Source of the DNA: Polyangiaceae bacterium
GTDB taxonomy: Bacteria > Myxococcota_A > Polyangia > Polyangiales > Polyangiaceae
Length of the DNA stretch: 64,000 nt
Direction of reading: 5' to 3'
Assembly (NCBI GenBank): GCA_049521295.1
Contig: JBEKOY010000008.1
Coordinates: 15,403-79,402 of the forward strand
Part shown: positions 1-64,000 of the stretch, piece after piece
How positions within the stretch are numbered: the first letter of the stretch is position 1
How the letters are laid out: the number at the start of each line of letters is the position of its first letter
The notes under the pieces: model-generated
Database searches by the model: none
Told to the model about the DNA's origin: nothing
What the model saw: only the letters and a program-made list of their open reading frames with translations
Made by a program: the position numbers and the translations under genes

Positions 1-1080
1 CGCCCTCTTCGCGAGCTCGATCGGCTGTTCCTCGGATTCGATGTCGTCGTCGACGACGTCTTCGTACGTCTCCTCGACGGCGGCTCCACCATCGTCGACG
101 CATTCCCCCTCTTGCCACGCCGTTCGAGCGAGTGATCCGTTCGCCGCGCGGGCGGGGGTCTCGAGTGCAAGCTGTTGGACGACTTCGTCGTTCGGAGCGA
201 GCTTCTGCAACTTCGAAATGAGCTCGCGAAAGAGGTCGGTTTTGCCCGATTCCCGTGCAATGCGCGCCATCTCCTTGTGGACTTCGATGGCCTTGGCGGC
301 CTGACCGATGTTCGTGAAGGCCCGCGCGAGCAGTTCCAGCGTGTCAATGTCACGTGGATTGGCCTGGAAGCAAATCTGCAGCTTCGCGAGAGCGTGCAGC
401 CCGTCGTTTGGGTTGCCGCGCGCCAAGTACAGCTCCGCGGCCAGCCGGGCATGCGACGGATCGGCATTCAGCTGCAGCATTCGCTCGGTCACGCGCAGAG
501 CGTCGTCGCGTCGCTCGAGCCGCATCAACTGTCCCGTGGCGATCCCGAACTCGGCAATGGCTTCGTCGATGCTCTTTGCGTGCGACAAGGCCTCGGCAAG
601 ACGCAAATGCGACAGGGGGTTGGTCGGATCGAGTTCGACGATTCGACGGAACACTTCGATGGCGTCCTGCTCGCGGCTCTGGCGCTGCAGATGCGTCGCC
701 ATTTCGTCGAGTGCTGCAAGCGCATCGCTTGTCAGCCCGAGCTGCTGATACAAGTCTGCGAGCTGCGGTGTGACGTGGGCGTATTTGTCCTCGAGCTGCG
801 GAACGTATTTCGTTATGATTTCACGAATTTGCTTGAATACGGCAACCGCTTTGAGCGAGAAGCCCTGGCTCGCATAAAACTTCCCCACACGCTCGTAGGT
901 GGCGATGGCGTCGGCGTACGCCTCCATCTTGGATTGGAGGTCGCCCAGCTTCAGGAGGGTCCGCGCATCGCTTGGATCTTCCTGGAGGATTTTTTGGTAC
1001 TCGATGGCCGCCCGATCGTACCGCCTCTTTTCGACGTACTTCTGGGCGGCGGCGAGTGTCTTCTCGCGGTCGATCGCCAC
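1..1080 (-). CDS. TPR-repeat protein, partial (C-terminus lies beyond the left window edge)
   Basis: Manual reverse-strand translation from GTG (1080..1078) is open to position 1: VAIDREKTLAAAQKYVEKRRYDRAAIEYQKILQEDPSDARTLLKLGDLQSKMEAYADAIATYERVGKFYASQGF... with repeated 34-aa TPR-like helices. Absent from the ORF track because it has no stop in the window. The listed 175..1200(+) ORF is its antisense shadow. Confidence 0.7.
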   Translation of the reverse strand, partial: MAIDREKTLAAAQKYVEKRRYDRAAIEYQKILQEDPSDARTLLKLGDLQSKMEAYADAIATYERVGKFYASQGFSLKAVAVFKQIREIITKYVPQLEDKYAHVTPQLADLYQQLGLTSDALAALDEMATHLQRQSREQDAIEVFRRIVELDPTNPLSHLRLAEALSHAKSIDEAIAEFGIATGQLMRLERRDDALRVTERMLQLNADPSHARLAAELYLARGNPNDGLHALAKLQICFQANPRDIDTLELLARAFTNIGQAAKAIEVHKEMARIARESGKTDLFRELISKLQKLAPNDEVVQQLALETPARAANGSLARTAWQEGECVDDGGAAVEETYEDVVDDDIESEEQPIELAKRA

Positions 1081-1281
1081 GTTTTACGACTGCTCCCTCC
1101 GGCTGCTGCCGCTCGCTCTGCGGCGCGCCATGCAGAGTACCTCGATTCGACTCCTGTGGCGCGATGTTTGGCGCCGATTGCGCGCTCCGGGTCAAAATAG
1201 CGCCAATGTAGGTGATGTATTGCGCCGGCCGCGCTCGACGACAGGTCGTGCCGTATCTAGGTTCGGGCGGTTAGGGAAACC

Positions 1282-2736
1282 ATGCCTACTCAGTCGGCGA
1301 AGTATAAGGCCCCGTTCGGAGCGGAAGGCTCAGCTGCGGTCGATTCGGCCCTGGCCGCGAAGCTGCTCGCAATTGCCCTCAGTCGTGGGGGCGACTACGC
1401 GGATCTGTTCTTCGAGTACCGAGCCGCGGGGGGGCTTGTTTTCGACGAGGGAATCCTGAAGACGGCATCGCGCGGCGTGTCGATGGGGCTTGGCGTTCGC
1501 GTCCAGCGAGGTGACGCGACCGGTTACGCGTACGTCGAGCAGCTCGACTGGGAAGCGATGAAGCGGGCTGCCGAGACCGCGGCGCAAATCGCCAGCGGCG
1601 GCGGTTCCACCGAAGCGACGCAGGCGCATTGGGTCGAAACAGCTCGGCGATACGACCTTGACCAGGTGAGTCTGGACGTTCCCGGCCTCGAGAAGCGACA
1701 GTTGCTCGAGCGGGCGGCGGCGGTTGCGCACGGCTTCGATCCCCGCATCGTCAAGGTCGAAGCGAGCCTGTCCGAAGAAATCCGGGAGATTCTGGTCGTT
1801 ACGAGCGATGGGTTGATGGTGCGCGACACTCAGCCGCTGCTGCGTTTCGGGGTGCGCGCGATCGCTGAGAGAAACGGCAAGCGCCAGGAGGGCTCGAGCG
1901 GCGGCGGAGGGCGCACGACCATCGGGTACTTCGAGGACAAGAGCCCCGAGTGGCACGGGCGGGAAGCGGCGCGGCAAGCGGTGACGATGCTGGACGCGGA
2001 GGACGCTCCGGCGGGACAAATGGAGGTCGTCCTCGCACCGGGCGATAGCGGCATCTTGCTGCACGAGGCGGTCGGCCACGGTCTCGAAGCAGACTTCAAT
2101 CGCAAGGGGACGAGCAACTATGCCGGCAAAGTGGGCGCGGCGGTTGCGAGTGAGCTCTGCACTGTGGTGGACGACGCGACGTTACTCCACAGCCGGGGTA
2201 CGATCAATGTCGACGACGAGGGACACGAGCCCCGACGTTCGGTGCTCATCGAGAATGGAACGCTGGTCGGGTACATGCACGACCGGCTGAGCGCAAAGCA
2301 CTACGGGCTCGCTCCGAGCGGCAACGGGCGTCGCGAGAGCTTCGCGTGCGCCCCGATGCCCCGGATGACCAATACGGTCCTGCTCGCCGGACCGCACGAC
2401 CCGGAGGAGATCCTCAAGACCGTGAAGCGAGGGGTCTACGCAAAAAAGTTCGGCGGCGGCCAGGTCGACATCGCGAACGGCGACTTCGTGTTTTCTCTCA
2501 CCGAGAGTTATCTGGTCGAGGACGGTAAGATCACGGCTCCCCTCAAGGGTGTGAATCTCATCGGAAACGGCCCCGACGTTCTGCGCCGGGTGACGATGCT
2601 CGGTCACGACGTCGAGTTGAGCGACGGGGTCTGGACGTGCGGCAAGGACGGCCAGAGCGTGCCGGTCGGCGTGGGGTGTCCGACCATAAAAATCTCATCG
2701 ATCACCGTCGGCGGTACTCGGGTGGGGCCGGCCTGA
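1282..2736 (+). CDS. tldD: TldD-family metalloprotease
   Basis: 484 aa. The HEAVGHGLEADF zinc motif and overall TldD/PmbA-like sequence are present. ATG at 1282. Confidence 0.9.
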   Translation: MPTQSAKYKAPFGAEGSAAVDSALAAKLLAIALSRGGDYADLFFEYRAAGGLVFDEGILKTASRGVSMGLGVRVQRGDATGYAYVEQLDWEAMKRAAETAAQIASGGGSTEATQAHWVETARRYDLDQVSLDVPGLEKRQLLERAAAVAHGFDPRIVKVEASLSEEIREILVVTSDGLMVRDTQPLLRFGVRAIAERNGKRQEGSSGGGGRTTIGYFEDKSPEWHGREAARQAVTMLDAEDAPAGQMEVVLAPGDSGILLHEAVGHGLEADFNRKGTSNYAGKVGAAVASELCTVVDDATLLHSRGTINVDDEGHEPRRSVLIENGTLVGYMHDRLSAKHYGLAPSGNGRRESFACAPMPRMTNTVLLAGPHDPEEILKTVKRGVYAKKFGGGQVDIANGDFVFSLTESYLVEDGKITAPLKGVNLIGNGPDVLRRVTMLGHDVELSDGVWTCGKDGQSVPVGVGCPTIKISSITVGGTRVGPA

Positions 2737-2861
2737 CGGCCTTTGCCGCCACGCCCTGGGCGGCCCCTGGTTCCCGGGTCGAGGCTCTCATCTCGTTCTT
2801 TCCGGACATCGCCATATGAATACTCGACTCAGGAGGGCATGCACGATATGGACCGGGGTCC

Positions 2862-3581
2862 GTGGGCAAGCCCGGGTCATTCGTGTTGGTCGTCGGTCAC
2901 CGAACGTTGGTCGACGGCCCCGAAGGAGCAGCTGCGCTGCTTCGTCAGCTCGGCTCCGAGGTGCGGACGCTCGATCTGTGGGACGACTTCGTCTCAATCG
3001 TCGAGCAAACGCGCTCGGGCGGTGACGTGCGCGCGATGGTGTTCGAAGCGGGCGAGCGCCCGGACTTGGCGGCCGCCGCGCTGCGAGCAGCGCGCAAGGT
3101 GCCCGAGCTCAGCGAGATACCGACCATCGTCACACTGCCCCCGCGTCAGATCACGGGGTACGACCCGGCGAGCGGATTCGACGACTTCATCGTCGTGCCG
3201 TGCGTCGCCGGTGAGCTTTACGCGCGAATTCGAGCGCTCGAATGGACGCGAAGCGAATTTGCCACCGAGGAGCGCCTGAAAATTGGTTCTCTGGTCGTCG
3301 ATCGGGCTGCGCACGAAGTGAGCGTCGACGGGCGGCGGGTAACCCTGACGGCGAAGGAATTCTCGCTGCTTGCCTTCCTGGCCGCGAATCGGGGTCGTGT
3401 ATTCTCCAGGGAAACACTGCTCGCGCGCGTTTGGGGGAGTCGCTACGAGGGCGGCGCGCGCACGGTCGACATTCACGTTCGCCGGCTGCGCGCCAAGCTC
3501 GGGGACGCATTGCCGCTCGAGACTCTTCGCGGCGCCGGGTACAAGCTGCGCGCGCCGAGCGACGCGGGAAAGTCCCGTTGA
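2862..3581 (+). CDS. OmpR/PhoB-family winged-helix transcriptional regulator with degenerate (pseudo-)receiver domain
   Basis: The C-terminal LTAKEFSLLAFLAANRGRVFSRETLLARVWG...VDIHVRRLRAKL...GAGYKL matches the trans_reg_C signature. The N-terminal receiver-like fold lacks the acidic pair (VVGHRT), has E at the phospho-acceptor position (MVFEAG), and has V in place of the conserved Lys (FIVVPC). Confidence 0.8.
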   Translation: MGKPGSFVLVVGHRTLVDGPEGAAALLRQLGSEVRTLDLWDDFVSIVEQTRSGGDVRAMVFEAGERPDLAAAALRAARKVPELSEIPTIVTLPPRQITGYDPASGFDDFIVVPCVAGELYARIRALEWTRSEFATEERLKIGSLVVDRAAHEVSVDGRRVTLTAKEFSLLAFLAANRGRVFSRETLLARVWGSRYEGGARTVDIHVRRLRAKLGDALPLETLRGAGYKLRAPSDAGKSR

Positions 3582-4690
3582 GCGCGGCTCGCGCGCTCGT
3601 CAGCATCGGCTGTCCTTGCGGAATCGGACCGGAGGTGAGCGTTGTGGCTGCGGCGGCCGAACGGCGCGTCCGCGTAGTCCTGGTCGGTGACGCCGGTGCC
3701 GTGCGCGCCGCGGCGTCCGGCCGTGGAATCGCCTTGTCGCGCGTCGTTCGCGTGTCGGGGCCGGCTGAAGGCTTCGGTCTGGCCCGGGACCATATCGCGG
3801 TCTGGCAGCCCACTCGTGCCCTGGCGTTGCGCGACCGGCGTCCCGGAGCGCCCACGCGCGTCTCCGGCCGTATGCAACTCGGCTGGATCGACGCCGCCTG
3901 CGACGCCGTGGCGGTGCAGGCGGCGGACGTGCTCGTGACGGGTCCGGTCAGCAAGGAGGCCATCGCCCGATCGGGCGCGGTCGGGGCGGCGGACTTCATC
4001 GGACATACCGAGCACCTGCAAAAAAGATTGCGCTCGCGCGAGGTCGTCATGGCCTTCTGGTCGCCGAGGATCGTGGCTGGCCTTGCGACGACGCACATTC
4101 CGCTGCGCCGCGTTTCCCGTGCCGTCACCCCGGCGCTGGTTGCGCGGGCGACGTATTGGCTCACCTGGTTCTTGGCCCAGCTCACGGGCCGCCGGCCCCG
4201 CGTTGCGGTGGCAGCGCTCAATCCTCACGGCGGGGAAGGGGGGCTGCTCGGTCGAGAGGAACGAGACAGCATCGTGCCGGGGATCGCTCGCGCGCGCGCG
4301 CGACTCGAAGCATCGCGGATTTCGGCGAGCATCGACGGGCCGGTGCCTGCGGAGAGTGCATTTCGCCTCGCGGCGGGCCAGCGATGGGACGGGGTCGTGG
4401 CGATGTACCATGATCAGGCGACCATTCCGATGAAGCTTTTGGGCTTCGGCGATGCGGTGAACGTGTCTTTGGGTTTGCCGATCGTCCGGACGAGCGTGGA
4501 TCACGGTACGGCCTACGATCGAGCGGGCCTGTGGACGGCGGATGCACGCGGCATGCGTGCAGCAATCGCCCTTGCCGGTCGGCTCGCGCGCATCGGCGGA
4601 AAAGACGTTCTAGTGAACACCCCAAACCGCCCAGGCGAGCCACCCGAGCATCGCGACGCTCAGGCCGAACGCGCTCAGCGTGATCGGTAG
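3578..4690 (+). CDS. pdxA: 4-hydroxythreonine-4-phosphate dehydrogenase (PdxA family)
   Basis: PdxA-like sequence from SIGCPCGIGPEV... through GHTEHL, NPHGGEGG and VRTSVDHGTA. Start re-set to TTG 3578, which overlaps the regulator stop (TTGA). The ORF-track start 3242 is an out-of-gene extension. Confidence 0.85.
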   Translation: MSAARALVSIGCPCGIGPEVSVVAAAAERRVRVVLVGDAGAVRAAASGRGIALSRVVRVSGPAEGFGLARDHIAVWQPTRALALRDRRPGAPTRVSGRMQLGWIDAACDAVAVQAADVLVTGPVSKEAIARSGAVGAADFIGHTEHLQKRLRSREVVMAFWSPRIVAGLATTHIPLRRVSRAVTPALVARATYWLTWFLAQLTGRRPRVAVAALNPHGGEGGLLGREERDSIVPGIARARARLEASRISASIDGPVPAESAFRLAAGQRWDGVVAMYHDQATIPMKLLGFGDAVNVSLGLPIVRTSVDHGTAYDRAGLWTADARGMRAAIALAGRLARIGGKDVLVNTPNRPGEPPEHRDAQAERAQRDR

Positions 4691-4948
4691 GGGCACCCTT
4701 ACCGGACGGGGCGTCCTCGTCGAAAGCAGCAAGTGGGTCGCGGCGACGACGATGGCATCGACCTTCTTTTTCGCGCCTCTACCCTTCTGAGGGTCGTCCA
4801 CGAGCGCGCGATATCTGCGGGCGATCTCGGGCAACGACTCCGTGTGGAGCGCGTGATCGAGCAACGCCCCGTGCGCCTTGTCCTCTTCCCATGCAGCGAG
4901 GACGCGCTGCCACAGGGCGTCGAGCACGGGGTCCGTGGAGTCAGCCAT
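4610..4948 (-). CDS. hypothetical protein with C-terminal transmembrane helix
   Basis: Starts MADSTDPVLDALWQRVLAAWEED... and ends in the hydrophobic ITLSAFGLSVAMLGWLAWAVWGV. Good GC3 bias. No family recognised. Its 3' end overlaps the pdxA tail convergently. Confidence 0.5.
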   Translation of the reverse strand: MADSTDPVLDALWQRVLAAWEEDKAHGALLDHALHTESLPEIARRYRALVDDPQKGRGAKKKVDAIVVAATHLLLSTRTPRPVRVPLPITLSAFGLSVAMLGWLAWAVWGVH

Positions 4949-5029
4949 CTCGACCGCGAGTGCGTTTGGCGCAGTGGGTCCGGGCGGCAACCTCGACGTG
5001 CGCTTCGATCACCTGCTCCACGACGGCCC

Positions 5030-5467
5030 TCATGGAAGGGCGATTCGCAGCTCGCGCGCAAGGCGCGCGACCGCCTCAAAATACGAGGATCGATCGTACG
5101 GCTCATTGAGAATGCAGAAGTCGCGGCCGGACAAGCCCACGCAACCGAAGCCGTATGTGCATTCGATGCAGCCAATGGACCGGACGAGGTAGGCGCTGGC
5201 GAGGCAACTTTCGCTTTCTACGCAGTGCTGGCAAGCCCAGCACGTTTGACAGCGTACGCAATGGGAACATTCCACGGAGTCGGTGCACGACGTGCAGTAG
5301 TGGCAACGTGCCAGTCCGGTCGAACCAACGCAGAACGTGCACTGGCTGCATCGCTCGCAGCGATCGCACGCATAACAGGTCGTATTGCGCCGCCGGGGGG
5401 CCCGCGCGACGAGCTCGGCCAACGCACCCTCGAACTGAGCGCCAGTGAGTGAACGGACGTCGCTCAT
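5030..5467 (-). CDS. cysteine-rich protein (CxxC/CxxCxxC repeats), unknown function
   Basis: 146 aa from ATG 5467 (MSDVRSLTGAQFEG...). About 27 Cys are arranged as CYACDRCERCSQCTFC...CHYCTSCTDSVECSHCVRCQTCWACQHC...CIEC. No signal peptide. Confidence 0.6.
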   Translation of the reverse strand: MSDVRSLTGAQFEGALAELVARAPRRRNTTCYACDRCERCSQCTFCVGSTGLARCHYCTSCTDSVECSHCVRCQTCWACQHCVESESCLASAYLVRSIGCIECTYGFGCVGLSGRDFCILNEPYDRSSYFEAVARLARELRIALP

Positions 5468-5587
5468 GCCGAGGGTCGACTTTTCTGACGTTCGAGCCCG
5501 GGAGGTCAAGACGCTCGCCTCGGATGAGCGGCTTTTTTGGCCCGCCCGCGCAATTGTGTGTACCAATGTGCGATACGGAGGCCATCG

Positions 5588-6460
5588 ATGCCCGGCTCGC
5601 AACCATTTTATGTCTCGCTCTCGTTCGCAGCAGCCCTCGCCTGCGTTCTGACTCCCGCGCTCGCGATCGCATCACCCGCTTCACCGACTCCGCCTCGAAC
5701 GGAGCGCGACGCCAGGGCCAAGCCCTGCGCGAAGGCTCCCGTCGAGGTCGTTGCGGGCGCCGACCACGCCACATTCCCGCTCGCAGCGTGTGATGGAGGG
5801 GCGCTGCGCTCGGGGGTTGACCAGTTTTCGATTCTCGCGAGGCCGGCAACGGCGGCCAAGCCAACCGAGCCACTCCTCGCGCTCGAAAAGAGCAAGGGGA
5901 CGGAGCTCGCCCCAGGCGTACGCCGCGTCGATTCGCGTCTGGTCGAGCGCCTGCAGCTCGTCGTGGATCACTTCGCCACGGAAAATCAGCCCGCTCGGGT
6001 GGTGCTTCTCTCCGGATATCGTCCGCGCGGATCCGGCAGCTATCACTCGACGGGCAGGGCCATCGACTTCCGAATCGAGGGCGTGAAAAACGACACGCTG
6101 GACGCCTTCTGCAAGACGCTGTCGGATACCGGCTGCGGCCTGTACCCCAACGACATTTTCGTTCACATGGATGTCCGAGATTCCGGCACCGGTCACGTGG
6201 CTTGGGTCGACACGAGCCGCCAGGCAGCCATCGTCCCGGAGCGCAATGTCACGGCCGGCGCGCCGCCGCCGCCGCCCATGGATCCACCCGTGGCTTCGGC
6301 GACTGCGCCCGGGCTGTCGATCGCGAGGCCTCTCGAGCCGACTGACGATGCGCACGCCGACGCGGTCAAAGAAAAGCTACCACCGCTCCCCGCGAAGGAG
6401 CGCCGGATCAGCCGGCGCAAGCGCCACAAGAAAACTCGTCTGGAAGGCCGATCGATTTAA
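5588..6460 (+). CDS. secreted DUF882 / peptidase M15A (YcbK-like) family protein
   Basis: Signal-peptide-like MPGSQPFYVSLSFAAALACVLTPALA. Motifs LLSGYRPRGSGSYHSTGRAIDF and VHMDVR match the H-x-D...H metal-ligand pattern of M15-type peptidases. Pro-rich basic tail. Confidence 0.75.
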   Translation: MPGSQPFYVSLSFAAALACVLTPALAIASPASPTPPRTERDARAKPCAKAPVEVVAGADHATFPLAACDGGALRSGVDQFSILARPATAAKPTEPLLALEKSKGTELAPGVRRVDSRLVERLQLVVDHFATENQPARVVLLSGYRPRGSGSYHSTGRAIDFRIEGVKNDTLDAFCKTLSDTGCGLYPNDIFVHMDVRDSGTGHVAWVDTSRQAAIVPERNVTAGAPPPPPMDPPVASATAPGLSIARPLEPTDDAHADAVKEKLPPLPAKERRISRRKRHKKTRLEGRSI

Positions 6461-6700
6461 TGCACTGCCAGTCGAGGTCGCGGCAAGCATCGTGGCGGGC
6501 GGTAGCACGAGCGAATTCGGGGGAGTGAATCGCGGTTTGGGCGGAGCAGCCCAAGGGACTCGTCGAGTACACCGCCGATCGCGAAGCGCGAACCATCCGC
6601 GCATCGACGGTTGGACGGTACCTCCACGCCGGTGCACTCGTCGGCTTTCGGCGCTTCGCCGACCCCGGGCGGGAGCGTCCCGCGGTCTTGCCAAAAGGCT

Positions 6701-7891
6701 TTAGCCCAGCGCGCAGAAGCCCTCGTAATCCACGTAGCCGGTGATGGTCGGCTGAGGGCCGCACACGGGGCAGGCCGGGTCCCGTCGCAGCCTAAGTTCT
6801 CTGAACTTCATCTTGAGACTGTCGTACGCGAGCAGGCGGCCGGCGAGTGTGGTGCCCCGACCCAGCACGATCTTGATCGCTTCGGTGGCCTGAAGAGTAC
6901 CCACGATTCCACATAGGATGCCCAGTACCCCGGCCTCCTGGCAGCTCGGTGCGAGGTGCGGGGGGGGCGGTTCCGGATACAGGCACCGGTAGCAAGGGCT
7001 CGGCGCCACGCCGAGCCGCTTCGCGGCCTTCTCTGGAATGAATGTCGTCACCTGGCCGTCGAAGCGAAAGATGCTTCCGTGAACGACGGGTTTGCCGAGC
7101 CAGACGCTCGCGTCGTTGACGAGATAACGCGTCGGAAAGTTGTCGGTCCCATCGATCACGATCTCGTAGTCGCGAAATAGGCGGTCGACATTGGCGCTTG
7201 TGAGTCGCTCCTTGTGAGCGACGACTTTGACGTCGGGGTTCAGATCGGCGATCGCTTTGGCCGCGCTGTCGACTTTTGGCGTTCCGACGCGACTCGTCGC
7301 ATGGACGATCTGCCGTTGCAGATTCGACGCGTCCACGACGTCGGCGTCGACGATTCCGATGGTTCCGACGCCCGCTGCCGCCAAGTACAGCGCGGCCGGG
7401 GAACCGAGGCCGCCCGCGCCCAGCAACAGCACCTTGCTATTCAGCAGGCGCGTCTGTCCAACCTCGCCGACCTCGGGCAAAAGAATGTGACGGGAGTACC
7501 GTTCTCGTTGCGCGTCGGTAAGCGCCGGCGGCACTTCGACCGGAAAACCGAGATCCTTCCACCGGACGAAACCGGGGTTCGCGGTCTCGACATTCGTGTA
7601 TCCAAGCTCCTGCAGGGTTGCCGCTGCGAGCGCCGAGCGCGTCCCACCGGCGCAGTATGCGACGATGGGTGCCGTCTTGTCGGGCAGCTTTTGTTCGGCT
7701 TGGATCTCGAGAAAGCCCCGCGGCAGAGAGACCGCCCCAGGGATGTAGCCGCCGCGCCACTCGTCTTTTTCCCGCACGTCGACCACGGTCAACCTGTCGC
7801 CGGCCTCGATCCGACGCTTGAGTTCTTCCAAGCTGACTTGTTTGACGCGCCTGCGAACGTCCGAAATGAGGTCGGTATAGGTGGTGGGCAT
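6701..7891 (-). CDS. rhodanese-domain / MoeB-ThiF-type E1-like adenylyltransferase fusion (rhodanese N-terminal)
   Basis: The N-terminal rhodanese carries the active-site loop YCAGGTRS. It is followed by RYSRHILLPEVG, the LLLGAGGLGSP nucleotide loop, DADVVDASNLQRQ, and the CxxC pairs CYRC and CPVC. Confidence 0.85.
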   Translation of the reverse strand: MPTTYTDLISDVRRRVKQVSLEELKRRIEAGDRLTVVDVREKDEWRGGYIPGAVSLPRGFLEIQAEQKLPDKTAPIVAYCAGGTRSALAAATLQELGYTNVETANPGFVRWKDLGFPVEVPPALTDAQRERYSRHILLPEVGEVGQTRLLNSKVLLLGAGGLGSPAALYLAAAGVGTIGIVDADVVDASNLQRQIVHATSRVGTPKVDSAAKAIADLNPDVKVVAHKERLTSANVDRLFRDYEIVIDGTDNFPTRYLVNDASVWLGKPVVHGSIFRFDGQVTTFIPEKAAKRLGVAPSPCYRCLYPEPPPPHLAPSCQEAGVLGILCGIVGTLQATEAIKIVLGRGTTLAGRLLAYDSLKMKFRELRLRRDPACPVCGPQPTITGYVDYEGFCALG

Positions 7892-7908
7892 CGGGCCTAC
7901 GCCACAAC

Positions 7909-9123
7909 TTAGCGACGATTGAAGACGCGTCTAGACGTCGTCTGGACGGGCAGTACTTCCGTCATCCGAGCCACGAGCTCGCCGCCGTCACGAGGTCGCT
8001 CACCGTTCGGGCGTGTGCAAGCCGCTGCGAGGGCTTGGAGCGACGACGTCGCGTCGCTTTCGGCGCCGACGCGAGCGAGGACCTCTTCGAGCAATCGGCC
8101 GAATCCGTAGACGTCGTCGCTTGGGTCGCTCACACGGCCAGCGCTTCGCTCTGGCGATACATACCCGGCACTTCCTGCGAGGCTTGGATCGCCCGCGCGC
8201 CTCGCGCTGCCGAAGTCCGTCAGAACGGAGGTGTCCGGCGGGAAAAGAAGCACATTGGCTGGCTTGACGTCGTGGTGAACCCAGCCGCGTGCATGCACTC
8301 GCGCGAGCGCCCGTGCGAGCGAAAGGGCCCACCGTTGCATCGGCGCGGGCAAGACCGCGTCACCTCTTGTCAGATGGGAGGCCAGGGCGCCAAGGGCGCA
8401 CCACGGCATGGCGAGCCAACCTTCGTCGATATCCACGTCGAAGATGCGCACGACCCCTTCACCCGCCAACGCCGTTGCGGCGGTTGCCTCGTGCGTGAGC
8501 TGAGCCGCGTCGCGAGTCGGGTGGTGGTAAAATTTGACGGCAAGGCGTCGATCCAGGTGGCGATCGAGCGCTTCGTACACGGTCCCGGTTCCTCCTCGAG
8601 CCACTTCTCGGAGCAGGCGAAAGGACGCGTGACCGCGCTTGCGTGCGCGTTCGCCCGGCACGGTGCCGTCGATCGGGAGTACGGCCGACTTCGCCCCGGC
8701 GTTATCCCATTCTCGCGGCGCCGGTGCGTTGACGGCCGCCGAGCCCCAGCGGTCGCGCCGCTCGCGCGCGCCCGGCCAATCGATGTCGCGAAAAAGAATT
8801 CGTTCTAAAAGCTGGGACGCTGCCGTGAACTCGCCGCCGAGTCTCAGGAGCTCCGCTCGCATCATGAGCCCCGGGGTGGACGCCGTCTTTGCGAGCGCCC
8901 GCGCCGCTGCATCCACTTCCCCGCGGTCGGCGAGCTCAGAGGCGACGGCCAAGAGCAGAGGCTCGGGAAGCGGTGCTCTCGCGTGGATTCGCAGAAGAAG
9001 ATCGATGGCTCGTCCTTGGTCCGGTGTCGTCCGCAGGTCGCGCAGGGCCCGCAGCGCTTCTTCCGTCGATGGCCCGCCGACCGTGCCGAGGAGTGACAGG
9101 CGCCCGAGCAGGTCTGACATCAT
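7909..9123 (-). CDS. Ser/Thr protein kinase with N-terminal helical domain
   Basis: Hanks motifs are present: GGTGTVY, AVKF, HHDVKPANVLL, TDFGSA and GYVSPE. Start re-set to ATG 9123 (MMSDLLGR), which overlaps the upstream FHA gene stop (ATGA). The ORF-track start 9369 is an extension. Confidence 0.85.
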   Translation of the reverse strand: MMSDLLGRLSLLGTVGGPSTEEALRALRDLRTTPDQGRAIDLLLRIHARAPLPEPLLLAVASELADRGEVDAAARALAKTASTPGLMMRAELLRLGGEFTAASQLLERILFRDIDWPGARERRDRWGSAAVNAPAPREWDNAGAKSAVLPIDGTVPGERARKRGHASFRLLREVARGGTGTVYEALDRHLDRRLAVKFYHHPTRDAAQLTHEATAATALAGEGVVRIFDVDIDEGWLAMPWCALGALASHLTRGDAVLPAPMQRWALSLARALARVHARGWVHHDVKPANVLLFPPDTSVLTDFGSARRAGDPSLAGSAGYVSPERSAGRVSDPSDDVYGFGRLLEEVLARVGAESDATSSLQALAAACTRPNGERPRDGGELVARMTEVLPVQTTSRRVFNRR

Positions 9124-10322
9124 GGCAGGACCGTGACCTGTGGCGGCCCTCCGCGCTCGCTCGCGATGGCGTCTCCGGCAACCAATGTTGCGCGTTTTGG
9201 CCACTGAATCCAGGCCGAGAAAGCGGCAGGGGCGTCGTCGGTGCTCAGCTCGACCCAGTCGTCCGTGCCTCGCTCCAGTCGCCAGCGACCGATGCCGAGC
9301 GAGCACGCGCCCAGCGAAGCGATGTAGCGCCGCCCGGCGATCTCGATGGCGACGGCTTCGTTGCTCCAATCGCTCGCGGCATGGATGGCCAGGCGCACGT
9401 GTCCCCCGAGGAAAAGCTCCAGGCCGCGATCGACCGGAACGTCGCGCGTCAGGGGCGCGCCGCGCAGCGAAGTGCCGTGGCGGCTCCCGAGGTCGCGCAC
9501 GACGACGCCGCCGTCTCGTCGAGCAATCGCCAGGTGAGCGCGGCTGAGCGCGGCGGACGGGACGCGAATGAACGCCTGATGGGGTTCAGCGCTGCCATGG
9601 TTCGGGGATCGACCGACGACCACGGACTCGCCGAGCAGGAGCCTTGTGTCATTCCCACGGACAGCCGCGTGGACCGTGCATCCAGCCGCACGCTTTGCGC
9701 GAAGTTCCTGTCCGCGCCGAATCAACGATTCGTCGTTCGACGCGGTCGCCAGGGCCACCGCTTCTCGGCGCGCTCCGCTTGCGACAAGAAAGTCGAATTC
9801 GTCGATCGCGTGGCGGCGTACCGACATCTGTGTGCAGCGGGCTTGTTGAGCCCTGAGTAGATCATCGAGCTCGTCGATCGCACCCGCGTGTTCCAAGGCG
9901 CGCGCATGCCCTTCGACGTCTCCGGCGCGGGCATAAGCCTCCGCCGCCCGTTCGTGCTCCCCGAGCCGTTCGAGTTCGTGGGCGGCACCGAGCAGGTCGC
10001 GTCGCAGGCCATCGGTCAGAGGGCCGCCGGCCGTCGCAGCGATGACGGTCAGTGCGTATTTCCTTCGAGCCCGCTCGGCGAGTTCACTCGCTTCGGGGGC
10101 CGTCGCTGCGGCATCGGCGTAATGTCGCAAACGAACGACGAGCTGAGCTTCTCGATCGCCTCGGAGGATCGTGACGCGGGCCGCCTCGTCGGGGCGTCCG
10201 GCCACGGCGAACAGAGCGGCGGCCTCCGCTAGGTCGCCGCGCAGCTCCGAGGCCCGCGCCTGCACAAGCGCACGAGCGCTCCCGGGGCGGTGGCCGAACC
10301 AGCTTTCGAAGATGCGGGCCAT
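9120..10322 (-). CDS. FHA-domain protein
   Basis: 400 aa with a central FHA signature: LLLGESVVVGRSP...IRVPSAALSRAHLAIARRDGGVVVRDLGSRHGTSLRG. The N-terminal region is helical and TPR-like. Confidence 0.8.
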   Translation of the reverse strand: MARIFESWFGHRPGSARALVQARASELRGDLAEAAALFAVAGRPDEAARVTILRGDREAQLVVRLRHYADAAATAPEASELAERARRKYALTVIAATAGGPLTDGLRRDLLGAAHELERLGEHERAAEAYARAGDVEGHARALEHAGAIDELDDLLRAQQARCTQMSVRRHAIDEFDFLVASGARREAVALATASNDESLIRRGQELRAKRAAGCTVHAAVRGNDTRLLLGESVVVGRSPNHGSAEPHQAFIRVPSAALSRAHLAIARRDGGVVVRDLGSRHGTSLRGAPLTRDVPVDRGLELFLGGHVRLAIHAASDWSNEAVAIEIAGRRYIASLGACSLGIGRWRLERGTDDWVELSTDDAPAAFSAWIQWPKRATLVAGDAIASERGGPPQVTVLP

Positions 10323-10421
10323 CGACCTACCCTGTCGCCCTTCCTAGGCGTAGCAGCGTGCGACGAATCGCGCCCGGGGCTTCGTTCTGAGGCGTCGGGC
10401 GGCGCCGCTGTGTAAGCTGGC

Positions 10422-12128
10422 ATGCGTATGGCCAACAACAACCGCTTGGGCGAACTGCTCGTCCGCGAGAAACTCATCTCTTTATCGCAGCTTCGTCGCG
10501 CACAGGAAGAGCAGCAGAAGTCCGGGCAGAACTTGGGTTACACGCTCGCCAAGCTCGGATACGTGAGCGACGAGGAGATCACCGGATTTCTTAGCCAACA
10601 GTACAAAGTCCCGACGATCAATCTCGAGGAGTACGAGATCGATCTCGACATCCTGAAGCTCGTGCCGAAGGAGCCGTGCGAGCGCCACAAGGTCGTTCCC
10701 GTGTCGCGCACCGGCAACTCGCTCATCGTCGCCATGGCGGATCCGACGAACCTAAACGCCATCGACGACCTCAAATTCCTGACCGGCTACAACATCGAGC
10801 CGGTCATCGCGAGCGAGACCGCGATTCAGAACGCGATCGAGAAATACTACAACGCCGGGCCTTCGTACGACGAGGTCATGGCGGGCTTCGACGAAGCCGA
10901 GATCGAATTCAGCGGCGAGGAAGAGGACATCAGTCTGCTCGAGCTCGAGAAGGCCAGCGAAGACGCACCGGTCGTCAAGCTCGTCAACATGATGCTGCTC
11001 AACGCGATCAAGAAGGGAGCGAGCGACATCCACATTGAGCCGTACGAGAAGAAGCTGCGGGTGCGCTATCGGGTCGACGGCGTGTTGGCCGAGGAGATGA
11101 CGCCGCCGCTCAAGCTGAAGAATGCGATCACGAGCCGCATCAAGATTATGGCATCTCTCGACATCGCCGAACGGCGCTTGCCGCAAGACGGGCGAATCAA
11201 GCTCAAGCTTGGCAAGAGCCGCGAAATGGATTTCCGCGTCTCGGTCATGCCCACGCTGTGGGGCGAAAAAGTGGTCATGCGGTTGCTCGACAAGGGCAAC
11301 TTGCAGCTCGATATGGCAAAGCTCGGCTTCGACCCGAAGCCGCTCGAAGACTTCAAATGGGCCATCAACCAGCCGTGGGGGATGGTGCTTGTCACGGGCC
11401 CGACCGGCTCGGGCAAAACGACGACGCTCTACTCGGCGCTGTCGGATCTCAACAAGGTCGCGCACAACATCAGCACCGCGGAAGATCCGGTCGAGTACAA
11501 CCTGCACGGGATCAACCAGGTGCAGATGCACGACGAAATCGGCCTCAACTTCGCAATGGCGCTCCGCGCGTTCCTGAGGCAGGACCCGGACATCATCATG
11601 GTTGGCGAGATTCGAGACTTCGAAACCGCCGAGATCGCCGTCAAGGCCGCATTGACCGGGCACATGGTTTTGTCGACGCTGCATACGAACGATGCGCCCG
11701 CGACGATTTCGCGCTTGCTCAACATGGGAGTCGAGCCATTCCTCATCACGGCGAGCGTGAATCTCGTGCTCGCGCAGCGGCTGGCTCGCAAGATCTGCAA
11801 CGACTGCAAGCAGCCGATGAAGTACGAGCGCAAAATCCTCGAGGACTGCGGATTTTCGCCCGAACAGCTCGCGAACGCGAAGCTGTCGAAGGGGGCCGGC
11901 TGTCGAACGTGCAGCGGCAGCGGGTACAAGGGGCGGGTCGCGCTTTACGAGGTGATGCGGTTCTCCGACCACCTGAAGGAGATGGTGTTGCAGGGGGCAT
12001 CGACAGCGGAGTTAAAGATCGGCGCCACGAAGAACGGAATGAGCACGCTTCGGGCGAGCGGCATCAAGAAAATCCTCGATGGAGTCACGACGCCCGAAGA
12101 AATCATGCGCGTAACCATGTCCGATTGA
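10422..12128 (+). CDS. pilB: type IV pilus assembly ATPase PilB (GspE family)
   Basis: The N-terminus RLGELLVREKLISLSQLRRAQEEQQKSG is closely M. xanthus PilB-like. Walker A GPTGSGKTTT and the C-terminal tetracysteine CNDC...CRTC are present. ATG 10428 is an alternative start. Confidence 0.95.
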   Translation: MRMANNNRLGELLVREKLISLSQLRRAQEEQQKSGQNLGYTLAKLGYVSDEEITGFLSQQYKVPTINLEEYEIDLDILKLVPKEPCERHKVVPVSRTGNSLIVAMADPTNLNAIDDLKFLTGYNIEPVIASETAIQNAIEKYYNAGPSYDEVMAGFDEAEIEFSGEEEDISLLELEKASEDAPVVKLVNMMLLNAIKKGASDIHIEPYEKKLRVRYRVDGVLAEEMTPPLKLKNAITSRIKIMASLDIAERRLPQDGRIKLKLGKSREMDFRVSVMPTLWGEKVVMRLLDKGNLQLDMAKLGFDPKPLEDFKWAINQPWGMVLVTGPTGSGKTTTLYSALSDLNKVAHNISTAEDPVEYNLHGINQVQMHDEIGLNFAMALRAFLRQDPDIIMVGEIRDFETAEIAVKAALTGHMVLSTLHTNDAPATISRLLNMGVEPFLITASVNLVLAQRLARKICNDCKQPMKYERKILEDCGFSPEQLANAKLSKGAGCRTCSGSGYKGRVALYEVMRFSDHLKEMVLQGASTAELKIGATKNGMSTLRASGIKKILDGVTTPEEIMRVTMSD

Positions 12129-12135
12129 AGGACCG

Positions 12136-13260
12136 ATGAGCCAGCCTGCCGAATCCAAAGTCAATCTCCACCAGCTTCTCCGGACGATGGTCGAGAAGGG
12201 CGCGAGCGACATGCACATCACGACCGGCACGCCGCCCTTGCTGCGCGTCGACGGCAGCATCGTGCCGCTCAAGCTGCCCCCGCTCGGTCCGGTTGACACG
12301 AAGCAGCTGTGCTTTTCGGCGTTGAGCGAGGAGCAGCGAGCTCACTTCGAGAAGCACAACGAGCTCGACCTCTCGTTCGGTATCAAATCGCTGTCGCGGT
12401 TTCGCGCGAACATCTTCACACAGCGGGGCGCGGTCGCGGGTGCCTTCCGCACCATTCCCTTCAAAATTTTGAGTTTCGACGAGCTCGGACTGCCCCCCGT
12501 GGTCGCCGAGTTCGCGAACAAACCCAATGGACTCGTGCTGGTCACGGGTCCCACCGGGTCGGGCAAATCGACGACACTCGCGGCGATGATTGACAAAATC
12601 AACTGCGAGCAGAGGCTGCACATCATTACCGTCGAAGACCCGATCGAGTATCTTCACCCGCACAAGCTGTCGGTCGTCAATCAGCGCGAAGTCGGCGCCG
12701 ATACGGAGGGCTTCAAGCAGGCTCTCAAGTACGTTCTGCGGCAGGATCCCGACGTCGTGCTGGTTGGCGAGATGCGCGACCTCGAGACGATCGAAGCGGC
12801 GCTCACGATCGCCGAAACCGGCCATCTCGTCTTCGCGACGCTGCATACCAACGGGGCCATTTCCACGATTAACCGGATCATCGATGTATTTCCGTCGCAT
12901 CAGCAGCCTCAGATCCGAGCGAAGCTGTCTTTTGTGCTTCAGGGCGTGATATCGCAGCAGCTGTTGCCGCGGCACAACGCGCCCGGGCGCGTCCTCGCGC
13001 TCGAGGTGCTCGTGCCGAACCAGGCAGTGCGCAATTTGATCCGCGACGACAAGGTGCATCAGGTCTATTCGCAAATGCAGGTCGGCCAGGACAAATACTC
13101 GATGCAGACACTGAATCAGAGCCTGTTTTCTCTCTTTCAGAAGCGGCTCATCTCGCAGGAGGAAGCGACGTCACGCTCGGTCGAGCCCGAGGAGTTCCGC
13201 ATGATGATGGAGGGGCGCACAACGATGCTGAGTTCGGGGGCGCCTCCGGCACGAAGGTAG
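12136..13260 (+). CDS. pilT: twitching-motility retraction ATPase PilT
   Basis: NLHQLLRTMVEKGASDMHITTGTPPLLRVDG, Walker A GPTGSGKSTT, and the AIRNLIRE-like motif AVRNLIRDDK. Lies 7 nt after pilB. Confidence 0.95.
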   Translation: MSQPAESKVNLHQLLRTMVEKGASDMHITTGTPPLLRVDGSIVPLKLPPLGPVDTKQLCFSALSEEQRAHFEKHNELDLSFGIKSLSRFRANIFTQRGAVAGAFRTIPFKILSFDELGLPPVVAEFANKPNGLVLVTGPTGSGKSTTLAAMIDKINCEQRLHIITVEDPIEYLHPHKLSVVNQREVGADTEGFKQALKYVLRQDPDVVLVGEMRDLETIEAALTIAETGHLVFATLHTNGAISTINRIIDVFPSHQQPQIRAKLSFVLQGVISQQLLPRHNAPGRVLALEVLVPNQAVRNLIRDDKVHQVYSQMQVGQDKYSMQTLNQSLFSLFQKRLISQEEATSRSVEPEEFRMMMEGRTTMLSSGAPPARR

Positions 13261-13331
13261 TCCTCGCGCCGTTGTCGCGCACCGCTCGTCGACCTGGGCG
13301 AAGTTCGCCTGTCGCGGCCAGCGCCGACCAA

Positions 13332-13355
13332 GGAGAACCGATCGATCGGCTCTCC
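13332..13355. terminator. candidate bidirectional terminator hairpin between convergent pilT and a TPR gene
   Basis: ggagaaccgatc/gatcggctctcc is a near-perfect inverted repeat (one mismatch). It lies 2 nt from the stop of the minus-strand gene and 72 nt after the pilT stop. There is no clear U-tract. Confidence 0.35.
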
Positions 13356-13356
13356 T

Positions 13357-15996
13357 TCACTCGTACGTCGGTCTTCGTCTGCCGTGATCCACCCGCCGCA
13401 GGCCCAGCGACAAGGCCGCGGCCACCAGGTCGGGGTGAAGACTCCCCGTGGCCAGCACTTTTTTGACGTAGTCGATGCCGCGCCGCTTGTCCTTCATGGC
13501 GCCGAACGCGGCGGCAGCTACGACGCGATCCTCGAGCGGCGACGTTTCGGGCGGTGCGTCGAGCGACGCCGTCTTGCCTTTTGCAGTTTCGATGCCCCCG
13601 CTCGCCGCGCTCGCGTAGGCGCTGAGCCACGTCGCGAGCGGACCGAGCGCCAAGGGATATCGTGCGAGCAGGGGGCTGACCTCGACCGCGCGGCCTCGAG
13701 CGACCAGATCGAAGACACGCTCCCAAAGAACCCGGGGCGTCACCGTGCCATGATCCAGCGCGGTCTGCGAATAGGCGTCGGCTGCGTCGAGTCGCCCTTC
13801 GTAGCGGGCCAACCTCGCGAGGCGCAACGCCCGAACAGGCTTGGATTCGGACTCTTTGCCCCACGCCGCGGAGATCCTGTTTGCTGAGACCAGGTCGCCG
13901 ACGTTGAGCGCTGCGTCCATCGCGACGATGTCGCTCCAGGGGGCATCGTCATCGGCCATGGCCTTCAACTTGGCTGGCTCGAGCGTCACTCTACCCGACA
14001 ACGTGCCGCCGGCCATCGCCAGCGCGGAAAGCGACGGCAGCTTGCGCGCGTCGGCTTGCAGCGAGTCAAGCGCCCGCGCGACCCCGTCCGGATCGACACG
14101 CTCGTACGCCGCTGCGGCGCGCACGACCGCAACATCCGGCGAGGGGTCGAGCTCCTCGGTTGCCTTCAGCGCTTCGTCGAGTCGTCCGGCGCTCAGCGCG
14201 ACACGCGCGGCCAAGGCGCGTGCAGGCTCGAACACGGCGGAGAACTGAAGCGCGGCAACTGCCGCTTTGCGTGCGAACACCTCGTCGCCGAGCGGCAGGG
14301 CGATGCTTCCCAGCCAAACGGCGCAAGCAGGGGACTCACAGGCGGCCAATCCTTTTTGAACTGCAGCTCGCGCCTCATCGATCGTATGATGATCGATCGC
14401 TCGAATGGCCGTCACGGCGTACGGCACGAACTTGAGCCCCGAGGGCAGGGCGTCCACGTAAGTCACTACGGTGTCGACCTCGGGCGGCACCGGTAACGGT
14501 TCCCGCATCGGGTCACGGCCCCATGCGAGCGCGACGAGGGCAACAGGTTCGGCTCGGTCGGGCACCCGGGCGCGAAGCGCTTTGGCCAGCCGCATCGCCT
14601 GATCGGCATCGCCGTCGAAGGCCGTAGCACGTGCGAGGCCCACCTGAGCGACCAGGAGGTCGGCGTCGAGCTGCGAGGCCGTCCGGTAGCGGTCCCGAGC
14701 GCGGTCGTCGCCTGCGCGCTCTAGCGTGGCGCCCGCCACCATTTGGTACCAAGCGTCGCTGCTTGCGGGGCCGTCCCATCGCGGAAGGACTGCCGCCGCG
14801 CCGGCCGTGTCTCCCTGCAGCAAAAACGACGCGACCTGGGCGAAAGCGTATTTTTCCTCTGGAACCCCCACATCCTTCGCTCGCGCCATCGCGTCCTCGA
14901 ACGCAACGTCGGCACCGCCCTTCACCAGTCCAACCATGGCGCGCTCTCGCGTCCAGTCGAGGGCGGCTCGTGGACTGCGCGATTCGAGCTGGAACGCTCG
15001 AGCGAGGTCCTTCTCGATCGAGGGCAGAGCGTCGGGTCTTCCGCCGTGCAGCTGCGCTTCGACGTTCGTCAGAAGGGCCTCGGCAAGCACGTGTTCTTCG
15101 GCCCGCTTGTGCTTGTAAAATTCGAAGACACCCACCCCCGCCACCAAGAACAAGGCCAAGCTTGCCATGATCACCTGGGGGCCCTTGCCCTTCGGTTTGG
15201 GTTGCGCGCGGTCCCAGACCGCGGATGGCGCCGGGGCGGCGTCGTTCTCGAAGACGCCGGCGAGCGCGAGCGCGTCCAGCACATCCCGCGGGTGCGGAAC
15301 CCAAGGTTCACGGCGCGGCGCCTCCGGTGTAGCCGTGGCTGGGTGGGCCACCCGGCCATGCGACGGACGAATTTGAACGGCGCCGTTGGATCCGGGCATC
15401 GCCGTGGTGATCCCGGTCGTCCGCGACGCCGGCGGCGGTGGAGGGTTCCGACGCTTGGGCTCGGGCGCGGATGCCGGGTCCGGCGTGAGGAACACGCGGG
15501 TGTCGACGTCTGAGAGGCTCGGCGGCCGTCCGTTGTCCAGGGAGATGTGCGCCACCTCGGCGGCAACGGCGGTCTCGCCCCCCGTCGACTGAAGCGGCCG
15601 AAAGCCGCGGGCTCTCTCAAGCCAAAGGCGAGTCGCCGCGTCGGGTGGTCCGAGCAGGATTGCGCGATCAAGAATCTTCTCGGCGCGCGTCGCGTCGCCG
15701 CGCCGAAGGAGTACTTCTCCGAGCCACCTGTAAACCCGTGGGTCGTTCGTCGCCTGCTTGCCCGCTGCGACGAGTACCGCCTGTGCTTCCGCGAGTCGGT
15801 TGGCCTCGATGTACATGCGCGCGACCGACACGAGCACCGTAACGTCGCCGGCGTGGCGTCGCGCAGCGACCGCACCGACTTGGGCGACCAGCGAGACCCG
15901 CGGACTTTCGCAGAGCGCATCGCACAGAGCGACCGTGGTCGCTGCGCTTGGATTCTGCTTCCAGCGCTGAACGAGATCGTCGATCAGGTCGTTCAT
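13357..15996 (-). CDS. large membrane-anchored TPR/helical-repeat protein
   Basis: About 880 aa from ATG 15996 (MNDLIDDLVQRWKQNP...). N-terminal TPR-like region, Pro-rich linker, a single TM (VIMASLALFLVAGVGVFEFY), then a roughly 560-aa Ala/Leu-rich helical-repeat region. The ORF-track start at 16065 is also possible. Confidence 0.7.
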   Translation of the reverse strand: MNDLIDDLVQRWKQNPSAATTVALCDALCESPRVSLVAQVGAVAARRHAGDVTVLVSVARMYIEANRLAEAQAVLVAAGKQATNDPRVYRWLGEVLLRRGDATRAEKILDRAILLGPPDAATRLWLERARGFRPLQSTGGETAVAAEVAHISLDNGRPPSLSDVDTRVFLTPDPASAPEPKRRNPPPPPASRTTGITTAMPGSNGAVQIRPSHGRVAHPATATPEAPRREPWVPHPRDVLDALALAGVFENDAAPAPSAVWDRAQPKPKGKGPQVIMASLALFLVAGVGVFEFYKHKRAEEHVLAEALLTNVEAQLHGGRPDALPSIEKDLARAFQLESRSPRAALDWTRERAMVGLVKGGADVAFEDAMARAKDVGVPEEKYAFAQVASFLLQGDTAGAAAVLPRWDGPASSDAWYQMVAGATLERAGDDRARDRYRTASQLDADLLVAQVGLARATAFDGDADQAMRLAKALRARVPDRAEPVALVALAWGRDPMREPLPVPPEVDTVVTYVDALPSGLKFVPYAVTAIRAIDHHTIDEARAAVQKGLAACESPACAVWLGSIALPLGDEVFARKAAVAALQFSAVFEPARALAARVALSAGRLDEALKATEELDPSPDVAVVRAAAAYERVDPDGVARALDSLQADARKLPSLSALAMAGGTLSGRVTLEPAKLKAMADDDAPWSDIVAMDAALNVGDLVSANRISAAWGKESESKPVRALRLARLARYEGRLDAADAYSQTALDHGTVTPRVLWERVFDLVARGRAVEVSPLLARYPLALGPLATWLSAYASAASGGIETAKGKTASLDAPPETSPLEDRVVAAAAFGAMKDKRRGIDYVKKVLATGSLHPDLVAAALSLGLRRVDHGRRRPTYE

Positions 15997-16288
15997 GAGA
16001 TGATTGATGACTCCCCATTGTGCCGCCGAACTGGCCTGCGGCGCGAGCGAAACACACCCTGACACCCGCCGACCAATGCGGCCGATGTAGTCGGATGCGT
16101 GTGGACGCCGAAAGAAGGGTCCCGAGCGCGCACCGCCGTCTTTGGCCGTCGCGTCGCCCCCGGGAGCTACGGCTCAGGAGGGGATCTTGTTAGTCCCCCA
16201 CCCATGCATGGCCGGATGCCACGGGCGGAAAGACTCGCGAGCTCCTGCCGATCGCGCGAGCCGGGCGCGAAAGCCGGGACCTCGAGCG

Positions 16289-17206
16289 TCACTTTCGTCC
16301 AGGTGGTGTCGCCTCGGATCGCGCTCCGGCCGCGGGCAGCTTGAGCTCCTTCATGACGAGCTGAAGATCTTGCCACGCTTGGCGTTTGGCCTCGATTTGT
16401 TGCGGACTCGGCCGAAGCAAATAGGAGGGGTGGTACGTGGGCAAGACGAGGGTATGTCCGCGATACAGCTTCCACTCGCCGCGTATCTTGCTGATGCCGA
16501 CTTTCGTATCCAGTAGGGCGGCGGCCGCCGTGTTTCCGAGAGCGACGATGACGTGCGGGCGCACTAAAGCGAGTTGTTCGTGCAGGTACGGAATGCACGT
16601 CGCGATCTCTTCGGGCTCCGGTCGCCGATTGCCCGGAGGGCGACACTTGAGAATGTTGCATATGTAAACGTCACGGTCTGGCGTAAGGCCCATCGCGCCG
16701 ATCATCTGATCGAGTAAGTGCCCGGCGCGTCCGACGAAAGGCAGCCCTTGCGCGTCCTCTTCGGCGCCGGGGGCTTCGCCCACGAAGCAGAGAGAAGCCT
16801 CAGGGTTGCCACGAGCAAACACGGTTTGGGTGCGTGAGGTGCCCAGGCTGCAACGAGTGCATGATGCGACTTCGGACGCTAGGCGAGGGAGCCGGACGAG
16901 GCGATCGACGGGCGCGTCCGCCGGGGACGTCGGGGTCGCGCCAACGCTTGCGGTCGTCGTCGCGGCGGTCGCCTTAGTCGTCGTGGCGGCGGTTGTCGCC
17001 GTGGTGGCGGTTGTCGCCGTGGCGGCGGTCGGCCGCACGGCGTCCGTCTCATCGGCTCGATGCGGACCGGCTGTGGAGCGTCCACCTCTCGGAAAGCCTT
17101 CCGTCCCGGCGTCTTGGTGCCACTCGAGATACGCGCGCAACGACGCGGCAATCTCTCCCAACTCGGCTCGAGCGTCGCTCTGCTTCACGTCCGTCCCTGG
17201 CCTCAC
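16289..17206 (-). CDS. uracil-DNA glycosylase, family 4, with N-terminal extension
   Basis: CTRCSL...LCFVGEAPGAEED...PFVGRAGHLLD...NILKCRPPGNR...HPSYLLR are family-4 UDG motifs. The GTG start overlaps the tonB stop (GTGA). Confidence 0.85.
   Translation of the reverse strand: MRPGTDVKQSDARAELGEIAASLRAYLEWHQDAGTEGFPRGGRSTAGPHRADETDAVRPTAATATTATTATTAATTTKATAATTTASVGATPTSPADAPVDRLVRLPRLASEVASCTRCSLGTSRTQTVFARGNPEASLCFVGEAPGAEEDAQGLPFVGRAGHLLDQMIGAMGLTPDRDVYICNILKCRPPGNRRPEPEEIATCIPYLHEQLALVRPHVIVALGNTAAAALLDTKVGISKIRGEWKLYRGHTLVLPTYHPSYLLRPSPQQIEAKRQAWQDLQLVMKELKLPAAGARSEATPPGRK
16983..17036. repeat. 18-nt imperfect tandem repeat (about 3 copies) inside the UDG linker
   Basis: The three units are gtggcggcggttgtcgcc, gtggtggcggttgtcgcc and gtggcggcggtcggccgc. 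On the minus strand they encode the TATTATTATTAATTT Thr/Ala tract. Confidence 0.8.
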
Positions 17207-18084
17207 CGGGTAAAATGAACCGTCACGGCGAAGACCGACGCGATTGGGTTTCCGTCATGGTCAAGGGCGACGCGATAGCGCTGGGTCAGCGCGTACCTGC
17301 GTGCTTCCCGACCGAACCCGCTGCCCGGGTCTTTCAGGACGCGTACGGCCGACGCCGTGCCGTCGGATCGGACGTCCACCTGAATCGTCACGTCCGCCAC
17401 GTTCACTTGCGCTTGATCGGCCTCGGCCGGAAAGGGCACGTCCCAGTCATTGCTTTCGACCGACGCCCGGCGGGATCGATCCGGCCCGGGAGGCGTTCGC
17501 GCTGTCGGCGGCGATCCGGGTGTACCGTTCGGACTCGCGAGTCCCCGGACCGCCGTCGGGCTCGTGCCGTTGGCTGCCGTGATGCCGCCGGCGTACGAGT
17601 CGGCGTTACCGGAAATGATCGTGTTCCCGGTCAGGTCGACTGGTTCGTTCGGATTGGGCTCCTGGGTGAGCACCTTGCCTGCCTGAGCGGGCGCCACAGC
17701 GGGCGGCGGTGCTTCGCGAGGCGTCGGCCGTGGCGGCGGAGCTGGCTCGGGCTTGACCTCCGGCTCGGCCGTGGGGGGTGGGGCAGGGGGCGGCTCGTCT
17801 CGAACGACGTCGATCTCTTGGGCAGCCAGCGCCGCGGGTATCGGGCGTTCGGTCATCGCTACGAGGAGCGACAGGACGCGCGCACTCACCATCAGTCCGA
17901 GCAACAGGGCGACTGCGGCGAGGACGTAGGCCAACCACCGGGCTGCGCTTGACGATGAGGCGTCGAGCGCGAAGACCCTGGTCATTGGATCGTCGGACGG
18001 CAAACTCATGCCCCCCGCGGCGACCAGGACGCGGACATCGAGACGTCCGGAGCCGTTCGCCGCTCGCCGAGATCCGCCCGACAT
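17203..18084 (-). CDS. tonB: TonB-family energy transducer
   Basis: N-terminal TM (WLAYVLAAVALLLGLMV), a Pro-rich spacer (PPPAPPPTAEPEVKPEPAPPPRPTP), and a C-terminal TonB-like domain. Sits directly downstream of exbB-exbD. The start is uncertain; an internal ATG (MSLPSDD) is possible. Confidence 0.7.
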   Translation of the reverse strand: MSGGSRRAANGSGRLDVRVLVAAGGMSLPSDDPMTRVFALDASSSSAARWLAYVLAAVALLLGLMVSARVLSLLVAMTERPIPAALAAQEIDVVRDEPPPAPPPTAEPEVKPEPAPPPRPTPREAPPPAVAPAQAGKVLTQEPNPNEPVDLTGNTIISGNADSYAGGITAANGTSPTAVRGLASPNGTPGSPPTARTPPGPDRSRRASVESNDWDVPFPAEADQAQVNVADVTIQVDVRSDGTASAVRVLKDPGSGFGREARRYALTQRYRVALDHDGNPIASVFAVTVHFTR

Positions 18085-18109
18085 GGCTCGAGATTCCCGC
18101 GAGTCGCTC

Positions 18110-18535
18110 TCAATGCGGTGCCGGCGCGATGGGCGTCACGCCAAACGCGATTTTGGACACGCGCGCCTGCTTGAGTAGATCCAGCACGTGAATCACGCGA
18201 CCGTGGGTGACGGCCGCGTCGGCTTTGATCACGGCACGCAGCTCCGGATGCAGATCCTGGGCCTCGCGGGCAAGCCCCAGGATGACGTCGTCGCTGGCGA
18301 TTGGCTTCGTGTCGACCATCGCCCGACCATCGGCGGCGAGGATGATGCTGAAGACCACCTGGACGTCGCTGGTCCCCGTCGCGGCCTTCGGCAGGTCGAG
18401 GGGCACGGTCTGGTTCAGGACGATTTTGGTCGTGACCATGAAGATGATGAGAAGGACGAGGGTGATGTCGACCAGGGGCGTGACGTTGATCCCGGTGATC
18501 GAGTCGTCCGGGTTTTGCGAAGCGCCTCCCGCCAT
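18110..18535 (-). CDS. exbD: ExbD/TolR biopolymer transport protein
   Basis: 141 aa with ITGINVTPLVDITLVLLIIFMV, the signature TM region. Confidence 0.85.
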   Translation of the reverse strand: MAGGASQNPDDSITGINVTPLVDITLVLLIIFMVTTKIVLNQTVPLDLPKAATGTSDVQVVFSIILAADGRAMVDTKPIASDDVILGLAREAQDLHPELRAVIKADAAVTHGRVIHVLDLLKQARVSKIAFGVTPIAPAPH

Positions 18536-18545
18536 GGAGATTCTC

Positions 18546-19292
18546 CTAGTTCCTTTCGGAGTCTTCCGCGGTATCGCCCCGCGAACGCGAGGCCGCCGCG
18601 GCGCGCTCCGCCTTCTTGCTCTCGTCTCCCGCGGCAGTCGGGATCGCCTTCAGATGCGCGAGCAGCACGTGCCCGAGCGCTTCCGTGTTCGCGACCGTTC
18701 CGCGGACGACGCGCTGAAACGCGTTGAACGCCGCCACAGCGGGGATCGCAATGAGGATACCGATCGCAGTCGCGACGAGGGCCTCCGAAATGCGTGCCAT
18801 GACCGCTTCCGGCGCAAGTTGCGTGGATTGTCCGGCCGCAGCCGACTTCACTTTGCTCAACTCGTCGAATGCGGCGACGATGCCGATGACGGTCCCGAGC
18901 AGTCCAATGAATGGGGCGTTATTACCGAGCGTTCCGAGAAACGCGAGGCGCTTCTCGAGCTTGAGGCGTTGAAGCGCGCTCGCCCCTTCCATCGCCTCTT
19001 CCGCCGCATCGACGCCGTGGACGGCTTCCACCACGCCCGCGACGACGACGGCTGCCTCGGCGCTGCGGGACGCCTCAAGGCGCTGCCGGGCGCCTTCCAA
19101 GTCTCCGCCGCGGAGCAGTCGTCCGAAATCGCGCAACAACCCTTCGATATCGTCGCGCAGCGACCAGTAGAGCCATGCGCGCTCGAGCATGATGGCCAGG
19201 GAAATGATGCTGAGGACCAGCATGAGCACGAGGATCCACCCCGTGCCGAGGCCGACCATCGCGCTTTTGACTCGCTCAATCAGTGAGTTCAC
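18546..19292 (-). CDS. exbB: MotA/TolQ/ExbB proton-channel protein
   Basis: TM helices and the conserved LGTLGNNAPFIGLLGTVIGI segment. Start re-set to GTG 19292, preceded by the GAGGAA RBS-like motif. Confidence 0.85.
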   Translation of the reverse strand: MNSLIERVKSAMVGLGTGWILVLMLVLSIISLAIMLERAWLYWSLRDDIEGLLRDFGRLLRGGDLEGARQRLEASRSAEAAVVVAGVVEAVHGVDAAEEAMEGASALQRLKLEKRLAFLGTLGNNAPFIGLLGTVIGIVAAFDELSKVKSAAAGQSTQLAPEAVMARISEALVATAIGILIAIPAVAAFNAFQRVVRGTVANTEALGHVLLAHLKAIPTAAGDESKKAERAAAASRSRGDTAEDSERN

Positions 19293-19311
19293 TCGGTATT
19301 TCCTCGTCGTC

Positions 19312-20382
19312 TCATGCGCCGCCGTCGTCGCGCGCTTCGTCGATGGCCAGGGCGGTCGCAAGAACGGTCGTCGCGTAGGCACCCTTCGGTAGCACGAAGT
19401 GGACGCGTACGCTGGCCGCGCCATGACCGGAAATGTCGTCGGGAGACTCCGAAAGTTCCCAACGCAGGTCTTGTACCCAGACCCGCAACGGGCGGCGCGT
19501 TCCTTCGCCTAAGGTCCGAGTGCGAGAAATGTCGGTGCCGACTCCGAGGATTTCCGAGGTCATGCGGTGCTCCAGTTCCCCAGGCCTACCCTCGGCGGCG
19601 CGCATCCGAACACCGACCATGGGTCCTGTCGGTGACAGTTCGCCGGTAACCGCCCGTTCGTGATCCGTCTGAACGTCCGAACAGACGAAGAGCCCGCCGG
19701 ATGCGCGGAGCTTCAGCACGTCGCCTTCGAGCGGCGTCGCCCACGTGCTGTCGCGTATCCGGGCTTCGAGCACGGCGTTGAAGATCGCAGCTTGAAGCGA
19801 TGACCACAGCAGACGCAGCATCCGCGGGTCGCGCGGACCGCGCTCTTCACCCCGGAGCCACGCCAGCGCACGGGCGGCGTTGTCGCCTGCGCTCCCGAAG
19901 CGTTGTGGGCCGAACGCGTTCGGCACACCGCTCTTGGCGATTTGATCGAGCGCGGCGGACACCTGCTCGAGACCTTGGCGCGGGACGTCGCGCACGACGA
20001 TGTCGAACCGATTGCCGGCCAAGTGACCGGGCTTGAGCTTGTGCCCGTGGGGCGTTGCGTCGTGCACGCGGATGCCGGCTAGCGACAGGTCGCGTGCTCG
20101 CTGCGCCAGCTCGAACGCGGAACATCCGCCTCGAGCGTGAAGCGAGACAGTCTGCGTCGTGACGGCGTGCCGGTCCTTCATGCCTGCGAAGCCCGCTTCG
20201 CGCGAGTCGCACGCGAGCGCTCGCGCGATCGCGCGCACAGCGTCTGGGGTGGTCCAGTCGGTCTTCGTGAACCGGATGAAGACATGCTCCCCCGCGCCGC
20301 TCGGCTCGTACGAGGGGATCTCTTCGACGACGAAGTCCTCCGGGCGCTCTTTGATTCGGCCGCGTGCCAGGGCGATGGGCAT
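19312..20382 (-). CDS. truD: tRNA pseudouridine(13) synthase TruD
   Basis: PEDFVVEE...GEHVFIRFTK...FAGMKDRHAVTTQ, which includes the catalytic-Asp motif. Confidence 0.85.
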   Translation of the reverse strand: MPIALARGRIKERPEDFVVEEIPSYEPSGAGEHVFIRFTKTDWTTPDAVRAIARALACDSREAGFAGMKDRHAVTTQTVSLHARGGCSAFELAQRARDLSLAGIRVHDATPHGHKLKPGHLAGNRFDIVVRDVPRQGLEQVSAALDQIAKSGVPNAFGPQRFGSAGDNAARALAWLRGEERGPRDPRMLRLLWSSLQAAIFNAVLEARIRDSTWATPLEGDVLKLRASGGLFVCSDVQTDHERAVTGELSPTGPMVGVRMRAAEGRPGELEHRMTSEILGVGTDISRTRTLGEGTRRPLRVWVQDLRWELSESPDDISGHGAASVRVHFVLPKGAYATTVLATALAIDEARDDGGA

Positions 20383-20445
20383 GCCGCCGGCAAGCGTAAC
20401 CTGCTCGCAGCCGGGGTTCGAGCCATGTCGATTGCCGAGAGGCCG

Positions 20446-21987
20446 CTAACCGAGTTCGTGCGCCATTTCGTCGCGAGGGCTTCGAAAATATTGTTGCGGC
20501 GAATAAAAGAGAAAGTTACTCACCCGCGACGTGTACAGGCAGGCGTATTCCTCGACCTGGGCTCCGAAGCTCGACTCCTCGTTCTCTTCTTTCAGCAGCG
20601 AGCCCCAGAACGGATGAAACCTCTGATCGACTCGCCGCTCGATGGCGTGGACCTCCGCGTCGACCCAACGGAGCCGCGCTCGAACCCGATCGATTGAGCG
20701 CTTGACGCGGCCGCGTTCGGCTTCGGTTCCGCTCGCCCCGACGCCGTTGGTCTTCGCGTGCTGTTCGAGACGACGCGTCAACTCCTTGAACCGGTTTTGG
20801 TAAAACCGCAACTCGTCTTCGAGCCGGTCGCGTCCACTCTCGAGCTGTTCGGCACGGGCGAAGTCGTCGCGACACGAGTCGTGTGCGAGGACCTCTCCTT
20901 CGAGCTCCTGAATGATCATCGCCGTCCGCCAAGCACTCTCCTTTTTGCTGCGCAAGATGTCGCCGTAAATATGGTCGCCGACGTACAGGATGTCGTCGCC
21001 TGCGGCGCCCAGGGCGCGCTCGAGATCATGCAGGTTTCCGCCCTCGTAGACGTGGCCGCGCTCGAGCGGGAAGCCGGCCGGCTCGAGCCGGTCGCCGTTG
21101 CGCATGAAGAGCGGGCGCTTCTCTTGAAAAAAAGCGGGCTTCGTCGCGGCGACGACCACGACGTCGAAGTAGTTGCGCCAGTGGGGATATTCCGTCATCC
21201 CGCCGTCGAGCAGGTACGTCATCATGCGGTCCGTGTAGGACCAGCGCGAATTGGTGAGCAGAAACAATTTTTTCCCGGCACTTCGCAACTTGTGGAGCGT
21301 CGGTGCGAGGTCCGGATCCTTGGCCACGAAGCGGCCGAAGGCACCGGTGACGGTCTCGAGAATCGTGCCGTCGCGGTGCGCCTCGTCGATGCTCTCGCGA
21401 ATATCCGTAAAAGCGCGCGCATAGTCGATGGCCTGGCCACGTTCTTCGATGGCGGCCACCAGGGCCGCGTAGAGCGCGGCCTCGCTCAAGGCGTACAGGG
21501 TATCGATCCAGTGGTATCGCGGCGTCGCCGGGCGGATCTTTTTCGAGTGGTAAAGCTCTCGGAGCTCGTCCGCCCCGAGCTCGCGAAAGCCGTGGTATCC
21601 CTTGGTCACGAACTTGTAGCGGTTCATTTTCAAGATGTGACCGAACCGCTTGTCGATGAGCAATCCGCGGACCGGAAAAACGGTCGAGTAGTGGATGTTG
21701 CGGATGAACTCGGGGTAGCCCCGGGCGATGAGCTTCTCGATGGTCGCCTTGATGGACAGCTCGTCCATTTCTCGCTGGTCGTAAATCGCCAGCGTGTAGT
21801 CCATATCGAAGCCGACCCACGCGATGTTGGCCAGACGCAAATTGCGGTTGCAGAAGATTCGGCGGTGACGCGCAATACCCGAGGCCTGGCGCGCCAGGAA
21901 CTCCTCGATCGGGAGCGACAGCTGGGGAGAGTCCACGGGAGCTTGGCGGGAGCGAGGCGGCTCGCGCACCACTTTCCAATCTCCCAT
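20446..21987 (-). CDS. HAD-superfamily cytosolic 5'-nucleotidase (cN-II-like, Pfam 5_nucleotid type)
   Basis: IFCNRNLRLANIAWVGFDMDYTLAIY (DxDxT motif), LFLLTNS and YVGDHIYGDILRSKK. The C-terminus has a coiled-coil-like extension. Confidence 0.8.
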   Translation of the reverse strand: MGDWKVVREPPRSRQAPVDSPQLSLPIEEFLARQASGIARHRRIFCNRNLRLANIAWVGFDMDYTLAIYDQREMDELSIKATIEKLIARGYPEFIRNIHYSTVFPVRGLLIDKRFGHILKMNRYKFVTKGYHGFRELGADELRELYHSKKIRPATPRYHWIDTLYALSEAALYAALVAAIEERGQAIDYARAFTDIRESIDEAHRDGTILETVTGAFGRFVAKDPDLAPTLHKLRSAGKKLFLLTNSRWSYTDRMMTYLLDGGMTEYPHWRNYFDVVVVAATKPAFFQEKRPLFMRNGDRLEPAGFPLERGHVYEGGNLHDLERALGAAGDDILYVGDHIYGDILRSKKESAWRTAMIIQELEGEVLAHDSCRDDFARAEQLESGRDRLEDELRFYQNRFKELTRRLEQHAKTNGVGASGTEAERGRVKRSIDRVRARLRWVDAEVHAIERRVDQRFHPFWGSLLKEENEESSFGAQVEEYACLYTSRVSNFLFYSPQQYFRSPRDEMAHELG

Positions 21988-22026
21988 GCGAGGCTCGGCG
22001 TTGCAAACGACTGAGCCGCTCGAATG

Positions 22027-23070
22027 TTATTCGACGCGCCCGCTGCGCGAGAATTTCGTTCGCGAAGGTCCCGGCGCGTCGTTCGCCTCGATAGCCTCGG
22101 TGGCGAAGTCGTGCGGCTCCACCGCAGGCGCTGAAGCCGCATCGGGAGAGGGCACCCACTTCGGCGCGCCCGGAACGTCGCTGCAACAGCGAAAGCCGAC
22201 GAAATAATACTCGAAGCCGGGCTCGTGGCTAAACGTCATCGGACGGCACTGGCTCCGGACGTGCCCCCAGGCCCCACCCTTCAGCCCGGCCCAATGCGAG
22301 GCCTCCCGCGGCGCAACGTCGCTCGTGACCCACTCGTCGAAATTGCCCGTCATATCGTACACGCCGAACCCGCTCTTGCACGACTCCATCGACCCGCTCG
22401 GAACGCTCTGGTCGAGCCGAGCGAGTTCGCGAGCCCGAATCCCCGGGTCTTTGGATTCAAAGTAAAATCCGCCTTTGGGTCCGAATCTTTTCGGCTCGAC
22501 ATAAAAATTATCGATGTTGCACTCGTTATGATTGCGCGCCCACCCATACGGAAATGGCGTGCGCTCGGGGCCTTCGCAGGCGGCTGTCCATTCGCTCGCC
22601 CAACAGAGGCGTTTGCCCAGGGATCCGCAGCTCGCCTGCGCTTGGTACCAGTCGAGCATCCAGACGGGGTGAGCCCCCCGGCGATTCGGGTACTCGTAGC
22701 GATCGATGCAGAACGCGATGCGACGCTCCGGAACGCGGCACCTTTGCTCGTGGGCGAACGCGTGACAAATGGGCAAATGATTCGTCTTCTCTTGCTCCAT
22801 GTCGATGCAGCGACGCTCGACGTCAGGGCAGAAAATCGTATCGACGTAGACCATGTCATCGGGGCATGGCGACGCGTTGGGGGGCGTTTCGCCGGCGGCG
22901 GCCGTGCGAGCGGGCGTGGGCGGCAAGGCTGTCACGGACACGGCGGGTGCCGCCCCTTCTCGGTCGGTCTCGGCCTCCGGCCGTGGCTGCGACGGGAGTG
23001 GAGAAGTCCCGCAGACGATGACGAGAAGGGCGATCGCGAAGGCGAACGCCGCAATCGAAGACGATCGCAT
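22027..23070 (-). CDS. formylglycine-generating-enzyme family (SUMF1/EgtB/PvdO) secreted protein
   Basis: Signal-like MRSSSIAAFAFAIALLVIVCG. The FGE-sulfatase-like core includes YEYPN, MTGNFDEWV and LKGGAWG. Start re-set to ATG 23070 to avoid overlap with the upstream HAD gene. Confidence 0.75.
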   Translation of the reverse strand: MRSSSIAAFAFAIALLVIVCGTSPLPSQPRPEAETDREGAAPAVSVTALPPTPARTAAAGETPPNASPCPDDMVYVDTIFCPDVERRCIDMEQEKTNHLPICHAFAHEQRCRVPERRIAFCIDRYEYPNRRGAHPVWMLDWYQAQASCGSLGKRLCWASEWTAACEGPERTPFPYGWARNHNECNIDNFYVEPKRFGPKGGFYFESKDPGIRARELARLDQSVPSGSMESCKSGFGVYDMTGNFDEWVTSDVAPREASHWAGLKGGAWGHVRSQCRPMTFSHEPGFEYYFVGFRCCSDVPGAPKWVPSPDAASAPAVEPHDFATEAIEANDAPGPSRTKFSRSGRVE

Positions 23071-23120
23071 CGACGGTGCGCAACCTCTCACGCACCTGCC
23101 GGGTGGGGCAAGTCGGCCCT

Positions 23121-23798
23121 TTAGCTCAGGATGCGATCGACGAGTGCGTTGCCGCACGCATCGACGATGGCGTCCGCCCCGGCCGCTTCGAGCTCCGCGC
23201 GCGCACGCGCATCCAATGCGACGCCGATGACGCGCGCCCCGATGGCGCGCCCCGCGAGTACGTCGCGGTCCGTGTCGCCGACGACGACGACTTCGTCCGG
23301 GCGGTTACGGCCGCAGCGGTCGGCCGCGAGGCGGACGATGTCGGCGCGCGGCTCCGCATCGCAACCGAACCCTCCGAGTCCGAAGTCGAAGGTCGCGCCG
23401 AGGCCGGCGGACGTGAGCTTGATGCGAGCTCCTTCGCGCACGTTGCCCGTCGCGATGCCGACGACGATACCTTTCTCGCGCAGTTGCCGGACCGCAGAGT
23501 CGACCGGTCCGACCGGACGGTAGCTACGGGTCTGGACCACCTCCCCCAAGTGGGCAAGGTAACGCACGAGCAGCCGGTCGATCGCTTTCTCGTCGTCGTA
23601 GACTCCGGCGCGCAGGAGCAGGGCCCGCACGAGAGCCCGATCGGTCGCACCTGCGACCCGGAGACCGTCGGTCGTGCCCTCGAGCCCATAGTCGTCGCGC
23701 ATCGCTCGATCGAGCGCCGTTCGTCCCGGGCCCGGCGGGGGTCCTTGGTACGTCACGACGGTGCCGTCGAGATCGAAAAGCACGATGCGGGGTTGCAC
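23121..23798 (-). CDS. HAD-family hydrolase (phosphoglycolate-phosphatase-like)
   Basis: Motifs IVLFDLDGTVV (motif I), GIATGN and VVVGDTDRDVLAG (motif IV). Confidence 0.8.
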   Translation of the reverse strand: MQPRIVLFDLDGTVVTYQGPPPGPGRTALDRAMRDDYGLEGTTDGLRVAGATDRALVRALLLRAGVYDDEKAIDRLLVRYLAHLGEVVQTRSYRPVGPVDSAVRQLREKGIVVGIATGNVREGARIKLTSAGLGATFDFGLGGFGCDAEPRADIVRLAADRCGRNRPDEVVVVGDTDRDVLAGRAIGARVIGVALDARARAELEAAGADAIVDACGNALVDRILS

Positions 23799-23828
23799 GC
23801 CACGCCCAAGGTAACGAAAATAGCGAGG

Positions 23829-24122
23829 TCAGTCGCTGTCATCGCGCTCGCGCCGCGGATCTTTCGACAGATCCGCCGTCACTTCATCGACCGTTGCAGC
23901 ACCTGAACCGGGTCGGCTCGATTTCGCGCCGGGCGGTCGGACGCTGCTGGATCGGCGAGGCGCCTTGGTCTCCCGGGTCTTCGCCGGCGGTGGCTCGGTC
24001 GGAGCCTCCGATCGATTTCGAGCCTCCTTGGGAGCCGGGCCGCTCTCGGGTCGCGCCACCTTGACGCGTCGCAGATCCGGCTCCGTATCGGGCTCAGGAG
24101 GAAACGGCTTCTTTCGCTGCAT
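23829..24122 (-). CDS. small basic, Pro/Arg/Lys-rich hypothetical protein
   Basis: 97-aa ORF lying 30 nt upstream of the HAD gene on the same strand. Codon bias is acceptable, but the sequence is low-complexity and no family was recognised. Confidence 0.35.
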   Translation of the reverse strand: MQRKKPFPPEPDTEPDLRRVKVARPESGPAPKEARNRSEAPTEPPPAKTRETKAPRRSSSVRPPGAKSSRPGSGAATVDEVTADLSKDPRRERDDSD

Positions 24123-24357
24123 AGCCTAAGGTGAGTCTTGGCAGCGTAGCCCCGGGGCGCAATTTTTCAACGATCGCCCCCGCGGCAAGCCTTGGCCCAT
24201 GGGAGGGCCCATCGCGCTTGGCGTCGCCCGCCATGAGCCGTTGGCAGTGGCGCAACGACGCCTTCTGCCCGACGGACGCGTCCGTCTCGTCCCGCCTCGC
24301 TCCGCGCCGATTGGGTCTCCTCAACCTGGGAACGGCCCCGAAGGATGTTGGAAATGC

Positions 24358-25377
24358 CTAGGGCGTCGGGAAAGGGGACGGCGAGCCATCTGGCAAGAGA
24401 AGGGCGATCAGAGCCGGGTCCACGGCGCCTTCGGGGGGAGCGGATTCGAGGAGCGGCTGCATCGGTGCGCTCGAAAGCGTGTTCCAATAGAGGGTGCACC
24501 CGGCGCGCCGTGCCCGTACGTGCCAGAGAGCGCAGGCAAACGCCTTGGCCGTGTAGGTCGGGTCGAGAAGCAAGCTCGCTCGATCGTGAGCTGCTCGCAT
24601 CGCTGCCTCTCCGTCTTGTGTCGGGTGACCGTATCCGCGCCCCAAGAACCGGTCGTCGAGCGTGAGACAACGGCCGATGGCCGCATGGGACAACCGCTCA
24701 CCGAAGCGTCGTGCGCAGGCTCGCGCGAGCGCGGTCGTCACGATGCCCAGAGCGCGTCGTAGAGGCACGACGCAGACGCCGACGACTCGCGTTTTCATGC
24801 GTTCGAACGCGAAACCGGCCGCCAGCCCCGCCGCGGTACCGCCGGAGCCCAAGGCGACGACGCAGACGTCGGGCTCCGGCATGGCGCCGCTGCGCACTTG
24901 CGCGGCCAGCTCGCGAGCCGCGTGGAAGTAGCCGCTCGCGCCATCGACGTTCGATCCTCCCGGCGGCACCAGCCGCCCGCCTGCGACGGTTCGAAGGCCG
25001 ACCATGAAAGGGACCGCTGCCATCGACCGCGCGGCAAACGCTCTCAGTCCGCAAGCAAGGCCGGCGCGAAGCACTTCGACGGCATGCCCCGTCCGAGGCT
25101 GTGGAAAGAGTACCGCCTCAACGTCCAAACCCAACTGGCGACCGAAATACGCGGTTGCCAGAACGTGGTGACTGCCGACGGCACCGACGGTCACGATGCG
25201 ACGCGCGCCGACCGCCAGCGCTCGCGCGAGAATTATCTCCAATTTCCGAACTTTGTTCCCTCCGTACGCCCCGTTCGTCCGATCGTCGCGTTTCACCCAG
25301 AGGTCGGCGCCGGGAGCCGAAAGTGCCGCGAGGTGCTGCACGGCGGTGGGGTACGTGCCGAGCGCGATCGGAAGCAT
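24358..25377 (-). CDS. PLP-dependent ACC deaminase / D-cysteine desulfhydrase family protein
   Basis: RDDRTNGAYGGNKVRKLE (PLP-lysine motif) and GSGGTAAGL (glycine loop). Confidence 0.8.
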   Translation of the reverse strand: MLPIALGTYPTAVQHLAALSAPGADLWVKRDDRTNGAYGGNKVRKLEIILARALAVGARRIVTVGAVGSHHVLATAYFGRQLGLDVEAVLFPQPRTGHAVEVLRAGLACGLRAFAARSMAAVPFMVGLRTVAGGRLVPPGGSNVDGASGYFHAARELAAQVRSGAMPEPDVCVVALGSGGTAAGLAAGFAFERMKTRVVGVCVVPLRRALGIVTTALARACARRFGERLSHAAIGRCLTLDDRFLGRGYGHPTQDGEAAMRAAHDRASLLLDPTYTAKAFACALWHVRARRAGCTLYWNTLSSAPMQPLLESAPPEGAVDPALIALLLPDGSPSPFPTP

Positions 25378-25451
25378 GGCTGGGAGTTCCCAAAGACGGT
25401 ATCAGGATGGGGCGAATCATCGTTGCGTCGAAACACTTGGGAAACGTATGA

Positions 25452-25874
<423 letters not shown>

Positions 25875-25972
25875 CGAACTTCAGGTTGGCGTCTTGCCCA
25901 TCTACGTCGGTCGGGACCGTGCCCCGGCCGACGCGTATGAGGCGGGGGGTTAAGTAGGTTTCCGGAGGAAAT

Positions 25973-27388
25973 ATGACACCCAAGGAAGTGTTCGAGCTCG
26001 CAAAGAAACACGACGTCAAGTACGTCGATCTGAAGTTCATCGACTTTCCCGGCGTGTGGCAGCACACGACCATCCCAGCGAACCGTCTGAACGAGGGACT
26101 CTTCGAGGACGGCCTCGCATTCGACGGTTCGTCCATTCGGGGATGGCAGCCCATCAACGCGTCCGACATGGTCATGATCCCCGACCCGGAGACCGCGAAG
26201 ATCGACCCGTTCTATTCCACCCCGACCCTCAGCCTGATTTGCTCCATTTTCGATCCCATTACCAAGCAGCCGTACTCGCGCGACCCACGCCACATCGCGA
26301 AAAAGGCGGAAGCGTATCTGCGCCAAACCGGAATCGGTGACACGTCGTTCATGGGCCCCGAGGCCGAGTTCTTTTTGTTCGACGACGTCCGCTTCGATCA
26401 GTCCCAGCCAAACTGCGGCTACTATTACATCGACAGCGTCGAAGGCGCATGGAACAGCGGTCGCGAAGAGTTCCCGAACCTCGGTTACAAGACGCGTCAC
26501 AAGGAAGGGTACTTCCCGGTTCCGCCGACCGACACGTTGGCCGAGCTCCGGCAGGCGATCATGACGACGCTGCAGGAGACGGGCGTCGAAGTCGAAGTCG
26601 GGCACCACGAGGTCGCCTCGGGCGGCCAGTGCGAAATCGGTGTAAAGTTCAATCGACTGAGCGCCTGCGCCGACCAGCTCATGTGGTTCAAATACGTCGT
26701 CAAGAACGTCGCGCGCAAGCACGGCAAGGCGGCGACGTTCATGCCCAAGCCGATGTTCGGTGACAACGGAAGTGGCATGCATACGCACCAGTCGATCTGG
26801 AAAGAGGGCAAGCCGCTATTCGCCGGCGACGGCTACGCGGGGCTTTCGGACATGGCGCTTCACTACATCGGAGGGATCATCAAGCATGCGAAATCGATCG
26901 CGGCACTGACGAACCCGACCACCAACTCGTACCGCCGACTCGTCCCTGGCTTCGAGGCGCCGATCAATCTCGCCTACTCGAGTCGCAACCGTTCGGCCAG
27001 CGTGCGCATTCCAATTACGGGACCGAATCCGAAGACGCGTCGCATCGAAGTGCGCTTTCCGGATCCGAGCTGTAACCCATACCTGGCGTTCAGCGCGATG
27101 CTGCTGGCCGGCCTCGACGGCATCCAGAACAAGATCAACCCGGGCGATCCGCTCGACAAGGATATCTATGCCCTTTCGCCGGAGGAGTTGAAGGAAGTGC
27201 CCCACATGCCCGGCAGCCTCGAGGAAGCCCTCGACGCCGTAGAGCGGGATCACGAATTTCTCGTGCGCGGAGACGTGTTCACGAAGGACGCGATTCACGA
27301 ATGGCTAGACTACAAGCGCAACCGTGAACTTACCCCGGTTCGCATGCGTCCGACCCCGTACGAATTTTATCTCTACTTCGATATCTGA
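25973..27388 (+). CDS. glnA: glutamine synthetase type I
   Basis: 471 aa with the [28 protein letters not shown] and [13 protein letters not shown] motifs. A GGAGGAA RBS lies at 25964. Confidence 0.95.
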
Positions 27389-27421
27389 CCGCGGGTCGCG
27401 TTTCCAGCCGACCCGATCGAG

Positions 27422-27443
27422 CCGGGAAGTGCGACCTTCCCGG
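27422..27443 (+). terminator. candidate GC-rich terminator hairpin after glnA
   Basis: ccgggaag-tgcgac-cttcccgg forms an 8-bp perfect stem with a 6-nt loop, 34 nt after the glnA stop. There is no U-tract. Confidence 0.35.
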
Positions 27444-27473
27444 CCCTCCCGGGCATCCTAGGGAGGCAGTCCG

Positions 27474-28676
27474 ATGAGCGCGAATCGAGTCCTGATCGCT
27501 ACGGCAGTGCTTTCCGCGCTGTCCTGGCTCTTGCATCGGTACGTCTGGGCGCGTCTTCTCCGGGATGCGATGTGGTCTGAGCCGTGGCGCACGGGGCTTA
27601 CCGTCGGAGTCTTCGCACTGGGCGCGCTGATCCCGGTCGCGTTCTTGGCCATCCGATTTCTTCCGCGCGCGGTTCACGTGCCGATCGCGTGGGTGGCCTA
27701 CACGTGGATGGGCTTCTCGCTGTACTTGCTGCTCTTGACGGCGACATTCGATGCGGCGCGCGGTGTCGCCGCTCTCACGCGGACGCGGCCCCTCGACCCG
27801 GAACGACGTATCGCGTTGTCTCGCGCGATCGCCAAGATCGTGGTGGCAACGGCGGGTCTCATTGGACTGGGTGGCCTTGCGAACGTGGCGCGCGGGTTCG
27901 TGCTGCGCCGAGTGCAGGTGCCCATCGCCAAACTGCCTTCGCGTGCGTCCGGCTATTGCATCGTCCAGATCACGGACGTGCACGTGGGGCCGACCATCGG
28001 TCGAGACTTCGTCGACGCCATGGTGAGGGCGACCAATGCTCTTACGCCCGACCTGGTCGTCATCACGGGCGACTTGGTCGACGGAAGCGTCGAGCAGCTG
28101 CGGCACCTTGTCGAGCCGTTGCGCGAGCTGCGAGCGAAGGACGGTGTGTTCTTCGTGACGGGCAATCACGAATACTATTCTGGTGCGGACGAGTGGATTG
28201 CCCACTTGGGGCAACTCGGGATTCGCGTCCTCCGAAACGAGAGGGTCGCCATCCGCGACGCCTTCGATCTGGCGGGCGTCGACGATGCGAGCGCGAACCG
28301 GATGCTGGCCCACCACGGACAAGACGTGGCGCGGGCGCTCTTCGGTCGCGACATGGATCGCCCCGTCGTGCTGCTTGCCCACCAGCCCAAGGCACTGAAG
28401 GACGCGTTGGCCGCTCGCGTCGACCTGCAACTTTCGGGACACGTGCACGGCGGGCAGATGTTTCCGTTCAACTGGCTCGCGCGGATCGATCAGCCACTCA
28501 TTGCAGGGCTCTATCGAGTGGAGCAGACGTGGGTCTACGTCAGCACGGGGACGGGCTACTGGGGTCCGCCGATGCGGGTCGGCCCCCGAGCGGAGCTGAC
28601 GCGCATCGAGCTGGTGGCGATGTTGGATCGCGATGCCGACTTGGGTCCACGCTCCGCATTGGGGACTCGGGGCTAA
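27474..28676 (+). CDS. membrane-bound calcineurin-like metallophosphoesterase
   Basis: About four N-terminal TM helices, then the DVHVG, GDLVD, GNHEY and GHVHGG motifs. Confidence 0.8.
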   Translation: MSANRVLIATAVLSALSWLLHRYVWARLLRDAMWSEPWRTGLTVGVFALGALIPVAFLAIRFLPRAVHVPIAWVAYTWMGFSLYLLLLTATFDAARGVAALTRTRPLDPERRIALSRAIAKIVVATAGLIGLGGLANVARGFVLRRVQVPIAKLPSRASGYCIVQITDVHVGPTIGRDFVDAMVRATNALTPDLVVITGDLVDGSVEQLRHLVEPLRELRAKDGVFFVTGNHEYYSGADEWIAHLGQLGIRVLRNERVAIRDAFDLAGVDDASANRMLAHHGQDVARALFGRDMDRPVVLLAHQPKALKDALAARVDLQLSGHVHGGQMFPFNWLARIDQPLIAGLYRVEQTWVYVSTGTGYWGPPMRVGPRAELTRIELVAMLDRDADLGPRSALGTRG

Positions 28677-30415
28677 GCGTCCTCGTCGCCGAAAAGGGAA
28701 ATTTGAGGTCCGCTCGCTCGACGGGACCGTGCGCTCCGGCGGGGAGGGGCGTGCTCGCGGTGCCCAGAGGCCACCTGCGCCGCAAAGATGGTCTCGACGG
28801 CGGCGATGCGATCGGCCTGCTCCGCAGTCTTGTCGTCGCGCACGCGTACGATGCGCGGCAAGCGTAGCGCAAAGCCGCTCGAGTGGCGCGCGGAGCGCTG
28901 GGCGCCGTCGAAGGCGACTTCGATCACCACTTCGGGGCGCACGAGCCGCACGGCCCCGCGGACCTCGACCGTCATCGCGACCAACCGCCGGGTCATCGCA
29001 TCGATTTCTTGGTCGGTCAGGCCACTGTAGGCCTTGCCAATGGGCACGAGATCGCCGTTTCGCCAGACCGCAAACGTGTAGTCACTGAGCGCCCCAGCCC
29101 GCCGGCCGTGTCCCTCTTCGGCAGCGACGATGACAACGTCCAATGTGGCATGAGCCTTTTTGACTTTGATCCAAGAATGGCCCCGACTCCCGGCTTCGTA
29201 GGGTCCGTCGGCACGCTTGAGGACGAGGCCTTCGTGACCCCGAGCCCGCGCCGCATCGAACGCCGCGTCGAGCGCCCGATCGAGCGATAGATGAGGAGAA
29301 AGCTCCGAGACCGCGTGGATCACAATGGCCGACCGTTGCGTCGCGAGGAGTGCCTCGAGACGGGCGCGTCGATCGCGCCATGGCAGGTGGATGATGGACC
29401 CAGAACCATCGGCCAGAAGGTCGAACGCGACCAGCGCCACCGGTGTCTGCCGGATGTCTTTGTCCGACGGTCGCGACTTCTTGAGACGGGCCTGCAACGT
29501 CTGGAAGGGTCTCGGGCGCCCGAATGGCCCGATTGCGACAATCTCGCCGTCGATGACGACCGACGTGGTGCAGTCCTGCAGTGCGTCGACGATCTCGGGG
29601 AACGCGTGGGTGACCCGATCCAGTCCACGCGCAAAAACGGCGACTTTACCGTCTTCCGTCCGGTGGACCTGAGCGCGCACGCCGTCGATCTTGTCCTCCA
29701 CGATGAATGCGTCGGCCGCGATCGCTGCTGAGCCTGTCTCGAGCGGCGTTGCGAGCATGAACGCCACCGGCCGCCCCACTGCGAGGCGTGCTTCGTCGAG
29801 TTTGCCCTGGTGCGCGAGGACCGCCAGCTCCCCGACGTCGGCGATGTGTGCGGCCGCTTTCCGCACGAGAGCGGGACTGGCTTCGAACGCGCGTGCGATG
29901 GCTCCGTGCACGACGCCCTCTTGCGCTCCGATGCGCATACCACCTCCGATCGCCTTGGCCAGGTACTTCGTTTCGAGGGGGGTTGCGCGCGCGAATATCG
30001 CGTCCAGGATGGCACGCTTCGATGCTCTCCCGGGTTCACTCGCGAGAGCGTTGGCGAGCTCGAAGACGTCGGCCAGTCGGACTCCTTCACGCTCCCAAGC
30101 GTTCTCCACGCGGCCGGCCAGAAGCGCGAACGCTTCAGCCAGCTCGCCTGCCGCGCGCGCGCACGCGACGACGATTGGGTCATCGAATCCCGTTGCCGCC
30201 CGCACGACGTCGAGTAGGAGCGATCCTCCGACGCCAAGCGCTCGGCCGTCGCCGATCGGCAGGAGGCGGCCCACGGCGATGCGGCTCGCCGTTGCGAGTG
30301 CCGTCTCGTCGCCTTCGCGAGCGATCTCGCGAAGAGCGCCCGCAATCGCTTCTTCTTTGCCGATGCGCGAGCGCCGAGCTCGCGCTAGGTCGAGGGCGGC
30401 GGCGAGTCGCCTCAC
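28673..30415 (-). CDS. ATP-dependent DNA ligase (bacterial LigB/Lig1-like)
   Basis: Motif I VEDKIDGVR (adenylation Lys), VVIDGEIVA, EGLVLKR and WIKVKK. Start re-set to GTG 30415, overlapping the upstream gene stop (GTGA). The ORF-track 843-aa form is an extension. Confidence 0.85.
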   Translation of the reverse strand: MRRLAAALDLARARRSRIGKEEAIAGALREIAREGDETALATASRIAVGRLLPIGDGRALGVGGSLLLDVVRAATGFDDPIVVACARAAGELAEAFALLAGRVENAWEREGVRLADVFELANALASEPGRASKRAILDAIFARATPLETKYLAKAIGGGMRIGAQEGVVHGAIARAFEASPALVRKAAAHIADVGELAVLAHQGKLDEARLAVGRPVAFMLATPLETGSAAIAADAFIVEDKIDGVRAQVHRTEDGKVAVFARGLDRVTHAFPEIVDALQDCTTSVVIDGEIVAIGPFGRPRPFQTLQARLKKSRPSDKDIRQTPVALVAFDLLADGSGSIIHLPWRDRRARLEALLATQRSAIVIHAVSELSPHLSLDRALDAAFDAARARGHEGLVLKRADGPYEAGSRGHSWIKVKKAHATLDVVIVAAEEGHGRRAGALSDYTFAVWRNGDLVPIGKAYSGLTDQEIDAMTRRLVAMTVEVRGAVRLVRPEVVIEVAFDGAQRSARHSSGFALRLPRIVRVRDDKTAEQADRIAAVETIFAAQVASGHREHAPPRRSARSRRASGPQISLFGDEDA

Positions 30416-31443
30416 GAGGATCCTCGGTCGTCGATCGGTCCGAGCGCGAGGGCGTCGGCGTTCACACCCCGGCGACGCAGCTCGTGAGCCAAAGGTCGAG
30501 CCTGGCCGCGCGTGACGTAGACCGAGCTCGCGCCGGTCGAGGACACGAGCGCCAGCCACCGATCGAAGTCGGCCAGATCCGCGAACACGAACCCCGCGTC
30601 GGCTTTCTTTTGGGCCAACGCCGCATCGAGCCCTGCCCAGCCCGAGGCGTAGGCTACGGCGTGTCTTTTCGGGGCCTGCCGTTCGGCCACCGGACTGTCG
30701 GCCCGAGTGAGGACGACCGCGCCGCGCCGCGGCCCGGCGCAGTCTCCAACGACGCCGATTGGAGCACCGATCGTCTCGTACGCCGTGCAGGCGCGCAGGA
30801 CTTGCGCGTCGGCCACGACGGCAAGCCCGCGATTCGCGAGCGCGTGTGCGAGCGATTGCGCCGGCCCAGGGGTTTGTACGAGGACGAAAGGTGTGCAGTC
30901 CTCGGCGAGACGCGCAGCGCACCACCCGCCGATGTCCGCAGCGACCCGCTGCATGGGTCTGAAGCGAAATATGGGAAGGCCGAACGCGGAAGTGATGACG
31001 AGCTCGTCGCATGCCACAGCTTCTCCCGGGGGCCGTGTAGCGTCGGGCTCGCTGCTCCAATCGCCCGTGTAGACCAGGCGCCCGCGAGGATGGTCGATGA
31101 CCAGCTGCGATCCACCGAGGACATGTCCCGCATGGGCGATGGACAAGTGGGCCGTGCCGCCGCCGTACCGAGATCCGATGGCCCATGGAATGGTTTCGCC
31201 CCAAGCCATGGGGTGCGCTTGGCTGAACGTCCAGCCGAGCGCCTCCGAGAGTGCGATCGTCTCGGGCGAGGCCAAGGCTCTGCTGCGGGTCGCGCTCGCT
31301 GCCGCGTGAGCGTGCGAGACGAACGCGGCCGTTTCGGGACCGACGGGCGGCACGCCGGTCGGATCGAGCCAGAGATCGAGAGCACGAACGAAGAGGCCGC
31401 GGTCACCCAGAACGACACCGAGGGGTCCGCCTTGGGCGCTCAC
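30412..31443 (-). CDS. MBL-fold ligase-associated exonuclease-like protein (metal motif 2 degenerate)
   Basis: Start re-set to GTG 31443. Sequence includes LWLDP...FVSHAHAAAS, then GHVLGGSQ and VYTGDWS, and ends ...FDRWLALVSSTGASSVYVTRG. Translationally coupled to the ligase. Confidence 0.7.
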   Translation of the reverse strand: MSAQGGPLGVVLGDRGLFVRALDLWLDPTGVPPVGPETAAFVSHAHAAASATRSRALASPETIALSEALGWTFSQAHPMAWGETIPWAIGSRYGGGTAHLSIAHAGHVLGGSQLVIDHPRGRLVYTGDWSSEPDATRPPGEAVACDELVITSAFGLPIFRFRPMQRVAADIGGWCAARLAEDCTPFVLVQTPGPAQSLAHALANRGLAVVADAQVLRACTAYETIGAPIGVVGDCAGPRRGAVVLTRADSPVAERQAPKRHAVAYASGWAGLDAALAQKKADAGFVFADLADFDRWLALVSSTGASSVYVTRGQARPLAHELRRRGVNADALALGPIDDRGSS

Positions 31444-31465
31444 GGGATCCTCGATGCCCGGAACG

Positions 31466-31783
31466 TCACGTCGTTTTCGCGACGAACGACTTGCAGTTGC
31501 CGCCGGGGTTGATCGGTCCCTTAACGACCTTGCAGGCGCCGCAGGCGTTCGGTGCGGCAGGAAGGAACTGCTGACAACCCGAACACGTCTTACCCGGCTC
31601 CATCGATGTGTCGACGTAGGCAAGCACGGTTCGGATCTGAAGGTCGGCGGGCGACAGGGCGCTCGTATCCGTGCACGCTAAAGGTGGAGTCTTCTCCTTG
31701 CATGCCGTCGCCCCGAACGCGGCCAGCGCGCCCATCGCCGCGGTTTGCTGCAAAAGATTCCGACGCGACAGTCGGTCGCTCAT
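31466..31783 (-). CDS. Tat-exported HiPIP-like iron-sulfur protein
   Basis: MSDRLSRRNLLQQTAAMGALAAFG is a twin-arginine signal. The C-terminal Cys pattern is CSGC...CGAC...GGNCKSF. GGAGG lies 6 nt upstream of ATG 31783. Confidence 0.6.
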   Translation of the reverse strand: MSDRLSRRNLLQQTAAMGALAAFGATACKEKTPPLACTDTSALSPADLQIRTVLAYVDTSMEPGKTCSGCQQFLPAAPNACGACKVVKGPINPGGNCKSFVAKTT

Positions 31784-31859
31784 GGTCGCCTCCTTCGAGA
31801 CCCTCATTTAGGGATCCCACCGACCGGCGTCCAGGCTGCCACCGCCGGCGGCCCTTCCG

Positions 31860-32729
31860 TCAGCGCGAGAGCGCCCAAAAGACGACCAGGCCAGCAGCAA
31901 TTCGGTACCAGCCGAAAGGCTCGAGCCCGTGCTTACGCAGGTACTTCAGGAAGCTGGCGATGACGGCCCAAGCGACGAAGAACGAAACGACGAGACCGAC
32001 TGCAAGGCTAAACCCTCCGACGCGGGACGCGAGGTCTGCGCGCGCCTTGTATCCCTCGAACAGCGTCGCCGCGCCCAACGTGGGAAGCGCGAGCAGAAAC
32101 GAGAACTCCGCCGCCGTCGCGGTCGAAAGTCCGGCGAGTTGTCCCGCGACAATGGTGCACATGGATCGGGAAGCGCCGGGCCACAACGACAGGCATTGAC
32201 CCAAGCCCACGGCCAGCGCCCGTTTGGGCGTAACCTTGTCCAGCCCGTCTGCGCCGCGGGCGCCGAAGGTCCCGGGGTGGTCAAAGCCCCGGCTGCGACG
32301 CCCGATCCAGCGCTCGATCACGATCATCGCGACGCCCCCGACGACGAGCGCCGCCGTGACGGGAATCGGCCCGAACAGGCGGGCCTTGATCGTCTTGCGC
32401 AGGAGCAGACCGGCGACGGCGGTCGGCGCGAACGCCACGGCGAGGGCCGCGAGCAATCGAAACGAGGCCGCATCGCGCGCCGCGAGGCCTCGGAGCTTTT
32501 GGCCGAGGAGCGTCCAATAGTGTGCCACCACGGCGAGGATGGCTCCGAGCTGAACCACGATCTCGAACGAAGACGTTGCGGGGTCATCGTCGCTCAACCC
32601 GAGCAGGTGACCCACCAGGACGAGATGCCCGGTCGAAGAGACCGGGAGATATTCGGTCAGCCCTTCGACGATGCCGAGCAGGACGGCAATCCTCGGGTCG
32701 CGCGCAGTCGCCGCGGCGTGCAAAGGCAT
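31860..32729 (-). CDS. uppP: undecaprenyl-diphosphate phosphatase
   Basis: GIVEGLTEYLPVSSTGHL is the BacA/UppP signature. Polytopic membrane protein. Confidence 0.9.
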   Translation of the reverse strand: MPLHAAATARDPRIAVLLGIVEGLTEYLPVSSTGHLVLVGHLLGLSDDDPATSSFEIVVQLGAILAVVAHYWTLLGQKLRGLAARDAASFRLLAALAVAFAPTAVAGLLLRKTIKARLFGPIPVTAALVVGGVAMIVIERWIGRRSRGFDHPGTFGARGADGLDKVTPKRALAVGLGQCLSLWPGASRSMCTIVAGQLAGLSTATAAEFSFLLALPTLGAATLFEGYKARADLASRVGGFSLAVGLVVSFFVAWAVIASFLKYLRKHGLEPFGWYRIAAGLVVFWALSR

Positions 32730-33054
32730 GGGGCCTTTCCACGTAGCACGATGCTGTCAGGAGCAAGGGGACTGCGAGTGCAGTCCTTCGGCGGGGACAC
32801 GTTCAAGCATGGCGCCGTGCGTCGAGGCATCCGACTCCACCGAGAGGTGGGGAGGGGGGGGCTGGCGCCGATGTCATGGGGTGCGCCCGCCGAGTCTTTT
32901 TGAGGCTCGCACCGAGCTTTTCGGTTATACCAACCGGCGCCGAGCCGTCGGACTCCGTGGCGGGGATCGATGAGCTGGCGGGCCTACGGCAGTCTCGTTC
33001 GCCGCGCGCGCAGCATCGACTCGGTCTTGGCCACTCGCCGAAAGGGAAGCGTTC

Positions 33055-33987
33055 ATGTTCAACAAGCCTGTCTCCTTAGCCGTCACGATCCTGGGAACGA
33101 CCGTCTTTGCCTGGATGGCGGCTTGCTCGTCCTCCAAAGAGACCGCGAACAACAGCAGCAGCAACACGGGTGGCGCCACGAGCAGCAGCAGCAGCACCTC
33201 TTTGGGCAGCGGCACCAGCAGCAGCAGCAGCAGCACGGGCAGCAGCACCAGCGGCGGCAACTCCGCGTCGACGCTCATCGACGATGCTGCCAACCCCTCG
33301 GGCCAGATTTCGCTTCGTCCGACTGGTGGGTATACGGCAGGCTACTGGTTTACCACCATCAACGACACAGGCGGGACCATCACGCCCGAGCCTGCGGCGA
33401 GCGGCGGATCGTGGTCGTATACGACGGTGCCGAGCCCCGCGGACGCTTCCATTACGATGGCGGCCTGCATCTCCGGCACGACGTCCCCCACGCTCTACAG
33501 CGAAGCGGGCGAAGGCTTCAATTGGGCGCTGGAGCCCATCGACGCCGCGGCCGACTCGGGGGTCCAAGCAGCCGCAGTCCAATACGATATCAGCGCGTAC
33601 ACGGGCATCTCGTTCTGGGCATACGTTCCGCCGAGCTCGCCGGCCGGTACGCAAATGGTCCGCGTGCTCTTTCCCGACAAGACGTCGGATCCACGCGGCG
33701 GCGTGTGCAGCTTGGACGCCTCCACCACGCCCTGCTCCCCCGACACGGCCCAGTGCATGGTCTGTTACGACAGCTGGGAAGATACGCCCACCTTTAACCC
33801 CGGCTGGCAGTTCGTGAGGATCGAATTTAGCGAGCTGGTGCAACTCATGTTTGGTGAGATCGAAGCATCTTTCGACGCTCAGCACTCCTACGGAGTGACC
33901 TTCCAGGCGAACGGGCCGCAGCAGGCCGATGCCGGGGCGGTCCCGTTCGACTTTTGCATTGCGGACATCAATTTTATAACGAACTGA
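33055..33987 (+). CDS. lipoprotein with Ser-rich linker and C-terminal beta-rich (CBM-like) domain
   Basis: Lipobox-like FAWMAAC, a roughly 50-aa Ser/Gly/Thr linker, then an aromatic/Cys-containing domain with no firm family call. RBS AAGGGAAG. Confidence 0.65.
   Translation: MFNKPVSLAVTILGTTVFAWMAACSSSKETANNSSSNTGGATSSSSSTSLGSGTSSSSSSTGSSTSGGNSASTLIDDAANPSGQISLRPTGGYTAGYWFTTINDTGGTITPEPAASGGSWSYTTVPSPADASITMAACISGTTSPTLYSEAGEGFNWALEPIDAAADSGVQAAAVQYDISAYTGISFWAYVPPSSPAGTQMVRVLFPDKTSDPRGGVCSLDASTTPCSPDTAQCMVCYDSWEDTPTFNPGWQFVRIEFSELVQLMFGEIEASFDAQHSYGVTFQANGPQQADAGAVPFDFCIADINFITN
33154..33250. repeat. AGC-rich trinucleotide (Ser codon) microsatellite tracts
   Basis: Runs of (agc)3, (agc)5 and (agc)6 interrupted by short spacers, all inside the lipoprotein linker. 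Confidence 0.8.
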
Positions 33988-34077
33988 CGACCGCACCGAG
34001 TTTCCCGGAGCCGCGGGTCGAGCCCATGCTTCGTACTCCGTCGCCGTGCCGCTCGAGAGAGGCTAGGGTGCTGCGTC

Positions 34078-34641
34078 GTGTCGACCGATGATCTCGCGCT
34101 CACCACGCGGCTATGGTTTGCATGGCTCTGCTTCTTCAAGGTTCTCTTCGACGCTCGTTTTGCGGCTCGACTCTGGGGCGCTCGCCGGGCTCTTCCGCCG
34201 TCACGCGCCGAGGCTCCAACGCCGTCGCCGGTGCCCGCGACGATCTCGGTGGCGGTCCCGGAGCGCGCGGGCGCGCTGGAGCTGCTCGCGCTTTTGCAGC
34301 GAGAGGGTCGGCTCGTCGACTTCCTCCAGCAAGACATCGCCGCGTTCTCCGACGCCGACGTCGGTATCGCCGCGCGGGTGGTGCACGAGGGTTGCCGTCG
34401 CGCTCTGCGTGCCCACGCGAGCGTCGAGCCGGTGCGGCCAGAAGGGGAGGGGCAGCGGGTCACGTTGGCCGCCGGTTTCGATGCCGATGCCGTGAAGCTG
34501 GTGGGCGACGTGAAGGGTCAGCCGCCGTACGCCGGCGTGTTGAGGCACCGAGGCTGGCGGGTCCTAACGATCGAGCTGCCGCAACGCGTGGGGGAGCACG
34601 ACCCCCGCATCGTGGCGCCCGCCGAAGTCGAGCTCGGGTGA
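34078..34641 (+). CDS. DUF2760-like protein (N-terminal hydrophobic helix)
   Basis: 187 aa with a GTG start. N-terminus LTTRLWFAWLCFFKVLFDARFAARLW, then LELLALLQREGRLVDFLQQDI...ARVVHEGC. I recall this as the DUF2760 pattern that accompanies Hsp70 paralogs. The stop overlaps the next ATG (GTGATG). Confidence 0.6.
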   Translation: MSTDDLALTTRLWFAWLCFFKVLFDARFAARLWGARRALPPSRAEAPTPSPVPATISVAVPERAGALELLALLQREGRLVDFLQQDIAAFSDADVGIAARVVHEGCRRALRAHASVEPVRPEGEGQRVTLAAGFDADAVKLVGDVKGQPPYAGVLRHRGWRVLTIELPQRVGEHDPRIVAPAEVELG

Positions 34642-36452
34642 TGCGCTTCGCCGCCGGGATCGACCTGGGCACCACCCACTGCGCGATCGCGGTCGCCCCG
34701 CTCGAAGTCGAAGGCGCGCGGCCGGACGTGGTGCGCGTTCCGCAGCTCGTCGCGCGGGGGCAGCTCGAAGCTCTCGCGCTTTTGCCGTCGTTTCTCTATT
34801 TCGCGCATGCGAGCGAAGGCCCGCAGGCGTTGCCCTGGGACGCCCATCGCGCGTTCGCCGTAGGGGAGTATGCGCGCGCCCGAGGGGCCGACACGCCGAC
34901 GCGCGTCGTCGCGAGCGCCAAGAGCTGGTTGTCTCATCCGTCCGTCGATCGCCGCGCGGGCATTCTTCCGGTCGGCGCTCCCGACGACGTCGCGAAGATC
35001 TCTCCGGTCGAGACCTCGAAGAGGTACCTCGATCACCTCGTGCAGGCGTTTGAGGCGCAGTTCGGCCCCGACGCCCGTCTTCCCGATCAGGATGTCGTCG
35101 TAACGGTGCCTGCGTCCTTCGACGCCGCGGCGCGTGAGCTGACGGTTGAAGCGGCCCGACAGGCCGGGTTCGAGCACCTCACCCTGCTCGAGGAGCCGCA
35201 GGCGGCTCTCTACGCCTGGACGCTCGCGATGGGCGATGCATGGCGCACCCACGTGCGACCGGGCGACGTTGTGCTGGTGATCGACGTGGGCGGCGGAACG
35301 ACTGACTTTTCCGCGATCGCCGCCATCGAGAAGGACGGCGCGCTCGAACTGGTGCGTGTTGCCGTGGGCGATCACATCCTGCTGGGCGGCGACAACATGG
35401 ACCTCGCGTTGTCACACCTCGTGCGCCACAAGCTTGAATCCGACGGTAATGTTGTCGATCGCTTCCAAGCTGCGAGTCTGGTCCACGCGTGTCGGATTGC
35501 GAAGGAGCGTCTGCTGGGCGATGCGTCGCTCGACCACGCGCCCCTCGCCGTGGCTTCGCGTGGGTCGTCGCTGCTCGGCGCGACGCTTCGTTCTGACCTG
35601 ACCCGCGACGACTTGACCCGTGTGATCGTCGAGGGCTTTTTTCCCCGCGTCGATGCCGATGCTCGACCGGCCACACGCTCTCGCTCCGGGCTGACGCAGC
35701 TCGGGTTGCCCTATGCGGCCGATGCGGCCGTGACGCGCCATCTCGCTGCATTTCTGCGCCGGCAAGCGCGCGCGATCGAGCCCTTCGCCGGCCGCGCGGG
35801 CGGCGCTCTGTTGCACCCGACCGCCGTTCTCTTCAATGGCGGTGTGATGAAGGCCCCGAGTTTGCGGGCGCGGGTGATCGAAACACTGAACGCGTGGATC
35901 CAACAAGACGGGGGCGATGTCGTCCGCGTTCTGCAAGGCGCCGACCTCGACCTCGCGGTGGCTCGGGGCGCTTGTATGTACGCCCTCGTCCGCCGCGGCA
36001 GGGGGCTCCGCATTCGGGGAGGGACGGCGCGTGCCTATTACGTCGGAATCGAGAGCGCTGTCCCGGCGGTCCCCGGTCTCGCGCCTCCCGTGAGCGCGAT
36101 GTGCGTGGCTCCCTTCGGCATGGAAGAGGGGACCGCCGCCGAGCTTCCGCCCCATGAGCTGGGCGTGGTTGTTGGCGAGCGCTGCACGTTTCGGTTCTTC
36201 GGATCCAGCGTACGGCGGTCCGACGGCGCCGGAACCATCCTCGAAGAGTGGCGAGCCGACGAGCTCGAGGAGCTTCCGGCCATCGAGGTGACGCTTCCTG
36301 CGGACGGACGTCGCGAAGGAGATGTCGTGCCCGTGCGACTCCGACCCCAAGTGACCGAGGTCGGGACGCTGCGGCTGGAGGCCGAGCCGCTTCAGCCGCT
36401 GAAAGCCGGCGAACTGTGGCAGGTCGAGCTGAGCGTACGCTCGAGCGCCTGA
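34641..36452 (+). CDS. non-canonical Hsp70-family protein (paralog 1)
   Basis: 603 aa from ATG 34641. Motifs GIDLGTTHCAIA (phosphate 1), VIDVGGGTTDFS (phosphate 2), LLGGDNMDLAL and LFNGGVMKAP (adenosine). The C-terminus is beta-rich and SBD-like. The ORF-track start 34113 is an extension. Confidence 0.85.
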   Translation: MRFAAGIDLGTTHCAIAVAPLEVEGARPDVVRVPQLVARGQLEALALLPSFLYFAHASEGPQALPWDAHRAFAVGEYARARGADTPTRVVASAKSWLSHPSVDRRAGILPVGAPDDVAKISPVETSKRYLDHLVQAFEAQFGPDARLPDQDVVVTVPASFDAAARELTVEAARQAGFEHLTLLEEPQAALYAWTLAMGDAWRTHVRPGDVVLVIDVGGGTTDFSAIAAIEKDGALELVRVAVGDHILLGGDNMDLALSHLVRHKLESDGNVVDRFQAASLVHACRIAKERLLGDASLDHAPLAVASRGSSLLGATLRSDLTRDDLTRVIVEGFFPRVDADARPATRSRSGLTQLGLPYAADAAVTRHLAAFLRRQARAIEPFAGRAGGALLHPTAVLFNGGVMKAPSLRARVIETLNAWIQQDGGDVVRVLQGADLDLAVARGACMYALVRRGRGLRIRGGTARAYYVGIESAVPAVPGLAPPVSAMCVAPFGMEEGTAAELPPHELGVVVGERCTFRFFGSSVRRSDGAGTILEEWRADELEELPAIEVTLPADGRREGDVVPVRLRPQVTEVGTLRLEAEPLQPLKAGELWQVELSVRSSA

Positions 36453-36466
36453 GCGAGCGGGGCGCG

Positions 36467-39199
36467 ATGTCGGCTCGTTACGCCGTCGGCATCGACCTCG
36501 GCACGACGCACACCGTGGTGGCCTGGGCGCCTCTCGAGGGGGCCGATGCGCCGCAGGTCTTCGACGTCTCGCAGCTTGTTGGACCGAGTGCGGTCGAACT
36601 TCGACCGCTCTTTCCATCCATGCTTTACGCGCCGGCCGAGAGCGAGCGGTTCGAGGATCCATTCGGCGACGCTCCATGGGCGCTCGGAGAAATAGCGCGG
36701 CGTCGCGGGGCCGAGGTTCCGGGACGCACCGTCGTATCGGCGAAAAGCTGGCTCGTCCATCCCAGCGTGGATCGGCTGGCCGCCATTTTGCCATGGGCCG
36801 CGGCAGAAGGGTGCCCCCGCTGCTCGCCGGTCGACGCGGCGACCCGACTGCTCGTGCACGTGCGCCGTGCGTGGGATGCTCGCTGGCCGGCCTCGCCGCT
36901 CAGCGAACAGGAACTGGTGCTGACCGTTCCTGCGTCGTTCGACGAAGTCGGCCGAGAGCTCTCGCTCGAAGCGGCGCGGCGTGCCGGCCTTTCGCCCAAG
37001 CTACTCGAGGAGCCGGCGGCGGCGTTTTACGATTGGATGTCGCGTGCCGGCACCGACGGGGTCAATCGCCTGATCCACGAAACGTCCGGCGACGCGCGGG
37101 TGCTCGTCGTCGACGTCGGTGGAGGCACGACGGACTTGTCGCTGATTCGTGTGGTCGGGCCCGAGCGAATCACGCGTGTCGCCGTCGGACCGCATCTGCT
37201 TTTGGGGGGCGACAACATGGATCTGGCGATTGCACACGCCTGCGAGCCCAGGCTCCAAGCGACAGGCAAGCTCGATGCGTCGCGTTTCGCACAGTTGGTC
37301 GTCGCGTGCCGGGCAGCCAAAGAGACGTTGCTGAGCGATGGCTCGCCGGAGGTGGCGCCTGTCACCGTGCTCGGGGTCGGCGCGGCACTGGTGGGCTCCG
37401 GCCTCACCACGCCTCTGTTGCGCCACGAGGTCGAGCGACTCGTGCTCGATGAGTTCCTTCCGCTCGTCCCGGCCGATGCCCGGCCGCAGCGCGCGCGCAG
37501 TGCGCTCGTTGCGTTTGGGCTCCCGTACGAGCGCGACGTGGCGGTCACGCGCCACATCGCGGCGTTTCTCGGCCGGCACGTGGGGCCCGGCGAATGGCCG
37601 AACGCCGTTCTTCTGAATGGCGGGGTTTTCCGCTCCGCGCGCATCGCCGGTCGGGTCCTCGAGGTCCTTCGGGCTTGGCGGGGCGGAGTCGTGGCGCATT
37701 TGCCCGGCGCGGACCCCGATCTCGCCGTGGCGTGCGGAGCGGTCGCGTACGCACGGGCGCGCCTTGGACACGGCATGCGCATCGGCGGCGGCTCGGCGCG
37801 CGGTTACTTCGTCGGAGTGACCGCGGAGGGGTCTGGCCCTCGCGCGGTATGCGTTGTCCCCCGCGGCGCCGAGGAGGGAACGGTCCACGTCGCGCGCGGC
37901 CGAACGTTCGCCATCGCTGTCGGGCGGCCCGTCCGCTTCGAGCTTTTCGAGAGCGATGACGTCCATGCACGTGCGGGCGCTGTCGTCGAGGTTGACTCCG
38001 TCCGCTTTGCGCGTTTGCCTCCGATCGCCACGACCTTCACCGCCAGGGTCGGAGGCGACGTCCGCGTCGTCATCGAGGGGGAGCTCACGCCCGTCGGCAC
38101 CGTCGATCTCGCGTGCGTCGAGACGAGCGATCCCAGCGACGGCGGCGTCGCGGATGTCCTGGCTCCGGTTGCGGATGAACCTGCGGCGCGCCGATTCCGG
38201 CTCGCCTTTCAGCTTCGCCGTGACGAGGGGGAACCGGCGAGTCGCCCGCCGTCACCCGTGCCGATGCGCCGGATGGACGCGGTGCTCGATTTGATTGAAG
38301 GGGTGTACGGCAAACCCCGCAGCGGCGGGGCCGGACGCGAAGTCAAGGACCTGGTCCGCGAGCTCGAACGCCTGCTTGGCGAGCGCAGCGAATGGACCAC
38401 CGAGATCAACCGCGCGATTTACGACTCCCTGGCGCCGAAGGCAGCCGCGCGTCGCCGCTCTCCGGACCACGAGCGCGTTTTCTGGCTGCTCGCCGGCTGG
38501 TGCATTCGCCCCGGTTTTGGCTATCCGGACGACGAGGTTCGAGTTGCCGGGCTTGTCCCGCGCTTCGAGGAGCGACTCGCATTTCCGGGTGAGATTCGTG
38601 CCTGGCAGCAATTTTGGATCGCCTGGCGGCGCGTCGCGGGCGGGCTCGACGAGCCGACGCAGACGGGGATGCGCGACAGCGTCGACGCGCACCTCGCGCC
38701 ATCCGACGCGAGGCGGCGTCCCAAGAAGGCATGGCTGGCGCTCGACGACGCGCTCGACATGGCCGCGACTCTCGAGCGGGTTGCGCCCGCTCGCCGCGCG
38801 GAGCTCGGCGGGTGGGTCTTGGAGCGCACGTGGACTGATCGCGATCCGCGTTTGTGGTCCGCCATCGGTCGGCTGGGCGCGCGCGCGCCGGTCTACGCGA
38901 GCGCCCACCACGTCGTGGCACCGCTCGTCGCGGAGCGGTGGCTGGATCACCTGCTGCGGGAGAAGTGGGGCTCGATTCCCACGGCCACGCAAGCGGCGCT
39001 CCGGCTCGCGCGCATGACCGGCGACCGCTCGCGCGACATCGGCGAACCGATGCGCCGCGAGGTCGAGCAGCGCCTGATGGCGGCGGGCGCGAAGCCGGAG
39101 CAGGTCATCACCATGCGAGAAGTCGTGCCGGTCGACGAGATCGAGCGAGCCGCGTTCTTTGGCGACGCGCTACCGCTCGGTTTGCGGTTGGTCCGCTAG
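36467..39199 (+). CDS. non-canonical Hsp70-family protein (paralog 2) with long C-terminal extension
   Basis: 910 aa from ATG 36467, 14 nt after paralog 1. Motifs GIDLGTTHTVVA, VVDVGGGTTDLS, LLGGDNMDLAI and LLNGGVFRSA. A roughly 310-aa Trp/Arg-rich helical C-terminal region follows, with no recognised family. Confidence 0.85.
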   Translation: MSARYAVGIDLGTTHTVVAWAPLEGADAPQVFDVSQLVGPSAVELRPLFPSMLYAPAESERFEDPFGDAPWALGEIARRRGAEVPGRTVVSAKSWLVHPSVDRLAAILPWAAAEGCPRCSPVDAATRLLVHVRRAWDARWPASPLSEQELVLTVPASFDEVGRELSLEAARRAGLSPKLLEEPAAAFYDWMSRAGTDGVNRLIHETSGDARVLVVDVGGGTTDLSLIRVVGPERITRVAVGPHLLLGGDNMDLAIAHACEPRLQATGKLDASRFAQLVVACRAAKETLLSDGSPEVAPVTVLGVGAALVGSGLTTPLLRHEVERLVLDEFLPLVPADARPQRARSALVAFGLPYERDVAVTRHIAAFLGRHVGPGEWPNAVLLNGGVFRSARIAGRVLEVLRAWRGGVVAHLPGADPDLAVACGAVAYARARLGHGMRIGGGSARGYFVGVTAEGSGPRAVCVVPRGAEEGTVHVARGRTFAIAVGRPVRFELFESDDVHARAGAVVEVDSVRFARLPPIATTFTARVGGDVRVVIEGELTPVGTVDLACVETSDPSDGGVADVLAPVADEPAARRFRLAFQLRRDEGEPASRPPSPVPMRRMDAVLDLIEGVYGKPRSGGAGREVKDLVRELERLLGERSEWTTEINRAIYDSLAPKAAARRRSPDHERVFWLLAGWCIRPGFGYPDDEVRVAGLVPRFEERLAFPGEIRAWQQFWIAWRRVAGGLDEPTQTGMRDSVDAHLAPSDARRRPKKAWLALDDALDMAATLERVAPARRAELGGWVLERTWTDRDPRLWSAIGRLGARAPVYASAHHVVAPLVAERWLDHLLREKWGSIPTATQAALRLARMTGDRSRDIGEPMRREVEQRLMAAGAKPEQVITMREVVPVDEIERAAFFGDALPLGLRLVR

Positions 39200-39327
39200 A
39201 CCAGGTGGCAAATCGGTCTGCAGCCGCGCGGAAGCGAGGAAGGTCGCTCGGGGACGGAAGGGCCTCATCCTCCAGGACAGCGCCGTCCAGTGCGAGGATG
39301 CCCGCTTGTTCGAGGACCGGGGCCGCC

Positions 39328-39876
39328 TCACGTGGCGCCGAGTCGACGGCGCTCGAAGACGATCATCTCGCCCATCGTCTCGTGCTCACGGGTGCCGATT
39401 CGTGTCATGCCCACTTTCTCGAGGACGCGCACCGACGCGCGATGCCACCCAAACGTCGCGGCTTGCACGGCGTGCACCCGGCGCTGATCGAGCGCCCAGG
39501 ACACGCACGCGCCAACGGCCTCGGTTGCGTATCCCCGGCCCTGCGACCCTTCTTCGACGCCGTAAGCAATCTCCGAGATACCTTGCTCGTCTGGTTCGCT
39601 GCGGAAGACGACGCTTCCGACCACCCGCCGCTCGCCTGGTTCGGCCGCCGCAATGATGACGCGCGCTCCCCAAAGACGGGCCGCGGGATCGGCTCGAATG
39701 TCGTGGAGGGACACGGCAAACGCGCGCTCGATGAGCTCGCGGTTGGGCCAGCGCTCTGGCATCCGAGCGACCGCGAGCGACTCCGCGTCGTCACGGCGGC
39801 CGAGCAGAACGGCCTCGACCATCCCTACGGTGACGGGAAGCAACTGAAGTCGCGGTGTTCGAAGATACGCGGTCAT
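39328..39876 (-). CDS. GNAT-family N-acetyltransferase (RimJ/RimL-like)
   Basis: 182 aa from ATG 39876, starting MTAYLRTPRLQLLPVT. The acetyl-CoA motif is QGRGYATEA. Confidence 0.75.
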   Translation of the reverse strand: MTAYLRTPRLQLLPVTVGMVEAVLLGRRDDAESLAVARMPERWPNRELIERAFAVSLHDIRADPAARLWGARVIIAAAEPGERRVVGSVVFRSEPDEQGISEIAYGVEEGSQGRGYATEAVGACVSWALDQRRVHAVQAATFGWHRASVRVLEKVGMTRIGTREHETMGEMIVFERRRLGAT

Positions 39877-39905
39877 GCGCGTGCCGACGCGTGGACGATA
39901 CCGGG

Positions 39906-41195
39906 TTACCTGACGCCAGCCCAGCCTTTGACGACGTCGTCGAGACGCCGCCGCTCGTCCTCCTCGAGCAGTCCAACTGCGACGACGCTCAGGCACTCGG
40001 GTCGTGCCAATCGGCGCGCGGCTTCGCATACCTCGCTCGCGGTCACCCGAACGAGCTCCGCGACGTGCTCCTCGACGGTGACAAAACGGTCGAACAGAAG
40101 CCCTGCCGCGAAGAACGCGGACGTTTCTTCCGTCGAGTCGGCCAGAGCGCTCGCATCCCATGCGATTCTGCGCCGGATCCTGTCGAGTTCGTCGTCGGTC
40201 GGACCGTCCGATGCCAGCTCGCCGAACATCGCCAGGATTTCGCCTGCTACGCGCGCGGCGCGCTTGTGTTGCACCCCTGCGGCCACGTCGACGACCCCAT
40301 CGTCTTCATAACCATCGTACCCGGCGGACACGTCGTAGCAGAGGCCGCGCGCATCGCACAGACGATGGTACAGACGCGTGGACATGCCATCGTCGATGAC
40401 CCGCATCAATACGTCGAGCGCTGGTCGATCCGGATCCGTCTCCGAGAATGCGCGCAGGCACACACGCAGTTCCGTTTGGCTCGACACACTCTCGACCACC
40501 TCGAGTCGCGCCTTCTTTTGCGTACGCGGCGGCGCCGCCGCGTGGATGCGCGCGCCCCGGGGCAGACCCCCGAAGTCACGCGCCGCCAGGCGCATCGCCT
40601 CGTCGACGTCGACGGCACCGGAGAACGCGAGCACGACGTTGTCGGCCGTGTAGTGGAGCGCGTGATGCTTGCGCAGCGTGGCCTCGTCGAACGCGCGCAC
40701 CTGAGCCTCGTGGCCCGTGATCGTGAGTCCGAGCGGGTGGTCGCCGTAGATGAGCGCACGCGAGAGATTGTCTGCGTCGACCTGACGTCCCTCGTCATCC
40801 ACGTCTTCGAGGATTTCCTCGAGGACGATGCCGCGCTCGATGTCGATGTCCAGGAAAGCCGGTTCCGAAAGCACTTCACCGAAGAGGCGGCAGGCCTCTT
40901 CAAGCGAGTCCGGGGGCAGCGTAAGCGAGAAAATGCCGTGGTCCACCTGAGTCGACGCAAAGAGCGAGCCCCCCAAGCGTTCGAAAGCAAGGTTGACTTC
41001 ATGGGCGCTCGGCACGCGACGGGTCCCTCGGTAGATCATGTGCTCGAGGAAATGGCCGATTCCGTTTGTCGCGCGGGTCTCGTAGCGTGACCCGACGCGC
41101 GTCCAAAGCCCGACGTGAGCTCGATGAAGCCGCGGCTGCGGTGCGGCGACGACTTGGATCCCGTTCGGCAGGACGGCGCGCCGGTGCTCGATCAC
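39906..41195 (-). CDS. M16-family (insulinase-like) zinc peptidase
   Basis: Inverted zinc motif GHFLEHMIYRG (HxxEH). I prefer GTG 41195, which lies 1 nt after the upstream stop, as the start. The ORF-track ATG 41261 would overlap the upstream gene by 65 nt and add a low-complexity TRTRTNTN tail. Confidence 0.8.
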   Translation of the reverse strand: MIEHRRAVLPNGIQVVAAPQPRLHRAHVGLWTRVGSRYETRATNGIGHFLEHMIYRGTRRVPSAHEVNLAFERLGGSLFASTQVDHGIFSLTLPPDSLEEACRLFGEVLSEPAFLDIDIERGIVLEEILEDVDDEGRQVDADNLSRALIYGDHPLGLTITGHEAQVRAFDEATLRKHHALHYTADNVVLAFSGAVDVDEAMRLAARDFGGLPRGARIHAAAPPRTQKKARLEVVESVSSQTELRVCLRAFSETDPDRPALDVLMRVIDDGMSTRLYHRLCDARGLCYDVSAGYDGYEDDGVVDVAAGVQHKRAARVAGEILAMFGELASDGPTDDELDRIRRRIAWDASALADSTEETSAFFAAGLLFDRFVTVEEHVAELVRVTASEVCEAARRLARPECLSVVAVGLLEEDERRRLDDVVKGWAGVR

Positions 41196-41196
41196 G

Positions 41197-43101
41197 TTAG
41201 TATTGGTCCTCGTCCTCGTCCGTGCCTGCGGCGCCGGCGTCGGTTCGCGCTTCTTGGACAAACGATTCGTCGATCTTTACGGAGTCTTTTGCATTCGCGC
41301 GAAGTCGCCGTACGTATAGGGCGAGGGCTTCGTCGCGCTTCGCGCGCAACAGCTCGGCTTCGAGTGCGCCGCGATCCTTTTCGAACTCGTCTCTCGTCGC
41401 GACTTTTCGCTGCTTGAGTTGGGTAACGACGAAGCCGTCTTCGGTTCGAACGGGCTCGGTCTGTACGTCGCCATCCTTGGCCTCGAACGCGAAGCTTGCG
41501 ACCCTGTTGGTTCCTTCCGGTGAGAGTCCGGGAAATGCATCACCACCCCGGTTGAAGGCGCTCGACGTTTGTGGCTGCGGACGGTCGCCGTCGGTGCTCG
41601 CGTCGAACCGGGTTGCCGCGATCGCCAGGCCGGCGGCGACCGTGCTCTTCGCATGGCCCGGACCACCGGTCGCTGGGGGGACACTTGCAGGGGCCACCTC
41701 TAGACCCGCATCCGCGCCGCGCTTCTCGGAGGCCATTTGCAGGACCCGCAGGGATTCTGTCTTCGTCGTTCGTACAAACGGGGCTATCGCTTCGCTTACG
41801 GCGTCCTGAGCGCCGACGCCGCGACCGAGCACGTCACCGATCCGGGCGGCCACGGAACGGGCTGCATCGGTAGCCTTGGCTTTCGCGTAGAGGGTGTGCG
41901 CTAAGCTCCGCTTGAGTTGCCCCTCCAGCTCGGCGCTCATCGACGGGTCGTCCCGTGCAATCAGGTGGTAACCGAACTGGGTCTCGATGGCGCCCTCGGT
42001 AATCTCGCCGGGCCTGAGCGCGTCCGCTGCGGCCTTGAACGGAACGACGAATCCGTCCGTTTTCTCGCCGACGTCGCCGCCTTGCGCCGCACTCGCCGAA
42101 TCGTCGGACGTGTCGCGTGCAACTTCGGCGAACGGCTCGCCGGATCGGATCCGCGCTTTTGCCCATGACGCCTTGGCAAGCGCAAGCGCCTTCTCGTCGT
42201 CGGACGCCCCATAGGGCAGCTTCACGAGGATGTGCCGGATGTGCCCGCTCTTGGGCATGTCGTCCTGTTTGCGCTCCTCGAGGGCCTTGTCGAACTCGGT
42301 CTGGTGTTCTTGGATCCATGCGTCGACCTCGCCGGGCTTGGCGTCGACCGCCCAGCGAGCGGCCCACGCCTCCTTGACGAGAATCCACGTGACGGTCGCA
42401 GTCGTGTAGCGCCGGTCGTACTCGTGCCACGCCTCCGATGAGCTCACGCGGATGGGGTCACGAACGATGCTGCGCATCTTTGCGGCGAGCAACTCGCGCG
42501 ACTGCTCTTCGCGAAACTCGGTCGGCGAGCGATTGCTGATGTTGCGGATCTGTCGCTCGTAGGTCTTCATGTCGAAGGCCTTCGTCTTGGAATCGCGGAA
42601 ATCGACTGGGATGGCGGCGTCGCGATCGTTGAAATGCGCCTGTGCGACGTCTTGCGAGATGAGACCACCTCGAGCGTACGACTGATACATTTGTTGAAGA
42701 ACCGTCTGCAACACGGTCGGGTCCGCGGCCGGCACGCTAACGCGCACGAAGCCGTCGTAGAGCTGATCGGTGACTTCATCCTCCGTCACCGCGATGCGCA
42801 GCCGGCTCGCTTCGTTGTCCAGCAATTCCCGCTCGATGAGCCCGTCGAGTGCGACGCGCTTCAAGTTCATCCGGCGCGACAGATCGGCGCTGCGCGACGG
42901 CATGAGGATGCGATATGCGGCGCCGAAATCCTTCGGATCAATGCAACGCCCGCGAACGCGGGCCACGCACGTTTCGCTCAGGGAAGCCGTTCTCTGGGAC
43001 GCGTTGGGCCGAAACTCAATCACAAATGTGAGTATCGTCGCGAGGATGATCGCGCCGTAGAGGACGCTCGATAGGCCTCGCTGGCGGAAGAATGCAAGCA
43101 T
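41197..43101 (-). CDS. PpiD-like periplasmic chaperone / parvulin-type peptidyl-prolyl isomerase
   Basis: N-terminal TM (VLYGAIILATILTFVI), a SurA_N-like region, then a rotamase segment: HIRHILVKLP...FGYHLI. Confidence 0.75.
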   Translation of the reverse strand: MLAFFRQRGLSSVLYGAIILATILTFVIEFRPNASQRTASLSETCVARVRGRCIDPKDFGAAYRILMPSRSADLSRRMNLKRVALDGLIERELLDNEASRLRIAVTEDEVTDQLYDGFVRVSVPAADPTVLQTVLQQMYQSYARGGLISQDVAQAHFNDRDAAIPVDFRDSKTKAFDMKTYERQIRNISNRSPTEFREEQSRELLAAKMRSIVRDPIRVSSSEAWHEYDRRYTTATVTWILVKEAWAARWAVDAKPGEVDAWIQEHQTEFDKALEERKQDDMPKSGHIRHILVKLPYGASDDEKALALAKASWAKARIRSGEPFAEVARDTSDDSASAAQGGDVGEKTDGFVVPFKAAADALRPGEITEGAIETQFGYHLIARDDPSMSAELEGQLKRSLAHTLYAKAKATDAARSVAARIGDVLGRGVGAQDAVSEAIAPFVRTTKTESLRVLQMASEKRGADAGLEVAPASVPPATGGPGHAKSTVAAGLAIAATRFDASTDGDRPQPQTSSAFNRGGDAFPGLSPEGTNRVASFAFEAKDGDVQTEPVRTEDGFVVTQLKQRKVATRDEFEKDRGALEAELLRAKRDEALALYVRRLRANAKDSVKIDESFVQEARTDAGAAGTDEDEDQY

Positions 43102-43171
43102 GGGACGGCAGCCCGTCTATCACGCGCCCCCAGCTCCGTCGACGCTTCCGCCCCGCGGCCGGTACCGGGGT

Positions 43172-43618
43172 TCAGGCGCGCTTCTCGAGCCCCAACGCGA
43201 ACTTCACCTCCAGGATGGCCTGGCTCAACTCGGCGGCGATTTTCGCGTACGTGACTTCGTAGAACACGTCGAGAGTTCGCTCGGGGTCGCCCGGATCCGC
43301 CACGCGCATGAGAGAGGTCGCCTGCTCCGAGAAGCCCGCGGGAAGCGACGAGGTCGCCAAGATACGAACCCGCTCGAAAAGACGGACGTCGTCTTCGTTC
43401 GGGAAGTCGGCCTTTTGCACCCGAAAGACGACGCGTACCTCGAGCGGGTCTGCGACCCGTAGCCGGACTCCCGAGTCCATGATCAAGTTCTCGCGCGGCC
43501 GTTCGGCCAGAACGATCTCGTCACCGCGGGTTCGGAACACCTCGAACCCGGCGTCTACGAGGGCTCGCTTGACCTGCACCGCATTGCGCGGATCAGCGGG
43601 GGCGGAGGACTCGGACAT
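43172..43618 (-). CDS. hypothetical cytoplasmic protein
   Basis: 148-aa clean ORF with good codon bias. No family recognised. Confidence 0.55.
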   Translation of the reverse strand: MSESSAPADPRNAVQVKRALVDAGFEVFRTRGDEIVLAERPRENLIMDSGVRLRVADPLEVRVVFRVQKADFPNEDDVRLFERVRILATSSLPAGFSEQATSLMRVADPGDPERTLDVFYEVTYAKIAAELSQAILEVKFALGLEKRA

Positions 43619-43711
43619 CGTTCACCGCGCTCGTCACCCAAAGCCCAGGATAGCGACACAAGAATGTCTGCGGGCGTCACAGGTGGGTCAGGGGCGCGAC
43701 CGGGACACAGT

Positions 43712-44443
43712 ATGGCATTTTTCGATCGGCTGCTATCTTACCGGCTCACTGCCCGTGAAGAATCGTCGCAGCTTGACCCCGAGCACCGGCGGCGCGACGA
43801 GGGACGTTCACGCGGCGCGGCGGCGCACACCACGGGCTCGGCTCGCGCGGACGGCTCACCGCCACAACGGCCGGCCGGCGCCGCTGGGAGCGGCCCGTCG
43901 CCGATGTCGATTTCCGAACTCGTGATAGATAGCAACGTCGCGATGGCGAGCACCAAGAGCCGTTTGCCCGACTGCGGGCTGTATAGGACCACCAAGCCCC
44001 TTCCCGACCACGAGGGGGAAGTGCCGGCGGGCACCCTCGTCTATTTCCACAACCACTCGGATTCGGGGCTCCCGGTCGTCATCGCGCCCGAGCACAACGT
44101 GCACAATCGGTGGCACTTTCACGGAAGCGGGATTCCTTTCCGCGGCTTGTCTTGGGCCGACACTCTCACGCGCCTTCCCTCCGAAGGCTTCTACGTGTTG
44201 AAGCGCGCTCTCTCGTTCGATGGGGGGGAGTGGCCAAAGGCCACTCTCGTGCAACTTGGCTTTACGAGGACCGGAGACCCCATCTTGTTTATCGCCCAAG
44301 TGCGCGCCCAGTTACAGGAAAACGATCTCTACTTCAGCGACCGTGGCGTCGGCGTCACCGCGGAGCAGCTCGCTTTGCTCGAACCGGTGCAGGTCTTCGC
44401 CGAGCCGATTCCGGCGGGCGTTCACTCCACCGGAGTCCACTGA
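43712..44443 (+). CDS. hypothetical protein (start uncertain)
   Basis: The well-coded globular part starts around MASTKSRLPDCGLYRTTKPLPDHEGEVPAGTLVYFHNH. Candidate starts are 43664, 43712, 43904 and 43943. No family recognised. Confidence 0.5.
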   Translation: MAFFDRLLSYRLTAREESSQLDPEHRRRDEGRSRGAAAHTTGSARADGSPPQRPAGAAGSGPSPMSISELVIDSNVAMASTKSRLPDCGLYRTTKPLPDHEGEVPAGTLVYFHNHSDSGLPVVIAPEHNVHNRWHFHGSGIPFRGLSWADTLTRLPSEGFYVLKRALSFDGGEWPKATLVQLGFTRTGDPILFIAQVRAQLQENDLYFSDRGVGVTAEQLALLEPVQVFAEPIPAGVHSTGVH

Positions 44444-44510
44444 AGCGGTTTCCGGGCCCACCTGCCAACCTGCGCCGTGAGGCACAGAATGCGAGGATCG
44501 GCCGAGTCCG

Positions 44511-45161
44511 TCAGGGAAGATCCATCTCGGGCGTCCAGGAAGCGTCCACTGTGCTGGCTGAGTCGCGTAGCCTCGCTTCCCGCCACTTGACTCCGGGCGG
44601 TGAAGCGTCGATCCAGTGGTAGCTCGGCTCCCGCACGTCGAGGTGAACGAATTGCGTACGGGGGTGCGTGTACACCCCCACGCCGACGCGTGGCATTCTT
44701 CGCAAATAGGCCGCCAGTTCCGACGCTCGAACTCCGCCGAGCTTGAAGTCGATCGCCTCGCCGGTGCCATGCCGTGCCGCGCCGTCGCGCCAGCCGGATA
44801 CGACGAGCACGGAGGCGCCGCGAAAGTGATAGGCGGCCTTTATCACGAGCTGTTCCAGGCGCGTAGAGAGGGGGTGGACCGGGTCGTCGTATCCCGAGGC
44901 GATTCGATCGAAGGCCTCGCACGCTCCGGCGTCGATCGAGCCATCCTCTGCGTAAAGCCGAACCCGAGCATTCGCGCGGGTAGCCACGTGCCGGACCTCG
45001 ATGGGATCCAACGCTGTGGCCCAATGCGCGACTCGAGGACGGGGCACGTCGGCGGTCAAGCGCGATTCGTCGCAGACTTCCGGCTCGCGGCCGCCGCCGT
45101 AGGCGGGGGCATCGCGCGCGGCGAAGATGACCAAAAGGCCGAGCCATCTGGCAAACCGCAT
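44511..45161 (-). CDS. secreted DUF882 / peptidase M15A family protein (second copy)
   Basis: Signal-like MRFARWLGLLVIFAA, then VVSGWRDGAARHGTGEAIDF and VHLDVR. Same motif set as 5588..6460. Confidence 0.75.
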   Translation of the reverse strand: MRFARWLGLLVIFAARDAPAYGGGREPEVCDESRLTADVPRPRVAHWATALDPIEVRHVATRANARVRLYAEDGSIDAGACEAFDRIASGYDDPVHPLSTRLEQLVIKAAYHFRGASVLVVSGWRDGAARHGTGEAIDFKLGGVRASELAAYLRRMPRVGVGVYTHPRTQFVHLDVREPSYHWIDASPPGVKWREARLRDSASTVDASWTPEMDLP

Positions 45162-45219
45162 GGGCGCCTTGAAAGCTGACGCAAGAAGGACGGCTGCGCT
45201 ACGCTCGACTGCCGTCCCG

Positions 45220-45750
45220 ATGGATTTGCGCGCCGATGCTCACGTTCCGTTCCCTCGCGACATGGTCTTCGCCGCCTATCGCGACGACATGCCCCACCTA
45301 CTGCGGTATTTGCCCAACGTTCGGGACATCGAGATGACGTCGCGAAGAGAAGAAGGTCCTCGCGTCGACATCGTGAGCGTCTGGCACGGTGGAGGGCAGA
45401 TTCCCGGGGCTTTGCGGGCCGTCCTCAACGAATCGATGCTTCGGTGGACCGACCATGCGACCTGGGATGCGGCCTCGTTCCGCTGTGAGTGGCGTACGGA
45501 GACGCACGCGTTTCCCACGGCCGTCACCTGCAGCGGATGCAACGTGTTCGTGGAGGACGGTCCGAGCGCGTCGCGCCTCGAGATTCGCGGCGAGCTCGCG
45601 GTCGATGCCAAGAAGATTCGCGGGGTCCCGTCGTTCGTGGCCGGGAAACTGAGCCGGCTCATCGAAGATTTCTTGGTCACCAACATACGAGAGAATTTCG
45701 CTGAGACGACTCGTGGACTCGCGAAGTATCTGGCCGAGCGCGCGAGTTAG
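45220..45750 (+). CDS. SRPBCC-like (polyketide-cyclase/START fold) protein
   Basis: 176 aa from ATG 45220. The assignment rests only on size and general pattern (MDLRADAHVPFPRDMVFAAYRDDMPHLLRYLPNV...). The family call is weak. Confidence 0.5.
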   Translation: MDLRADAHVPFPRDMVFAAYRDDMPHLLRYLPNVRDIEMTSRREEGPRVDIVSVWHGGGQIPGALRAVLNESMLRWTDHATWDAASFRCEWRTETHAFPTAVTCSGCNVFVEDGPSASRLEIRGELAVDAKKIRGVPSFVAGKLSRLIEDFLVTNIRENFAETTRGLAKYLAERAS

Positions 45751-45753
45751 AGC

Positions 45754-47952
45754 TCAGGGTCGAGCGGTTTGGTAGAGCGCGAAGGCGTATTCGTCGGCAA
45801 GCTTCTCGACGGTTGCCCGAACGAGATCTGCGCCTCCGTGGCCCGAGTGCTTCTCGATGCGCAGCAGCACCGGGCCGCCGACCGAAGCCCATTGGAGCTC
45901 TGCCGCGAATTTTCGGGCATGCATGGGGTCCACCCGATCGTCGCTGTCTGCGCTCAACAGCAGCGTGGCCGGGTACCGCGTGCCTTGGGTGACGTGATGG
46001 ATCGGTGAGTAGGCATAGAGAGCCGCAAAGTCATCTGCGTCATCCGCCGATCCGTACTCGGTGATCCACGTCCTGCCGCTGCCGAACAGCTGGTACCGAA
46101 GCATGTCGAGGAGCGGCACTCCGCACAGCGCAACGCGGAACAAATCCGGTCGCTGCGTGATGGCAGCGCCGACCAGCAGCCCTCCGTTCGAGGCTCCCAT
46201 CGCGACAAGCTTTTCGGGCGCCGTGAGTCGAAGTCGGACGAGCTCTTCGGCGACAGCAAAGTAGTCGTCGAACACGTGCTGCTTTTCGCGTCGCATGCCA
46301 TGACGGTGCCACGATTCTCCGTACTCGCTGCCGCCGCGCAAATTCGCGACCACCCACATCCCGCCGTGCTCGAGCCAGGGAAAGATCGACGATGAGAAAA
46401 CGGGCGTTTGCGCGGCCTGAAACCCGCCGTAGCCATAGAGGATCGTCGGCGTTTGCCCGGTGGGGCGCAGGTCCCGGGCGTGTACGACGAAAAAGGGGAC
46501 GCGCGTGCCGTCGCGACTTGCCGCAAAACGCTGCTCGACGACGTATTTGGAAGCGTCGACGGGAACCTTCAGCCTGTACCAGATCGATGTCTGGCCTGTG
46601 GCGACGCTCGTTTCGAAGATCTCGGTCGGAGACGTAAACGATTGGAACGAATAATAGGCGATGTCGTCGTCGGGCTCGCCGTAGAGGGCGCTCGCGGAGC
46701 CGAGGGTTGGCAGCGCCATGGCACGAACGAGTTTCCCGTTCTCGTCACGCAGTTCGACCTGGCTGACGACGTCCTTGAGGTAGGCAAGCGAGAGACTGTG
46801 TCCCGCGATGGTGAGGGCTTCCAGAGTGGCATCGTCGCGTTCCGGAACGATCTCGACCCATCGGTCTCGGTCTGGACGCTCCGGGTCGACGCGAAGCACG
46901 CGGTATCGCGGCGCGCCGTCGTTGGTCAAAACGAAGAAGCGATCGCGATCGACGCTGACGTCGTAACGTGCGTCCTTGCCGACGACGAGCGGCCTCCACT
47001 GCGGCTGCGGGGTATGCAGGTCTTGGAAGTAGACGTCCGTGCTCGTCCAGCCGTGCTCAATCGTCGCAACGAGCCAGCGTCCGTCGCGAGAGACTTCCGC
47101 GCCGATGAACGTCTGAGGATCCCCCGTTTTTTCGTGCACCACCCTGTCGGCACTCGGATCGGTTCCAAGTCGGTGATACCGAACCTCGGCGTATCCTGGC
47201 CGATCCGTCACGGGCACGCTGCCGGCGGGGGGAAGCCACGTGTAGTAGAAGCCTTTGCCCGACGGCTCCCAGGAAGGCCACGCATATTTGGCCCCTTGAA
47301 TCACATCGATCGCGCTCTTGTCCCCGGTGGCGACGTCCATCACCGTCAGCGTCGCTTCGTCGGAATTGTTCTGCTTGACTGTATACGCAACCTTCGCGCC
47401 GTCGTACGAGACACTCCACACTCCCAGCGAGAGGCTTCCGTCGTTGGACCAGGTGTTGGGATCGAGCAGTACCTTCTCCGGCCCGTTCCGGCCTTGCCTC
47501 CAATAGACCGCGAATTTCTCCTTGCCCGCGTCACGTCTCGGGAAAAACCACCGGTTGGCGTGGTGGCGTGGGGCGCCAACGGTCTCCACGTAAGAGAGCT
47601 CTTTGAGGCGCACCGCGAACGCTTCGCGTCCCGGAAGACCTGCGAGGATGGCTCGCGCGGTCGCATTTTGGCGGCCCGACCATGCCTTGACTTCCTGGTT
47701 GTCGTCTTCGAGCCACCGGTAGGGATCGGGTACGGCGATTCCGTGCAGCGTGTCGGTCGTGGCGTCCCGGCGCGTCGGCGGGTAGTTCATGGCTGCGTTG
47801 GGGGCGGACGCGGAGTCAACGGGCATGGGAATCGATGTTGGAGAGGGGGGAGCGGCTGGGCGGAGCGGTTGGGCGGAGGTCTCTGTTCGGCCCGCGCACG
47901 CAGCGCCACCGAGCGAGAGTGCGAACCACGAGAATGCTGCCGATGGCTTCAC
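45754..47952 (-). CDS. prolyl oligopeptidase (S9A)
   Basis: DPYRWLED N-terminal motif, beta-propeller region, and catalytic GASNGGLL. Start set to GTG 47952 ([19 protein letters not shown], lipobox-like). The ORF-track start 48114 would overlap the divergent neighbour. Confidence 0.85.
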
Positions 47953-48103
47953 GGGTCCCGCGACAATAGCCTGCACGAAGCGCTGCGGCTCGCCTAGGCG
48001 CGAGCTTAAGGCCGCCAAGTTGTAGACTGCGTACGCGTTGCACGTCCGTCCGCCCAATCTAAAGCTCGGCCGCGAACCACTGGACCTCGGCGGTACGCCG
48101 CGC

Positions 48104-49144
48104 ATGCGGCCCACGACACGCTTGCGGATCTTGCTTCGCGAGCACGGACGAAAGCTTTGGTGGATTCATTCGGGGTACGCACTCGCTCTCGGGGCCGGGG
48201 TCGTCGCGTTCGCGAGGAAAGGCTTCGAGCATGCGCGCTGGTTGGCCATCTCGCTGGGCGTCGCGTGGTTGCTCGTGGTGGTGCTCTTTCGGGTGTTTCG
48301 TTCCGACGATCCGCCGAGCGCCTTCGACGATGCGGGGCCCAGAACGCGCGTCCGCTTCTACGTAATGACCTACGCCCTGAAGAATCTTTATCAAGGGATG
48401 CTGTTTTTCTTACTCCCCTTCTATTGGCAGTCGACGACGTTCGATGCGGCAAACGCCTGGTTCGTGCTGGTCCTCGCGGCGTGTGCGGTGATTTCGACGC
48501 TCGATATCGTCTTCGATCGCGTGCTCATGCGACGGCGATGGCTCGCGTCTCTGTTTCACGGTATCACCCTTTTCGGCTGCTTGAATCTTGTCACGCCTGC
48601 GCTGTTTCCGGACACGCGGACGCTCTGGTCGTTGCTCGCGGCCGCGGCAATTTCAGTCGTCAGTTTTTGGACGATCCACGTCACGAAGCGACAACTCCAA
48701 AGCAAGATCTACATCCCCATTTTCGCCATGAGTCTCGCAGCCGGCATTGGCGTGGCCTACGCAGCCCGGGCGGCAATTCCGCCGATCCCGATGTATGTAT
48801 CCACGGCGGGGGTCGGTCCCAAACAGCTCACGGACGGACGACTGGCCATGGCCGTCAAGACGTTGCACCCGTCCGTCATCCAGGAGCTCATTGCCGTGAC
48901 GGACGTGGTCGTTCCCGGGGGCAAGGGTGACCAACTTCGGCACGTATGGCGCCATCAAGGACGGGAGGTGCACAGACAAAGCGAGCAGACATCGCGAATC
49001 GCCGGGCCCAAGGGCGTGGTGCGCTTGCGCTCGTCGCTCAGCGCAAACGACTTGCCGACCGAACTCGTCGGTCGATGGTCAGTGGACGTTGAGACCGAAG
49101 ACGGGCAGCTTGTCGGTCGTACGGAGTTTGATGTCGTCGAGTAA
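48104..49144 (+). CDS. polytopic membrane protein with C-terminal DUF2914-like domain
   Basis: About 7 TM helices, then a soluble C-terminus: LRHVWRHQG...LVGRWSVDVETEDGQLVGRTEFDVV. The family recollection is tentative. Confidence 0.55.
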   Translation: MRPTTRLRILLREHGRKLWWIHSGYALALGAGVVAFARKGFEHARWLAISLGVAWLLVVVLFRVFRSDDPPSAFDDAGPRTRVRFYVMTYALKNLYQGMLFFLLPFYWQSTTFDAANAWFVLVLAACAVISTLDIVFDRVLMRRRWLASLFHGITLFGCLNLVTPALFPDTRTLWSLLAAAAISVVSFWTIHVTKRQLQSKIYIPIFAMSLAAGIGVAYAARAAIPPIPMYVSTAGVGPKQLTDGRLAMAVKTLHPSVIQELIAVTDVVVPGGKGDQLRHVWRHQGREVHRQSEQTSRIAGPKGVVRLRSSLSANDLPTELVGRWSVDVETEDGQLVGRTEFDVVE

Positions 49145-49257
49145 ACGGTCGATACTTGGGCACGAATTGTGCCACGTGTGGGCTCAAACATTGCTTGGGC
49201 GGACCTCTGGGCGTTCGAGCTTACCCAAAGACCCGGAGCCCGATCCAACGGGAGGTG

Positions 49258-49818
49258 ATGATGGAGAGTCTCGTGACGTACCTCGTCGCAGCCATGGTCG
49301 CGTGGGTGCCGCCGCATGCTCAGGCGCCGATGGAATCGCGGGAACAAGTGACGGCTCGATACGAAAATATAGCGCGCGATCTGGCGTCGGTGATTCTCGA
49401 CGAAGCCGAGGTACCCCTCTTCGCCGGACACGATGCACGCGCCCAGACGGCGCTCCTCATGCTGTCGGTCGCCTCGTACGAGAGCTCCTTTCGCAAGTCC
49501 GTGGACGACGGTCTTGGCCGTGGGGACGGAGGCAGCTCCTATTGCTTGATGCAAATTCGCGTCGGCCAGGGCGTGACTCGCGAAGGGTGGACGGGGCCGC
49601 AGCTCATCGACGATCGAAAGCGATGCTTTCGAGCCGCCCTCCACATGCTGCACAGCTCCTTTGCGGTCTGTCACTCATTCCCACTCGACGATCGCCTGAG
49701 CGCCTACGCAACCGGGCACTGCTTCGGTGGTGCGTCGATTTCACGCTCTCGCGTCACCCGGGCGCGCGCCTGGTGGAGCACCCACGCTCGCCCTCAACCA
49801 GGACCGGACGCCAGCTGA
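49258..49818 (+). CDS. possible lytic-transglycosylase (SLT/GH23)-like protein
   Basis: GGAGG RBS before ATG 49258/49261. Three motifs occur in SLT order: SYESSF (catalytic E-S), YCLMQI (GLMQ-like) and SAYATG (AYNxG-like). Confidence 0.45.
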   Translation: MMESLVTYLVAAMVAWVPPHAQAPMESREQVTARYENIARDLASVILDEAEVPLFAGHDARAQTALLMLSVASYESSFRKSVDDGLGRGDGGSSYCLMQIRVGQGVTREGWTGPQLIDDRKRCFRAALHMLHSSFAVCHSFPLDDRLSAYATGHCFGGASISRSRVTRARAWWSTHARPQPGPDAS

Positions 49819-49887
49819 ACATCGGACGGGCGCATGGCCGCCTCGGTCGGCAAGGTGCCACGGCTACGATCGGGCAGACGATAGAAC

Positions 49888-51681
49888 GTGACGACGTCCT
49901 TGGTTATGGATGACACCAACGAGAGCGTGATGTCCGAGGCATTCACTCCCCAAGAGCATCCGCCCGTCCTCGGCACACCTGCCAGGGCAACATCCGCGCG
50001 CCCGGTGGTTCGAGGGATCCACAAGGGGGCGTCGGTCGGCGCGTGGCGCTTCGTGCGAGCTTACACGACGACCTTCGTCGTCATCGCGAGCTACGTCGGG
50101 CTGGCGGTGCGCGCGCGTGTCTTCGGTCGAATCTGGCGGGACACGCACATCGGCGCCGTCCACACACGAAATGCCCGGCGCGTGTATCGGGCCATCGTCG
50201 ATTTGCAGGGCCTGTTCATCAAAGTCGGTCAATTGCTGTCGATCATGGCGAATTTCCTACCCGACGAGTTCCGCGTCGAGCTGGAGGCGTTGCAGGACCA
50301 GGTCCCTCCACGGCCGTACGCCGAGATTGCGGAGCGTCTCGAGCGCGAACTCGGTCCACGAATGGCCATGATATCGTCGCTCGAGCGCGAGCCGATCGCG
50401 AGCGCTTCGCTTGGGCAGGTGCACGGGGCCTATCTCGTCGACGGTCGTCGCGTTTGCTTCAAGGTGCAGCATCGAGAAATCGATCGGATCGTTGTGCTCG
50501 ACCTGGCCACGATTCGGCACATCATGCGGATCGTTCGATGGTTTGCACCCGTCCAAGGGCTCGACGCCTATTATCATCAGATCAAGGAGCTCGTGTCGCA
50601 GGAGCTCGATTTCGAGCTCGAGGCCGACAACATCGAGCGGATCGCCAAAAACTTTGCGACGGACGACCGCGTCGTTTTCCCAGAGCCGCTGCGCGAACTG
50701 TGCACCCGCCGCGTGTTGACCACGACCTTCGTCGAAGGCGTCAAGGTGAGCGACGTAACTGCGCTCGACGGTTTGGGCGTCGACAAGCGGGAGGTCGCAC
50801 GGCGCCTCGTTCGCTTGTACTGCCAAATGATTTTCGTCGATGGCGTCTACCACGCCGACCCCCATCCGGGGAATTTGCTGGTGCAAAAGGACGGCAAGAT
50901 CGTCCTACTCGATTTTGGGGCCGTCGCTGAACTCAGCCCGCGCATGAGGGAGGGAATCACGGAATTCCTCGAAGGGGTTCTTCGACGAGACACGGATCGG
51001 CTCGTCAAGTCGATGCGCAAGATGGGGTTCATTTCTCGCGCCACCGATGACACACTGAGCGAGAGGATCATTGAGTACTTCCACCGGCGGTTTCAGGAGG
51101 AGGTGCGTCTCGACAGCTTCAACTTGAAAGATCTGCGCATCGACCCGCAGAGGGGATTGGAGAATCTTCTCGATCTGCGGCGTATGAATATCGGGCTGCG
51201 CGAACTGTCGGGTGCATTTCATATCCCGAAGGACTGGGTGCTTCTCGAACGCACTCTTTTGCTCGTCTACGGGTGCTGCTCCCTTCTGGACCCCGAGCTC
51301 AATCCGGTGGCGATCATTCAGCCGTACTTGCATCAGTATGTGCTCGGAAGCCGTGATTTCGCACAGATCGCCATGGAGTCCATTCGCGACGTCGCGATGG
51401 GTGCCATGACGCTCCCAGAAGACGTCCGTCGGTTCTTGACCAAGGCGAGCCGTGGCGAGCTCGAAGTCCGGGTGCGCGGATTGCGAGACGGAACGACGGC
51501 CCTGTACGCCGCCGCTCGCCAGATGATTTACACAGCAATCGCGCTGTTCGCAGGGTATGAGGGACTCGACTCTTGGCGGCACCGTGAACTCTTGCTGGCT
51601 CGCTGGCTCTTTGGTGTTTCGGTCCTGAGCACGGTCCTCTTGGTCGGGTCCAGCATTCTGTCGCGGCCCCGGGGTCGCTGA
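49888..51681 (+). CDS. ABC1/UbiB (AarF)-family atypical kinase
   Basis: FIKVGQLLS, ASASLGQVHGA, CFKVQH, HADPHPGNLLV and LDFG, plus C-terminal TM helices. The start is uncertain (49888 GTG, 49906 or 49930 ATG). Confidence 0.85.
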   Translation: MTTSLVMDDTNESVMSEAFTPQEHPPVLGTPARATSARPVVRGIHKGASVGAWRFVRAYTTTFVVIASYVGLAVRARVFGRIWRDTHIGAVHTRNARRVYRAIVDLQGLFIKVGQLLSIMANFLPDEFRVELEALQDQVPPRPYAEIAERLERELGPRMAMISSLEREPIASASLGQVHGAYLVDGRRVCFKVQHREIDRIVVLDLATIRHIMRIVRWFAPVQGLDAYYHQIKELVSQELDFELEADNIERIAKNFATDDRVVFPEPLRELCTRRVLTTTFVEGVKVSDVTALDGLGVDKREVARRLVRLYCQMIFVDGVYHADPHPGNLLVQKDGKIVLLDFGAVAELSPRMREGITEFLEGVLRRDTDRLVKSMRKMGFISRATDDTLSERIIEYFHRRFQEEVRLDSFNLKDLRIDPQRGLENLLDLRRMNIGLRELSGAFHIPKDWVLLERTLLLVYGCCSLLDPELNPVAIIQPYLHQYVLGSRDFAQIAMESIRDVAMGAMTLPEDVRRFLTKASRGELEVRVRGLRDGTTALYAAARQMIYTAIALFAGYEGLDSWRHRELLLARWLFGVSVLSTVLLVGSSILSRPRGR

Positions 51682-51705
51682 GCTTTCGGATAATCTTGTA
51701 TTTCC

Positions 51706-53223
51706 ATGCCCCATCACATCCTGGCGATCGATCAAGGGACCACGGGCTCGACGGCGCTCGTTGTCGAAGTGGTCGGCGGTTCCGCAAGCCGAACGCTCGG
51801 CCGATCGACCGCTGAGTTTCGGCAGCACTTTCCCCGACCCGGGTGGGTTTCGCACGACGCGAGGGAAATTTGGACGAGCGTGGAAGATTGCGTTCGCGAT
51901 GCGCTGAGGGCGGCCGGAGTCTCCGGAAGCGACGTCGCGGCGATCGGCATTGCGAACCAGCGCGAGACGACGCTCGTTTGGGATCGTGAAACGCGCAAGC
52001 CCATCGATCTCGCGATCGTCTGGCAGTGCCGGCGCACATCGGATGTTTGCGAGGCCTTGAAGGGAAACCCTCGGACGGTGGCGCGCGTGCGAGAGAGGAC
52101 AGGGCTCGTGATCGATGCGTACTTCAGTGCAACGAAGATCGCGTGGCTGCTCGACCACGTCGAAGGCGCGCGGGAGCGCGCCGGCCGCGGCGAATTGGCT
52201 TTCGGTACGGTCGACACCTTCCTCGTAAGTCAGTTGACGAGTGGTGCGGCTCACGTCACGGACGTGACCAATGCATCGCGCACGCTGCTCATGAATCTCG
52301 CGCGGGGCGAGTGGGACTCCGAACTGTGCGGGCTTTTTCGAGTTCCCGAGACGGTGCTTCCCACCATCGTCGGGAGCGCCGAAGTCGTCGGACGCACGAC
52401 CGGTGTCGGCTTCTTGCCCGATGGGGTGCCGATCGCGGGAATCGCGGGCGATCAGCAAGCGGCGTTGTTCGGACAGGGTTGCTTTCGCGAGGGCGACGCG
52501 AAGTGCACCTACGGCACCGGTGCCTTCGTCCTGATGAACATCGGCGACCGTCCAATCTGGAGCGATCACGGCCTCGTGACGACCGTCGCGTGGCGGATTA
52601 ACGGCGCCACGACGTATGCGCTAGAGGGCAGCGCATTCACTGCCGGCGCCGCGGTTCAGTGGCTCCGCGATGGGCTCGGCATCATCCAAGCCGCGAAGGA
52701 CGTCGAGGTCCTCGCGAGGCGAGTCTCCAGTAGCGAGGGCGTCGTCTTCGTCCCCGCGCTTGCGGGCTTAGGCGCACCGCATTGGGATCCGGATGCGCGA
52801 GGCACGATTACCGGCCTCACGCGCGGCACGACCGCGGCGCATCTGGCCCGCGCCACACTCGAAGGGATTGCCTTCGAAGTGGGCGATCTCTTGGATGCCA
52901 TGGTCAAGGACGCGAAGCGCCCGCTGGCTCGGCTGCGCGTCGATGGGGGAGCTGCGGCCAACGACACCCTCATGCAGTTTCAGGCCGATGTCGCCGACGT
53001 GGTGGTCGAGCGCCCGGCAGACGTCGAGTCCACGGGGCGTGGTGCCGCCATGCTGGCCGGCATCGGTTCGGCTCTTTGCCTTGGGTTCGACGACGCTGCG
53101 CGTCTCGTGCGGTTCGAGTCCAGGTTCGAGCCAAAATTGGCGCAAGCCGAGCGAGCGGCCCACTGGGATCGCTGGACGGATGCCGTGCGCCGCGCGCGCT
53201 CGGTGCGCCCGCGTTCGCTTTGA
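51706..53223 (+). CDS. glpK: glycerol kinase
   Basis: ILAIDQGTTGS, GIANQRETT, YFSATKIAWLLD and GDQQAALFGQ. Confidence 0.95.
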   Translation: MPHHILAIDQGTTGSTALVVEVVGGSASRTLGRSTAEFRQHFPRPGWVSHDAREIWTSVEDCVRDALRAAGVSGSDVAAIGIANQRETTLVWDRETRKPIDLAIVWQCRRTSDVCEALKGNPRTVARVRERTGLVIDAYFSATKIAWLLDHVEGARERAGRGELAFGTVDTFLVSQLTSGAAHVTDVTNASRTLLMNLARGEWDSELCGLFRVPETVLPTIVGSAEVVGRTTGVGFLPDGVPIAGIAGDQQAALFGQGCFREGDAKCTYGTGAFVLMNIGDRPIWSDHGLVTTVAWRINGATTYALEGSAFTAGAAVQWLRDGLGIIQAAKDVEVLARRVSSSEGVVFVPALAGLGAPHWDPDARGTITGLTRGTTAAHLARATLEGIAFEVGDLLDAMVKDAKRPLARLRVDGGAAANDTLMQFQADVADVVVERPADVESTGRGAAMLAGIGSALCLGFDDAARLVRFESRFEPKLAQAERAAHWDRWTDAVRRARSVRPRSL

Positions 53224-53493
53224 ATGCGGGGTGCGGCCGCGCTGACGTTTGACCAGCGGCGCCAGTCCTTTCGCAGGCCTCGAAGGACTGCGGGTCGGAG
53301 GCCCCCCCTTTCGCGCCGGGCGTGCGCGTGCGATTCTGGGAAAGAGCGCACGCATGCGATCAACGAAAGTGCGTCTCAGGTTCTTCTGCCGGCCGTTACG
53401 CGCCCGAGCCCGGCGCGCCTGGACGTTCCAGCACGCTGGATCTCGGACAGCCGGTCGCTCGAGGCCGGTCATTTTGCCGGAGAAAGGAAAGCC

Positions 53494-54276
53494 ATGTCGA
53501 GCAGCAATGCGGGGGATCGCTCGGGGGCGGGCACCGAGCCTGCGCCCTTGCGCGACGTGCCCGTGGACTGGGAGGCGCTCGAGGACGCCTTCGAAAACAA
53601 CGCGCCCGAGGTGCACAGTTATTTGCATCTGACCACGGGCGAAGTCTTGCGCGTGGTCGACGGCGTCGCCGACCCGCAAATGCACGTGCGCATCGCGTCG
53701 GACGGCACGTATTTGCGCGTCGAGCCCGTCAGTTCGCGCGAGCAATATCGCTGGATGGAGCGCTTCATTCCCACGGTGGAAGACACCGAGCTTCGGAGCA
53801 AGCTCTCGCAGGCTATCGACGGCAAGGGTGCGTTCCGTCGCTTCAAGGACGTGCTGATGAACTACGCTACGGACCGCGAGCGGTGGTTTGCGTTTCGCAG
53901 CGAGCGCCTGCGGACCTTCATGGAGGCGTGGTTGAATGCTCACGCCATCCAATCGGTCGCGAGACAAGCGTGGTCCGATCCCGCGCCGGCGCTGGCACCC
54001 GAATCGGCTCCGGAGTCGACCGAGGAGTCCGCACCGAAATCGCAGAGCGGCCGCAGGCTCCGCAACGCCGAGACGTTGCGACAGAGCTTGAAGGAGCTTG
54101 GGGACACGCTCGGACCCAGGGATCTCGAGATCGTCGTCGGTTTCGCCGAGTTTCTGAAAACTCGGCGGGCTGCGCGCAGCTTCGCCCATCATGCCGATCA
54201 CATGATTCAAGAACGAGGAGCGACGGCACCCTCGACGACGGAGGATTCCCTGAAGAAGCGCGACGAATCGTCGTGA
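53494..54276 (+). CDS. UPF0158-like protein
   Basis: 260 aa from ATG 53494 (AGGAAAG upstream), with IDGKGAFRRFKDVL... The ORF-track start 53224 is an extension that abuts the glpK stop. Confidence 0.55.
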   Translation: MSSSNAGDRSGAGTEPAPLRDVPVDWEALEDAFENNAPEVHSYLHLTTGEVLRVVDGVADPQMHVRIASDGTYLRVEPVSSREQYRWMERFIPTVEDTELRSKLSQAIDGKGAFRRFKDVLMNYATDRERWFAFRSERLRTFMEAWLNAHAIQSVARQAWSDPAPALAPESAPESTEESAPKSQSGRRLRNAETLRQSLKELGDTLGPRDLEIVVGFAEFLKTRRAARSFAHHADHMIQERGATAPSTTEDSLKKRDESS

Positions 54277-54986
54277 ATTCACGCGGCGGCTCCGCAAAGG
54301 TCCTTGCGACATTGGGCGCGATGGTGTTGCCGGGGGCAGCGCTCGCAGACGACGCGCCGACGCACGCCGTCGTCGACCGCGCAGTGGTTCGGTTCATCAC
54401 GGCTGAGACCGGCGGGGCCGAGCGGCCGCGCTTCGTCTTCGAACGAACGCTCGCGCTCGAGGCGCGGCTCGAGTTGATGGCGGAGCGGCCGGAGGGCTTG
54501 GGCGAAGGATACGACGAGCGGCACGTCAGAGCCGCGCTTGACAACGACATCGGCGAGGAGGTGCTCACGGCTCTCGCCCAGAAGCTCATCTCGGGCTCGC
54601 CCGCCGCGCGGCGGCCGACGGAGCGGGATTTGTCACGTCTTGAAGAAGAGCTTACTCTCGCGCTCTACGAGCGGCTGGGAGGGCAAGGTCGCGTCGGGGC
54701 GGCGGCGGCCGCTGAGCAGCTCGACGCATCCGAGGTGAAGGCTCTGTGGCGTCGTCGGGCGCTTGCGGCGTTCTACGTGGATCGCGCCGTTACACAAGTC
54801 CTCGAACCGAGCGAGGAGCAGCTGAGAGAGGTGTTCCGTACCTCGGCGCATCCGTATCGCGGCAAACCGTTCGAGGAGGTACGGACCCCCCTACGGCGGT
54901 GGTTCATCGCGGAGCGCTTGCGCGCCGCGGAGAGTGCCTTCATGCAAGGGGCACGGGCGCGCCTTCGCATCGTACTCACCCGGTGA
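54273..54986 (+). CDS. secreted hypothetical protein (SurA_N-like helical)
   Basis: GTG 54273 overlaps the upstream stop (GTGA). The signal peptide is KVLATLGAMVLPGAALA. The ORF-track 554-aa form is an extension. Confidence 0.5.
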   Translation: MNSRGGSAKVLATLGAMVLPGAALADDAPTHAVVDRAVVRFITAETGGAERPRFVFERTLALEARLELMAERPEGLGEGYDERHVRAALDNDIGEEVLTALAQKLISGSPAARRPTERDLSRLEEELTLALYERLGGQGRVGAAAAAEQLDASEVKALWRRRALAAFYVDRAVTQVLEPSEEQLREVFRTSAHPYRGKPFEEVRTPLRRWFIAERLRAAESAFMQGARARLRIVLTR

Positions 54987-55674
54987 CGAAACGAGCCACC
55001 TCGTCGGCTACGGTCTCGATCACTTCGTCGGGCCTCCGCCCGCGCCCCTTGGGCAGCGCGAGGGAGTGATCGGCGCCCTCGACCACGAACAGACGCGAAC
55101 CCGGGTAGAGGGATTCGACGATCGGGCGAAGTTCGTCCGGGCGTCCGAACCGATCGCCGGAGCCCTGGACGAACAGCATAGGCGCGCGCACCCGCGTGAG
55201 ATGAGCGGCGCGCAGCTGCTCGGGTTTGCCCGGCGGATGAAGTGGATATCCGAGGAGAACGAGGCCGGCCAGTTGCTGGGCCCCGACGTCGTCGTCGGCG
55301 GCTACGTGCGTCGCGATGCGCCCTCCCATCGACTTGCCGCCGATGAAGAGCGGAACGGCTGGAGACGACCATCGAACCCGCAGGGCGGCAAGCGCCGCGC
55401 GCCAGGTCGTTTCGAGAACGTGGGTCGGGTCCGGTGCGCGCCTTCCTGCGGAAGCATAGAGAAAATCGAACGTGAAGACGTGGATCTTACGTCTTGCTAG
55501 CGCGCAAGCGATGCCCACCATGAAAGGGTGGCTCTGCCGCCCGCCCGCCCCATGACCGAGTACGACGCGCGCGCAGGGCTGACCCATCCCATAGAAAAGG
55601 CCCGATCCGGTGCGGCCATCGACATCGAATGTGAAGCCCGTCGAGCTCACGACGAATTCGAGGTAACACGCCAT
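54976..55674 (-). CDS. alpha/beta-hydrolase-fold protein (dienelactone hydrolase/KANL3-like)
   Basis: LGHGAGG, the nucleophile-elbow-like GGKSMGG, and GADHS. Confidence 0.65.
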   Translation of the reverse strand: MACYLEFVVSSTGFTFDVDGRTGSGLFYGMGQPCARVVLGHGAGGRQSHPFMVGIACALARRKIHVFTFDFLYASAGRRAPDPTHVLETTWRAALAALRVRWSSPAVPLFIGGKSMGGRIATHVAADDDVGAQQLAGLVLLGYPLHPPGKPEQLRAAHLTRVRAPMLFVQGSGDRFGRPDELRPIVESLYPGSRLFVVEGADHSLALPKGRGRRPDEVIETVADEVARFVTG

Positions 55675-55679
55675 GATTC

Positions 55680-56609
55680 ATGCTGGATAGCCGAAAGGTC
55701 GTTCTCGTGGCGCTCGCAGGAAACGTCGCCATCGCCGCCTGCAAGTTTGCCGCCGCCGCCGCGTCGCACTCGACGGCTACCCTAGCCGAGGCCGTACACT
55801 CGCTCGCGGACACGGGCAATCAGGCTTTGCTGTTGGTCGGCATGAGCCTGGCGGCACGTCCGCCCGACGATCGGTTCCCCTTCGGACGCGCAAGTGAGCT
55901 TTACTTCTGGCCCTTCGTCGTGGCGCTGCTTCTGTTCAGCGTGGGCGGGGCATTCGCCGTTTTCGAAGGGATCGAACGAGTGGCCCATCCGGTCCGCGCC
56001 GAGGGTCGCGGCGTGAGCTGCGCAGTGCTGGGGCTTTCGCTGGTCATCGAAGGGACGAGCCTTCGTGCCGCCCTGGTGGAGTTTGGAAAGGTGACCGGCG
56101 GTCGTCCCTTGCTGCGTGCCCTGCTCGATGCACGGGATCCGACGATCCCGCTCGTGCTTGCCGAGGACGCGGCCGCGATTGTCGGGCTGGTCTTGGCGCT
56201 CGCCGCCCTCGGCGCGAGCGCGCTGACGGGGCAACCGTTCTGGGACCCGATTGGGAGTGTCTTGATCGGTCTGCTCCTCTGCGCCGTTGCACTGGTGCTT
56301 GCGAAGGTCACGCACGGACTCCTCATTGGCGAAAGCGCAACGTCCGAAGATCGGATGCGAGTCGTCGAGCTGGCATCCGGCGTGGATGGGGTCGAACGGG
56401 TCACGCAGCTTCTGACGATGCATCTCGGACCCGACGTCATCCTGCTGGCGCTCAAGGTCGCGTTTCGTTCGACGCTTACCGTCGAAGAGGTGGAGCTTGC
56501 GACGAACGGCCTCGAGGCACGCATCCGCGCCGCAATGCCGCGGATGCGAAAGATCTTCATCGAAGCCGATTCGCGCGGCGATCTGCGAGGCGTAGGCCAA
56601 AAGGACTAG
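55680..56609 (+). CDS. cation diffusion facilitator family transporter
   Basis: LAEAVHSLADTGNQ (TM2 HxxxD), six TM helices, and a C-terminal cytoplasmic domain. Confidence 0.85.
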   Translation: MLDSRKVVLVALAGNVAIAACKFAAAAASHSTATLAEAVHSLADTGNQALLLVGMSLAARPPDDRFPFGRASELYFWPFVVALLLFSVGGAFAVFEGIERVAHPVRAEGRGVSCAVLGLSLVIEGTSLRAALVEFGKVTGGRPLLRALLDARDPTIPLVLAEDAAAIVGLVLALAALGASALTGQPFWDPIGSVLIGLLLCAVALVLAKVTHGLLIGESATSEDRMRVVELASGVDGVERVTQLLTMHLGPDVILLALKVAFRSTLTVEEVELATNGLEARIRAAMPRMRKIFIEADSRGDLRGVGQKD

Positions 56610-56740
56610 GCCCGCTTTAGGGCCGCTGGGGGGCCCACACGGAATCCACCCGCCGCGAGACTGCCTCGGGCTTGCGACGGGTGACTACCGTCTGGGCTCC
56701 GTAATGGGCGGAGGCCCTGTCGATGTCTCCGACCGCCCTT

Positions 56741-57456
56741 TCAGGTGAGCCATACGACCGTCACAGCCTCGCCCCCGTGGTGTCGGTCGCCCAATCGAAA
56801 GCGACGGACGCACGTCGAGCGTGACAGCTCCGTTCGAAGGGCGTCTCGGAGTCCGTCTGCTCCGCGTCCGTGAAGAAGAAAAACGACCAATCGTCCTTCG
56901 TTGACTTCGCGGTCGAGAAAACTCGCCGCCACGGCGACTCCGTCGTCGACGCGGAATCCGCGCAGGTCACAGGTATTGTCTCGCCCCCGGATCGGCGTCT
57001 CTTCGCTGAAGTTCGCCGATCGGGTCGGCCTCGAAGTTTCGCGCGATTTCGTCGGCGATGGCGTCGAGTGTCGGGTCGGTGGAACATGCGTCGAAGAGGG
57101 CCGGGAGGGCCGCCCGCTGCCAGGTGAGAAAGCGTCGCAGGATCCGGGCCGATTCGAGCATGCGGCCGAGTGCGAGCAACTCGACCGGGGACAGCGTGCC
57201 GCCGATTCGTACTCGTTCCACGGCCTCGCGGACGCTCGGCCCGTCGCCGACCGGTAGCGGATGGCCCTCGTTCAGCATCCGCGTTGCTTCCGAAGCCTGG
57301 GCGAGCCATGTGCGCGCCAGTTCCCGTGTGTCGGCGAACGGAAGTGCGAGGGCCACTTCGCGCCCTAGTGACCCGCGCAACGATCGGCGAGTGCACCGAG
57401 GACACGATCCCATTCGAGGTCTGCGCGTGTTTTGGCGGGGCAGGGATCGGGGCGCA
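56741..57456 (-). pseudogene. mutS2: mutS2 remnant: frameshifted N-terminal region + out-of-frame Smr domain, ATPase core missing
   Basis: Three reading frames carry MutS2-like pieces in collinear order. The first is ...AKTRADLEWDRVLGALADRCAG (stop at 57365). The second is SLGREVALALPFADTRELARTWLAQASEATRMLNEG...GGTLSPVELLALGRMLESARILRRFL...LDAIADEIARNFEAD (stop at 56967). The third is a complete Smr-like CDLRGFRVDDGVAVAASFLDREVNEGRLVVFLLHGRGADGLRDALRTEL...GGEAVTVVWL. The whole locus is about 0.7 kb, against about 2.4 kb for an intact mutS2. Confidence 0.6.
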
Positions 57457-57501
57457 AGCGGAAGGTGCGAGGATACTTGCACGCGCCGGGTGTGCGCGGG
57501 G

Positions 57502-58905
57502 ATGATTGGGCCAATGAACCTCGGCTCTGAGACAGTCGCGATGTCCGCTCGCCGAGCAGCGGCGTCACGCGTAGCCAGGGGACTGCTCGACAGGGGTCAA
57601 CCGGGCGAAGCCGTTTCAATCCTCGCCGCATCGGCCGCGTGCGGGCCCAATGATCAGGAAGGGCAGAAGCTGCTTGCCGAGGCGCTTCGGATCGATCCCG
57701 CATCTCGGCTCGCGCAGCTCGCGTTCGAACGCATGGAGGGCATCGCGGGCGACCAGAGCATCCTCGACCAGGCGATTGCGCGTTGGTCGGTCGAAGAGGT
57801 CGGGCGTCTGGATCGCGAGCTAGCACGCCCGTCGTTCGTCCGGGCGCAGCTCGGATTCAACAACAACGTCAAATACAAGGATCGCACCTTCCATATTCAG
57901 ACCGAGGACAGCGGTCTCGAGAAACCGCACATCATCACGCACCTTTTTGCCGACGGCGGCCACGTCATCCGAAGCCACAAACGGTCGTACGCCGAGCACG
58001 TCCGCCGCGAGGATGTGGCCCTTTACGTCCGCCAGCTCATGAAGGCGCAGCAGTTCGAGATGGCCATCGCGCTGCGTGAAGGCAGGTTCGACGAGATTAT
58101 CGACGGACGTGCAGTCGGCGGCGTGCATCTTTTGGACTACCCGCCCAAGGTCGACGTTCAGAAACTTGCCACGCAAAAGAAGTCACGTGTCGACGCCGCC
58201 GGCGAGATCGCCGTTGCAATTGCGCCGGAGGCCGTGGCCCCGCCGCTCTCGTCGGCCGTTCAGCGGGCGCACTTCCGAGTCACCGTCGTGCGCCGAGTGG
58301 GTGGAGGCCCGCCCGCGTACGAGCCATTGGGCGCCGAAGCGATTGTGGGTTCGACGGGCGCAATCGCGCTTCCCGGCGAACGGTTCTGCCATCCGCGTGA
58401 AGCCGCGATACGGTTCCGCGACGAGCGACTATGGCTCCAGGATTTCGAGGCCGGAAACGGTGTCTTCTTGCGAATCCGCGCGCCGGTAGAGCTCGGTCCC
58501 GGCGATGAGTTCATTGTTGGCGATCAGCTCTTGCGGATCGAGCGCAATCCTCCTCCAGCAGATAGTCCTGATCCCGGCCCGACGTACTTCTATTCCTCGC
58601 CCAAGTGGCTTTCGTCGTTCCGCGTCGTCCAGATCTTCGAAGGAGGTGCCCTCGGCGCATGCGTGCTGGCACGGGGGACCACCTTGCAAATCGGATCGTC
58701 GTATGGCGACTTCGTGTTTCCGAGCGATCCACTGGTCAGCGACGAGCACTGCTTCATCGAAGAACAGGCCGGTTCGATTCTCCTTACAGACCTGGGCTCA
58801 CGGACGGGTGTCTTTGTCCGTATCAAGGGCGAGCAGGAGATCATCCACGGCGACGAGTTTTTGGTCGGACGGACGCGACTTGTCGTGGAGCTCACGTCGC
58901 GCTGA
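57502..58905 (+). CDS. dual-FHA-domain protein with conserved N-terminal domain
   Basis: 467 aa from ATG 57502. The N-terminal domain contains KYKDRTFHIQTEDSGLEKPHIITHLFADGG. Two FHA-like modules follow: ...RFRDERLWLQDFEAGNGVFLRI... and ...SDEHCFIEEQAGSILLTDLGSRTGVFVRI... Confidence 0.75.
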   Translation: MIGPMNLGSETVAMSARRAAASRVARGLLDRGQPGEAVSILAASAACGPNDQEGQKLLAEALRIDPASRLAQLAFERMEGIAGDQSILDQAIARWSVEEVGRLDRELARPSFVRAQLGFNNNVKYKDRTFHIQTEDSGLEKPHIITHLFADGGHVIRSHKRSYAEHVRREDVALYVRQLMKAQQFEMAIALREGRFDEIIDGRAVGGVHLLDYPPKVDVQKLATQKKSRVDAAGEIAVAIAPEAVAPPLSSAVQRAHFRVTVVRRVGGGPPAYEPLGAEAIVGSTGAIALPGERFCHPREAAIRFRDERLWLQDFEAGNGVFLRIRAPVELGPGDEFIVGDQLLRIERNPPPADSPDPGPTYFYSSPKWLSSFRVVQIFEGGALGACVLARGTTLQIGSSYGDFVFPSDPLVSDEHCFIEEQAGSILLTDLGSRTGVFVRIKGEQEIIHGDEFLVGRTRLVVELTSR

Positions 58906-58923
58906 GCTTCTCGCCCGAGGTCG

Positions 58924-59157
58924 TCAGACTGCCGCGTGTCCGCGTTTCATGTGCACCGCGAGAGTATGATGGCCGCACTGCGGGCACGGCGGTGGCCGGT
59001 GACCTCCGAGGTGCTCCTCCTCGAGTTGCCGTTGCTCGTAGGCGCGTTGAATCTCCTCGAGAGCCGGAGGCAGGGGCGCCGGCCGCACGCGCATGGCCGC
59101 GGCCTCGGCCCACGCGCCACGCCAAGTGCAGACCGTGCAGCGAAGAGTCTTATCCAT
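58924..59157 (-). CDS. small zinc-ribbon-like protein
   Basis: 77 aa from ATG 59157, with CTVC...CPQC pairs. The ORF-track 153-aa form runs into the tandem repeat and is rejected. Confidence 0.45.
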   Translation of the reverse strand: MDKTLRCTVCTWRGAWAEAAAMRVRPAPLPPALEEIQRAYEQRQLEEEHLGGHRPPPCPQCGHHTLAVHMKRGHAAV

Positions 59158-59195
59158 GGGCCGCATTCTTACGGCTGCGCCCGTGCGGAGCAAGC

Positions 59196-59321
59196 GTTTT
59201 GGGCCCGTGCGGCGATGCGCGCCGTCTCCAGCCGAGAACGTGAACCCGAATGGAATTCGTTTTGGACCCGTGCGCCGACGCGCGCCGTCTCTAGCCGAGA
59301 ACGTGAACCCGAATGGAATTG
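59196..59321. repeat. 63-bp tandem direct duplication (2 copies, 5 mismatches) spanning the pyk stop codon
   Basis: Copy 1 is 59196..59258 and copy 2 is 59259..59321. Copy 2 encodes the last roughly 10 pyk codons plus TAG (ctag at 59291). Copy 1 has TGG at the equivalent position. Confidence 0.85.
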
Positions 59322-60703
59322 GTGCTCCCGCTGACGCCCACGGGTGCCCCGAACACGATGACCACCCTCTCGCCGGGCGACCCATAGCCAGCCGCTAGCA
59401 AGTCTCCGGTGCACCAGTCCACGAGCTGATCCGTGTCGTGCATCGCGGGTATCTCGCGAGGAACGACGCCCCAATAAAGCGCCATCCGCCGCCGTGTCTT
59501 GGCGTTGGCAGAATAGGCAATGATCGGCACATCCGGCCGCGCCAGGCTCACCGTCATCGCGCTGAAGCCGCTCTCGGTGAAGGCGACGAGGTACTTGGCG
59601 CCGATTTCGCGGGCCGTGTTGCAAGCGCCGCGGGCAACGGCCTCGGCGACGCTGGTCGCTCGGGAGAGATACGGAGCATGCTCGAAGAAAGGGCTGCCCT
59701 CCGCCTCGAGCGCGATTCGGCTCATCATCGAGCACGCCAGCGTCGGGTGGTCACCCGTCGCGGTCTCTCCCGAGAGCATGAGACAGTCGGTCCCCGAGTA
59801 CACAGCGGTCGCGACGTCGCTCGCTTCGGCACGCGTCGGCCGAGTGGACTTCGTCATCGATTGCAGCATCTCCGTCGCGACGATGACCGGCCGGCGAACA
59901 CGCCGCGCAACGGCAAGGATTTGTCGCTGGATCACCGGAACCCGCTCGGGTGGAAACTCGACGCCTAAATCGCCCCGGGCGACCATGACGCCATCGCTTG
60001 CGGCGACCACGCTCTCCAGGTTCTCCACCGCGTCCGGCGTCTCGACCTTGGCCACCACCGGCGTCGGCGCGCCCCAGGCCTGACAGATGTCGCGGATCTG
60101 CTGAATATCCGCGGCGCGCCGCACGAAGCTCATCGCGATGTAATCGATGCCGCTCGACAAGCCGAACACGAGGTCTTCCTTGTCTTTTTCCGTCAGTGCA
60201 GAAACGCGCATCGTCTTGCTGGGCAAGTGGACACCGACGTGGTCGCGCATGCCCCCACCCTGGTCGACGCGCGCTCTCACTCGCTGCGACTCGACGCCGA
60301 CGACCGTGAGAACGAGCCGCCCATCGTCGAACAGGATCCGGTCGCCCAAGCGCACGTCGGCCGAGAGGCCCTCATATTGAATGGGCACGACGCGCTCGTC
60401 GCTGGATGCGTCCCCCTCGAAGAGAGTCACGTCCGCGCCGGACGGCAAATCGAACTTCCGTGGGAACGACCCGGTGCGGATCTTCGGTCCGCAAAGATCC
60501 TGCAGGACCGCGACCGCCTTGTGTTCCAAATCCGATGCTTTGCGCAACCGGGACAGCCGTGCACCGTGCTCCTCGTGCGTGCCGTGCGAAAAATTGAAGC
60601 GCGCCACATCCATCCCGGCCGCGATGAGCCCGCGCAAGCCATCCAGGGAGTCACAGGCCGGTCCGAGCGTGCAAACGAGTTTGGCGCGACGCAGTGACGA
60701 CAT
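59291..60703 (-). CDS. pyk: pyruvate kinase
   Basis: 470 aa from ATG 60703: RRAKLVCTLGPA, ARFNFSHG, MVARGDLGVE and the C-terminal regulatory domain. Confidence 0.9.
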   Translation of the reverse strand: MSSLRRAKLVCTLGPACDSLDGLRGLIAAGMDVARFNFSHGTHEEHGARLSRLRKASDLEHKAVAVLQDLCGPKIRTGSFPRKFDLPSGADVTLFEGDASSDERVVPIQYEGLSADVRLGDRILFDDGRLVLTVVGVESQRVRARVDQGGGMRDHVGVHLPSKTMRVSALTEKDKEDLVFGLSSGIDYIAMSFVRRAADIQQIRDICQAWGAPTPVVAKVETPDAVENLESVVAASDGVMVARGDLGVEFPPERVPVIQRQILAVARRVRRPVIVATEMLQSMTKSTRPTRAEASDVATAVYSGTDCLMLSGETATGDHPTLACSMMSRIALEAEGSPFFEHAPYLSRATSVAEAVARGACNTAREIGAKYLVAFTESGFSAMTVSLARPDVPIIAYSANAKTRRRMALYWGVVPREIPAMHDTDQLVDWCTGDLLAAGYGSPGERVVIVFGAPVGVSGSTNSIRVHVLG

Positions 60704-60825
60704 TTGGTTCAAAGGGTGGTTTAACCGAGTTACGGATGGGAGTTTGCGCGACTTTGCGCTCCCCCCTTGATCCGGCGCGAGCCCGGACGGTACTACAGCC
60801 TGGCCTCGCATTCGAGTGATTCGCC

Positions 60826-62151
60826 ATGTCCCTCACCCGTGACGCGTCAGGTCTTCTTCGTCTCGGCGGCATCGACCTGGCGGATCTGGCGATGCGGGCC
60901 GGCACCCCGGCGTACGTTTACGATCTCGATGCAATCGCCGCCGAGGCTCGCGCCCTGCAACTTGCGTTCGATGACGCATCGCATCTCGTAGCCTATGCCG
61001 TTAAAGCGAACACGGCGGGTCCGGTGCTTCGGGCCGTTGCCGGCCAGGGATGCGGCGCGGACGTGGTGAGCGGAGCGGAGCTTCTCGTCGCCACGTCGTG
61101 CGGTGTAGCGCCGGAGGAAGTCGTGTTCAGTGGCGTTGCAAAGACGGACGAGGAGATCGATCGGGCCATCGCGTGCGGTGCGCGCGGAATCGCCGCGCTG
61201 CAGCTCGAAAGTGTCGAGGAAATCACCCGTGTCCGGGCGCGAGCGAGCGCCGCGGGCCGGCGGGCGCGGGTGAGCATCCGTGTGAATCCGAGCGTCAATC
61301 TCGAGGGGGTAACACACGCCAGCATTGCGACGGGGCATGACGCAGCGAAGTTCGGCGTCGCGCTCGACGACGTGGGGCGTGCCGTCGAACTCATCGGCGC
61401 GGCCGGCAACCTGGATCTGGTCGGCATGGCGGCGCACGCGGGCTCGCAGTTCACGAGCGTATCGCCGTACGTCGAGGCGTGCCGCGTCCTCTTCGGAGTC
61501 ACCCGTGCCCTGCGCTCGGACGGTCGTGCAGCGTCGCTCGCGTTCGTCGATTCGGGCGGAGGCTTCGGTATCGATTACACCGCGGCGCCGACCGTCCGCC
61601 GATTTGGCACCGCCACGGCCCCCTCCGTCCTGCCTCAGCCGGCGGACTTCGTACGCGCCGCCCGCCGGGAGCAAAGGCTCGTCGGCCTGGACGATCTCGC
61701 GCTCTACGTGGAACCGGGTCGGTCGCTCGTTGGAACCCATGGAATCCTGCTCGCCCGTGTCATTCAGGTGAAGGTCGCGAGTGGAGCTCGATGGTTGATG
61801 ATCGACGCCGGGATGAACGATCTCATTCGCCCGGCGCTCTATCAGGCTCGCCACCGCGTCGTGCCCGTGGACCGGGAGGTGGACGAGGCGACGGCATTGC
61901 CTTGGCGGGTCGTCGGTCCGGTCTGCGAGAGCAGCGACGATTTCGGACAGCATTCCTTTCCGGCCAATCCTCCCCCTTTTGTCGCCATCCTGGACGCGGG
62001 CGCCTACGGTTACACGATGGCAAGCTCCTACAACGGTCGACAGCTTCCCATCGAAATTTTCGTCGCAAGCGGGCGGGTCGTCGCCCAAACCAGCCGCCGC
62101 TCGATCGAGTCGTGGGCTGCGGAGCGCGCCAGCTACTTGTCCGCCTTTTGA
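60826..62151 (+). CDS. lysA: diaminopimelate decarboxylase
   Basis: TPAYVYD, YAVKAN (PLP Lys), EPGRSLVG, CESSD and GAYGYTMASSYN. Confidence 0.9.
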   Translation: MSLTRDASGLLRLGGIDLADLAMRAGTPAYVYDLDAIAAEARALQLAFDDASHLVAYAVKANTAGPVLRAVAGQGCGADVVSGAELLVATSCGVAPEEVVFSGVAKTDEEIDRAIACGARGIAALQLESVEEITRVRARASAAGRRARVSIRVNPSVNLEGVTHASIATGHDAAKFGVALDDVGRAVELIGAAGNLDLVGMAAHAGSQFTSVSPYVEACRVLFGVTRALRSDGRAASLAFVDSGGGFGIDYTAAPTVRRFGTATAPSVLPQPADFVRAARREQRLVGLDDLALYVEPGRSLVGTHGILLARVIQVKVASGARWLMIDAGMNDLIRPALYQARHRVVPVDREVDEATALPWRVVGPVCESSDDFGQHSFPANPPPFVAILDAGAYGYTMASSYNGRQLPIEIFVASGRVVAQTSRRSIESWAAERASYLSAF

Positions 62152-63992
62152 GACCCGCGTCCCGGCGTCATTCGCGGAGGAGGCACCGACTTTGGGAGAC
62201 CCGACGGGGAACTGGTGCGCGCCCGCACCACCTGACCGTCGGCCATAATCTCGACTCCGATCGTCCGGCATCGTCGTGCGAGGCGGTCCAGATCCACCCC
62301 CGCCAGCACCAGCAGACCGCCGGGAGGCGAAGGATCGGCAAAAAGCTCTTGAGTCGGCCGGCGCGTTCGGAGCATTTCGCGGACGTTCGGGTCCTCGACC
62401 CAGAGAAAGCCGTTCGCCGGTGCCCATGTGGCGCGGCCGACCACGACGCTTGCCTGCGCGAGCGTCCGCGAGAGCGACTCGGGCAACGGCGCGAGCGCTT
62501 CGATTCGGGAGCGGAGCACGTCCGCTTCGAGACCCGCGGAAAGGGCGCGTGCCAACGTCTGCGGCGCAATCATGAGATCGAGCGTTTCGGCCGCGCGGCC
62601 GACCTCGACGAGCGGCGCGATGGCCAGAATGGCTCCGACTCGAGCTTGCGGACCCAGACGCAATACGTGCGTGTCGAGGAATTTGGACGGCGCTCCGTCG
62701 CTCGCGGGCACCTTGTCGGCGACCAGGGCGCGGCCCCGCGCGGTCAGGCGCAGCGCCATGGGGCTGCCGCGGGTATCGAGCTCGCCGTCTTGCGCGAGAT
62801 CTTCGTCCTCGCCGAGGTCGAGGATTCCGAGCGCCGGAAGGCTTTCGTGCACGATGCGGCGTGCGACTTCCATCGGGTCGACCGGATCCGCGCCGACGCG
62901 CTCGGCCCATCGGCGCAGCAGCCGGGACAGCCCGGGCACCCGGTGGTCGCTCTTGAGCCAACGTGCGAGCGACGACCACGGAACCCATCGGCCCTCGCCA
63001 AGCTCGCGCAGTGCCTCGAGGACCATCTCGCGCACGACGCCGGCTGGGCTCGTGTCGCGAGATTCCGCCGCCAGTCGCAGCATCTCCGGCTCGTTGCGCG
63101 CTTCGTCCCACGCGCCTCCCCGTCTCCACGCCACAAAGAGCTGCACCGTTAGATCTTGGAGTGTGAAAGTGCCTGGAGGCGAGGATGTGTTCGTAGCCGA
63201 AGCGTCCCAAAGTCCGATGGCGCGGGACAGGGCAACGATGAGGGCCACGTGCTCGGCGTCCCGGCCAAAACGCGCAGCGAGTTTCTGCACCAACGACTTC
63301 GGCGTGCCGACCCCGGCGCGCACCTCGAGAACCGTTCCGGAGGGGCTGCGCCCCTCGGGTGTACGCCCCGCCTCGCGAGAGGCCGTAGCCAGGCCCATGG
63401 CCAGCGGTGAAGGATCGAGCGAGAAGCGAGCTCGGCGAGGAGCGTGATCGCCCGAGGCAACGAACTGCTTCACGGCCTCGCGTCGCGCTTCGCGCTCGCT
63501 GTGATGGGCCGCGCCGATGATTGCGCTTACCTCGGTCGGTACGACGTGCCGATTCGGGTGAACCGGGATAAGAAGACCTCGCCGCTCCAGCGAAAAGCCC
63601 ACTCCGCGCCGAGAGGGCGTCGCGCCCGTTGCCGTGCGAAGGCGCAAGGGCTCGCGCTCGAGCTCCAGGAGCTCTTCGGTGTCGACTTCGCCGCCCTCCG
63701 AATCGACCCCTTCGAGGACGCGGCGCTCGGTCCCGGATAGCTTACCGATTTCGTCGGACAGCTTGACCGAGTCGCCCAGGACCTCCCATGCGCTCTCCAG
63801 AGACAGCGCGATCGGTGGGGTCGCCGGTCGGCCGAGATAGTGCGACGCAATCGCCGTCGTCGTCTCGAAGGAGGCCTGGGATAGCAGCGCCCTCAGCCCG
63901 CGGGGATCCTCGCCTTCCCACGACTTGAGCTGCACCAGATACGCGGAAGGAAGAATGAGCTCGACGCTCGTTTCCGCCGAACGGGCAAACAT
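62133..63992 (-). CDS. large hypothetical protein (possible XPB/Ssl2-associated 'helicase-associated' domain)
   Basis: 619-aa clean ORF with ATG 63992 just inside the window edge. The family guess comes only from the general resemblance of the C-terminal region (...FLWVEDPNVREMLR...LLVLAGVDLDRLARRCRTIGVEI). Its 3' end overlaps lysA convergently by 19 nt. Confidence 0.6.
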   Translation of the reverse strand: MFARSAETSVELILPSAYLVQLKSWEGEDPRGLRALLSQASFETTTAIASHYLGRPATPPIALSLESAWEVLGDSVKLSDEIGKLSGTERRVLEGVDSEGGEVDTEELLELEREPLRLRTATGATPSRRGVGFSLERRGLLIPVHPNRHVVPTEVSAIIGAAHHSEREARREAVKQFVASGDHAPRRARFSLDPSPLAMGLATASREAGRTPEGRSPSGTVLEVRAGVGTPKSLVQKLAARFGRDAEHVALIVALSRAIGLWDASATNTSSPPGTFTLQDLTVQLFVAWRRGGAWDEARNEPEMLRLAAESRDTSPAGVVREMVLEALRELGEGRWVPWSSLARWLKSDHRVPGLSRLLRRWAERVGADPVDPMEVARRIVHESLPALGILDLGEDEDLAQDGELDTRGSPMALRLTARGRALVADKVPASDGAPSKFLDTHVLRLGPQARVGAILAIAPLVEVGRAAETLDLMIAPQTLARALSAGLEADVLRSRIEALAPLPESLSRTLAQASVVVGRATWAPANGFLWVEDPNVREMLRTRRPTQELFADPSPPGGLLVLAGVDLDRLARRCRTIGVEIMADGQVVRARTSSPSGLPKSVPPPRMTPGRGSQKADK

Positions 63993-64000
63993 GAGTCCGC

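Follow-up and report, generated by a model that had tools for sequence, protein, structure and literature searches.

Two divergent Hsp70 paralogs and a DUF2760 protein form a conserved gene cassette and a probable non-canonical Hsp70 system

What might a pair of divergent Hsp70 paralogs do in a tight cassette with a small DUF2760 protein, when neither a J-domain protein nor GrpE is encoded nearby? The question is raised by a locus of a Polyangiaceae bacterium (contig JBEKOY010000008.1), here analysed within a 64,000-nt stretch of DNA, hereafter the window. A sequence-only reading had described three co-directional, tightly packed genes, a GTGATG overlap between the first two and a 14-nt spacing between the second and third, and each of these lies exactly where it had been placed:

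34078..34641, + strand: gene 1 (DUF2760 protein), 187 aa, GTG start; Pfam PF10816, E=3e-49
34099..34188, + strand: N-terminal segment of gene 1, residues ~8-37, near-invariant in 40 homologs
34638..34643, + strand: GTGATG junction of gene 1 and gene 2, 1-nt stop/start overlap
34641..36452, + strand: gene 2 (short, lid-less Hsp70 paralog), 603 aa; PF00012, E=4e-20, NBD only
36453..36466, + strand: spacer between gene 2 and gene 3, 14 nt
36467..39199, + strand: gene 3 (long Hsp70 paralog), 910 aa; PF00012, and PF12531 with E=7e-71
37772..38266, + strand: gene 3 beta domain, residues ~436-600, predicted SBD-basket fold (Foldseek on the AF2 model)
38459..39190, + strand: gene 3 DUF3731 domain, residues 665-908, Pfam PF12531, all-helical in the model

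The gene 1 stop codon TGA (34639-34641) shares 1 nt with the gene 2 ATG (34641-43), an overlap that implies translational coupling, and the gene 3 protein begins MSARYAVGIDLGTT. JGI annotation of three near-identical contigs from metagenomes arrives at genes of the same 187, 603 and 910 aa. Upstream of the cassette lie a same-strand lipoprotein gene and then opposite-strand BacA and DNA ligase genes; downstream are opposite-strand GNAT, M16 peptidase and PpiD-like genes.

By its sequence, gene 1 is a full-length member of DUF2760, the family that the earlier reading had named: against PF10816 it scores 166.4 bits (cut-off 25), with residues 65-185 covering profile positions 4-124 of 124. A conserved aromatic/basic segment at the N-terminus is connected through a variable Pro/Ala linker to the alpha+beta DUF2760 domain at the C-terminus; the AF2 model of the protein has an overall pLDDT of 71, which rises above 90 in its beta part. 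Two helices are predicted in the N-terminal segment (residues ~8-37, LTTRLWFAWLCFFKVLFDARFAARLWGARR), whose pattern RLWFAWLCFFRVLFDxRFAARVW is retained across phyla. Given a best 19-residue Kyte-Doolittle mean of 1.14 and an Eisenberg <H> of ~0.5, this segment is unconvincing as a transmembrane helix, a clear example of which would be longer and less polar. What had been called an N-terminal hydrophobic helix is thus conserved and helical by prediction, but aromatic/basic and less hydrophobic than stated, and its hydrophobicity lends no support to the suggestion of a membrane-tethered machine.

The motifs GIDLGTT, DVGGGTTD, LLGGDNMDLA and L(F/L)NGG are seen in the translations of both Hsp70 genes, as first read, and the resemblance in architecture then noted is borne out by ~45% identity over ~580 residues and by homologous beta domains after the nucleotide-binding domain (NBD). 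PF00012 exceeds its threshold in both proteins over the NBD only, and hhalign aligns gene 2 with E. coli DnaK residues 3-384 at 99.2% probability and gene 3 with the DnaK NBD at 99.4%. Equivalents of DnaK D8, K70, E171, D194, T199 and D201 are invariant in 71/71 gene-2 and 49-51 gene-3 orthologs, that is, both paralogs retain every Hsp70 catalytic residue and are predicted to be catalytically intact. NCBIfam models place their best matches with HscA, yet far below cut-off (TIGR01991: 90 bits for gene 2 and 65 for gene 3; cut-off 708.55); canonical DnaK models (TIGR02350 / NF001413) give 64-65 and 41-42 bits, respectively, against cut-offs of 648-823, and no HscC-specific model matched. Orthology to DnaK or HscA was rejected on these scores (40-90 bits vs cut-offs of 620-820), in agreement with the earlier placement of the pair far from DnaK.

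Beyond the NBD the two proteins depart from the familiar Hsp70 plan. In gene 2 the NBD (residues ~1-452) is joined by an atypical linker (GLRIRGGTARAYYVGIE) to a beta domain that has its homologue in gene 3. In gene 3 the NBD (1-~434) is followed by an SBD-beta-like basket (~436-600), after which a basic linker leads to the DUF3731 alpha-solenoid (665-908). In canonical DnaK the interdomain linker DVLLLD couples the chaperone to J-proteins; where DnaK has this motif the pair carries GLRIRGGTAR / GMRIGGGSAR, and both paralogs lack the helical lid. Sequence profiles do not recognise the beta domain of either protein as an SBD. Foldseek matches the modelled gene 3 domain (pLDDT there 78-94) to the HscA SBD (1u00), BiP, the DnaK C-terminus (4r5g), the mortalin SBD (3n8e) and the Ssa1 SBD-beta, with probabilities of 0.98-1.00 and E-values of 4e-3 to 0.1 (all >1e-3). 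On the model, then, a substrate-binding basket is retained in at least gene 3, and homology suggests a putative counterpart in gene 2. DUF3731, which stands C-terminal to the PF00012 match of gene 3, is matched over profile positions 1-248 of PF12531 (239.3 bits; cut-off 25) and bears the invariant motifs HER.FW.L.G.C.RPG.G and WRR..GGL. It is modelled as ~16 helices in a solenoid-like array with weak TPR, importin and ARM-type Foldseek matches only; this predicted alpha-solenoid occupies the position of the Hsp70 lid, and takes its place in gene 3.

Which partners could serve such a pair? The sequence-only reading had seen no DnaJ or GrpE gene, and tblastn at E<=1 indeed finds no J-domain, HscB or GrpE sequence in the 64,000-nt window; 80 related loci yield a single, sporadic J-domain match and otherwise neither J-protein nor GrpE sequence. 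GrpE folds as a helical hairpin with a small beta domain at its C-terminal end, and the best four PDB fold matches of the gene 1 model are all GrpE (3a6m_B, 9blt_B, 9bls_B and 1dkg_A). These are weak (E=0.05-0.18, probability 0.30-0.60, TM 0.24-0.32; mean pLDDT of the model 71) and, with every E-value >1e-3, sub-threshold; the match to 3a6m_B (E=0.05, probability 0.60) shows 28% identity over 127 columns. Pfam GrpE (PF01025) matches none of 30 DUF2760 proteins at E<=10, a DUF2760 profile search of PDB sequences returns no GrpE, and hhalign puts the probability of a match between a DUF2760 profile (271 sequences) and a GrpE profile (83 sequences) at <=0.3% (0.1-0.3% across GrpE profiles of 3, 123 and 83 sequences). 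The statement that the cassette has no GrpE partner holds for sequence in the window but, in view of the weak fold match of the DUF2760 model, may be only half true.

The cassette recurs as a unit, and the statement that DUF2760 co-occurs with this Hsp70 pair is upheld by its neighbourhoods across phyla. A gene-2 type Hsp70 stands immediately 3' of DUF2760 in 78/78 related loci with any downstream sequence, at a median gap of ~5 nt (-4 and -1 being common values), an adjacency that exceeds chance. Of the 65 loci long enough to include gene 3, 48 have it adjacent and 53 have it within the locus; gene 1 and gene 2 occur without an adjacent gene 3 in 12 loci, seven of them in Sorangium genomes, so the long paralog is not always needed locally. 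One protein (P0281) is an in-frame fusion of gene 2 and gene 3. No further gene family recurs beside the module across related loci, and dnaK is linked to it in none. Carriers of the module span at least four bacterial phyla. It is present in Myxococcota and among Alpha-, Beta- and Gammaproteobacteria; of the contigs from metagenome-assembled genomes, a Bdellovibrionales contig that ends within the module holds gene 1, gene 2 and the start of gene 3, and a Verrucomicrobiota contig, likewise truncated, holds gene 1 and gene 2. Complete trios are found in Myxococcota and Gammaproteobacteria, and also on a Comamonadaceae megaplasmid and a conjugative Bradyrhizobium plasmid; on plasmid pCB82_1 the trio is followed by groES-groEL. 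The module also adjoins an IS256 element. A scan of 185,579 species genomes finds it in at least 563; DUF2760 falls into ~1,900 clusters at 50% identity, and representatives of such clusters are 43-61% identical within the family.

We consider it reasonably probable (about 0.6) that the cassette encodes, in one operon, a dedicated and self-contained non-canonical Hsp70 system. DUF2760 would be an obligate cofactor of the short Hsp70 and would most plausibly act, in the manner of GrpE, in nucleotide exchange or regulation; the pair of Hsp70s might work jointly, by analogy with Hsp70-Hsp110 or Ssz1-Ssb, and a client or partner could dock on DUF3731. Such a system may remodel a specific client without the help of DnaJ; it would then be an accessory module for proteostasis or stress that can pass between hosts by horizontal transfer. 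The signs of a putative complex of the three proteins are gene order, coupling and the one fusion. A bolder elaboration, which we hold to be unlikely as a whole, is a J-protein-independent two-Hsp70 machine in which DUF2760 would act as a highly diverged GrpE-type exchange factor for the short Hsp70, its conserved N-terminal hydrophobic/basic peptide tethering it as it docks in an Hsp70 basket or on a membrane, and the long paralog would use DUF3731 for activation or for the handover of clients. If true, this would be a bacterial analogue of Hsp70-Hsp110, spread by horizontal transfer.

Published phenotypes of apparent relatives, each matched here by annotation and length only, may bear on these ideas. 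Vibrio cholerae VC1373/VC1374 are called 'DnaK-related' and belong to an operon, VC1373-1375, that is repressed in biofilm (PMC9201469), and HapR is a direct activator of the VC1375 promoter (PMC10328515), both comparisons resting on annotation and length. Deletion of Myxococcus xanthus MXAN_5323, a 925-aa Hsp70 taken as a relative on the same footing, lowers sporulation and oxidative-stress resistance (PMC8265645).

A different role is implied by a 2026 FEBS J review, which terms bacterial DnaK derivatives unexplored 'dark matter' and advances the general hypothesis that they assist the housekeeping DnaK (PMC13580251). The two paralogs would then be auxiliary co-chaperones, making NBD-NBD contacts with DnaK as Hsp110 does with Hsp70 and enhancing nucleotide exchange or disaggregation, with DUF2760 as regulator. 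In the genomes which that review analysed, derivatives occur only beside a bona fide DnaK (PMC13580251); the loss of lid and canonical linker from both paralogs is also in keeping with it, the Hsp110 linker being likewise diverged, as is an operon devoid of a J-protein. We nevertheless judge this role rather improbable: all catalytic residues are kept in both proteins and a predicted basket fold in at least gene 3, the paralogs come paired and with their own obligate small partner, dnaK is unlinked to the module in every locus, and their joint travel on plasmids among hosts whose DnaKs differ is more in keeping with a self-sufficient unit. A part in conflict or anti-phage defence, in which the Hsp70-like ATPase of the module, or at least of the DUF2760-Hsp70 pair, would sense or remodel an invader protein, is brought to mind by Thiodictyon plasmid pTs485, where gene 1 and gene 2 lie amid DISARM/BREX-type genes, VapC, a Uma2 endonuclease and a TIR-domain gene, and by the carriage of the module on conjugative plasmids and beside an IS256 element. 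The only PADLOC-DB match, the candidate PDC-M61B, is weak and not significant (E=6e-4 and 3e-3 for gene 2 and gene 3; none for gene 1) and spans only a short ATPase-motif stretch. Moreover, no nuclease, TIR, pore or protease effector lies in the module or consistently adjacent to it, the flanks in the window and in relatives are of housekeeping character (BacA, DNA ligase, PpiD, M16 peptidase), and the 43-61% identity between cluster representatives is unlike that of fast-diversifying defence genes; we regard defence as very unlikely.

The sequence-only reading had leaned towards the M. xanthus stk locus, whose product StkA is an Hsp70-like negative regulator of exopolysaccharide (EPS) in a myxobacterium (PMC4319316), and had pointed to pilB and pilT 21 kb away. 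The cassette would on that account regulate EPS downstream of type IV pili. Both loci do place an atypical, non-heat-shock Hsp70 in a small myxobacterial operon, and the pilB-like and pilT-like genes are real (10422-13260). They are, however, ~21 kb from the cassette with many unrelated genes between, and no type IV pilus genes recur near the module at related loci. The stk locus encodes one 540-aa Hsp70 (StkA), an SCP2-like protein (StkB, 141 aa) and a PhaE-like protein (StkC, 89 aa), and by its published gene content has no second Hsp70, no DUF3731 and no reported DUF2760 (PMC4319316); identity of the two loci was rejected on this comparison with the Pfam content of the cassette and its flanks. 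The trio also occurs in many non-myxobacterial lineages that show no recurrent pilus or EPS neighbour, and swarming and predation are unchanged on deletion of MXAN_5323, a counterpart by annotation and length (PMC8265645). Kinship with stk, already largely refuted by the locus comparison, is to us scarcely credible, and a self-contained Hsp70 system remains the reading that we prefer.

Bacterial DnaK derivatives number up to 15 per myxobacterial genome and, save for HscA and partly HscC, we know of none with an established mechanism. Among them the module is a clean, compact and widespread example, with a fixed gene order, an obligate small partner and plasmid-borne representatives, and for these reasons is a tractable entry point to two questions: whether an Hsp70 cycle is possible without a J-protein, and whether paired Hsp70s and alternative exchange factors evolved in bacteria independently of eukaryotic Hsp110. 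As its apparent carriers include V. cholerae (VC1373-75), M. xanthus (the MXAN_5323 region) and Burkholderia, the module is directly testable in model organisms.

Its domain families are already catalogued. The cassette proteins are clear full-length members of PF10816 (DUF2760) and PF12531 (DUF3731, 'DNA-K related protein'), and RefSeq lists a 'DUF2760 domain-containing protein' and 'Hsp70 family protein', with the same trio annotated on plasmids. No function is attached to these entries, and in the literature that we searched the operon is undescribed as a unit, no paper describing the combination of DUF2760 with two Hsp70s. With DnaK-DnaJ-GrpE the cassette shares an actin-fold NBD bearing all catalytic residues, a beta-basket predicted after it, and a small co-encoded partner whose model is weakly closest to GrpE. 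Unlike that system, its Hsp70s are ~27-29% identical to DnaK, over the NBD only; it has no lid, a linker of the form RIRGG(T/S)AR instead of DVLLLD, no J-protein and two Hsp70s instead of one, and its small partner is without sequence similarity to GrpE. In HscA-HscB and HscC-DjlC, too, a specialised Hsp70 paralog outside the heat-shock response is encoded together with a cofactor of its own, but each system uses a dedicated J-protein where the cassette has none, HscA and HscC keep the short lids that the cassette Hsp70s do not, and no isc genes accompany the cassette. The eukaryotic pairs, Hsp70-Hsp110 and RAC (Ssz1-Zuo1 with Ssb), still use J-proteins, and gene 3 has a predicted alpha-solenoid where Hsp110 bears a lid and an insertion in its SBD; a heterodimer of the cassette paralogs is putative. 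Even so, they too consist of two diverged Hsp70 paralogs, which in eukaryotes act as a pair, and in them, as in the cassette, one paralog is longer, with altered C-terminal domains and linker.

The three genes form a conserved, translationally coupled operon that encodes two Hsp70s, both predicted to be ATPase-competent and lacking a lid and canonical linker, together with an obligate small partner and no J-protein. The operon lies in GC-rich sequence (about 62-70% in 2-kb windows) whose closest relatives are Polyangiaceae-type metagenome-assembled genomes (MAGs) from peat and soil. ORF calls placed three co-directional genes exactly where an earlier, sequence-only reading had drawn them:

34078-34641, + strand: gene 1, DUF2760 protein, GTG start, 187 aa
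34641-36452, + strand: gene 2, short Hsp70, 603 aa
36467-39199, + strand: gene 3, long Hsp70, 910 aa

The tight packing described in that reading also held, as one base is common to the stop of gene 1 and the start of gene 2 (GTGATG at 34638-34643) and the spacer between genes 2 and 3 is 14 nt; the identical three proteins are called by JGI on three near-identical contigs. Gene 1, which that reading had matched to DUF2760, is indeed a full-length member of that family (PF10816, E=3e-49). The actin-fold motifs it listed were found in both Hsp70s, whose matches to PF00012 are confined to the N-terminal ~300 profile positions, and the C-terminal part of gene 3 is DUF3731 (PF12531, E=7e-71).

The genes 5' of the cassette (an ATP-dependent DNA ligase, BacA/UppP and small unknown ORFs) are all on the minus strand, and those 3' of it (a GNAT acetyltransferase, an M16 peptidase and a PpiD-like rotamase) are all convergent. 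The mechanically called ligase ORF (28673-31204, minus strand) has an N-terminal extension of ~260 aa, whereas on the near-identical contigs JGI calls two genes in its place, a ligase of 580 aa and a separate ORF of 343 aa that matches no Pfam family. Scanning the cassette for promoters, terminators and Rfam families gave no signal above chance. The nearest upstream neighbour on the coding strand is:

33055-33987, + strand: Ser/Thr-rich lipoprotein gene, 90 nt upstream of gene 1

Its product has a signal peptide ending ...WMAAC, followed by a long S/T/G linker, and no Pfam match; codon-position GC is unusual (0.48/0.60/0.81), and homologs adjoin the cassette in the closest relatives only.

The two Hsp70s share ~45% identity across ~580 residues, and about 27-29% with DnaK. 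Their best NCBIfam models, HscA and DnaK, score 40-90 bits against cut-offs of 620-820, and therefore both HscA and DnaK orthology can be ruled out; no HscC-specific model matched, so that ordinary HscC orthology, which the sequence-only reading had named with HscA as a refuting outcome, is improbable too. In profile-profile comparisons, both NBDs align with DnaK residues 2-384 at 99% probability, and the alignment ends there. At the equivalents of DnaK D8, K70, E171, D194, T199 and D201, and at the adenosine-site GG, 71 gene 2 and 49-51 gene 3 orthologs show no variation, and conservation of this kind argues that both proteins are under selection as ATPases. At the site of the DVLLLD linker, both families carry a conserved, unrelated G-(L/M)-R-I-(R/G)-G-G-(T/S)-A-R...Y-(Y/F)-V-G motif. 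PDB sequence searches with either protein returned Hsp70 NBD matches only (E ~1e-9 to 1e-12), and no solved structure of the subfamily. An AlphaFold2 model of gene 3 residues 430-910 (mean pLDDT 70.5; beta domain 78-94) comprises a beta sandwich and then ~16 helices; Foldseek matched the beta part to the substrate-binding domains of HscA (1u00), BiP, DnaK (4r5g), mortalin (3n8e) and Ssa1 with probability 0.98-1.00, and the helical part weakly to TPR, importin and ARM solenoids. Because of this model and these matches, gene 3 is predicted to combine an NBD, a basket and an alpha-solenoid at the lid position, and gene 2, by homology to gene 3, is predicted to be an NBD and basket with the lid absent. 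Invariant motifs of DUF3731 are HER.FW...RPG.G and WRR..GGL; the domain is only mildly basic (median pI 8.8), on which ground a role as polyanion binder was rejected.

When the scored candidates are grouped at 90% identity, the DUF2760 family comprises >6,000 clusters; at 50% identity (E ≤ 1e-3) it comprises 1,907. It is encoded in at least 563 species when each species is represented by a single genome. Neighbourhoods were analysed, by tblastn and ORF clustering, for the best 80 loci, and they bear out the cross-phylum association of DUF2760 and Hsp70 genes that had been put forward for checking. In every one of the 78 loci having any downstream sequence, the DUF2760 stop and the start of a gene 2-type Hsp70 are no more than a few bases apart (median gap approximately 5 nt, with overlaps of -4 or -1 frequent). 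Of the 65 loci with enough room, 48 have a gene 3-type Hsp70 carrying DUF3731 immediately afterwards, and five more have one elsewhere inside the 14-kb locus. Twelve loci have genes 1 and 2 only, seven being Sorangium, and the gene that follows such pairs varies (transglutaminase, MutS-like, SseB-like); in the Sorangium loci (L022, L024, L029, L041, L043, L044 and L075) a transglutaminase-like gene comes next, and there is no long Hsp70. All-versus-all ORF clustering of the 80 loci yielded the trio and no recurrent further gene family, arguing against additional conserved partner genes; what look like further clusters are shadow ORFs antisense to the trio, and Ser/Thr kinases at variable positions. 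A search of long DUF2760 proteins for domain fusions found no additional Pfam domain. One homologous protein, P0281 (1536 aa), is an in-frame fusion of gene 2-like and gene 3-like Hsp70s; another, P0288 (1499 aa), has a probable-looking frameshift or assembly artefact at the equivalent junction.

The full trio is present in Myxococcota (Polyangiaceae, Archangium, Cystobacter, Vitiosangium, Paraliomyxa and Kofleriaceae), in Gammaproteobacteria (Competibacteraceae, Ectothiorhodospiraceae and others), and on a Comamonadaceae megaplasmid and two Bradyrhizobium plasmids, with the same three genes in RefSeq annotation; both of the Bradyrhizobium plasmids are typed as conjugative. Incomplete contigs of Bdellovibrionales and Verrucomicrobiota MAGs carry genes 1 and 2, the former also the start of gene 3, and Burkholderia and Caballeronia chromids carry the DUF2760 gene itself. 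On pCB82_1 of Bradyrhizobium sp. CB82 (L088, 6713-14327), groES-groEL lie ~1 kb downstream of the trio and an IS256 transposase upstream; on pCC829_3 of B. barranii (L085, 6273-12122), the trio adjoins trb transfer genes and is closely preceded by a MarR gene. Thiodictyon syntrophicum pTs485 (L086, 1-12321) has DUF2760 and the short Hsp70 without the long one, in a defence-island-like stretch with anti-phage-annotated genes (a DUF1156 protein and a PLD-domain protein), a VapC toxin, a Uma2 endonuclease and a TIR-domain protein.

As the sequence-only reading had observed, the usual cofactors are missing: DnaJ J-domain, HscB and GrpE queries gave no tblastn match at E ≤ 1 anywhere in the window. 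In profile alignment with DnaK, the J-domain contact positions R167/N170/T173 are T/E/Q in gene 2 and K/E/A in gene 3. The sole J-domain-like match within 7 kb of the module among the 80 related loci is in a Competibacteraceae MAG (L053, 5180-5350; E=5.6e-5), ~1.7 kb upstream of DUF2760. The DUF2760 protein itself has a strongly conserved aromatic/basic segment at the N-terminus, a Pro/Ala-rich linker that varies, and a domain of helices followed by beta-strands. The membrane tether suggested for it found no support in hydrophobicity or hydrophobic moment, by which the N-terminal segment is too little hydrophobic to count as a transmembrane anchor. The top four PDB fold matches to its model (pLDDT 71) are all GrpE and all sub-threshold: T. 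thermophilus 3a6m_B (E=0.05, probability 0.60, 28% identity over 127 columns), human GrpEL1 9blt_B and 9bls_B, and E. coli 1dkg_A. These matches deserve notice, since DnaK has GrpE as its cognate exchange factor and no information on gene context entered the model. Sequence-level homology to GrpE was rejected, as three hhalign comparisons, each with a richer GrpE profile, gave probabilities of ≤0.3%; a large protein search for GrpE yielded mainly Enterobacteriaceae and Geobacillus sequences and brought little extra diversity, and the last profile drew on 80 diverse metagenomic GrpEs. HMM searches of DUF2760 against PDB sequences and Pfam gave no GrpE link. Given sub-threshold matches, a mediocre model and null profile comparisons, a GrpE-like exchange factor is the leading but unproven role of DUF2760, to which we assign a probability of roughly 0.3; a GrpE-like fold, as the model suggests, is a tentative assignment at somewhat below even odds.

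We propose that the three proteins would act jointly as a self-contained chaperone, in which DUF2760 would regulate the nucleotide cycle of the short Hsp70, DUF3731 may provide a docking surface, and the two Hsp70s may cooperate by analogy with Hsp70-Hsp110, as the single in-frame fusion P0281 supports. A recent review (FEBS J, 2026; PMC13580251) is the source of another idea, that both might be Hsp110-like helpers of DnaK, with which the missing lid and linker are compatible; it agrees less well with the intact catalytic sites, the dedicated partner and the joint transfer of the genes on plasmids, and we consider it unlikely. Plasmid carriage and the pTs485 context might instead speak for a defence system, but there is no effector, PADLOC lends negligible support and the cassette flanks in the window are housekeeping genes, such that this role appears decidedly improbable. 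The sequence-only reading had also looked to the M. xanthus stk locus, and to pilB-pilT. The former link fails on gene content, which differs from that of the published locus (PMC4319316); homology to it was rejected on that description, and an stk-linked regulator is scarcely credible. Genes resembling the latter do exist:

10422-13260, + strand: adjacent pilB-like (T2SSE and MshEN domain, 568 aa) and pilT-like (374 aa) ATPase genes

They are nevertheless >20 kb from the cassette, behind unrelated genes. An FHA-domain gene lies upstream of them, and a gene for a 902-aa TPR protein downstream on the opposite strand.

Indirect physiological hints come from probable orthologs. V. cholerae VC1373-75, annotated 'DnaK-related' and probably orthologous judging by annotation and length, are repressed in biofilm (PMC9201469), and HapR, a regulator of quorum sensing, acts directly on their promoter as an activator (PMC10328515). 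Deletion of M. xanthus MXAN_5323, a 925-aa Hsp70 and probable ortholog, reduces sporulation and oxidative-stress resistance, and leaves motility and predation unaffected (PMC8265645).

The gene families and their co-occurrence are already recorded in Pfam and in RefSeq product names, and the existence of the module is therefore not new. Literature searches found no papers on DUF2760, DUF3731, PF10816 or PF12531, and no published description of the operon or any mechanism; DnaK derivatives of this sort are unexplored, according to a current review (PMC13580251). The module will not surprise specialists aware that atypical Hsp70s abound, and offers a well-defined, testable way into bacterial Hsp70 'dark matter'. 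It differs from known Hsp70 systems in having two paralogs, no J-protein, an alternative small cofactor and, as modelled, a solenoid replacing the lid.
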